DNA of 64,000 nucleotides, taken from Azolla caroliniana (lineage: Eukaryota; Plantae; Polypodiophyta). Position numbers and translations under genes: made by a program. The notes beneath the pieces are model-generated. The model was not told the origin of the DNA. It saw nothing but the letters and a program-made list of their open reading frames with translations, and made no database searches. Shown one piece after another: positions 1 through 64,000 of the stretch. The stretch spans positions 17,856,001 through 17,920,000 of the forward strand of contig JBHGNT010000016.1 in assembly GCA_043228905.1 (NCBI GenBank), given 5' to 3'. Within the stretch, counting starts at the first letter, position 1. Every line of letters begins with the position of its first letter.

Positions 1-10619: not shown

Positions 10620-13600
10620 GGAGAAATTGATGGGGACAGTTCACTGCAATCAACAAAATACGGCGATTACGCCAAGGTGATCGTCTAGCCTCCACATATG
10701 CTGCAGATTTCCACCTACTCACCGTCGATATCCCTTGGGATGATCAAGCATTGATGGAACAATTTTGTTATGGTTTACGCAACGATGTCAAGGATTTACT
10801 CTTGACCTTCCCCGAAGAACCAAAGTCATTAACAGAAGCAATCAGTCGCGCGGTGAGATGCGACAACCGTCTTTTCGAACGATGTTCAGAACGGCAATTC
10901 CAGATGCCAAGGGCAAGATTAGAGTCCACCTATGCCTCAATGGTAGCGAAACCTTTTCCAAGGGATTCATATAATGCATCTCCAACAAATACTCCGACTC
11001 CAATGGAAATCGACACCACACATCGTTACGGACCACTATCGTTACGGGCAAATCGACTATGTCTGTATTGCGGGGGACCAGGGCATATTGCAGTGAACTG
11101 TCCCCATCAACCAAAAAAGCAAGTAAATCAAAGAACCGCTAGTACTAATAGTACTAAACCCGAGTCTATTTCTCTAGGTGTGTCTGATAGTCCTATTAGC
11201 CCGAGCCTTTCAAACAAATTTGAAATCCTTAGTCCACTAGAAGAAGAGTTAAACGATTAAGTCCAGCCAAAATAGGAGTCGTTTGGTTGGACAACCCTAG
11301 ATTTGTGCAGCCCATTAGTGGTTCCATTTCTTCTAAGCAAGTTAGCAATGTGTTCTTAGCTCAAGTAATGGTTAATACTAAAAGTACTCCTCCAATACAT
11401 GTCTTAGCACTCTTAGATTCCGGAGTCAACTCTTGCTTCATGGATTGGAATTTTGCCCAAGCTCATCAGATATCCCTAAGAAAACTCTCGTGTCCAACCT
11501 ATGTAGTAGTCATTGATGGTCGTCCCATCGCTTCTGGAAATATCATAGAAGAGTCAGAGCCCGTTAATATTGTCCTAGATAACTTTGTGTGTGTAATATC
11601 ATTTAATATAATTAGTATCCTAGAACATCCCATTGTTTTGGGATTACCATGGTTTGAATTACATAACCCAACCATATATTGGAGAACAAGAGAAATCCGG
11701 TGTCAACAAACCCAAGGATGTACTAATAAGATTGCAACCATTTCGCTACATCAATTGCGTGAGGAAGGACGCAAGGAAGAAATGTTTCTCTTCGCAATAT
11801 CAGTAAAACCCTCAAGCACCACTAAAGAGGTGTCCACCATTCAACTTCCAGAGAAGTATCTTCATTATGCTGATGTGTTCGATAAAGTACAAGCCAGTAA
11901 GCTTCCTCACCATCGACCGTATGATTGCCCCATCGATTTACAACCGGGAAAAGAGCCACCATGGGGACCAATCTACAATTTGTCACCAACCGAGTTGGAA
12001 GTCCTTCAAGTCTATATAGAGGAGAATTTGGCAAATGGTTTCATTCGGTATTCGAAATCTCCAGCCGGCGCACCCATTTTCTTCGTCAAGAAAAAAGATG
12101 GATCACTTCGTCTCGTTGTGGATTACTGTGGCTTGAATAAGGTCACAATCAGGAATAGGTATGCACTTCCCCTTATCTCAAGTCTTTTAGAACGGATCAA
12201 TGGTGCAAGGTTCTTCACGAAGATCGACTTATGGGGAGCATATAACCTCGTAAGGATCTGACCAGGAGATGAATGGAAGACCGCGTTTCGCACCAGATAT
12301 GGGCACTTCGAGTATATGGTCATGTCATTCGCCCTCACTAATGTGCCAGCGGTCTTCCAGCACATTACAAATGATATATTTTGAGATCTCTTGGATGTTT
12401 GTTTGATCATCTATTTCGATGATCTACTGGTCTATTCGAAGACCCAAGAAGAGCATGATTTTGATGTACTACTAGTACTAAAACAACTTCGAGAACATGG
12501 CCTTTATGCAAAGTTGGAAAAATGTAGTTTCGGGTGCAGTCTTCCAGCACATGGCAAATGATATATTCTGAGATCTCTTGGATGTTTGTTTGATCATCTA
12601 TTTCGATGATCTACTGGTCTATTCGAAGACCCAAGAAGAGCATGATTCTGATGTACTGTTAGTACTAAAACGACTTCGAGAACATGGTCTTTATGCAAAA
12701 CTGGAAAAATGTAGTTTTGTGTGCAACCAGGTGGAATTTCTAGGCTATGTCATCTCCGTGAAAGGCATCTCCATGGATCCAGCTAAGGTCAAAACGGTGG
12801 TAGAGTGGCAAACTCCGCATTCGTTGCGAGATGTGCAATGCTTTTTAGGCATTGCCAATTTTTACCGCAAGTTTATAAAGGATTACTCAAAGCTTATTTT
12901 GCCTCTTACACAACTTACTAAGAAGGGACAATTGTTCGTTTGGTCTGAGGAAGCAGACATGGCTTTTGAGAATCTTAAGAAGTCATTTACATCGTCTCCT
13001 ATTCTAGCTCACGTTGATCCAGAAAAACCATTCATCATTGAAGCTGACGCATCGGATTTCGTATTGGCTAGCATTCTGTCACAACAAGCTAATGATGAAA
13101 AGCTACATCCTATGGCTTTCCACTCACGCAAGTTTGACGCCGCACCGAAATCAACTATGAAATTCATGATAAGGAGCTATTAGCAATAGTGGACTCTTTT
13201 ACGCAATGGAGGCATTTTTTAGAGGGATCTTTTCATCAAGTCACTGTATTCAGTGATCACAAAAACCTTCCCTACTTTCAGAATACTCGTGTGTTAAATC
13301 GACGTCAAGCTCGGTGAGCTCAATTCCTCACTCTTTTCAACGTCAAAATCACATATCGTCCGGGAAAGCAACAAGGGAAGGCGGATGCATTATCACGGCG
13401 CTCGTATCTAGCACCGCATCCCGGCGAGTCGGCTTTCAATAACCAAAAGCAAGTAATCCTAGGACCGACACGACTGCAAGCAACACAGGTCTTTGGTATG
13501 CCCTTAGATTCCCACGTTATCGATACCATACGTGAGGACTTGAAGACAGATGCTTTCGCCCAAGATATTCTAGCACAAATTGATCCCTCTCGAGCATCTT

Positions 13601-14758
13601 GTTCACAGTTGCAACAACCAGGTATGGACTATCGACAATTCGAATGTCATGATGGATTACTATTCTTTAAGAAACTCTTATATGTTCCTAATGGTACTTG
13701 TCGCCTTCAAGTAGTCCAAAACCGTCATGACACATATACAACTGAGCATTTTGGTAGTACTAAAACATTAGATTTAGTACAACGATCATTCTAGTGGCCC
13801 CATATGCGACAGTTTGTCGAAGATTTTGTTTGAACTTGTGATACATGTTGCAAAGCAAAAATGCCAAGGCATCATCCATATTGTTTATTAGAATCATTAC
13901 CAATTCCAAGCAAGCCATGGCAATCCATTGCTCTAGATTTCATCATAGATCTTACGGTCTCAAAGGGATTCGATGCGATCTTAACAGTAGTAGATCGATA
14001 TACGAAAATGGCCCATTTCCTGCCATGTACTAAGAAAATCTCCCGTGAAGAAACCGCCAAAACTGTCATGCATGAAGTATGCTGGCATCATGGCCTTCCC
14101 GATAGTATCATCAGTGACCGTGGACCCCAGTTCGTCTCGAAGTTCTAGAATCACCTCTTTAAAATGCTTAAGGTCACTTGTAACCTCTCCTCTGGTGACT
14201 ACCCGCAAACAGACGGCCAAGCAGAACGAACAACTCAAACGCTGGAGCAGTATCTTCGGTGTTTTCTAAGCTATCATCAAGATGACTAAGCGGATATTCT
14301 CCACTTCGCCCAATTTGCGTATAATAACTCTATCCACTCATCGACAAAGGTTACGCCATTTTATGCTTATATGGGTTGTCACCCCCGGTGGTGTGTATTT
14401 GAAACTCCAGAGTTACCCACAAATCCTTGCGCAAAGGATCGTTTTGAGCGGTTATGCAAGATACAAGCAGAAATATGTATTCATCTAAAACAAGCTCAAC
14501 AAACACACAAGGTTTACATAGATCGTCGTCGGCTTCCATCTAGTTTTAACATTGGCAACCGAGTATGGCTACTATGACGACATGCGAGAAGTTGGATTAT
14601 CAGCGATTAGGTCCTTTCCGTATTAACAGAAAAATTAATGATGTCGCTTTTCATCTCGATCTACCTCCACAACTTCGGATACATCCGATGTTTCATAGTT
14701 CTCTCCTAGAACCCTATCAAGACAGCACCATCCCATATCGTATTAAACAACATCCCAG
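10620..14758 (+). pseudogene. gag-pol of Tcn1-like copy B (disrupted; ~187-bp tandem duplication in RT at 12352-12725)
   Basis: ORF track 10751-11260, 11287-12261, 12578-13183, 13498-13794, 13861-14148 and 14371-14789 in PR-RT-RH-IN order. Confidence 0.88.
11248..11299 (+). promoter_or_regulatory. Putative -1 programmed ribosomal frameshift signal at the gag/pol junction
   Basis: G_TTA_AAC heptamer, 6-nt spacer, 11-bp stem GTCCAGCCAAA/TTTGGTTGGAC. Pol lies in the -1 frame and is open from 11233. The signal is conserved in copy A (~4735-4787, minus). Confidence 0.7.
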
Positions 14759-15176
14759 TGTCATGATATGGCAATACTCGAACCCATAACCTTATATTAC
14801 ATAGGGCAAGCTCTTACCATTAGGCTATGTATTGTAATACAAAGGATATAATTTTCATTTAAGTTTTACTATAGAAAATTGATGTATAGTCCAGATTTCT
14901 TTGGAACATTCTAGAAACTTCAGGAGTACTCCTGAGAACACTATAAAATGAGGCACACGGCATTATTTTGAACCAAATCGGTTCAACACCAATCTTAAGC
15001 CTCTTAGCCGTCCTTGCATATTCTTCTCACATAAGATATCACTATCATCATCATTTTCTCTCTCTCGATCTCTCTCTCTCTCCTTCTCTCAAGTGTTCTA
15101 CACCCTCTATTCCTCTTAGTACTAATATTCCTATCTTAGTACTAATTCATTCTCTGTCTCGGTATTATTCCTGACA

Positions 15177-15351
15177 TGCATCTAATCAACAATGACTTCT
15201 GCATATTAATATGTAAACCTGATGTTAAGGCAAATAGCTTCCACACCTCCATAGCTTTGGCTATGCTACTAAAATGCGCCTTAAGAAACAAAAAAGAATC
15301 ATCAGTCAATGCTTGAGCTATTAGTTGTTTCCCTGAGTGTAAAACAAATCT

Positions 15352-15352
<1 letters not shown>
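15177..15352 (-). mobile_element. L1 LINE reverse-transcriptase fragment
   Basis: LIAQALTDDSFLFL...FALTSGLHINMQKS, paralogous to 17120-17280. Confidence 0.7.
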
Positions 15353-15388
<36 letters not shown>

Positions 15389-15391
<3 letters not shown>

Positions 15392-18300
15392 AAAATCACA
15401 CAATTATATTAATTGCATGTAAAAAAACCCCCTATTACAACTTGTTAGTCATCTTTACATACATAGAGAGATACATATTCATAACATTACCATGAATATG
15501 TCTGTCAACATCCCCTAACCTTTCTTAGAAGACCAAATGATGAATGTGATGTCCAACTAACTTACATACTTGTTTCTCTTCATGATTAAATATGCTTGAC
15601 ATTTCCAACAATGAAAATTGCCATAAAAGGAACCCTTTCAATCTCAACACATAACGGTGTACTCCCCTTTGTTCATCAAATATAAAAGCATTTCGCATAT
15701 GCCAAATAAACCAAAGCCCATAATACCTCAAATAATCCAAAATAATCTGAAAAGAAGGTGAAAGACATCCTAATTCCACTTGTGCAAAAGCTCATTTGAA
15801 AGGAGAAGGAATCACTCATGTCAAGGACATCCATATTGCATTAATAAATTTCCAAACCATCTTTGTAACAGGACATGAAATAAATCGATGTCGACTGTGC
15901 TCTACTTCCACCGTACAAAAGAAACAGAAACCATTAGCAATTTTCCTTTTGCATAAAGCATCACCCAATGGTAATCCACCAACCATAACCCTCCAAATAA
16001 ACACCTTCGCTCTAAATGACAAATGTGAACACCAACTCTTCTGAAGTACATTCTTCCACCAAATTGTTGGCCTATGAAAAGACCATACCTTAATTACCCT
16101 ATTTTCTAACCACATGTTTCCCAATAATTGTATGATAAACCTCATTCGTTGAAACCATACTTAAGTTGTTCCCCCCCACAAATGTCCAATCAAGATATAG
16201 AGAATCTTCATTCAAATGTGGCACATGCCCTTGCAACACTGATAATCCTTGTAATGTATCCCAAATGTGCCGATAATTGCATGGAATTCCAAATGTTGAC
16301 CTAGCAGTACGAAAAGCCATCAACCTTCTTTGAGAAGTCAAAATTGCATCTTTTACTAATACCAATCCTAATCGAGCCATTCGATTAAATTGATGTTGCA
16401 AGGATTGTTTACTCTCCCAATCCAACAACCTTGATGTTGCCAAAATCTCTAGTTCTAGAGAATTTGCATGCTCTCTATGTGATGGGGGATCCCACTTGAC
16501 AAATTCTAACACATTCTGCTAAGATGATAATAATTGATCAACAACCCAAGACATTGAACACTTCACTTGCCTTTTGGAATTAACTACATTCCACCTATGT
16601 GTTTCTACTCTTACTTTACCAGACTTGATGCCAATTCTCTCAATAAAGAAAATCACCATTTCGACCCATGGTTGTGTGTTTGCAAACATAGAAATGAGTA
16701 ATGAAAACCTTCGAGCTACCATATGCTCATATACATTCAATAACGTTGCTCCCCCAAGCCTTTTTGGAGTACAAATATGATCCCATGCCAACCAAGAAAT
16801 GCCATGTTTTGCTTTTTTCTCCCATAATAATGAACAAATGGATTGGGTTTAACCTTTTCAACAGCCTTCTTAGACCATGGCAACAAAGGAAGATAATAAG
16901 AAACCATGGGTATCATAATGGATTGCACAACTTTAACCCTTATATGAAAAGGCCATGACTGAGATCTCCAATAAATGAACTTATTTTCAATCTTTCTCGA
17001 CACCCAATCAACTAGTTTAACATGTGAAACTTCTACTCCAATAGGGTAACCCAAGTGTCAAAAAATTTCCCCAGGATTAACAATCTTTCCTGACCAGCCA
17101 AGCTCCAATATATTTTGCTCCGTACATGAAATAAGAACCGATTTATGCATATTAATCTTTAATCCTGATGCAAGAGAAAACAATTCCCAAACCTTTGTAG
17201 TCTTTGTAACATTATTACATGTAGCTCCCAAAAACATAAAATGATCATCTGCTAGCACTTGAGCAATACACTGTCTACCAGATGGCAATCTTAACCCAAC
17301 CAAATCTCCATCTGCCGTCATATTATGTGGCTTAACAAGTATAGAATGAGTAACAATAGTAAACAAAAGTGGACTAAGGGGGCACCCTTGTTTAACTGAC
17401 CTTCGAACCGAAATAGGTTGTGTTACTCCTCCATTAAGCATGATATGTGACATTGAAGCATCCCCCAATGTATATATCAAATTTGACATACGATCACCAA
17501 ACCCCATTCGATGCATCACTTGACATAAAAAAGACCAATTAACATGATCGTATGCCTTCTCTAGATCCAATTGCAACATCACAATCTCTTGTTTAGTTTC
17601 CATAGCAAAATCTATTGCCATCTGAACATTTAAAATATTATGCAAAATATCTTTGTTGGCCAAAAAACCATATTGAGCATTATGGATAATAGTTGGCAAT
17701 ACTTTATGTAATCTATTAGCCAAAATCTTTGTGAAAATCTCATAGATTCCTCCCATCAAAGATATAGGCCTCCATTGAGCAAAAGACACTGGAGATGGCA
17801 CTTTAGGCAACAATTTTATTAAACCAATCTTCCAAGACTGTGGCATGTGCCCTGTGGACCAAACATTTTGGAATAGAATTGCAAAGGACCTCTTCAACTA
17901 TGTATTATACTTCTTGAAGAATTCATTTGTTAAACCATCCCAACCAGGACTCTTACCATTCACAAGGTGAGAAATCACAGTTTCGACCTCAACCTTTGAT
18001 ATATCCGAATCCAAAACATTAGAAACCTCTATTGATACATGATTGGTAACTTCATTCAAGAACACCTCTCGAGCATAATTAACAGTGTCATCAACATGAT
18101 TTTCTACATCTAACAATTGCTTATAATAATCCACACATTTTTTCACAATCATATGAGGATCCATAATCATCCTCCCATTTTCCTGTAATCGCACCACATT
18201 ATACCTCGCATGTGATTCATGAAGGGCATGAAAGAATTTGTGTGATTGACAATTACAGTCATCCACTTCTTGTCTCAACTTATGTATTCTAACTTGTTGA

Positions 18301-20890
18301 TAACTCTTAACTTTCATATCACATAACGAGATTGATAATATTTTGTGAATATCCAATAATTGCTCATCCATTGGCCAAAAACTTAGTAATGCATTACATC
18401 GTCCCAACAATGTAGCCAAAGCCTTTATTTTTCTTCGTCTCTTAAAGGCATTATACATTCCATAAAATCTAGATAGCTTTTGCACATTTACAACAAATAC
18501 ATCCCAAGCCTCGAACCCAACATCTTGAACATGTAAATTGAATTTCTCAATCAATTGACACGTGTAATCATGAAATACTTCATGGTCTAAAAAAGATGAA
18601 TTAAACCGAAGAGGAGGCTGTCTTAAGAAATATTTAAATTGATCAACTAATTAATGCGCAAACTCAAACACTAATGGAAAATGATCTGAAAGAACCAAAT
18701 CATATGAAATGGAAATATCCAAAATCTCTGGCAAGAAAGAATTAGTATGCATAATATACATACAATCTAACATGCTCCAAGTAGATGTGTATTGTGTTGA
18801 TCGAAAAGTATAACCTGGCTCATCACCATGAATCCAAGGCCACACATCACAATGTATAACATCCATTTCTAATTTCTCCCAAGATTGAGTTTCAGATCTT
18901 TTCATTATAGAATGCATAGAAGTTGATTGTGCTTCCTCACAACAAACATTAAAATCCCCCATCAATATTTCTGCTTGACCTTGCTTAAGAAGCGAAGCCA
19001 AATTTTGCCACAATAACTTTCGTTTTTGAGATAGATTTGAAGCATATACACCAACCAACCACAAAATTTGGCCTTCATAAGAGATTTGTACAACTAAAAA
19101 TCGACCAAAATCATCACTAAAGATAACTTGAGGACAAAACACATTTCTTATAAACATAACAACTCCTGAATAATCACCTTTCACTTTTCCTGAATAACAT
19201 AGCATATAACCCTTAGTGTTAACCACCAAACCTGCATTTTTATGTTCTTTATGCTCCATGGCACATAAAACATCCCACTGATTGTGTAACAAAGCACTCC
19301 ACACCTCATGCATCTTAAATCAGGAACAAATCCCTCTTACATTCCATGTTGTCACCTTCATATTTTAGCCTTTCCTTTAGATGAGGGAACCTATTTCTCC
19401 CTCTTAGTCAATGTATCTGCTAAATCTTGAAAAAAATCTCCTAAGATTGCAAACGAATTTTGATGGGAAGGGAATCCTGACCCACTTGATCTATTCCCTT
19501 TGTTACGTTGTACTTGAGTATGCTTATTCCAAGGGTTATGCAAATTCCCTTTACTATCAAATGATAATTTTTTAGGAAAATCAACTTGCTGACCCGAATT
19601 TTTACTACGCCCAAAAGAGCCTTGTTGTAATGGAAACTTCATACCCTCATTGGATTTATTCCCAGCGCCCTTTCCAAACCTATTCATTCTTCCAGAAACT
19701 ACCGACCATGGACCCTCCCTATCTGACGAATTTGACCCTTTCTCAATCACAACTCCTCGTTCCTCAATATTCTCACAAATAGTCAAATCAGGATCCTTAT
19801 CGTGTTGTACTTTTTCTTGAATATCCTCCACCACCTCATGATTCTCTAAAGTTTTACCAGTATGAGGACACTCTGCCATAAAATGTCCTAATTCTCCACA
19901 ATGGAAACAATGGCCTACAAATGTACCCCATTTAAGTTTGAAATACATTGGTGGCATACCAATACAATCTATTTGTAGACAACCTGGTCTTTTTATAGCA
20001 GTATTCCAAAGAATACACATTCGATATCGATTCATTGCATTAGCATTAGGAGGAACCAAAATTTTCCCCAATTTCTCTATTGTTGAATGCAAAAGTGGCC
20101 ACATAGTGGAATGCTTACATTCGACCTCCACCCATATCGGACAATCTTGTTTCAATAGATCTAAGTACTCAGTCAATGGTCTCCAAGGAACAACATGAAC
20201 CAAACTGCCACCATAGAAAATTGGCAACCTGGCAAGTAATGTTTCTTTATTCTCACTTGAATTTAAGACCACCTCATAGAAACCACGAGGGCCAACATAC
20301 ACATCCTCTACACCGTTTGCATGCAAGACACCACGTAGCCATTGTTTGACCCAATGAAGGGCAGGTATTTTGCCAATAAAGAAAAGTATCACTCCTCTAT
20401 CATAAAATGTTGAAAAGATGACAAATACGCTTTTGTATCCACCTCAACCTTAAAAATATCTTCCGCATCAAACTCTGAAGCAATTTTAGCGTTTTCTTTC
20501 ATGCAATCCTCTATCAAAGCATTAGCCATGCATCTCAAATATTCCCAATGTGCATCATCTTTAAAGTTAACATCACTATGCATAGCATCAGCATCTGACA
20601 TGTTAACCTCGTCTTCCACACGTTTGGGTCTTTTCATTGCATTGCTTACATCTTTATCAGTAATCTGCGGAACCATTGATGTTGACGTCCCTTGTATATC
20701 CATTGACATTGACATACTTGTATCGAAAGTAGGCAATAATAAAGACATACCAGGATTTATATTGTTTGTCATAGCCATTGCGTATAGACCACCATAGAAT
20801 CAGGTCAATCTTGATAGGAAGCCCCCCAGAAGAGGATGAACTCTATCTCGACCGGCAGCCCTCAAAGCCCGCGACAATAATTTGAACATT
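15389..20890 (-). mobile_element. Near full-length L1-clade LINE (degenerate)
   Basis: ORF1 (20778-19391, frameshifted) with knuckle CFHCGELGHFMAEC. ORF2 from ATG 19361: MKVTTWNVRG...GDFN...SDHFP endonuclease; RT KSPGWDG, WRPISL, DLEKAYD, QGCPLSP, LADD; C-terminal CFFC...HRFISC; ends near 15525. Confidence 0.9.
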
Positions 20891-21038
20891 GTGTCACACT
20901 CCGTACTCTGTTCGCAACGTGCTATATCTCTTTGGAAAGGTCTCCGAAAGGGCTTTCCAACAATTATTTGCACGTGTGATTCTGATATATAGAACAAAAG
21001 ATATGAACAAAACAATCAACTACACTCCCTCATAACTC

Positions 21039-21092
<54 letters not shown>

Positions 21093-21096
<4 letters not shown>

Positions 21097-21597
21097 GGAA
21101 CGGGGACAAATGTGGAGGCTCACACTTAACACATTATACTACACATGTTGCACCTAACTACAAAACCATATTCTTTGCGGAACGGGGAAATCGTACACAT
21201 CGATACATGTTAGAGCTCATACCGTTATCTGCCATTTGAACCATTGCTTCCATGCAACTTAGCTCACATGCATTGCGATGTGAAACAGGGCGTTGGGGCA
21301 CAAGTGATGAGAGTGGTTGGCTATGCACACTTTGCCCTAAACAAGTTCGCGAGTCTGAGTATCACACTTTGATACAATGCTCTGCCTTTGATCATATTCG
21401 ACCATGCTTTCCACATCCCTTCGACCAAGCCTAATCCTTGCATGAATTCCTCTCACAACCACAATGTGCACTCTCGATTGCAACATTCATTGGTAAAGTT
21501 CTTGAACATCGAGAGTCACTACTCACTTTCACACGTATCATGTGAAATGTAATATTTTTGGTCTCATAGGTCATATTTGACCTCTGAAGACGATAAT

Positions 21598-21650
<53 letters not shown>
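21093..21650 (+). mobile_element. RTE/RTEX-like LINE 3' fragment flanked by (TC)n
   Basis: QLSSHALRCETGRW...CTLC...ESEYHTLIQC. The 3' end matches that of the 35232-37885 element. (TC)n tracts at 21043-21092 and 21602-21650. Confidence 0.75.
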
Positions 21651-21653
<3 letters not shown>

Positions 21654-22361
21654 GTTGTACACATATAGCGCAACAACACAACTATCCACGTTATGTTTTT
21701 CTTACACACACAACACAATAGTTTTGCCCTAGTTTATTTATACTCATACACAGCATGAGTTATTTACAAAGACAACTATTGTTATAGTTAACTCTGTCAA
21801 CTAATCGACTCCCGTGTCGATTGTCGGTCGGGCCGACTAGTCGACTCCTATGTCGACATTTTCTTTTCAACCAACTAGCCGACTCCTTTGTCGACATCTT
21901 CTTGCATTCAATTGTCGGTTCTCCTCCCATAGGAGGGACATATTCCTAACAATTGTATGGGGATGTTGTCCAAAAAAGAGATATGGTATGTCATCTAGTT
22001 TTGCAACACTTGAGAGGGTTTCCCTTGCACTATCACTATTTATGAAGTAGTAAAGATAGCAAGGGTTGTATTATCATCTTATTTTAATAACAAACATTGA
22101 TTTACAAAGAAAAAAAAAAGAGAAAATGAGGGAAATAGTTATATTATAATAAAACGCCCTGATTATTACAATAGATGGTGGTGGACCTATAAAAGACCTC
22201 CACCAAGGTGGTTTCGTTAATAAACTAACTAGTAATAATATTATTATTATTTTCCATAATATTCTACTTATACATAATGGGTACACATTCAAACTCTCAT
22301 ATCACAAATTTCAGGTTGATAATGATGTGCACGCTTCAAGCTAATGTTGATGCCATGGTGA

Positions 22362-24815
22362 TCATGCCCACGCTTCCAACGTTGATACATTAAGGTCGGT
22401 CAGTTGCCCTCGAGCAGCAGAAGTGTAAATGAAGTTTCCGTGCAGGAAGGTTTGGTTAAATACTTGGAAATTGAAGCTTTGTGTGAAATGAGAACCGTCC
22501 CATGAGATAAAGTTAACAGGATTCGGGCATACATACAATGATGTGGTTTCATTTGAGCAAAAGTATTCAGTATCACTATATCCAAATGGATATGTCGGTC
22601 CCGCTCCACAACAAGCATCGAGTGGATGAGTATATCCTGCAAATGTGTCACAATGATTGAGCCCCTCCACTTGTATGTATGTGTAAAACAAGGTCATAAT
22701 GAAATCTTCGCGATTTAAAACTACTGTTAAGAGCTTTGTATGAATACGAATATGAATGCATGAAAGAGTATTCGTTTAAAAAAATAAAAAAGGAGCATTC
22801 ATAAACTCCATTCTTTTTTAGTCTCCTAGATATAAAAAAGGGGATTTTGACAATAAAAAGGGGATATTTTACTTGAGGATAAAAAGGGAACTTAGACAGT
22901 AATAACAATTTTATATGTATGTAATGGATGTAAAACTTAAAAGTATTTGTTTTATTTTTAATAAAAAATAAAATGAAGGCTCATTAATTCTCCCGTTTTT
23001 AGAGTCCCAAATTTTGTGTATATTTTTATGTGACCTTAAAAATGGTACTCCATACTAATTATATTTCTATAATACATGTAAAAATAAATTCAATTTTCTT
23101 TAAATAATAAATAAATAAAGGTTCAAAACGAATGGTTTAATAATATTCTTTGGGCTATTTCGTGTGCTCTCGAATATTGCGAATATCACGAATATCATGC
23201 ATGTGTCAACCTATGGTTGAGAGTTTTAAAACCTTTTACTTACCGAGATCTTGCGCATGGTCCATGACATATACATTGGCAGCGTATAAGTCGAGGAAGG
23301 TGTATGTTGCGTCGGGGTGTAGGTCACCGAGATCATTAACAAGCGCGAGTAGTTGCTCGGCATGAGCACGGGCGATCTCATTTTGAGGAGCAAGACAATT
23401 GTGGGAGTCTTTGGGGAAGTCCGGGTATAGGGCTAGAAAGGCGGGATGGCAACCTTGGGCCGGAACACCAACCAACAAGAAGTTCCTAGCCTGGCTTTCA
23501 TTGTAAAGTGTCTATAAAGGATCAATCATGAAATCATGTTAGAAAAACCAATGTGGGTGATTTTCTTTTTTTAGTAACACTTTTATTACTAGTGGGAAAT
23601 CTCAAAGTGAGGTGAAACCAATGTGAGTAATTAAGTTGAAGTTTAGTGTAAGGTGCAAGACAATGTGGGTAGACATATGTACAGCTACCTACCTCTACAG
23701 CAATCCGGATTTGATTCACAACTTGGGGCACTACTTGGGTGACTACATCTGTAGGTGCGAAATTATAAGTTCCAATGTAGGCCTTGTAGTCTAATCCACC
23801 TATTTGGATGACATAGAGGCCACCTCGGACAGCCTCTATGCTCGGGAGGGGCTTCTGATTCGAGAATCCATGGTTCCTCGCGGCTCGATCTGCCAACGAA
23901 TCCATGGACGAAGACGAAGACGAAGAAGAAGAGCGGTTGAGAACTTCGTAGAGGAGATCGAGGTGCAATGAGATCTGGTGCGGTAGCGGGTAGTCCATAA
24001 TGTGAAGATCAAGGGCAGTTCCACCAGGGATCGCATAATTCGCTCCGTGGCTGAAGTCGAGGAACACGTTGAGCCATGGGTTGATTGGCGGGAGGCCGAC
24101 GTGCTCCGCTACAAACACATGGGTTTTTTTTTTTTTTATACACATGAGGAAGATTTAAAGATTGAATGCTTGATGAATTGTTAATGAACAAGAAAGAATT
24201 TATACACACACACACACACATATATATATATAGGAAGCTTTAAAGATTGAATGCTTGATGAATTGTTAATGAACAAGAAAGAATTTATACACACACACAC
24301 ACATATATATAGTAGTAGTAGTAGTAGTACCAAGATAGTCGCAGATGAGGACACGGCCATCGGTGAAGCGGCCATTTCATATATATATATATATATATAT
24401 ATAGGAAGCTTTAAAGATTGAATGCTTGATGAATTGTTAATGAACAAGAAAGAATTTATACACACACACACACACACATATATATAGTAGTAGTAGTAGT
24501 ACCAAGATAGTCGCAGATGAGGACACGGCCATCGGTGAAGCGGCCATTTCCATGGCCGGGGAACGAGATCCCGAAGGGAAGCTCCCATGCCCTGGGTTTA
24601 TTGCAGAATAAGCCGTTTCCGGTGTCTTCCAACGAGTCGCCGAACACGAACATGGCAGAAGCATTCCAAGTTATAGAGCCTCCATCATTTCCTCCTCCTC
24701 CTCCTCCTTCTACATGCTGAGGGTGAAGATGAGTGATGGTGCAAATCAAGACTGTTAAGATGAGGGTGTTGACATGTTGGGGAGCCCAGCACCATATTAA
24801 CTGTGGTGCCCTCAT
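22362..24815 (-). CDS. GDSL esterase/lipase (SGNH hydrolase), ~423 aa; exons 24503-24815, 23693-24108, 23244-23511, 22362-22636
   Basis: Hydrophobic N-terminus; block I FVFGDSLEDTGN; block II GRFTDGR; GANYA; block III IGGLDY; ACCG; block V WDGSHFT. Three GT-AG introns give a phase-consistent 1272-nt CDS. Confidence 0.92.
22738..23217 (-). mobile_element. Truncated non-autonomous hAT-like element in GDSL intron 3
   Basis: Right end GTCAACCTATGG; inverted homology to 26214-26310 and to 31100-31155. Confidence 0.6.
24148..24550. repeat. Tandem duplications in GDSL intron 1, including a second copy of the exon-1 3' end and donor site
   Basis: Three copies of the TTTAAAGATTGAATGCTTGATG...(CA)n unit. 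24330-24380 duplicates 24501-24550. Confidence 0.85.
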
Positions 24816-25244
24816 TTTCTTCTTCTGTAGTTCTCTATTTTGCCTTCTTGCTAAAGTACTCTTTCTACTTCAACCCTCACTCTTTTGTACCTCTCTCACC
24901 CTTCCACTTCTCTCTTATATGAATGAAGGAAAAAATGAGAAGCATTGTGCTTTAAGAGTAAAGATTTTGTATGTAGTTATTAACATTATCTAAACAAATG
25001 TTTGTTGTTTTCTTGGTTGATCTTTTTGAGTATAACAACTTGGAACGAGACAAATTATTGGAAACCTGATATATATATATATATATATATCAGCCTTGTT
25101 TACAATTACTTAATGCATCTAAGTACATAATCTCTCTTTCTATTCTACCTTGGAAACATCTCCTCTCTCTTTTTATTTATCTTTCTATATTGTATTGTAT
25201 TGTATTGCATCTGTTGTATATATTTTATGTACGGCTTGTGTGCA

Positions 25245-25293
<49 letters not shown>

Positions 25294-25457
25294 ATTCACA
25301 TGTATGTTTATTTATGGATGCATTGTATTGTATTGTATTGCATATTTTGTATATATATATTGTATGTACGGGTTTTGTGTATGTATCTATGTTTGTACCG
25401 TAGTATTCTATACACCTGGATAAAGTGTGATCATGTCCGTAACATTTATTGTACTAA

Positions 25458-25577
25458 CATGTATAGAACACGTTCAACATGCACATGTATAGAACACGCT
25501 CAACATGCACATGTATAGAACACGCTCAACATGCACATGTATAAAACACGCTCAACATGCGCATGTGTAGAACACAT
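25458..25577. repeat. 26-bp minisatellite, ~4.5 copies
   Basis: Unit CATGTATAGAACACGCTCAACATGCA. Confidence 0.85.
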
Positions 25578-25946
25578 GCCCACACATTTAGCATTAAACT
25601 CAAACGCACATACACCACATGATCGTCACTATTCAACCTCATCGAGGTTCATAAATGTGAAGAACGAGCGAATCTAGGGCTTGGACGGCCCTGAACTCGT
25701 CTTGGGAATCTCGGATGATCAGGGCCGTCCAAGCACGGATAAGAAGAAAAGTAAATAAAAAGGAAAAAGGAAAAAGAAACTCAAAAAAGTTAAAGTAATC
25801 ATGCACTCTCTCTCTCTCTCTCTCTCTTCGTAAATAATGGCTTTCATTACGAAAGAAAAATACACTACAAACTATAGAACCTTCTATCTATCGCGGGATC
25901 TAAAGAATACTACGACACCAAACTCAATGCCACCCTACACACCAAA

Positions 25947-25979
<33 letters not shown>

Positions 25980-26214
25980 CATGCTTCCTCTCGTGATTCT
26001 GTTTCTTATGGTGCACATCCACACTTTAATCAAATTCTATTTGTACAAGCAGGCCTCAATGGAGAAACATATCCATGACGCATATTCTTAGGTGTTGGTT
26101 ATGATTGACATAATTATTGGATCTGTGTCTATTACTATGCAGAGTTAGTTTCTATAATTCTTCGTATTCGAGCGGTATATCGACCCACACTCCTTGCAAA
26201 ACCGTAAGGCAAAC

Positions 26215-29200
26215 CATAGATTGACCCATTCGTGATATTCGTAGTATTCGACATCCGTAATATTTGAGAATACGAAATGACCCCAAGAATATTACAGAAC
26301 CATTCATTTATTTATTTATTTATTTATTATTATTTAAAAAAATAAATATTTTTACATCTATTATATAAAAATATTATTAGTGTGACGTCCCCTTTTTAAT
26401 CTCAAGAGAGTAAAAAGTAGGGAATTAATGAACCTTTTATTAATTTTTTATTTTTATTGTTTTATTAAAAACAAAACAAATACTTTTAAGTTTTTTATCT
26501 ATTATAAGAATACTATTAGTCTGAGATCCCCTTTTTAAAACGAGAAAAATACGAAATTTTATGGGAACCTTTTATTTATTCTACTTATTTACATATTTTT
26601 ATTTATTTTTTTCTTTATTAAGAAATAAAAGAAATACACTCTTTTTTTTCCAAAATGAAGCTACTTCCCCATTAGTTAGGTAAGATTATTACAAAGAGAC
26701 TGTACAAGGAGGCTTAAGCATAGAACGGGGAATCCCCCTCCGCTCAAGTCCTAGAAATCGAGACTAGTTACAACGCCTTTCGGACGGACTACTTAGTGTA
26801 AGTACCAATAGCTAAAACAATGCCCTGTATTGATGACTAGTACGAGACAACTCTTGGGGCCGACAACAGAGGGAGGGTGGTAAGTGAGTCAGAAACAGCC
26901 AACGTGGGGGTTGGTAGTTCCACCTCGGGCCACTTCCTCCTAGTGTCACCATAGGCGTGTTCCGCCATTTCTGCCAAAAACGCAAACGGACAGTATCCAC
27001 GTCAGAGGAGTGGCTGCAAACCTCGTCCAATTGCCCTCGTAGGCAGCTAATAAGCACAAACCATATGTCCATGATCACTTCCTCCGGGGGTCACACCAAA
27101 TCCTGGAAGACCTTTAGGCAACGCGCTTTCCATACGTACCACACGGTGAAGCCTACGATCAGCATCCAAATGTTCGGGAACCTAGGGGATGCGAACTGCA
27201 AGCCTTTCTCAAATCGAATCTTGGAGATTTTTCCTTGCATGCATACATAGCACCAACTATCCGCATTGAAGGCGTCCATCCACCTATCACTAGAATGATC
27301 AAGCCATGCCGCAACACTCCACGCTGTTGTTCCTTCCACTTCACATGCCGCAAGGAGGCGAGTCACCCTATCCCATACCTTTTGAGCATGAGGGCAATCC
27401 CATAGACAATGCCTCAGAGTCTCAATAGGTGAATGGCAAAGTGGGCAGCCTAACGGGCCGCCACGTTTACCTAGCCATTCGCCAACTGGAACCACATTAT
27501 GCTCGATTTGCCACCAAAAAAACTTTATCTTTTCCGGCAAGTGGAGACGCCAGAGACCCTTCCAAAAGGTACTAAGCACCTCATCCGGGATGCCCAATGT
27601 ACGCCAACCATTGCGAAGGGGGCCGTGTAGCTGCAGTTGAAAGGCTCGACCTAGTTTAGTGTTGTACTCAAAGAAATGGTGAAATCTACCATCATGTTTC
27701 CACCTGAAATCCCCTGGGTCCCATTCTAGTTCGACGAGGGGACGACAACCATACACCCATAACTTCCAATGGGGTTCCACCTTAGCAACATCCGGGTCTG
27801 TCTTCCAGATGTTACCAACCTGTGCCACCACGCGGATAGGGTGCCAAGAGCCCCTACTCTGACTCTCCCCAAAAATCCTATCTCTTCCCGATCCGCTCAC
27901 GCCCTTCAGTGCCTTAACCCTTCCAGCCTCATCAAAGAGACCGAACCAAGCATCTTCTCTCACCTCCCCCACCGGAACCCTATCAACTGCATCAGCTAGC
28001 AATCTCCGCATTTTCATGGCTCCCTTGAGGGGAGGGGATGGGACCTCCTGGGCTCCTCCTAAAGCCATCGTGCGTCTCCAATCATCTAAAGAGTGAAGTC
28101 CTGTTTGCGCCAGCTTTCCCCATGCTAGGCCCTTAAGTTGGCCTAACATCATGTTGTCACGTGTTCGCACCTGAGGGTTCCAAAATAATGGTTGTCTAGA
28201 CCACTCGGTTAGTGTCGCCGGCGTGTGTTTGACCAAATGATGTCGTACGTGACACCATGCCCGCAAGATGGAGTTTGTGACCCTCTCCTCCGGAAGACAA
28301 GCCATCTTGGGTGGGACGCCGCTCGTGCAACACCAATTCAAGGAGTCGGGCCAAGGCCTGCCATACTTGGGAGTCCCTGCCTGCAGCCTATTGCGGAGTA
28401 GAACCTTCCAACACCCCTTACCTGGCAGGAGGCAATGAACCACCATTTTGGCTAGCAATGCTCGACTCTACATTAAGGGGTCGATGAGGCCAAGCCCCCC
28501 TTTGGCCCGCGGTTGTGTTAACCAATGCCATGACACTTTGGCAGCAGCCATCGAGTTGTCCTTTCCTGACCATATAAACCCCATGATGGTAGCCTTAACT
28601 GCGCGCAAGCCTGAAGGGTCCATAATCCAGCACGAGACTGAGTGCCACATGGTGGCGAGCATCACTTGGTTCGCAATAAGAACCCTCCCAGCAAAGGATA
28701 GTTTAGACCTGCTCCATTGGTTCATCTTCTTGCTTAGTTTGGCTTGCACATGTGACAATTGCGCTCCCTTGGGGATTGCCCTCCCCATCGTAAATCCGAG
28801 GTACTTGAATGTCGTCCCGTCAGGGACCCATGCAAAATCAGCATGGGGATGCCACCTTGGCTTCTCTTGTTCATTGAACCAGAGGCCTTGGGTTTTATCC
28901 CAATTGATCTTGGCACCGGCAGCCTGACAAAAGTCTTCAACAAGATGTTCAGCTCGTTGTAGATTTGCATCATCACCCTGCAAAAAAAGGATCGTATCGT
29001 CGGCATATTCAGATAATAGAAGATCCTCAGTCGCATTGGGGATGGGCAATCCCCTTAGTCCGTTGCTTGGTGCTTGTAAGAAGGCTGAGAAAGCCTCGGT
29101 TACAAAGAGATAGAGATATGGGGCTAGGGGACAGCCTTGCCTCACTGAGCGATGTAGTTGGAAGGTGGGGCCCCTTGCACCAGCTACCAACACGCTACTA

Positions 29201-31200
29201 GTAGCAGTCCGATAGAGTGCAGAAGTGCAATTCCTCCATTGCAGGGGAAGGCCCATAGCTCTCATCACTCTTTCCAGAAAGGGCCATAACACCCTGTCGT
29301 AGGCCTTCTCAAAGTCTAACATTAGAATAGCCGAGCTCAATGCGGTGCTATCTGCCAATGCCATAACTTCCCAGAGAAGCAGCACATTGTCAAAGATACA
29401 CCTACCTTTGATAAACCCTGTTTGATTTTCATGTATGATGTCCGGTAGGAAGCTTGTTATTCGCCTAGCTAGGACTTTTGCGAGTATCTTGTATATCGTG
29501 TTAAGGATCGTGATTGGGCGCCATTGGCGTAGCTCGAGGCTTCGCCCTGCCGCTTTAGGGATGAGATAGATCATTCCCTCCGCTAGTCCAGTTGGCATCG
29601 CTCCTGAGGACCAAATCTCTTGAATCCCAGCTTCCACTATCGGGATAACGGTTTCCCAATGAATCTCAAAAAAATCTCGTGAGAGACCATCAGGACCGGG
29701 GCATGCTCCTCTCAGCAAATCCCGAAGTGCCTCCGAGAGTTCTAATCGAGAAATGGGGTTATCAAGCACAACTTCCATCTCTTGGGTGACCTTGGGGTGA
29801 ATGCAAGCCATCACTCTCTCAACCAGCTCCGAGTTTTGCTGCATATGCATAGGTGTGAGCAGGTCGCGATAGTATTGGGTTGCCATATGCAGAATCTCAT
29901 CCTTGTCCTCCGTTATTGAGCCGTCTGTTTTGCACAGCCCTTGTATATGTCCACCACCACCCTTGGGTGCCCTGGAGTGAAAGAAATGACGGTTGACCTT
30001 GTCGTCTGTTCTAGCCCACCATGTTGCGGCCCTGCGAAATAGCATGCGGTTCTTCTCCAACGTCCTGTCCCGCAGCTTCAACTTTGCTTCCCCCAACTTA
30101 GCTCTCGACCAATTGCAACTAGGGTCTGCTTGTAGCAAACGTTGCGCGGCCGCAACGGACTTTCGCAATTTTGTTTCAATGGCTCTAGCCTGTTGGAGGG
30201 CCACCTTGGTTTCCTGTTGTAAAAAGGAGGAGAGGGCCAGTTTCTTCTGCAAATCCTCACTGGTCGATTCACTTACACTGGTCCCTCGCCATATGCTCTG
30301 TAACCCTGCTTTCACCTTCATGATCTTTGTGGGGATTTTCATAGTGAGACTCCCCTTGCTACCGCGCGGTGGGTTAAGGTCTAGTCTCATCGGCTGGTGA
30401 TCCGAGAAGGTAAGACCTGCCAAGATAACGAAGGAGCCCCCCAGCTCTTCAAGGGACGAGCTTTTGTATATTCGGTCTAGCCGCGCAAGACTACCACCCC
30501 TAGAAGTCACTGTAGCGCGGGAGAAGTGTAGCGAATGTGAGCATCTCCTAAGGGAAGATCCCCATGTATCCTTCACCCCAATTTTCCCAATTAGGAAAGC
30601 CTAGGAGTCCAACTCCGCACCATGAAGCGGGCTTTGGGTCCCCCCTTTCCTATCTCCCAGATGCTCAGTCATGTTCTATATCTATTCTAAACATATTATT
30701 AGTGTGAGGTCCCCTTTTTAATGTGAGATAAAAATATGAAATTTATGGGTACCTTTTATTTATTTTATTTTTTTACATGTTTTTTATTTTTTTATTGTTT
30801 TATTGAAAAATAAAACAAATAATTTAACTTTTATATCTATTCTAAAAGTATTATTAGTGTGAGGTCCCCTTTTAATAATAGATAAAAATATCAATTTTTT
30901 GTGGGAGAGTAAAAAGTGGGGAACTAATGAACCTTTTATTTATTATTATTTATTAAAAATAAAATAGCTTTCAAGTTTTTTATCTATATTATAAAAATAT
31001 TATTTAATGTAAGTTTCCTTTTTAATGTGAAGTTAAATATCTCCTATTTAATGTGAAAGTCTCTTTGTTATATGATATATTTAAAAACTAAAAAGTATGA
31101 ACTCTTTTTTTTTATTACGAATATTTTTTTCATGCATTCTTATGCGTATTCGTATGCATTCGTTCGGTAACCCCCACGAATGTGAATATGTCAATCTATG
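26215..31200. mobile_element. Non-autonomous hAT-like element (TIR CATAGATTGAC...GTCAATCTATG) split by an L1 insertion
   Basis: 11-bp perfect TIR; AT-rich internal subrepeats (TATTATTAGTGTGAGGTCCCC) on both sides of the L1. No matching TSD. Confidence 0.65.
26642..30674 (-). mobile_element. 5'-truncated L1 LINE with largely open ORF2 (28468-30576, 27091-28458)
   Basis: LDRIY...SDHQP endonuclease end; RT PGPDG, WRPITIL, DFEKAYD, RQGCPLAP, YADD; zf-RVT CPLC...HCLWDC; poly(A) at 26642-26649. Confidence 0.92.
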
Positions 31201-31272
31201 GAGCCTAGAAGTATGTTAGTTAGTGTTTATTACTATCTGTTTATTAATTTTAGGCCAAATGCATATATTTAG

Positions 31273-31929
31273 TAGCAACGGGCACGGTTTCGGCTCAAAC
31301 CTAACCGAACCGTAACGGTTTATTGGTTCAAATATAAATAAACCGTTTGGTTTGGTTTCAAATATTATGATCCGGTTTGGTTTCGGTTCGATTCGATTTT
31401 GAATTTCATGGTTTAGCGGTTTTTCGGTTTCGGTTCGGTTTGGTTTTGAATTTCACGGTTTAGCAGTTTCAGCTTATGTGGTTTGGTTTTAAGGTTTAAA
31501 AGTTTTGAAGGTTTATTGATTTATAGGTTTGGTTTGGTTTTGAATTTCACGGTTTAACTGTTTCAGCTTATGTGGTTTGGTTTTAAGGTTTAAAAGTTTT
31601 GAAGGTTTATTGGTTTATAGGTTTGGTTTGGTTTTGAATTTCACAGTTTAACTGTTTCAGCTTATGTGGTTTGGTTTTAAGGTTTAAAAGTTTTGAAGGT
31701 TTAAAGATTTAAAGGTTTATAGGTTTATAGGTTTATCGGGTTATAGGTTTGGTTTGGTTTTGATTTATGATAAACCTATTTGGTTTGATTCTAAATTTTT
31801 CATAAATGGTTTGGTTTAAATGGCTTCATAAGAATTTAAACAGTTTGGTTTGGTTTTTAATATAAATAAATGGTTTGGTTTGGTTTGGTTTCAAGGCCAA
31901 GAAACCGAACCGAACCGCGCCCATTGCTA
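31273..31929. mobile_element. hAT-family MITE with AACCG-rich subterminal repeats
   Basis: TIR TAGCAACGGGCACGGTT / AACCGCGCCCATTGCTA; 8-bp TSD ATATTTAG / ATATTTAA (1 mismatch); internal ~90-bp triple repeat. Confidence 0.8.
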
Positions 31930-32485
31930 ATATTTAATTTGATACCAATGTGCTTGTACTGGCCTAACTATGCTTGAGTCTTAAGACCTTTTAGCTGAAT
32001 ATATATATATATATATATATGCAGCTTTCGAGTATCATTGTTGAGAACATGTATATAACAGATATAAGATATCTAGCTCATCATGGAAAACTTGGAAGTT
32101 CCTTATACGTTGACCCCCCTACATCCATCAATACAAATTTGTTAACGATAAGTTACATGGTGGATGAATGTCTTGCACAATCTAAACATGATCTGGTCCT
32201 TACAAATTTTTTCGAATGCATACGATATTTAGGGCATAATTATGGACCACATTATAAAACCCCCACAATTCATTCTTTGTTTGGGTGATATGAGCACATA
32301 TTACATAATGCTCTCAAAAAGCATCCTTCCGGGCTTCACATATAATATGAATCAATGCATGATTTAAACATTAACAGATTGTGTACCTGTCAAATAAATC
32401 CTTTCAGGTAATTAGACAAGGCCATACTATATTTATCTCATGCAAATGACCATATTATATGTATCTCAAGTCATAATATTACATG

Positions 32486-32967
32486 TATCTCAAACCATAA
32501 ACATCACTAGATCTGAGATGCATCATTTCAAAACAGTAAAACATGACCATATTCCACAAAATCTTATCTCAAAACCATAAACATCACTAGATCTGAGATG
32601 CATCATTTCAAAACAGTAAAACATGACCATATTCCACAAAATCTTATCTCAAAACCATAAACATCACTAGATCTGAGATGCATCATTTCAAAACAGTAAA
32701 ACATGACCATATGCCACCAAAATCTTATCTCAAAACCATAAACATCACTAGATCTGAGATGCATCATTTCAAAACACTAAAACATGACCATATTCCACAA
32801 AATCTTATCTCAAACCATAAACATCACTAGATCTAAGATGCATCATTTCAAAACAGTAAAACATGACCATATTCCACCAAAATCTTATCTCAAAACCATA
32901 AACATCACTAGATCTGAGATGCATCATTTCAAAACACTAAAACATGACCATATTCCACCAAAATCTT
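32486..32967. repeat. 80-81-bp tandem repeat, ~6 copies
   Basis: Unit AAACCATAAACATCACTAGATCTGAGATGCATCATTTCAAAACAGTAAAACATGACCATATTCCACAAAATCTTATCTCA, nearly identical copies. Confidence 0.92.
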
Positions 32968-33115
32968 GAAAAGCCTCATTGTAGAAAATCATACACGACC
33001 ACATTACACAAATCCCCAATGCATCATTGCATAAAACCATACATGACCACACAAACACAGATAGATATATTCAAAAGTGAAGAAAAGTTAAAGTAAATTT
33101 GCCATTTAACGCATA

Positions 33116-33839
33116 TGTGGTCACTCTTTGGAATCGATACCTCACTGTTTTTGGAATTGTGCAGAGGCAATCAGCATTTGGGGTCGAAGTCTCAGGATAG
33201 TGGCAGCATGCGGGGTGAATGGGAGAGTTGTGTGGGGGTCCTTACAGGGTTTGAAACTAACTAAGGAAGGTTGGGTGGAACAATTAAATCCACATGGTCA
33301 TGGTTTTATATTGCAGGGCGGCAGTGTATTCAAAAGTGTGGGAGTAGAACCTGGTACAAACTCTGGTTTTTTTGAGGAGATATGGATGTTGGTGGCATGC
33401 TTCTCGGTCTGGCACATTTGGACCAGACGATGTATGCTGGTTTTTCAGCAACGAAAACTCCCAAGCGGTGAGGTGTTGCTAAACATTTGGTTCGAGCTGG
33501 TATCTTGGCTGCGCGGACAGTACAACTCAATTGAAGGGAACTCGGATGCAGCAGACAGGGCTCGCTCAAAGTTTTTGCTGAAATGGGGTCGCTCTCCTAT
33601 GATGGTTAATTCAGCGTCTGGTCCTAAATGGAATTACCAAGCACCAAGATGGCTGTTTCCGCCATTGGCTTCGTTGTGAATATGTGGTCACCATGGTGGT
33701 CACTATGTAAAAAGAGGCAGTGGGTTACTCTTGTTGTAAATAGTTAGGTGAGGATTATGCTGTTTTGATTATGGCTGTTCTTCGATGTAATTCTTTTGCT
33801 AACTAATGGGAAGTAGTGTTTTTTTTGGAAAAAAAAAAA
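33116..33839 (+). mobile_element. L1 LINE 3' fragment with poly(A)
   Basis: ESIPHCFWNC...WHIWTRRC...WNYQAPRWLFPP; A-tail 33829-33839; same family as 45323-46217. Confidence 0.85.
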
Positions 33840-34653
33840 CCATTTACATAACACTGAGAAGATACAATATGGGAGATTGTGTATTTATAGAAGTTGAAAT
33901 TGAAGATGCACTACTCAATTTTTTGTATTTCCAGAAGTTGAAATCTTCTCATGTCCATGAACCCTACAAAAGGCACCAAACAAGGTTACCATTCAACAAT
34001 GTACAAATATGAAAGCGGCAAATAAGAAACAATTATCGATTTAGGAATGAGAATCAAACCTGGCAAAACTGAATTTAGACCAAAGTCTGAGCAAATCTGT
34101 TTGAACAAATGTGCCTGCTATCTTCAATTTTAAGTTTCCCCCTCAGTATTATATATGCTAGTTAAATGTTAGTGACGATTATCTTAAATCATATCTTTGG
34201 AGGTGCCAAGCAAATGAAACCATTTGTTCATGGAGGCTTGTTAAATGTTAGTTAAGATGATCTCAAATCATATTTTCTGTATGTAGGTCAACAAAATGAG
34301 AAGTCCAAGCTAAGAAATGAGATGATGAAAACATAAGAATGAAAACAGAGAAAAAAAAAACAGAAATCATAGAGATGATGACATTGGAGATTGCTGTCAT
34401 CATTGTGAGTAGCCAGCCATATGAGGATAAAAACAGAGAAAAAACAGAAATGATAGAGATGATAACATTAGAGATAGAAAAACAAAAAAAAAACAAAAAA
34501 AAAGAAAGAAAGAAAGAAGAAGCATAAAGACATATGAGGAAAAACAAAAAAAAAATTAGAGAAAGAAAAAGAGAAATGTTGTATTTGCATACCACCACAT
34601 TTTGAGGTCTAATAGAAACGAGGAACTTACCACAAGATCCTGTGCACGAATCT

Positions 34654-35111
34654 TAACAATCAGCAACGGTTTGGTTCGGCTTAAACGGTTTCAATCGACA
34701 ACTGTTTGGTTCGGTTCGGTTTAAACGGTTTGAAACTGTGGTAAATTTAGTTTGGTGGTTTTTTAATTTTTAATTTTTAATTTTAATTTGTTTTTTAAAA
34801 CTTTTGTTGTTAAACAACCTTTTCATGTTAAAGCCTAATTCTCACATTTTAGGAAAAATCTTTAAAATTTTGAAAAACTAAAATTTTGAAATAATGAGAA
34901 ATTTTAATATTTTAAATTCTAAAATTTAAAACTTGAATTTTGACCTAAATTGAAAACCGAAACTGAACAGCGAAACCGTGGTTTTAGCGTTTTAATGGTT
35001 TAACTATTTCGATTTTTACCTAACGGTTTCATGGTTCGGTTCAGGTTTCAAAAAAATTTAACGGTTTCATTTGGGCACTCTCGAACCGAACCGAACCATT
35101 GCCGATTGTTA
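34654..35111. mobile_element. hAT-family MITE sharing TIRs with the 6.2-kb hAT element
   Basis: TAACAATCAGCAACGGTT...AACCATTGCCGATTGTTA; AACCG repeats; no TSD. Confidence 0.7.
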
Positions 35112-35231
35112 TAAATGATAACATCAACATTCGTGGTCCATAATATAATTTGCAACCCATAAGTATGCATGTATATATTTATAACCATGCATAGATGAAT
35201 ATCATTGTAACTATATTGGGAACTCTACCAT

Positions 35232-37885
35232 ATGCTCATGAGTAGCGATTGCACCACGGCATGGAAGAGACTACGGGAGCCAAGACCACAAACACCCATC
35301 GAAGATCCCGAAACTTGGCACACATATACAGAGAGACTTTACCAAATCCCAAACCAACCACCCATTCCAATGCCTTCCACACCCCGGCCTACCATGGGGA
35401 CACTTTTCACGACCTCTAGGGTCGTGAACGTCATAAAGAAATTACAACATAGGAAGTCCATGGACCACACAGGATTGCGAGCAGAACACATTATATATGC
35501 GAGAGAGTGCCTAGCTCCCTTGCTAACTCTAATCTTCAATCGTGCCCTTGCGGAGGGTTTTCCACCACAGTGGACTATGAATACAGTGGCCCCCATACAT
35601 AAAGGGGGGGACCCCATGGACCCAAATACATATAGGACCATTGTGATAGGCCATACCCTTGCTAAGTTATATGGTGCAGTATGGAAGCAGAGCTTAGCGA
35701 CTATATGGAGACCCTAAACCTTCGTGCACCTAAACAAGCTGGCTTTAGACGAGCCTTCTCCACTATTGATCATATCTTCACACTTAGATGCCTAATTGAC
35801 CAAACTAAGGCTCGCAAGAAGAAATTATATTGTTGTTTTGTGGACTTCCGCAAAGCCTTTGACACAGTCCCTAGAGAGCGGTTGTTTGATAGACTTAAAA
35901 GCTTGAGGATATCAGATGATATGGTATGGGCCATCTACGCACTATATGAACAAGTGTTCGGGTGTGTCTGATGCCCAGGTGGCCTATCTAATCGTTTCAC
36001 TAGCACTATTGGTGTAAAACAAGGTTGCCCCCTATCACCGACGCTTTTTGGGATCTACATTGATGAGATCACAGATTTTATTGCTCGTGAGGGAGGCACT
36101 GGAGTGGTCCTTGGGGATACGCAGGTTCGTATCTTGCTCTATGCGGATGACATAGTTTTGCTCTCTGAATCCGAACACGACCTACAGAGGCACCTTAATG
36201 CCTTAGATGACTTTTGTGTACAACGAGGATTGGTAGTGAATCTGGGGAAACCAAAAGTCCTTATCTTCCACACATCGGCCCAAGTTAGAGCTAAGTGTCA
36301 CCTAACTATCTCCCATAGCCCAGTCGAGGTGGTTGGATCGTACGTCTATCTCGGAGTCACTTTTAGTGCCCGCTCAGGTAAATTTTCGATGACACAGGCA
36401 GCAAAGGATAGACTCACGAGAGGACATGCATCCCTCTCACTCCTAGAGAGACAATGCCACCAAGCACACTTTCAAGAGCCACGGACTAAAGGGTGGCTCT
36501 TTGACTCATTAGTGACCCCCTCCCTCATGTATGCATCAGCGGTTTGGGCTCCAGGATTACCATCCTTCATGTGGACGCAATTAGAGAGACCATTGGTGAT
36601 GATGCTATCACGCCAACTCCGAAGCAAATCGACTGTACCACATGACATTATTAGGGCTGAGTTCACGTTACCCCCAATGCTAGTAGAGGCACTTTTTCAA
36701 CTTGTAGTCTTCATTGATAGGATACATAGCCAACCACATGATAGAATATCTCATCAAGCCTTTAAGGCCTCTCAATCATTGTATGAGTCCGGCTATACTA
36801 GCTCATGGTATGGCATGATGGTGAGTTGGCTTCTTGCGAATGGTCTAGACATTAATAACCTACCTCCCCTTAGGTACAACCACACGAGTGATAACACCTT
36901 AATCTCTCATGAGAACCGCAATAAAGTAATACGCCAAGAAATATGGCAAATTTACACTCGGTGTAAATGGATCACCCCACTAGAGCCACTCCCATCTAAA
37001 ATGTCGTACTATAAGAAACACTTCATGCACTTCTCTGAGTTAGGTTTTATCACGCAGCCAAAATATCTAGATGTATTCTTACCACATGCACTAAGGGTTG
37101 CCATTGGACAACTTAGAATATCATCTCACCAACTTGAGATTGAAAATGGCCGTACTAGTGGAGTCCCTAGGGAGGAAAGGATATGTAGGTTATGTCACAT
37201 AGAGATAGAGGATGAGTACCACTTTACATGCAAGTGTCCAACCTATGCCGAGATAAGGGCAAAATACCAAGACATACTTGGTCCGTCTCCCACCCTCCCC
37301 AAACTATTAGATACTCTAGATATAAAGAAATTAGGCAAATACATTCTAGAGCTAAAACAACACAGAGAGAATAAGTTACAAAATGTTGACAATAATGTTG
37401 CTAATGATCACGAACATGTAACAAATGAAGTTTTTCAGGAACCTGAGGAGACAACGAATGCCGACACACTTGCACCACTCGGCCTTTCCATTGATGAGGC
37501 AGAAAACCAGAGAAGAACCAGACGTCCTCGGGTGCCGGGTTTCAAAGCAACTCGACGTGATGTGGAAGCAATATTGAAAATAAGGGAACGTGAGCTACAC
37601 CGCCTAGAAGCCATGGCTAGGGCACTCTCTACATTGGAACCCACATCAAGACCCTTTGACCCCCCACTTCTTTTCGAGAGGCTTGGGTGGAAATAAAATT
37701 AGGCTTAGTGTATAGTCACTTTCGAGTATACTATGTATTGTACACTACTAGAACTCTTTTAGTTTAAGTTCTATTTTTTACTTAATTTTATTTTAGTTAT
37801 GATGACTGGATAAATACTCTTTTGTTGTAAACCAATTGTCTCATGGGCCAAATTTGGCCTTAGAAGACGTTAATATATCTTTCTT
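35232..37885 (+). mobile_element. 5'-truncated RTE/RTEX-like LINE (RT plus C-terminal CCHC domain)
   Basis: YRTI...KLY; QAGFR...DHIFTL; FVDFRKAFD; GVKQGCPLSP; LLYADDIVL; LRISSHQLEIENGR...CRLC...EDEYHFTCKC. One frameshift (~35690) and one stop (35969). Confidence 0.88.
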
Positions 37886-37929
37886 TCTACCTCCATGAGC
37901 TCAGGTATGTACTCTATCTACCTCATGAG

Positions 37930-38576
37930 ATCACTTATGTGTATGCGTATGTTCTATACATGTGCATATGTATGTATTATTCAAGTATGGCATGTGTGTT
38001 ATGTGTGTGTGTGTGTGCGTGTATGTTCTATATATGTGTACATGTATTTATTGTATTGCATGTACTATATATATGCATTGTATGTATGACATGTGTGTAT
38101 GTATGTCCATATTGTATTGCATTGCATGTGTTGTATGTATTGTATATATGGCATGTGTGTAAGTTTGGATGTGTATATTGGATCCATTATGTGTTGAATG
38201 AATATATGTATGTACATGTATAAATGTACATATGTATGTGCATCTCAATATTGGAATCAACAAGGTATTAATCCCCAATTCCTTGCAAAATTGTAGGATA
38301 TCTTATGGGCAAGAAAACTATCACACAAAATATTACATGTACAATGTTAGTTGTACATCGGGCCTTGCCGGCTGGCACATGGTTGCATAGGATGGGAGTA
38401 TCTTTTGGTTGTACTCAATGTCATTTACAAACAGAAACTCAAAAACATTGTTTATGGGAATGCATTGAGTCTCAACCGATATGACAATGTCTCCTTAGAA
38501 TTTCTGCTAATTATTTCCCCCCATTGGTTTTCACTTGGGGCATGGTGGTTTGGACATCACTTGTATGTATGTAATG

Positions 38577-38607
<31 letters not shown>

Positions 38608-39145
38608 TGTATGTATGTATGTAATGTATGTATGTATGTATGTATGTATGTATGTATGTATGTATGTATGTATGTATGTATGTATGTATGTATGTATGTA
38701 TGTATGTATGTATGTATGTATGTATGTATGTATGTTTATGCATATATGCAATGTCAATGTGTATGGATGTGTGTTTGTAATATGTGCACAATATCTATGT
38801 ATATATCTAATGTATGTATGTGTATGTATATATGTAAGTATTGTCATTTGTATCATCCCATATGGCCTATATATATGGTGCTATGTGGAATATGTATGTA
38901 TGTACGTATGTATGTTTATGCATGTATGCATATGTCAATGTACATGATTCAATGTGTATGGATGTGTGTTTGTAATATGTGCATAATATGTATGTATATA
39001 TCTAATGTATGTATATATGTACTATTATAGTGTGTATGACCATGTGTGTGTATGTGGTGATATGTATGTTACACATATGCAATGCATGTATGTATGTGGA
39101 TGTAATATACATATGTAATGTATGTATGTATGTTTGTAAAATTTA
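37930..39145. repeat. Complex (TATG)/(TG)-rich block containing an L1 fragment (38240-38564)
   Basis: Near-pure (TATG)n at 38562-38733. The L1 piece is homologous to 52558-52883. Confidence 0.85.
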
Positions 39146-39472
39146 TATGTGTTCATTCATTCCGGAGTCGGATTCGCTTCGATCCAACTCTCCCATGCCG
39201 GTGTCGTATTCCGGCATCTTCTTCTTCCCCTTCTCCTTGCGCATGAACCATCTCCTTGATTCCTTGCGCGGGGAGAGCACGGTAGAGTCTATGCTACTTG
39301 CCGGCTCATCATCATGTTGGTCTTTTCGACTCAGCTCTACATTCGGCCCACTCAGGCGGAATGAGATCGGAATCTCGTCCAAAGTACCGAACTCTTCTTC
39401 TTCTTCCCGGATCATTTTGGTCTCACTGACCTTATCTTTCGGAATCGAGTCGGAGTAAGTAGAGAGTACCAA
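39146..39472 (-). mobile_element. Probable Copia integrase-RT linker fragment
   Basis: Acidic/basic linker-like ORF with KEKGKKKMPEYD. Recognised by resemblance only; no catalytic motif. Confidence 0.35.
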
Positions 39473-40927
39473 GATGCTAACTCATCAAATTCCACATCTC
39501 AGCTTACTCGAACTTGTTTTATTCGGGGGTTATAACACTTATAACCCTTCTATTCGTGTGAGTGGCCGACTAGGATCCACTTCTCTGACTTCGGGTTCAA
39601 CTTTCTCCGCCTCTCATCCGACACATGCAAATAGGCAATGCTACCAAATATCCTCAGGTGCCTTAAATTTGGCTTCCGCCCAAAATACAACTTGTGTGCT
39701 AACCCGAGGACTCCAATATATATAAGAAGGTTGTATCATGTGCGTTCATGACATCATTTAAAACCCCTTATACGTATGTTTTTTTATTATTTTAGTGACC
39801 CCCTTGTGTACAAAAACGATTAATAAAAATACCCCTTATTACGAATATATTTTTTGATAATCACCCATTTTAAATACCCTTACATATAAAATATACATGC
39901 ACACATATTTCTATTCCTAGAAATGATCAATCACCGTCTTTACAATTGATGACTCGCAAAATTATGAATCAACATTAGACATCATATGCAAATTCCTAGA
40001 AATGCTTCATCAAGTGCCACATAGATTGAAAACACAATCTGTAAAGTACAAAGTAATGCACACACAATTAGGAAACATTACCCAAAAACACTAGAGGTAT
40101 AACATATATAAGCCACATATAAGTTTTTGTTTTTAGTTTACTGAGACGTATGAAGAGTAGAGTATACAAAACAATGTAATTTACAATAAAACAATCTTGA
40201 ACTTGACATATATATCTCGAAAAGCACACATGGAACAATCTAAAATGCATATCAATAATGAAATTACTAACAAATTAACATCATGTTTGGTTTCATGGAT
40301 AGACTCATATGAAGCCATAACATTATTTTTTCTCAAACACATTGATCAAACAAATGGCAACTAACAATTGGCAACAGTTCGGTTCAGTTTGGAGGTCCCA
40401 AGCCCAAACCGGTTCAAACCGAACTCTTAAGAAAAAGTTGAAACTTAAACCGAACTGAATCGAACCACGATACCATCCAAACCGAAACCGTCAAAACCAA
40501 AACTATCTAAACCGAACCATTTATAAAAAAATCAAACCTAAACCAAATGATTTCAGAGACTTATGAACCGTTAAGCTGCTAAAACCGTTAAACCACGGTT
40601 TAACGGTTTGGTTTTGGTTTCCTTTAATAAACATATTATCAATGTTTTTTCTAAAATTTACATAAGCCCACATGCTAACATTATGATGACATCTAACAAT
40701 AAATAAAAGATATTCAAAAATGTTAAAACTCGCCAAAACATGTCAATAACTTCCAAACATGTATATAATATGATATTGATTCAATGGCCAAACATTGTAA
40801 TACTTTGATTCCACCAATTAGGTTTATTTCTAATCAATATAAAATTGGAATTTGGGTTTATCCACGATCAGTTACATGTCAATAACTTCAAAACATGTAT
40901 ATATATACAAAATGACATTGATTCCAC

Positions 40928-41202
40928 CATAGTATGTAAAATTCGTGTTCGTCTAGTATAACATTCGTTTTCCTACGTTGGAAAACGAATGCGAATGTTA
41001 TCCAAACATTCTTGTGTTTTTTTTTTGTTTTTTCCCCATTTTTTTAATGTTTTTTTTTTCATTTTTAGGCTTATCTACCTCATAATAAATAGTTAATCCA
41101 AAAGTATGGCATTTATCATTCTTTGAGGGTGTTTTTCTTTCGCGAATGATTGAACCATTCGAGAATGTGAATGCACATATGGTACGTATGGTTCATACTA
41201 TG
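40928..41202. mobile_element. hAT-type MITE (275 bp) nested in the hAT element
   Basis: TIR CATAGTATG...CATACTATG; perfect 8-bp TSD GATTCCAC (40920-40927 and 41203-41210). Confidence 0.9.
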
Positions 41203-41587
41203 GATTCCACCATGTAATATTGTTTTTAAACAAATAATGTAAACTGCATCTGTTTCAGAAGTAGAAATTGTTCCAACATCCTCTTTATCGTCGTATGGGG
41301 TTAATGGCACTTCAGGGATATGCACCTCAACATCATGGTTTGTGCCATTCTTTAGTAGTTCCAATGGGCGAAAAACCAAAAAATTAACCAATAAAGGCCC
41401 ATGCCACCAAGCAACAACAAAAACCAAAATACGACTTCCATGCATTTACCATGTTTTGGAATCAATGTGAGTCGAGGATAGAATGAAGACCTTAGAAAAT
41501 ATCCAAAAGTCATGTGATATTTTATAAATATGAATAATAAGAGTATGAAACTATAATGTTCGAAACTGAAAAGAAATATATGGGTAA

Positions 41588-43634
41588 TTAAACACATGAT
41601 CTTGTTTGACTCAGCATATAGTCCACTACATCATCCTCCATAGCAATATCTTCCATATCTATACCCAAGTTATTATATGCTTCATTGAAGTCTTCAGGTA
41701 GTGAAATATTTGACTCATTAAGAACATCCAACCACAACCTAATGCACATTTCAGCCTTGAAAGTGCATGAATGCAAACGAATTCTATCTTGAAAATTATA
41801 TTTTGCTTCAAAATTAGCCTCCTCTAACGGCACTGATGATGCTGGTATTGCTAAATAGTCACAAGCCATCTTGTACATTCGAGGTAAAGCAAACCTAGTT
41901 TAAATGTAATCAAACATTTTGAAACTGGTTTTGCACAAAGTTAAAGAAAAATGTCAAATTTATAAGTTATAACTAGGAAATGTGAAGCAAACCTGTTGTT
42001 GAACCACCATTGAAGTGGATCCGTATTTGTTTTTGCTATAGGAAATCTCATAAATTGTTCCATTTCTAATTGTGAAGAAGACATTGATTCTTGAGAAGGC
42101 TTATTGACACCTACGATTTCCCAAATGTCCTCTTGTTTTGTAAGATTTTTGACATATGTTTCATCAGTAGTGTTTGGAACATCAACGACATACTTTTCTT
42201 CCAATACTTTGTGAACCAAATCAATATCCAAACTCCTCTCAATTGTGTTATTGGGTATTGGAACTCTGAAAACACATATGAAGATGAATGCCATTATGTA
42301 TGAGAAAAAAAACTAGTAGTAAATTTATTATGAACGAGAAAAACTATTAACATAGTACATATCGTGGATCGAGAAAGGTCGCAATGCAAGAAGGTATGGA
42401 CTTCAATGATTCTTGGTATCTTATCAAATATTGTAAGCATTTCTCACTACATTTTTCTTGCACTTCAAGAGTTGCCTTGCTTGAGCTAGATTCCATTGAC
42501 TCCACGTCCTCTCCCAAATACTTGTTACAATGTGTTAACAAGTCATTGAAGGCAAGAGACGCTATTGAGAGGGTGGGGTACTTTGACCCACTTAAATATG
42601 TACAAATTCTAGCAGGTAGAAGTAGCCATTGCTCCATTGCTTGTACATGGTTCCAATCATCTATGGTAAGCATATTATCAACAAAATCCGCAGCAATAAT
42701 AGAGTCCGCTATAGTGCAACTCAAAACATCTCTGAGTTTCAAGGCTTCTTGGTACATTTCTAAGGTGGAATTCCATCTAGTAATGATATCAAGACAAGGC
42801 GGCTCCCGCTCTCCATGCTCATACATTGATCTAGAATATTTTCTAAATATAGCTCTACGAACTTTACTAGAACGTATGGATAACAAAATATTTTTCAACT
42901 TCATAGTGGAAGGTGAGATGACCTCTAATGCAGACTTAATACATGGAAGAAATCAATGAGCATAGACATTGGCTTAGTAGATTCTCTACATACCCAATGT
43001 AATGTCATTGAATAAAATCCTTTCAAACTATTATTTGACCACCCATCAAAGGTAATTGCAAAACGTGAATCGAGTGTAGACAAAAAACTTATAACTATTT
43101 GACGAATGACAACATACATTTGCAATATTGATTGTTTTAAAGTACGTGCTGACTTAAGCACATACGGGGCACATACCCTAGTAAGACATCACACATGAAT
43201 TGTTTAAAACCTAAGGACTCAACATGCACATGAGGCAACATTTCTGTGATTATATATTTTGTTATAGAGCTATCAATTTTCTTCTCGATTGTACGAGATA
43301 TTAGAAGCTTAGACGTATCTATAGGATGTTGGATCATAGACATTGTATTCATACTTGAGGAACTATGTGGCTGAGATGTGCTAGTAATGTGATGTTTTTC
43401 TAATAAATGTTTTGTAAGAGTACCCGTGGATGTATTATTTGACCAAGAAATAGAGCAATGAGAGCATCGACGACGGGGCACACCGTTATCTGTGATATTT
43501 ATAGTGTGTCGGTCTGTCCATGAAGTTCGTAGTCTCTTTAATTTGCCTTTACATATGTTACTTGTTGAAGCTGAAGCCATTGAATTTGGGGATGATATAG
43601 TGTTCAATAAAGGGGCGTTCACACTTGATTCCAT
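41588..43634 (-). pseudogene. hAT transposase (BED finger, DDE core, dimerisation domain), frameshifted and partly deleted, with introns
   Basis: CSHC...LTKHLLEKH; AITFDGWS; TRWNST; FLDPR; DPLQWW; MACDYLAIPASSVPLEE. Confidence 0.88.
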
Positions 43635-45322
43635 GTTCTATAAGGAATTAGAAAACTGTATTGGACCAAAGGAAGTCATAATTAGTGATATAATAAGATG
43701 ATATGCATAAAATCAAGGGCACAGATTACTCACGATATTGAAGGAGATTCAAAAGAACTATATAAATCTAAATGTTTAAGGAGTCATCCAAAACCAGGAG
43801 ATTATGTCTGATTCTACTATAACCAAAACATTTCCATGTATTGATGCTTCTACTATAGCCAAAACATATAGAAAATCAATCTTCCAATTCTATAAATTTC
43901 TTTCATGAATTCAATTTTAGAATTCTCAAGCTATGTTTCCTAAGGATTTGTATTTATTTATTTTGGTGTCACAACAAAGTTGTTGAACCAACTAAATCAT
44001 CAGAATGCAAGAAAGTGGGAAGGAGGTATAGGCAACCATGCAGTCCCCTTATCTTAGGATGATTCCAAAGGCTTTTCAGCATCGAATATTTTGTATTCAT
44101 TTTCCAAGGATATAAACAAATATAGGATGGACAAAGGATCAACATGTGCATGGAATGCATTTAAAAAATCCATTATGTTTTTAGTCTAAAACATTATCTT
44201 CCTAGTTTACACGATTTCCCATTGAAATAAGAAACAAACGAATTAAACATACAACTTACATATGAGCCTCCACATGCCTATCCACGAGTATTTTATCATA
44301 GGAGACAAACATTTTTTCATCCTATTAAATTAGTTTATGATATCCATTTTTCCCACATAGTATTGTTGAAATGCAATTTCTATTGACCATACAAAATGTA
44401 TATTGATTTCATCATGTGCTCGATCTTCTAATCCTTGCATTAGAATTCAATTTTTAGAAATATCCAAGACAAATTGGCATGCTATTAGAGTATTCAAAAT
44501 ATAGATCATTTAGATGATGGGCAGAACATATCTACTTGATGACTGCAAATTACAAAACAAGATTATTGAAAATAACCTCTTATTATTAAAAAGTTCATAC
44601 ATAATTTATCAAACATGTCTATTGAGTATTTTGATATAAAGATGGGTGTACCAACTCAAATTCATAAAAAAACATTCTATCATGTAGTTTTATCCATGTG
44701 ATTGATTTGTATGTGTTTCCAACAGCAAGATTGAAAAGTTTGGGCAATCCAAGGAATCGTTGTGTCTTAAAGATAGTAGGTGAACTAACTGATTGTGGAA
44801 AGTGTAATTTATACGATACATTTCCACACACATTCAAAATCGATTGGATCAACAACATTAACAATCGGTTGCATATGTGAACATTTAACAATCGGTTGCA
44901 TATGTGAACATTTTACTATGTTGTTACAACATAGTAAAATGTTCACATATGCAAGTATTTACTAAAGCTATTATTTAAATTAACATGTTAAATGTAGGAT
45001 ACCCACGGGCCACAATATGAAAGTAAAAGAATTATATTTGGTATGAAACACAACTCATGGTTGGTTCTTCTTCTTATATATCTGCATACCAAATGAAAGT
45101 ACCTCTATCCAAATGAAATTTAATGAAAATACCTCTACGCAAATTCTTCAGACTCACAACTTGTTTTCAAAGAGCCTCGGCCACACAAGAAGAAGGAGAA
45201 GGAGAAGGAGGAGACTCAAGAGTTTGTTTTCGAAGAAGAAAAAGAAGTAGAACATGAAGAAGAAGATAGTCGACAGTTTGTTTTCGAAGAAGAAGTAGTA
45301 GATATGTGTTTTTTAGAAGTTA

Positions 45323-46217
45323 TTTTTTCCCCAAAAAAAACACTACTTCACATTAGTTAGTAAGCAAATTACATCATAGATCACCAAAAATTCCTCTCAT
45401 CAACCCTCACTCTGGCCTTCCCACCAAAGTGGACATAGTTCCCACCTCATTTTCAACGTATCCAATTAACTCCTATAACCTAGAAATTTGTACCATATCT
45501 ATACATATTTACAACACCTAGTCACTGATGGAAACCATTGGGGGAAACAGCCATCGGGGTGCTTGGTAGTTCCATTGAGGCCTTGATGATGATTTGCCAA
45601 CCATAGGAGAACTACCCCATTTCAGCAAGAACTTTGATCGAGTTCTTTCAGCTGCATCAGATTCCCCCTTAATCGAGTCGTATCGTCCCCGCAGCCAAGA
45701 TACCAACTCAAACCAGATATTTAATAACACCTCACCGCTAAGGATCTTTTGATGTTGAAAAACAAACTTACACCGCCTGGTCCAAATGTGCCAGACCGAT
45801 AAACAAGCCACCATCATCCATATCTCATCAAAAAATTCTGAGTTAGTGCCACGTCGAACTCCAACCCGTTGAAACACCTTGCCACCCTACACTATAAATC
45901 CATGACCATGGGGGTTTAACTGTTCAGCCCAGCCTTCCCCTATTAACTTCAGCCCCTGTACGGACCCCCATACAACTCTCCCATTCACGCCGCATGCTGC
46001 CACTATCCTGAGACTTCTACCCCAAATGTTAATAGCCTCTTTGCAATTCCAAAAACAATGAGGAATTGATTCCAAAGGGTGTCCACAAATCTTGCAACCA
46101 GCCTCACCACCAAGACACCTAAGCCACTCCCCCACCGGTACCGCTTTGTGACTAAGGAGCCACAACCAAAGCTTTATTTTTTCTAGCATATCGAACGCCC
46201 ATAGCCTCCTCCAAAAA
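45323..46217 (-). mobile_element. L1 3' fragment nested in the hAT element
   Basis: zf-RVT CKICGHPLESIPHCFWNC; poly(A); 17-bp TSD GTGTTTTTTAGAAGTTA (45306-45322 and 46218-46234). Confidence 0.92.
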
Positions 46218-46970
46218 GTGTTTTTTAGAAGTTAGGTCAAAATCTACTTTCAATATTTCTAAAATTGATAAATTTAACCTTTAAAATATGTGTTAAAAGA
46301 AAATATTTATAAAACTATCACCCAAACTGTTAAGCCGTTTAAAACCGTTTAAACCACAATTTTCAAACCATTTAAACCGAAACCTTTAAACCGATGAGGG
46401 GTCGAACCAAACCAAACTGAACTGTTGGCCCCTTGAACCGAACCAAACCGTTTGTGAAAATCCAAACTTGAATCGAACCGAACTGAACCATTGAAACCGC
46501 TAAACCGTTAAGGTGCGGTTTCGTGGTTCGGTTCGGTTCAAACCAAACCGCTGCCGATTGTTAATGGCAACCTACTTCATATTTCCATTTGAAATGTAAG
46601 ACATCATCTATTCACACATTCTTACCCAAATCAAAATGAAATAAAATAAATCATTTTGTTATTGCAATGTCTACTTAAGAAACTTATTACAATAAAGGTT
46701 GCCCTTATAAAAGACCAACTATATAAAAAAAAAACCCTAAGAAGTTCATTTTAGGCTATAAATTTCATGTCGTTTCCATCTTCAACGTTGGACCTGTATT
46801 ATAACATGTAACAACAAAGGCAAGAAAACTTAATATACATGGAAGTAAATAATATCTTAAAGAAATCAAAAAATATATTTGGAATACCGTAGGTTTATAT
46901 TTGGTTTCTACTCTTTTCTCCTTTTCCTGTTAAAATAAAAGGCATAAATATTAAGTTACTTTAATATATA

Positions 46971-49900
46971 TTATATATGTACATGTATGCAAGTATATAA
47001 TTCAAAACAGCTTATATATACATACTTGGATTTCATTTCCAAAAGAAAATCGTTGAAAACTTTACAATCGCTTTCGTCTAACTGATAATTATCACATTTT
47101 GCATTATATGTGAGGTTTGTTAGTCCAATAATTGACTCAAAGTCAACCATTTTTATATCTGTCAAATCATATGCAAATAATCTACTCCCTTTAATCTTCC
47201 TATAACAACCAAGTTGTAATTGAACATCGTCAAGTCTATCCATCAAGTCAATTCCTCTCTTGTACTCCACAAATTTATTTCCAATCTTTCTGCGCATCCT
47301 TTGTACTCGTCCTAAGTACCAAACAACATTTTCATTTGATAATCCTTTTCTTTTGGGTCTTGTTGAATTAACATCTTCTTCAATAAAGAATACAACACAA
47401 TCTGAACCAATCCCAATTAGGTTCCCATTTCCATTTAGGAAATTATTTGCATTCTCACATGAGTAGAAGACCCCTTCTCTTACACGTGTGAGTCTATCCT
47501 TTGACAATGTTGGATTACCATTTAGATGACTCACAAGTGTTGATTTAAATATAATCTTATCATCCACTTGAACAAATGAAGAGACTTTAGAGTTCACATT
47601 GTTGTCATCCAATATAGCATCCAATTCATGGCGAATTTCACTTATTGCAATCTCATCATCATTCTCCATACATTCATGCATTGTTAAGTTTTTATTGTGT
47701 TCAACACATTCTTCATCATATTTCTCTCCATATATATAACTCAAGGATTGTTTTGTCTCAATCCCGGGATAATTCTACCATTACCCATTGTGTTTAGGCT
47801 TCATATTTAACGACTCACATAAAATTTGAACTTCTTTTAAACCTTCTTTAAGTGCAAAAACAAGTTGATCATCATTTGAGATATCAATGTAGTCTTGTAA
47901 GTTTGCAAGATGCTTGCCATGCATGAAATTTAGTTTAGACCATATTGATTCTTGCTTCTTATGAGCTCTTGGAAAAACCAATCCACTATCACTCCACTCA
48001 AATTTGGCAAGCTTGTTTACATTTCTGCTACTATGCAAAACATCTGATATATCAAATGCACGATCCATACCAATCATTCCCCCTATTTTACTAAAAAATA
48101 TCTCAGCTCCATCAAACCCTGTGAGATGCAATGGACATTCTAGTTGTGGATAAAAGTCACGAAACATTTTTATAAGTAAAACTACAAAGTGACAAGATAT
48201 TTGTACATCCAAAAATGTTTCCCGACTAATGAAATTACTTTTTAAATTATAAATTGGATTATTTAGAATCCATAATCAATCTCCATATTTGAAAGAAGAA
48301 TGCAACTTTAGATGCAAGTACCACACGCTTGAATGAGCTCTCATGAGGGGATAGAAAAATATCAATATAGTCACCTAATATATGCAAGTATACATGTGTT
48401 CCCAAAGCACCTCTTTCTCTTACTTTGACACCTTCTCCACCTTGGTATAACATCTTTAAACAATTAGTAACATTTCTACTTGCAATTCTTTGGGCTCTAG
48501 CCCAATTTTGTCTATCTTCTCTCTTAATATCACATTCCCTTAAGCCATGTGCATCAATAGAGAAGTTATTATATACCAATGACACATGATTCAATGTGAT
48601 CCATACATCTCCGATTACTGATTGTCTTGAGGGATTATCTAGTGCATTCACAAGTTTCTTTCCATTATGGATGAAATCTTGATTATGAAGACAACTTGCC
48701 ATATCATTATGCATTTGACCTGTGAAGATCCAACCATCCCAAGACAATTTATATATTAAGCATATGCTTGGGGTTAAGTAATCTTGAAGCATAATCTTTC
48801 TTCTCCTACTATCTCCATCTGATGCATGTCCAACAATTGGCCCAATACTTGTGGAGAGGTGTTTTTCCCATAGAGTTTCCACTTCATTCCATTGGCATTT
48901 TACAAAATCTGCATCAAAGCAATTACATTTACATTGTACAACCAATACTAATCGTGGAAGTTTAGGGTGAAGAGGATTCGCAATTAACACCCTAGCATAG
49001 TATCCAACCACATAGTCTTTAAAGGAGCTAACAATGGTTTCATAACCAACATTAGAGTCACCCACCTTTATCATACATGATGAGACACATTGATGATTGG
49101 ATGACTTCAGCCCACAAAAACCCAAAAGTAAATCATTTGAGCTATCCCACTTAACATTCCGCTTAATCACAGTCTCATCCTCGGCAATAATGAAAGGAAC
49201 CTTTGTTATAATGCCATGCACTCTTTTTTCATTTTCATAAATCGTAGCCACATCCTAGAATATATATTCATGGATCCCTAGAAGGAATTTAGTTGTCTTC
49301 CTCTCAACTCTCTTTGTAGTGCTTAATGATGGTCCATCTAAATTTTTAAAAACAAAGTCGTGTAATCTTGGTCCAGCCCACATTTTTATCATGACGAAAA
49401 TTGCCTTTGTGTCTTTAAATCGTTGTCCATATGGCTTTCGAGTAAGGTTTTGTGCAACATCTGTCAAGAAATCCCATAATGCATTCTTTCCACCAAATTT
49501 TCCAGCTCGATGAGCCTCAATAATGTTATTACAAAATCGTCGAACATCCTTCTGTTCCACACTCTCAAGGGATGCTTTCTTGAGAGTCATTACCTTTACC
49601 GAAAGCATTGCAACTTTGCAAGCTAGCCACCATATTTGTCTATGAGCACGACGGATAGTTTGCTTAGAACTTGAAATTTCCTTTCTTGTCTCTTCTTGAG
49701 CAAGATAATCTAGTCGCCTACCCTCCCCAGTTCCCCGATTACCTCTTTTGACTTTAGCCCTACGCTCCCTATACACCCTCATACGGAAATCATTACATTT
49801 TGGAATTTCATTACATTTTTCACATGTAAGATTATGAAAGGGTTCTTCAAGCTTTGATACTCTTTTACAATCAAAATGGCGAAAACATCCATCAATAACA

Positions 49901-50681
49901 CACTCTTGTATCTCATACATCCCAACAGCTTTTGTGTAAGGCTCCATGATTTTGATCGATGAGAAATGATTTTACATGTATTTCTTCATCATTTATCACT
50001 ATGTTGTTATGCCAATATCCCCAAAACAATAGTGACAAACCAAAATAATGTGGAGTAGAGAGCTCACATTCTTGACTAGATGAGGGTTGCAAGGTTGAAA
50101 CAAGAAATTTGCTCAAGGTTTGTTGATTTGAAGGTAAAGCTTCTTGTTTTCATGGACAACCCAAAAATCCACTCATTATTGGTGTACCAGCATGTCGAAC
50201 CATCTCCATTGCCTTTAGATGGGTCTTGGATTGTATGTGTTGAAACAAAATTGTTGACAAATCACTCCGTGGACGGCATAATGGCAACCAAGATCCATCA
50301 ATCTTGCATTTTACCTTCACCATTGCCTTATCTTTATATCCATGAAGTGTTGCCGCTATTAAATCAAATTCTGCATCTATAAAAAACATTCTTCACATAT
50401 ATTAGCATATTATTCATAACTACAATATTAAGGTTTAAAGTACAAACATGCTTGCCACTTGTAGTGTCATTAAAAGTCTTCAGAACTTCCAACGAAGACT
50501 TGATATAGGCCTCGTCATCTATTTTAGATAAGATTATTGATTCATCTTGTTGGCTTAACCCCCTTTGAGCATAATATCGTTTTTCATGACTTTGGCTCTT
50601 AATATGACTTCTAAAAAAATTATTAAGACACACATTCACTACTTTTGCTTCCGTATGTAATATGTATGTATGTGTGTACAT
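46971..50681 (-). pseudogene. P-element-superfamily-like DDE transposase gene, degenerate, with N-terminal C2H2-like fingers
   Basis: Motifs in P-element order: IAEDETVIKRNVKWDSSND (D1), HASDGD (D2), QDFIHNGKK (DxxH), DRQNWARAQRI, LTGFDGAEIFFSKIGG (E). In-frame TAG at 49255, a 4-bp insertion near 48275, and a frame-restoring intron at 50377-50455. Confidence 0.7.
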
Positions 50682-51394
50682 ATTGTATTGTATGTATATG
50701 TTATATGTGTATGTATGTAAGTGTATATATGTGTGTATGTATGTACATATTGTATTGTAATGTATTAATTTCGTTTATTGTATGTATTGTATGTATGGCT
50801 TGTGTGTATGATTGTATATGTTATGTGTGTGGGTGTATGTGTGTATGTATGTGTGTAAGTGTATATAGGTATGTGTGTATGTATGTACATATTGTATTGT
50901 AATGTATGTATGTGTGTGTGTGTGTGTGTGTCTAAGAATTTATGTGTTGGTTTATGTATGTGTGCATTATGTATGTATGATGTTTGTACTTATGTGTACC
51001 TGTAAAATATTTGTAGAGTAGTTGTGGCAGCCCCAACAGAGAATAATGGTGAGCAAAAGCGGCACAAGGCGAGTGGTGGCGGCGATGGCCAAACGAGAAT
51101 GGAGGCGGCAAAACGAGATCAAAGGCAGCAAAACGAGGACAGAAACAACAAGGGGAGAAGAGGCAACAGCGGCAATGAGGAGAGAAGAGGAGGGAGCAAA
51201 GGAGGAGGCGGCAAAAATCTAAATTAAAAAAAGATGAATGTTTGAATGCTATGTTTAGTATGAATGTATGTTATGTATGTATGTGCACATAATGTATGCA
51301 TGTATGTATATTTGTATGTGTGTGTGGATATTTGTTTGTAATATGTATGTATGTGTATGTATAATATACATACATACATACATACATACATACA

Positions 51395-51442
<48 letters not shown>

Positions 51443-52000
51443 CGTCATATATGTATGTGTGTATATATCTAATATATGTATGTATGTACGTATGTGTATG
51501 TAAATGTAGCAATGTATAAAAGACTATATGTATGTCCATGTACGAATGTACATACGTGTATGCATATATGTATATACAAATGTACATGATTCAATGTGTA
51601 TTGATGTGTGATTGTAATATGTGCATAATATCTATGTGTATATCTGATGTATATATGTGTATCAATGTGTATCAATGTATAAATGAATATATGTATGTCC
51701 ATGTACGAATGTACATATGTGTATGCATATATTCATATGTAATGTATGTAGTGTATGCATATATCCATATGTAATGTATGTTGTGTATGCATATATCCAT
51801 ATGTAATGTATGTATGTATGTATCTGTATGCATATATCCATATGACAATGTACATGATTCTAATGTATGTATATGTAGCAATATATAAATGAATATAGGT
51901 ATTTCCATGTACGAATGTACATATGTGTATGCATATGTAATGTATGTATGTGTATGCATATATATGACAATGTACATGATTCAATGTATATGAATGTGAA
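50650..52000. repeat. Complex (TATG)-rich block interrupted by a GC/purine-rich segment (51015-51222)
   Basis: Low-complexity TATG/TGTA sequence sharing longer phrases with 38740-39140 and 53370-54285. Confidence 0.8.
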
Positions 52001-52002
52001 AT

Positions 52003-53366
52003 GACAGAAGGTTCAGCGAAAACAGTTCGGACTTGGAAAGAGTTTTTATCGCATTCATTGAAAGAGCAAACATAAATCCTACGTAGTATGCATGGCGGCC
52101 AAATAATGTTTCAACAAATTCAGGAAGCAATGAGTAGAATTCCCATACCACCCAATAATATTAATCATAGATGGGTTGGGGTTTTTCAAGATTGGAAGTA
52201 CTCTTGGCTATGAAGGGGTATTCAGATGATAACACATACCGGTTTTTTGAGGTGGATGAAACAAACCAATTATCTCAGTCCCCGGAAATGGTAATAGATT
52301 ACCCCTACGCTATTGAGCACAAGATAAGGGCCATTGGATATGATGACCGTAAATGGTATATTGATCCGATGATAGAGGAAATAAGGCCACATTGGAAGTT
52401 GTCGATGTTAGCTAAAAAACCGATATTCAGATTAGATTGGGACCCAATTGATTATTAGTGGACAGATCCTTACACAGGTAACAAGTTCAATTTCTTCCAA
52501 TATTCTGTACATTTGGGAAGGCATGTACTTTCAGATACACGTGATGTGCTGCCAGTTGCATCTCAATATTGGAATCAACAAGGTATTACTACCTAGTTCC
52601 TTGCAAAATTCTGGGTTATTTTATGGGCAAGAAAACAACCACAAAAAATATTGCATGTACAATGGTTAGTTGTACATCAGGCCTTGCCGGTAGGCACATG
52701 GTTGCATAGAATGGGAGTATCTTCTGATTGTATTCGATGTCAATTTCAAATGGAAACTCAAAAACATTGTTTATGGGAATGTATTGAGTCTCAACAGATA
52801 TGGCAACGACTCCTTAGAATTTTTGCTAATTATTTTCCCCCATTGGTTTTCACTTGGGGCATGGTGGTTTGGACATCACTTGTTCGTGATGTGTTCCATT
52901 ATGACAATGAATCTATGGACCATGGTTTTTTCACTAAATATGGAAGTGTTCATACATTACCGCTGTTATCATTACAGTTTTCAGGAGGAAGGAAGGAAGT
53001 CCAACCGTATGGGAGATACTGAGTAGTACTGTAGTATATCACATTTGGAAGGCACAGTGTTCTCTCGTTTTCCAGCAAATTAAAACACCACTAGCTGAAG
53101 TGGTTTCAAGCATTTGGTTAGACATAGTTCATACTTTGAAAGGTCAATGGGATGGTATAGTTGGAGATTCTGATGCTAAAATTTCTCAATGGAGTCAGTT
53201 TCTTAGTATCTAGACAACTACTCCATTCTTGACATCCAATTACGGCACTCCTTATTGGCATTTTCAGCAACCGAAATGGTTGTTTCACCCGCCAATCACA
53301 TAAAGGTTCCAAATATTGTAAATTGTTTATACTAATGATAGGATATATTTACTTCTTCTTTTTTTA
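52003..53366 (+). mobile_element. L1 LINE 3' part (degenerate)
   Basis: WLVVHQALPVGTWL...CIRC...ETQKHCLWEC (zf-RVT); HIWK...C-type C-terminus in another frame. Confidence 0.8.
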
Positions 53367-53369
53367 AAT

Positions 53370-54285
53370 GTATATGAATCTGTGATGGTAATATATGCAT
53401 ATGCAATGTATGTATGTACACGTATGAATGTACATATGTGTATATATGTAATATGTAATGTATGTATGTTTGTATGTGTAACAATGTATGCATATATGCA
53501 TACATGAGTGTGTGGATGTTTGTTCATAATATTTATGTATGTGTATGTATATATGTATGTATTGTAGTTTGTGATGATATGTATGTACATATGTAATGTA
53601 TGTATGTGTATGTAACATATTTATGTGTATGCATGTATGTAATGTATGTATATATGTGTATGGATGTATGTTTGTAAAACTTATAACATTGTAGGCATAT
53701 GTAGTATATATATGGTGATATGTGGAATATGTATGTATGTATGTGTATGCATATATGTATATGTCAATATACATGATTCAATGAGTATGAATGTGTTTGT
53801 ACTATGTGCATAATATGTATGTATATATCCAATGTATGTGTGTGTATGGTCATATGTATGTAAATGTATGAATGTATGTACGTGTATATATGTAATGTAT
53901 TTATGTATGTATATTTTTGGGATATTTTCATGTTTAGTACATATGTATATGGCTTGTATATGGATGTATGTTTGTAATATGTACGTAATATACATGTATA
54001 TATCCAATGTATGTGTAAGTATACATATATCTAATGTGTGTGTGTGTGTGTGCATGTGTATATATGTAAGTATTATGGTTTGTATGGTCCAATATAATCT
54101 ATATATATGGTGATATGTGGAATATGTATGTACATATGTAATATATCTATGTATGTATCTACATATATATGTATATATGTAATTTATGTATGTGTAAATT
54201 TGTATATTGTGTAATAGGTATGGATTATATGCTATGTAATATCTAATTTATTTATGTGTGTGTGCATGTGTGTATATATATAACT
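53370..54285. repeat. Complex (TATG)-rich block
   Basis: Same repeat family as the two blocks above. Confidence 0.8.
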
Positions 54286-54605
54286 TGTTTGTAAGTATTA
54301 AACCAATGGCACAAAATGAGAGAGAACACTCTTTGTATTCAATAGAAATAAAAAAAGGTAAGTGCGAATTACTAACTAATGACTTGGTCCTTCCCCATTG
54401 GGAACCCCCCCCCTTTCAAAATCACAACTACTTCTTTAAATAGAAACTTATTGGGAGCCCAAACGTTCATGAGATGAAACGTTTGTGCTTCCAAGATTTA
54501 TTTAAATATTCTACTATTTTCTTTTATGTAATTGTAACGGTTGTAACACTCTCCCGCTAGTCGAGAGAGTTTCGACCTCGAAACTATTGCATAAAGGTTC
54601 CTAGG

Positions 54606-56737
54606 TCAGGGCTCTGGTTGTTGTAGAGGCTCAAGTAGCCATTCAAACCCTGCTTGTAGCAACGCTTCTTCAGTTACCCACGATGCTTCGGATAATGGTT
54701 TCCCTCGCCACTTGATGAAGTAGCGTCTTCTCCCTCTACGAACCTGTGTCTTCAAAAGTGCTTCAGGTTCACATCTAATAGTTGCCTCGCGCCCCTATGT
54801 TTCATCTGGGTGGAAACGTTTTAGCAGGCTAACATGAAAAACATCATGTATCTTGGAAGCCTCCGGAAGTTGTAATTTGTAGGATACATTATTGAGTTGT
54901 TTGACCACCTTGTATGGTCCATAGAACCTATGGTTAAACTTGGGCGTGAGGCCCTGAAGTAACGGCCAACTAGCCGAATTGACAAGTACTAAATCCCCTG
55001 GGTAAAACTCCACGTGTTCCCGTTTCTTATTGACACGATTGATCATCTGTGACTTTGTTTTTATGAGATGCTCTTGTGCTGCTTGCATCCGGTCCTTCCA
55101 CTCCTCCAAAAAACGAGACACATCCAATTCCTCTACTTGTGTCTTCTTATTTGTATGCAATAAAGCAATCGGTGTGAGGACTTCTTTACCTGTGGCGAGC
55201 TCGAATGGAGAGAATCCCGTTGATGAATGGATTGCAGCATTGTAACAAAATTCGAGCATGTCGATGTGTTCCACCCAGTCCGTCTGATCCGCTTTGACAT
55301 AACATCGAATGTAGTCCTCGATGCCTTGATTGAGTCGCTCAGTTTGCCCGTCTGTTTGCGGATGTGCGGATGATGACATACGGAGCTGTGTGCCTAGAAT
55401 CCGAAACAATTCTTGCCAAAATCCACTAGTGAACCTTGGATCCCTATCTGATACTATGATTTCTGGCAACCCGTGATACTTAAAAACATGTTTAAAAAAC
55501 AAGTGTGCTACATGTTGCGCTGTTAGAGGTGGCTTTGCCGGCACGAAGTGAGCTTGTTTAGAAAAAAAATCCACAATGACCATAAGGATGCAAAACCCCT
55601 TGGATGAGGGTAAATCAATTATAAAATCCATGCTTATTACATCCCATGGACGGGATGGTACCGGCATCTGTTGCAGTAGTCCGAGCGCTTTTCCTCGCCT
55701 AGCTTTCACGGCTTGACATACCTGGCATGAACGTATATAGTCAATGATCTCATGTTCCATTCTTGGCCACACGAAGAACTTTTTAACAGCTTTTAATGTG
55801 CGCTTTTGTCCCCCATGCCCGGCCATGTGGCAATCATGTAATTCCCTTAGTATCTTTGCCTTTAGTGATATATTATTCGGGATTACTATTTTATCATCAC
55901 TCCACAATAAGCCGTCCTGCAACTTGTACATTCCATGAGTTATGCTCCCATTCATGACTTTGGTTACTAATTCGCGCATCTCTGCATCCTCTGTTTGTGC
56001 TTGTCGTACTTCATCTATCCATCCTTGAGCCGAGATGACAGAAATATGGAGGATGCGTGGCAATCGACTTAATGCATCAGGTAATGTATGCAACTTGCCT
56101 TTTTTATGTACAATCTCCAAATCAAATTCTGCTAACATATCTTGCCATCTCATTTGTTTTGCTGAAAGTCGTGGTTGTGTCAGAAAATATTGCAAGGAGA
56201 TGTTGTCGGACACTACTCGTGTAAATTTATCTTGTACGTAGTGCCGCCACTTCCGAAGTGCATAAACTATTGCCAACATTTCCTTCTCGTGTGTGGGCCA
56301 CCGACTTTCTATCGCTAAAAACTTTTTTGACTCATAGGCAATCGGATGACCATCCTGCATAAGCACAGCCCCATAAGCAAAATCAGAAGCATCAGTGTGA
56401 ATTTCAAATGGTTTTGAAAAGTCCGGGAGTTGAAGAACCGGTTGCACACACACTGCCTTCTTCAATTGATCGAAGGCATGTTGTTCACGTTCAGACCAAC
56501 AGAATGTTTGTGAGCCTTTGATGAGATTCGTCAGTGGGGTTGCGATTTGACTGAAGTTTTTAATAAATCTTCTCACATACTGGACGAAGCCTATGAATTG
56601 CTGCACTTCGAGGACTTTGGTGGGTCGTGGCCAATCTTGAACTACTTTTACCTTGGCCGGATCCATCTTGAGCCCTTCTCTTCCTATTCGAAATCCTAAG
56701 AATTCAAGCTCCTCCATAGCGAACTCACACTTCTCAG
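54606..56737 (-). CDS. Gypsy RT end, RNase H, integrase and chromodomain (in-frame TAG at 54795-54797 before the chromodomain)
   Basis: KCEF...EFLG; HTDASD; ISMDFI; SDRDPRF; GQTER. The frame continues after the TAG into the chromodomain and ends at TGA 54606. Confidence 0.85.
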
Positions 56738-59700
56738 TGTTGTAATAAACTAATTAGTGTAAATAAGTAAATAAGAAAGTAAATACAAAACGTAACCTTA
56801 TGATATGAAAAGGTGCACCCCAAAAATAGGGTGCACCTATAACCACCACATTCTCTCTCTGTGGTCGGTTGGTTGGTTGTAGAGAGAGAGACAAACACAC
56901 ATTATCATAAAAACATTCTTTCTCCCTCTCTTTCTCTCTCTCCCTTTCTCCCTCTCTTTCTATTTCTCGTTTACCATATGGTATCAGAGCGGTGAAGGAG
57001 TCCAACCCCACCAAGATTTGTGTCGCGGTGTTAATAACGAACGTGCGAATTAAAGAAACGACTTTCGACCATGTCAAACGGTGGAGTGATAGCAAATGTG
57101 GCGGCAAATGCCGCCCAGGTATCGTCTCGCACTTATCATATTGAAAAATTGAATGATAAAAATTATCAACCATGGCGTATGACCATGGAAATTATATTAG
57201 AACAACATGACTTGTTAAAAATCGTCGATGGAACCGACGTGTGCCCCGACACCGACATCAATGTCCCCCCCACAAATGCACTTGGTGTGCAAACATGGAA
57301 GCGGCGTGATTTAAATGCTCGCTTAGAACTTCTCCTTCATATGGAGGACACACTTAAGCAAAGTGTGAGAACCTTGACTACCTCCAAACAAATATGGGAT
57401 AGATTAGAGGCTGATTACCTCCATACGGACGTTACGTCCCAAGTTGCAAATTTAAAGACATTAATAAATATGAATATGAATGAAAATGATGATGTTGATA
57501 CATTCGTTAAAAATTGGAGACTTCGACTTGATGATGTAATCCTTTCAGGACTTAGTTTGCCAAGTTCCGTTCAATCTGCCCTCTTGTTAGCCGCCCTACC
57601 CCCATCATGGCAACCATTTATAAGTACAAAATCCACATCCGCCAACATTAGTGTCCCAACATTAGTTGCATCAATCTCACAAGAAAACATACTTCGTAGG
57701 GCAATAAATCAACCCTCCTCATCTCACACCGCACTTTATATCAAACATCCAAATTACAATAAAAAACCTTACAATAAACCTAAATCAACATACCAACCTA
57801 ATAACTCCAAATTTTATTCACGAACCTCTAAATTTAACGATTCAAGGAATCATAACAAATCTAGGTTCCTTAGATCCTTTTGTAAAAATTGTCAAAGGAG
57901 CGGACATGAAACGAAAGATTGTTATAGGAATTCTAACAACGGGAAAAGAACATATAAAGAAGACCAATCTTATAATGCATCTCATGATGACTACGATCCA
58001 AATAATCACATATGTGATAATGACCAAAATTCCGATGAAGATAATGAAGATTCTTTCATTGCCTTCATGGCCCTCACTTCATTTAACAATTCTCCCACTT
58101 CAACGTGGATTCTTGATACAGGTGCCACATGTCATCTCACCTCAAGAGTTGAATGGCTCAAAGACTATAAGGCCTTAGAACATCCTTTCCCGGTTAGATT
58201 TGGGAACAATGGGGTTGAATATGCCCTTGGACATGGGACTGCTCATCTTGAACTTTCTGATGGGAACTTCATTGAAATCAATGAAGTTTACTATATACCT
58301 AACATAGCCAAAAACTTGATATCTGTCAATAAACTCACGAATGATAATACATCCGTCGAGTTTTATCACAAATATTGTATCATTCGTCATAAGACACCCT
58401 CTGGACGAGGCTATGTCGTCAATTGTCCAAGACAAGGATGTCTTTACCTTCTAGGCCGCTCTGTGGTACCTGCTGAAGAAGCACACCACATAGATGATTC
58501 AAACACATCAAACTATATGACCTTATTATGGCACTATCGATTAGGTCACTTAAACCATCAAACAATGGTTCACATGGCCCGACAACATATAGCAATTGGC
58601 TTTACTCTTCCTCGTAAATCGAAATTATCCCTTTGCGAAGGGTGTATATTTGGAAAACTTTCTAACTCGCCATTTCCATCCCATCCTACAACGACCACCA
58701 AACCCCTCCAACTAGTACATACGGATATATGTGGTCCTTTGTCTACCCCATCCCTATCTGGAAATGTATATTTCCTAACATTTATCGATGACTTTACTCG
58801 GTTCACGATGGTCACGTTTCTCAAGACAAAATGTAGTGATCAAGTCCTTGAGAAATTTAAAGCCTACCACAAACTTGTAACAAATCAACAAGATTTACCC
58901 CTTAAAGTACTACAATCAGACAATGGTGGAGAATTCAAGTCCCAAAACTTCCAAACTTATTGCCAAAACCATGGGATTCAACAACGGTTTACCATCCCAT
59001 ATACACCCCAACACAATTCAAGGGCTGAACGGCGAAACCGGTTGTATATGGACGCCACTCGTAGCATGCTCGCCATTGCAAACCTTCCCCGAACATATTG
59101 GGAAGAGGCCGTTTCAACCGCTTGTTATATATTCAATAGAACATATAGTCGATCAATTAGGACAACTCCATTTTCCTTGTGGTTTGGAAAAAATCCAAAT
59201 TATGAAAATCTAAGAATCTTTGGATGTCCATCATATGCACTCGTACCCTTAGAAACTCGATCAAAATTAGATAATCACGCAGTTCGCACAATATTTGTTG
59301 GGTATGGCGAACCTCATGGCTATAAGGGTTATCGATTATATGACCCAAAATCCAAAAGATTTATATTTAGTCGACGAGTGATATTTGATGAAGATAAGCT
59401 AATATCTAATCCTCACCCACATCATGGCCATGAAAAGATACAAGATGAGACTACCATGTCTAACATTGAATCTAATAAAGAAATAATATCATCACCTACT
59501 AATTCTTGGCGGGCTCCACAAATGTCCTCGGAAATTCAACAAGTCACACTTGACCATATGCCAATTAACCCTCCTCCACTAATGCATTCATCTCTAGAGG
59601 TTCGCCCAGAAGTCCCAGTTTCAACCAATGACTCCAACTTATTGCCCCTAATAACCAAACAATCACAACAAACTGATGTACATACTCCAATTTTAAACAC

Positions 59701-61982
59701 TAACTCTACGCAAACTAAACAAAGGCTTAATAAACAATTTAGCACTCATAAGGAAAAGCCTTTAGATAGAACACAATTAACTCACATTGATTATTCAGGT
59801 TCCCATCCTATTCAAAATCTCTTGATCCCACTACGAAGATCCTCACGCCTTAATGGTAAGGGGAAAACCAATGGTCACAATGATGCAAAAGTAATTAAAA
59901 TAGGATGTAGAAATACCTCATATCCCACTAATAGTCAACATGTAGAAGATAAAAATTGTTGTGACAATGCGAAATCACCTAGTTCACTTAGCCCTACATC
60001 GACTCCAAAGAAAGTTCGTACTATTCAAGATCTTTATGATCACACACAAAAAATTGATGCCCTTGTTGCGGACCATCGATTTGAACCTGAGTTTGCCTTT
60101 TCGGCTCTTGGTTCCCCGACAACCACATCAGACGTCTCTGATGATCCCTTAACTATCAATGAGGCATTGCAAAGTCCAGATCGTGTAGAATGGCAAGCCG
60201 CCATGGCAAAAGAACTTGAATCTCTTGAGGCCAATAAAACATGGACTCTAGTACCACTCCCAATGGGACGCTCACCTATTTCATGCAAATGGGTGTTGAA
60301 GAAAAAACTAAACCCTGATGGTACTGTTGCACGTTACAAAGCTCGACTTGTAGCTCGTGGTTTTTCTCAAGTTGAAGGACTTGACTATTCTGAGACATTT
60401 TCACCCGTCCTCCGTATGGCATCTTTTCGGCTCCTAATGGCTCTAGCCACCATTCTTGATCTCGAAGTACATCATTTGGATGTACAAACGGCATTTCTAC
60501 ATGGTGATTTACCTGAGGAAATCTACATGTCCCAACCTCCTGGGTTTGAGTCACAATCTCAACCAAACTATGTGTGTCGATTACATCGATCACTTTATGG
60601 ACTCAAACAATCTCCTAGGTTATGGTTTCAAAAATTTAACAATTTTATGCTCTCACATGGCTATTCTAGATTGTTATCAGAACCAAATATATACATTAGA
60701 CATAATCATTCATCTAATCGGTTGTTAGTGGTAGCATTATATGTTGATGACATTCCTATAGTCGGAACACCATCTGAAATTACTCAAGCAAAGCTAGAGC
60801 TTTCCAAAGCATTTTCAATAACAGATTTAGGTCCCCTATCTTATTTCCTAGGCATGCAAGTTACGCGTAATCGTAGTATGGGCACCTTGATCATTCATCA
60901 AAATAAATTCATTAATGAAATTTTGAAATCCTTCGGAATGCTAAACATTAAACCTTGCACTACTCCCTTATCATTAACATGTAACTTAAGCATATCTGAT
61001 AGTCCAACCACAAAAAGAGATATTAATTTTATGCAACAATTTCCTTTTAAACAATTAATAGGAAAACTTCGATATTTAGTCACAGGGACTCGTCCTGACC
61101 TTTGTTTTGCAATTAACTATCTTTCACGCTTTATGCATAACCCTGGTCTTATGCATTGGAAATCACTTCAACGAGTTATGCGATATTTAAAACACACATC
61201 TAACTATGGATTAACATATAAACGATCCCAATCCGAAAGACCAATCAAATCACTTGTTGGTTGGTCTGATTCGGATTGGGGGGGGGACATTGATTCTCGT
61301 AGATCTACTGTTGGTTTTTCTTTTATAATGGCAGGAGCAGCAGTGACGTGGCAATCGAAAAAACAAGAATCTGTGACACTCTCATCTGCTGAAGCTGAGT
61401 TCGTAGCAGTGGCATTGGCTGCTAAAGAAGGATTATGGTTGCAAACAGTGATAAAAGAACTCCAACTATGTGGACCACTCCAATTGAAAATCTTCTGCGA
61501 CAATATATCATGCATCTACTTAACGAAGAATCCAAAGCACTCAGAGAAAACAAAACATGTGGATTTAAAATATCACTTTATACGAGAGTTAGCCGAAGAA
61601 AACAAGCTTACATTAGAGTTTACATCAACAAATCATATGTGGGCTGATTTTCTAACAAAGGCTCTCCCTCCGGACAAATTTGAAACTTGTTGTGAAAATT
61701 TAGGATTACAACGGTTCACAACTAATTAGTTTATGGGGGGGTGTTGTAATAAACTAATTAGTGTAAATAAGTAAATAAGAAAGTAAATACAAAACGTAAC
61801 CTTATGATATGAAAAGGTGCACCCCAAAAATAGGGTGCACCTATAACCACCACATTCTCTCTCTGTGGTCGGTTGGTTGGTTGTAGAGAGAGAGACAAAC
61901 ACACATTATCATAAAAACATTCTTTCTCCCTCTCTTTCTCTCTCTCCCTTTCTCCCTCTCTTTCTATTTCTCGTTTACCATA
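56738..61982 (+). mobile_element. Intact, very young Ty1/Copia LTR retrotransposon
   Basis: Identical 241-bp LTRs (56738-56978, 61742-61982); TSD CTCAG (56733-56737, 61983-61987); tRNA-iMet PBS TGGTATCAGAGC (56979-56990); G-rich PPT ending at 61741. Confidence 0.97.
57071..61729 (+). CDS. Copia gag-pol polyprotein, 1552 aa, uninterrupted
   Basis: CKNCQRSGHETKDC; WILDTGATCH; integrase HTDICGP, SDNGGEF, AERRNR; RT YKARLVARG, LYVDDI; RNase H SDSDW, AEAEF, CDN, ADFLTK. Confidence 0.97.
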   Translation: MSNGGVIANVAANAAQVSSRTYHIEKLNDKNYQPWRMTMEIILEQHDLLKIVDGTDVCPDTDINVPPTNALGVQTWKRRDLNARLELLLHMEDTLKQSVRTLTTSKQIWDRLEADYLHTDVTSQVANLKTLINMNMNENDDVDTFVKNWRLRLDDVILSGLSLPSSVQSALLLAALPPSWQPFISTKSTSANISVPTLVASISQENILRRAINQPSSSHTALYIKHPNYNKKPYNKPKSTYQPNNSKFYSRTSKFNDSRNHNKSRFLRSFCKNCQRSGHETKDCYRNSNNGKRTYKEDQSYNASHDDYDPNNHICDNDQNSDEDNEDSFIAFMALTSFNNSPTSTWILDTGATCHLTSRVEWLKDYKALEHPFPVRFGNNGVEYALGHGTAHLELSDGNFIEINEVYYIPNIAKNLISVNKLTNDNTSVEFYHKYCIIRHKTPSGRGYVVNCPRQGCLYLLGRSVVPAEEAHHIDDSNTSNYMTLLWHYRLGHLNHQTMVHMARQHIAIGFTLPRKSKLSLCEGCIFGKLSNSPFPSHPTTTTKPLQLVHTDICGPLSTPSLSGNVYFLTFIDDFTRFTMVTFLKTKCSDQVLEKFKAYHKLVTNQQDLPLKVLQSDNGGEFKSQNFQTYCQNHGIQQRFTIPYTPQHNSRAERRNRLYMDATRSMLAIANLPRTYWEEAVSTACYIFNRTYSRSIRTTPFSLWFGKNPNYENLRIFGCPSYALVPLETRSKLDNHAVRTIFVGYGEPHGYKGYRLYDPKSKRFIFSRRVIFDEDKLISNPHPHHGHEKIQDETTMSNIESNKEIISSPTNSWRAPQMSSEIQQVTLDHMPINPPPLMHSSLEVRPEVPVSTNDSNLLPLITKQSQQTDVHTPILNTNSTQTKQRLNKQFSTHKEKPLDRTQLTHIDYSGSHPIQNLLIPLRRSSRLNGKGKTNGHNDAKVIKIGCRNTSYPTNSQHVEDKNCCDNAKSPSSLSPTSTPKKVRTIQDLYDHTQKIDALVADHRFEPEFAFSALGSPTTTSDVSDDPLTINEALQSPDRVEWQAAMAKELESLEANKTWTLVPLPMGRSPISCKWVLKKKLNPDGTVARYKARLVARGFSQVEGLDYSETFSPVLRMASFRLLMALATILDLEVHHLDVQTAFLHGDLPEEIYMSQPPGFESQSQPNYVCRLHRSLYGLKQSPRLWFQKFNNFMLSHGYSRLLSEPNIYIRHNHSSNRLLVVALYVDDIPIVGTPSEITQAKLELSKAFSITDLGPLSYFLGMQVTRNRSMGTLIIHQNKFINEILKSFGMLNIKPCTTPLSLTCNLSISDSPTTKRDINFMQQFPFKQLIGKLRYLVTGTRPDLCFAINYLSRFMHNPGLMHWKSLQRVMRYLKHTSNYGLTYKRSQSERPIKSLVGWSDSDWGGDIDSRRSTVGFSFIMAGAAVTWQSKKQESVTLSSAEAEFVAVALAAKEGLWLQTVIKELQLCGPLQLKIFCDNISCIYLTKNPKHSEKTKHVDLKYHFIRELAEENKLTLEFTSTNHMWADFLTKALPPDKFETCCENLGLQRFTTN

Positions 61983-63986
61983 CTCAGGTTTTGCGTATAA
62001 CTGATGCTCCCGTAATCGTTGCAGCACATTGGTGACATGTTGTTTATGTTCCTCAAAAGTCTTACTGAAAATTAACAAATCATCAATGTAAATTATCAAA
62101 AATTTATCCAAATAATCCCTAAAAATTTCATTTCCGAGCCTACAGAATGTTCCGGGTGCTCCTGTCAAACCGAAACTCATCACCAGCCATTCAAAACTGC
62201 CATATCTCGTCCTAAATGTTGTCTTCTCAATATCCTCCGTAGCTACGCGGATTTGATGATACCCTGATCTGAGATCTATGCGAGAGAAATAACGGGCTCC
62301 TTGTAGTTGATCCAAGAGGTCGGAAATCAAAGGTAATGGGTATTTATTTTTTATGGTGATTTTGTTGAGAGACCTGTAATCCATGCACATGCGCAATGTC
62401 CCATCCTTCTTTGCCACAAAAATGACGGGCGCACCGTAAGGTGATTGGCTTGGTCTGATGAACCCACATGCTTCTAATTCTTGTAATTGTTGTTTTAGCT
62501 CTGCTAATTGAGTAGCATTCATTCGGTAAGGAGCTTTTACAGGTGGTATGCTTCCGGGAATGGTTGGGATTTTATGATCGATTGACCTTTGTGGCGGAAG
62601 AGTTTTGGGTAGCTCCGCTGTTAAGACATCCTTGTATTGCTCTAATATTTCCTTCATATTTTCTACCCTTAGTTCTTCCTTCCTCACTGTTGTTGATGCT
62701 TGCAGGGCCGTGCAAAGAAAGAGTTGGCCGCCCTTCTTTAAGACTCGATTTGCCACCTTTCCCGTGCAAAGTTTTGCGGTCACGGTTGTCGCCTTTGCCT
62801 TTGCATTTCTCCTATGCATGTTTACAATGATGCCTCCCTTCCCATCTTCATTATCTAGTAACACCTTATCTACCTTTTTCCCGAATTGGTTGATGACGTA
62901 CTTATCCACCCATTCTAGCCCTAAGATCACCTCGCACCCATCCATGTCAACCGCTAGAAAAGGTGTTCGCCCCTTCCATTCTCCCGCTTCAATCAAGACA
63001 TTGGCTGCTAATGAACACTTATTAGTGTATCCCTGTACAAAACTCACAGAGAGGTTGGTTAAAGGTTGCAATTTTAATCCCCACTTCTTCGCGCATTCAG
63101 GTGTTATGAAGTTGTGTGTTGCACCGTTGTCTACCATTGCCTCACAACTATGCCCATTAATTTTTACGTTGAGAAAGAGATTACTTGTGTTATTGAGTTT
63201 GACTGTGAGACAGGTAGGCCAGGCGGTGGCGGCTCCTGCACGTACAGCGACTTCTTCATCTTCTTCCTCATATTGCGCTGCTATTGCTTGTATGTCTTGC
63301 TCGGAACCTTCCTCGAGCTCTGTTAACTCGAGTTGTGAGGTGGCTGCCCGCACCGTGAGTTGCTTCTTTTTTGGACAATTGGATGCCAAGTGAGGGCCTC
63401 CACACTCAAAACAGCCTCTTCTAATTAGTGGGGTTCGTTGTGTTGAAGTAGAAATGGGACTCCCCGGCTGTCCTCCTCCTCCCCCACTATTTGTCCAGCT
63501 CGATCTAATTGGATCCCCTCGTGTTGTTCCTCTTCCTATCGAACTAGTGGTAGTCGTCCACCCCCGATTGTTGGATGTACTTCCTAGATTGTTGTGGAAA
63601 GGTCGGGAGCTCCCTTCTATGTCTCCTATCCTCTCTGCCACCCTCATGGCTTCCTCACAAGTTTGAGGGTTCATCTTTTCTACCTCTATCCTGATCCGAG
63701 GCTTCAATCCAACTAGGAACCCGTGGAGTTTGATTATTTGATGAAGATGCGGCAGCTGCAATGTCACTTGGCGATACCTCTCAATGTACATGGTGAGTTG
63801 CCCTTCCCCTTGTCTCAACATCCTCCATTCATCCATGATGCGGAGATGTTCATTTTGTGGTATGAAATAATGACGCAATTCCCGCTTAAACTCTGTCCAA
63901 GGCGTGAACTCAAACACGCTTTCCCCCGACATGTACCAATTTTGTGCTGGTCCATCCAAAAAACACGCGGAGACCATCACCCACAA
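61983..63986 (-). CDS. Gypsy gag-protease-RT, N-terminal part (partial; interrupted at LYAKPE by the Copia)
   Basis: Open frame in the ORF track. The apparent extension to 61758 is antisense Copia LTR. Confidence 0.85.
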
Positions 63987-64000
63987 GTCGGGTTCTACTT

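Follow-up and report, generated by a model that had tools for sequence, protein, structure and literature searches.

A probable relic of a DNA transposon lineage structurally related to the P element/THAP9 superfamily in Azolla caroliniana

The C/DxxH motif and an insertion domain are common to hAT, Kolobok and P-superfamily transposases, and the C/DxxH signature is not specific to P. The P element has terminal inverted repeats (TIRs) of 31 bp and its zebrafish counterpart Pdre of 13 bp, with target site duplications (TSDs) of 8 bp in both (PMC7776569). TSDs of 8 bp are also made by hAT and Zisupton elements (PMC12730594), and Kolobok elements have 4-bp TTAA TSDs and, in nearly all their transposases, a zinc finger between C/DxxH and E (PMC9587614). 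Reviews and surveys of land-plant mobilomes name Tc1/mariner, hAT, Mutator, PIF/Harbinger, CACTA, Sola and Ginger, with P missing (PMC9033089), and a survey of 1,007 genomes, in which P was screened by Pfam at E < 1e-5, reported seven superfamilies, P not among them (PMC12973397).

The locus described here lies on the minus strand at positions 46971–50681 of the window, which is the whole stretch of 64,000 nucleotides analysed. Seven ORFs at these positions are fragments of one transposase gene according to tblastn with relatives, which lays them on one protein, as the earlier note had proposed when it joined them across stops, frameshifts and a possible intron. The gene path runs from frame −3 (50657–50367) through frame −1 (50317–49937) and frame −2 (49965–48277) back to frame −3 (48302–46971). 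It is interrupted by four in-frame stops (50150–50152, 49255–49257, 47781–47783 and 47775–47777) and two one-base frameshifts (near 49937–49965 and near 48277–48300), and its 5' end is gone; the sequence upstream is a microsatellite-like tract from near 50690, in which the gene start is lost. A third frame change, from 50458 to 50377, is compatible with a putative GT..AG intron of 82 nt with a pyrimidine tract, the removal of which would join frames −3 and −1 in the register seen in the relatives. Two relatives, L003 and L004, are uninterrupted at this position in tblastn, and the segment 50377–50458 could instead be an insertion. The natural stop of the gene is probably near 47025. Protein searches were run on the separate window pieces; because the best E-values against relatives reach 1e-106 for protein matches and 1e-162 for tblastn, the match is not due to chance. 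The copy in the window is dead; it serves no function itself.

From the N-terminus, the first piece (50364–50681) is the remnant of an extension of the plant lineage, onto which (50657–50367) tblastn places residues 172–273 of the N-terminal ORF of L003; only the H..H half of a first CCHH-type finger is left in it (FFRSHIKSQSH, 50586–50618). Two ORFs in the same frame (49913–50389), split by the first stop, hold the second CCHH-type finger (VKCKIDG...LC...H..QSKTH, 50219–50308) and a CWG.W segment, as found by tblastn of the N-terminal ORFs of L002, L003 and L004 onto 50317–49937. The following piece (49255–49947), closed by the second stop, carries a zinc motif (C..H..C-x15-C..C, 49813–49887), a coiled coil and a putative P-type helix-turn-helix region (~49306–49470), located from the consensus of relatives and from the aligned match of PF12017 to residues 135–188 of the relative P0148. 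The N-terminal part of an RNase H-like core and a helical insertion domain occupy the piece at 48259–49251, recognised from protein matches, tblastn and the fold of the relative P0016; here are D1 (AEDET, codon 49177–49179), D2 (ASDGD, 48817–48819), the DxxH motif (48667–48678) and the DRQNW helix, and the second frameshift. The C-terminal part of the core follows at 47781–48212, placed by tblastn, with the catalytic E (GAEIFF, 48102–48104) in GFDGAEIFFSKIGG, and then come the last two stops. The last piece (46971–47744) comprises an acidic linker and a conserved C-terminal domain of ~160 aa (~47025–47555; LSKDRL at 47505, WYLGRVQRM at 47319), delimited by tblastn, conservation and a model.

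All motifs quoted in the earlier note are present. The residues D, D, DxxH and E are invariant in 40 of 40 diverse full-length members at 22–42% identity (D292/E293, D412/G413, D464..H467 and E651 in the numbering of P0104), and all of them are also found in the window. The C/H-C-C-C zinc motif is family-wide, and the two CCHH-type fingers are an extension of the plant clade, whose members keep the two H-x-x-S-x-x-H segments and the CFRH..C...C..C motif (tblastn with N-terminal ORFs). Scans of about 75 members detected no THAP domain, in line with the non-THAP N-terminus claimed from the sequence; a likeness to zf-BED is a weak lead (score 0.80).

A profile of the relatives reached 4,416 protein clusters at E ≤ 1e-3, with 103 close matches, and the lineage ranges over liverworts, ferns, cnidarians and marine metagenomes. 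The named land-plant members form a single clade with a support of 1.0, in which the window copy groups with the fern Adiantum. The relatives are multi-copy: Riccia has at least seven gene models, one assembly contains three loci, and clusters drawn at 90% identity comprise up to 306 sequences. One young cluster of relatives has 199 members.

Searches for inverted repeats and for the family end motifs found no TIR or TSD around the window copy, in agreement with the earlier note; the general inverted-repeat searches of the window were swamped by the microsatellite, and the family end motifs are absent near the copy. The best flanking pair, a 14-nt inverted match (46582–46595 and 52743–52756), comes without a TSD or an extension and was therefore rejected as chance. 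Clusters of GGTTCGGTT/AACGGTTT below the gene were also rejected as ends; these recur at four sites across the window, and their probable source is a neighbouring hAT element or MITEs. The copy lies amid other transposon debris, and the neighbouring hAT relic carries PF05699 at 41588–41878.

Since the window copy has neither TIRs nor a TSD, we infer mobility from its relatives, which are 29–50% identical to it. In three of them (L007, L002 and L004), the gene lies between inverted ends starting with C(C/T)CGGGGGG, with 8-bp duplications outside. The element of L007, at 5781–12013 of that locus, has a TIR of 45 nt, the TSD CCAGAGAG and an intact ORF of 1,066 aa; L002 and L004 have a TIR of 15 nt each, and their TSDs match at 7 of 8 and 8 of 8 positions, respectively. 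The TSDs of the three elements (CCAGAGAG, AGTAGCTT and AGTCGAAG/AGCCGAAG) are 8 bp long and none is TTAA, and within the fetched relative loci the motif CYCGGGGGG is confined to these six ends. All three show the TIRs and the 7–8-bp TSD by which the P superfamily is defined.

The fold of the core was modelled with AF2 for P0016 (pLDDT 86, pTM 0.88). Its best structure match is the Drosophila P transposase 6p5a (Foldseek E = 2.9e-9; VIA Z = 27.7, rmsd 3.3 over 346 aa), spanning residues 163–566 of the chain with 346 of ~400 residues aligned and the insertion domain within the span. The next solved folds are Transib (Z = 12.2), RAG1 (Z ~10) and Hermes (Z = 9.6). The predicted core has the RNase H-like DDE domain with a large insertion between β5 and α4 that defines the P superfamily. 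In the ESM Atlas, it resembles clusters with PF21787, PF21788 and PF21789 at TM 0.69–0.79, and a language-model search also indicates PF21787 clusters (score 0.95). The P-like core claimed earlier is in this way supported, and neither of the two outcomes named beforehand as counting against it, a non-P best fold or unconserved D/D/DxxH/E residues, was found. It should be noted that Kolobok, Zisupton/KDZ, MULE and CACTA have no solved structure, and therefore P as the closest solved fold does not by itself exclude them.

At the level of sequence, the likeness is much weaker. Pfam gave no match for any of the seven window pieces or for the N- and C-terminal pieces of relatives, and sequence and profile searches of the PDB never reached 6p5a, returning nothing or low-complexity noise. 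The Pfam thresholds for P domains were reached by no window piece and by almost no relative: PF21787 was matched in 3 of 21 members at E ~0.03, and the cut-offs of PF21787, PF21788 and PF21789 were reached by none. The P-type helix-turn-helix PF12017 passed its threshold in P0148 (23.7 bits against a cut-off of 23), 45 aa before D1; it matched 4 of 40 members at E ≤ 1, no window piece among the matches, and is the sole Pfam family matched by more than one of the 40.

Compared with P/THAP9 (6p5a/6pe2), the family is alike in placing a putative helix-turn-helix before an RNase H-like DDE domain that is divided by a large helical insertion, in the D..D..DxxH..E arrangement and, in the relatives of the window copy, in short TIRs with 8-bp TSDs. 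It differs in having other zinc modules instead of THAP, in a sequence identity to P of ~12%, out of reach of the Pfam P models, in a D1–D2 spacing of ~120 aa against 73 in P (D230, D303), in its conserved C-terminal β-barrel domain, and in its range, the nearest Atlas shapes being from Basidiomycota.

The main competitor for the class assignment is the Zisupton/KDZ superfamily. Zisupton elements move by cut-and-paste and encode large transposases; they were reportedly described by Bohne and colleagues in 2012 from fish, basidiomycetes, and brown and green algae, and the patchy range of the present family resembles that range. The two also have cysteine-rich N-terminal parts in common. The 8-bp TSDs of the relatives have the same length as those of Zisupton (PMC12730594), and the closest ESM Atlas shapes (TM 0.88) are clusters without a family name from Basidiomycota, in which KDZ is abundant (PMC5751038). 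However, the Pfam model of the KDZ transposase (PF18758) was not matched even at E ≤ 1 by any of about 75 members, none of the 166 word-search matches has a precomputed Pfam domain, and the named families among the 30 best Atlas models are all P/THAP9, with no KDZ. The P-specific helix-turn-helix over threshold in one member also speaks against Zisupton/KDZ, and no Ulp1 protease domain was seen. We consider membership of Zisupton/KDZ unlikely, while leaving it a small but real share of the probability.

A divergent hAT or Kolobok transposase would share with the family the 8-bp TSD in the first case, and in the second the C/DxxH motif and an SDGDS sequence around the second D, which the motif searches of a published supplement matched in Kolobok transposases and not in KDZ. 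Both are largely refuted by the length of the TSDs and by the ranking of the folds, and we regard this reading as highly improbable: Hermes reaches Z = 9.6 where P reaches 27.7, the hAT dimerisation domain PF05699 is absent from all family members scanned, the TSDs are not the TTAA of Kolobok, and a conserved Cys/His cluster between DxxH and E is absent from the family alignment. The earlier note had left a choice between a little-described P-related family and a decayed domesticated gene, and the latter, a pseudogene of a host-serving gene like human THAP9, would account for a window copy that lacks TIRs and a TSD, and for the 29–40% of its sampled words that occur in DNA runs of several organisms, which could mean a shared locus. 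It does not fit the multi-copy relatives (the Riccia gene models, the three loci of one assembly, the large clusters), which lie between TIRs with 8-bp TSDs, or a copy with four stops, at least two frameshifts and a lost 5' end that is surrounded by transposon debris; we find it improbable, and the first option of the earlier note is the one that fits.

Overall, with a probability of about three in four, the stretch is a dead, 5'-truncated copy, devoid of its ends, of an autonomous cut-and-paste DNA transposon from a large lineage whose structure relates it to the P element/THAP9 superfamily. This likeness to canonical P is supported by the fold and by weak or single Pfam matches. The intact enzyme of the plant lineage would have ~1,400–1,500 aa and would carry, in order, two CCHH-type fingers, the C/H-C-C-C zinc motif, a coiled coil and a P-type helix-turn-helix, then an RNase H-like DDE core interrupted, as in Drosophila P, by a helical insertion domain, a linker and a β-barrel of ~160 aa. 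The zinc modules and the helix-turn-helix would presumably recognise the ends, and the inverted ends and 8-bp duplications of intact relatives suggest that the enzyme would cut the element out and rejoin it to a target opened by staggered cuts 8 bp apart.

The extra C-terminal domain noted earlier is real and conserved across the family. It is predicted to form a β-barrel with a weak likeness to the BAH, Tudor and chromo readers (Z ≤ 6.7, Foldseek E = 2.6e-3 at best), and a role in binding chromatin or DNA seems plausible from this model. We know of no description of such a domain for P. Chromovirus integrases are DDE enzymes of mobile elements with a C-terminal chromodomain, and by analogy only, the small C-terminal barrel of the chromatin-reader kind could steer integration; the enzyme class, the element type and the barrel all differ, and the reader-like fold of the family comes from weak matches.

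At somewhat less than even odds, the lineage may be an undescribed, old and eukaryote-wide sister branch of P/THAP9 with no THAP domain, its own zinc modules, its own C(C/T)CGGGGGG ends and a chromatin-reader-like C-terminal barrel that perhaps steers integration, in which the liverwort and fern clade would serve as autonomous partner to the "Pack-type" elements of this genome, which carry genes and have CCCGGGGG ends and 8-bp TSDs.

The family escapes exactly the kind of Pfam screen that was applied to P in the 1,007-genome survey, although its member clusters number in the thousands and its land-plant clade is well supported. L007 is an intact candidate element for transposition tests, and the family may offer a natural case of a P-like enzyme with no THAP domain and with a possible chromatin-reading domain. 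If our reading is true, it would add a superfamily-level component to the mobilomes of bryophytes and ferns and supply an enzyme for the orphan elements with CCCGGGGG ends.

The gene at 46971–50681 on the minus strand appears in the ORF list of the window as seven ORFs, and tblastn with homologous proteins places four frame segments (50657–50367, 50317–49937, 49965–48277 and 48302–46971) on one and the same protein, in agreement with the earlier proposal that these ORFs rejoin. The tblastn frames and the sequence reveal in-frame stops at 50150–50152, 49255–49257, 47781–47783 and 47775–47777, and one-base frameshifts lie near 49937–49965 and near 48277–48300, all on the minus strand. The frame change at 50458–50377 is compatible with an intron of 82 nt that has GT..AG borders and a pyrimidine tract, and taking this segment out regains the register with relatives; since relatives are continuous at this site, the segment may instead be an insertion. 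Upstream of about 50690 the gene passes into a CA/TA-rich simple tract, and, compared with relatives, it has lost around 170 residues along with the first finger's Cys half. Searching with relatives by tblastn found a single copy in the window, and this copy is a dead relic.

Protein searches used the individual ORF pieces as queries, with no joined or mended protein. No piece matched Pfam or, by sequence, a solved structure. The 330-aa core piece retrieved 103 proteins with E-values as low as 1e-106, all of them free of Pfam domains; gene models from Riccia sorocarpa (a liverwort), Adiantum nelumboides (a fern) and Desmophyllum pertusum (a coral) are among them. When 1.84 billion representatives were searched with a profile, 4,416 clusters matched at E ≤ 1e-3, of which 757 did so at E ≤ 1e-30, and intact members measured 1,000–1,200 aa. 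Calypogeia fissa, another liverwort, and the hydrozoan Clytia hemisphaerica are further named hosts of the family. We compared 40 full-length members (identity 22–42%). None of the 40 departs from DE in the first motif, DG in the second, D..H or the late E, and the window gene retains all of these residues, so that the D/D/DxxH/E conservation set earlier as a test is indeed found among homologs.

The ends of the window copy were searched for again and none were detectable, as had been noted for its TIRs and TSD. Relatives do have them. At locus L007 an intact 1,066-aa ORF (protein P0333) matches the window gene at 34% identity over one half and 29% over the other, and has all of its motifs and also its C-terminal domain. 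This ORF lies in an apparently intact autonomous element of 6.2 kb (L007:5781–12013, ENA ERZ25071802), with 45-nt inverted ends beginning CCCGGGGGGGGGACTCC and with CCAGAGAG as an exact 8-bp duplication; the element is one of 199 sequences clustered at 90% identity and is therefore probably young. Two plant loci from one assembly, L002 and L004, have the common end CTCGGGGGGTGCAGT and 8-bp duplications matching at 7/8 and 8/8 positions, respectively. Within the approximately 120 kb of fetched loci, CYCGGGGGG is confined to the six ends of these three elements, and ends of the CCCGGGGG type flank this transposase family in relatives. The two plant elements measure 9–9.7 kb, and their transposase stop lies 3.7–4.5 kb away from the 3' subterminal block (intervening region L002:13300–17780, L004:12300–15980); this region is dissimilar between the copies, and a portion of the L002 version is an 87% match to a different repeat in locus L003, which makes nested insertions likely rather than a second gene.

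By its fold, the family probably belongs with P. The AlphaFold model of the relative P0016, which spans the core (pLDDT 86, pTM 0.88), retrieved Drosophila P transposase first in Foldseek (E = 2.9e-9), followed by RAG1, Transib and Hermes at 5e-4 or worse. VIA-align gave Z = 27.7 for Drosophila P transposase (rmsd 3.3, 346 residues, chain 163–566) versus 12.2 for Transib, the next fold, about 10 for RAG1 and 9.6 for Hermes, which bears out the claimed P/THAP9 core. In the ESM Atlas shape search, the named families among the nearest models were all P/THAP9 (TM 0.69–0.79), the closest rows being unnamed Basidiomycota clusters (TM 0.88), and a language-model search also points to P/THAP9. By sequence alone the link to P is thin: for PF21787, three of 21 members came to E ≈ 0.03. 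The P-type HTH family PF12017 is the sole Pfam family matching more than one of the 40 members; the relative P0148 exceeds its cut-off at residues 135–188, 45 residues ahead of the first catalytic D, a position aligning with window 49306–49470.

The 8-bp duplications of the relatives equal those of P (PMC7776569). They rule out Kolobok, whose duplications are TTAA and whose transposase bears a zinc finger in the interval from C/DxxH to E (PMC9587614). Duplications of 8 bp are also made by hAT elements, for which the fold match is far weaker than for P and whose dimerisation domain is absent from the scanned members. The main rival is that the family belongs to Zisupton/KDZ rather than to P, and Zisupton, too, shares the 8-bp duplications (PMC12730594). 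The Pfam KDZ model matched no scanned member and KDZ clusters are absent among the nearest shapes. We consider this assignment improbable, as judged from the Pfam KDZ model and the Atlas shapes.

No scanned member has a THAP domain, confirming the non-THAP N-terminus. The whole family has instead the motif C/H..C-x(10-15)-C..C (window 49813–49887), and the plant clade has an added extension of about 350–400 aa with two C..C...H...H fingers, of which the two H-x-x-S-x-x-H segments noticed earlier are the histidine halves. These fingers have no Pfam match, and zf-BED is a weak language-model lead (score 0.80). The C-terminal region, which the earlier note left unexplained, is a real extra domain shared across the family; it measures about 160 aa and was detected in 101 of the 321 proteins retrieved. 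A model built on the version in the window (pLDDT 82) predicts a beta-barrel followed by a helix; Foldseek returned BAH domains of DNMT1, ORC1, EBS, PBRM1 and AIPP3 (best E = 2.6e-3) and VIA-align gave Z = 5.5–6.7 for PWWP, chromo-barrel, BAH and Tudor domains. The matches are weak but of a single kind, and they hint at a chromatin-reader-like SH3-type barrel, a hint and not a finding. Some lineages have C-terminal add-ons, Tudor (PF21743) in P0119, SAP in P0124 and C1 in P0131 (relative proteins; add-ons recorded at L006:4606–7977, on a TARA metagenome scaffold, in P0124 and in P0131), which suggests that chromatin- or DNA-binding modules have been captured repeatedly at this end.

A FastTree phylogeny (LG + gamma, midpoint root) was built from 169 core sequences, 43 of 212 rows having been removed as >85% identical to a kept row, with named rows exempt. 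One clade of 35 tips (support 1.0) unites the window gene with every named land-plant sequence, and within it the window gene groups with Adiantum (support 0.83); support is weak at deeper nodes. Of the words sampled from the stretch, 29–40% occur in DNA runs of four organisms and of plant metagenomes, and no RNA run on record contains them.

The relic is bordered on one side by a decayed hAT element with a LINE fragment and on the other by the simple-sequence tract, where a long microsatellite-like stretch (about 50690–52000) stands in place of its 5' end. The hAT transposase remnant occupies 41588–43634 on the minus strand (PF05699 at 41588–41878, BED-like and hAT-like ORFs upstream), and clusters of GGTTYGGTT and AACGGTTT on either side (40510–40613, 46342–46549) may represent subterminal repeats of this element; further clusters like these, at 31300–31916 and 34665–35097, suggest related non-autonomous elements. 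Between this hAT remnant and the P-like relic comes the non-LTR retrotransposon fragment (45518–46189, minus strand, zf-RVT at 45887–46189).

The Wicker classification reportedly lists P as present in plants, and Repbase may contain entries related to this family. P in land plants is reported neither by reviews (PMC9033089) nor by a survey that screened 1,007 genomes with Pfam (PMC12973397), consistent with the view that it is not a standard part of described land-plant mobilomes. Pfam-based screens would miss this transposase family.
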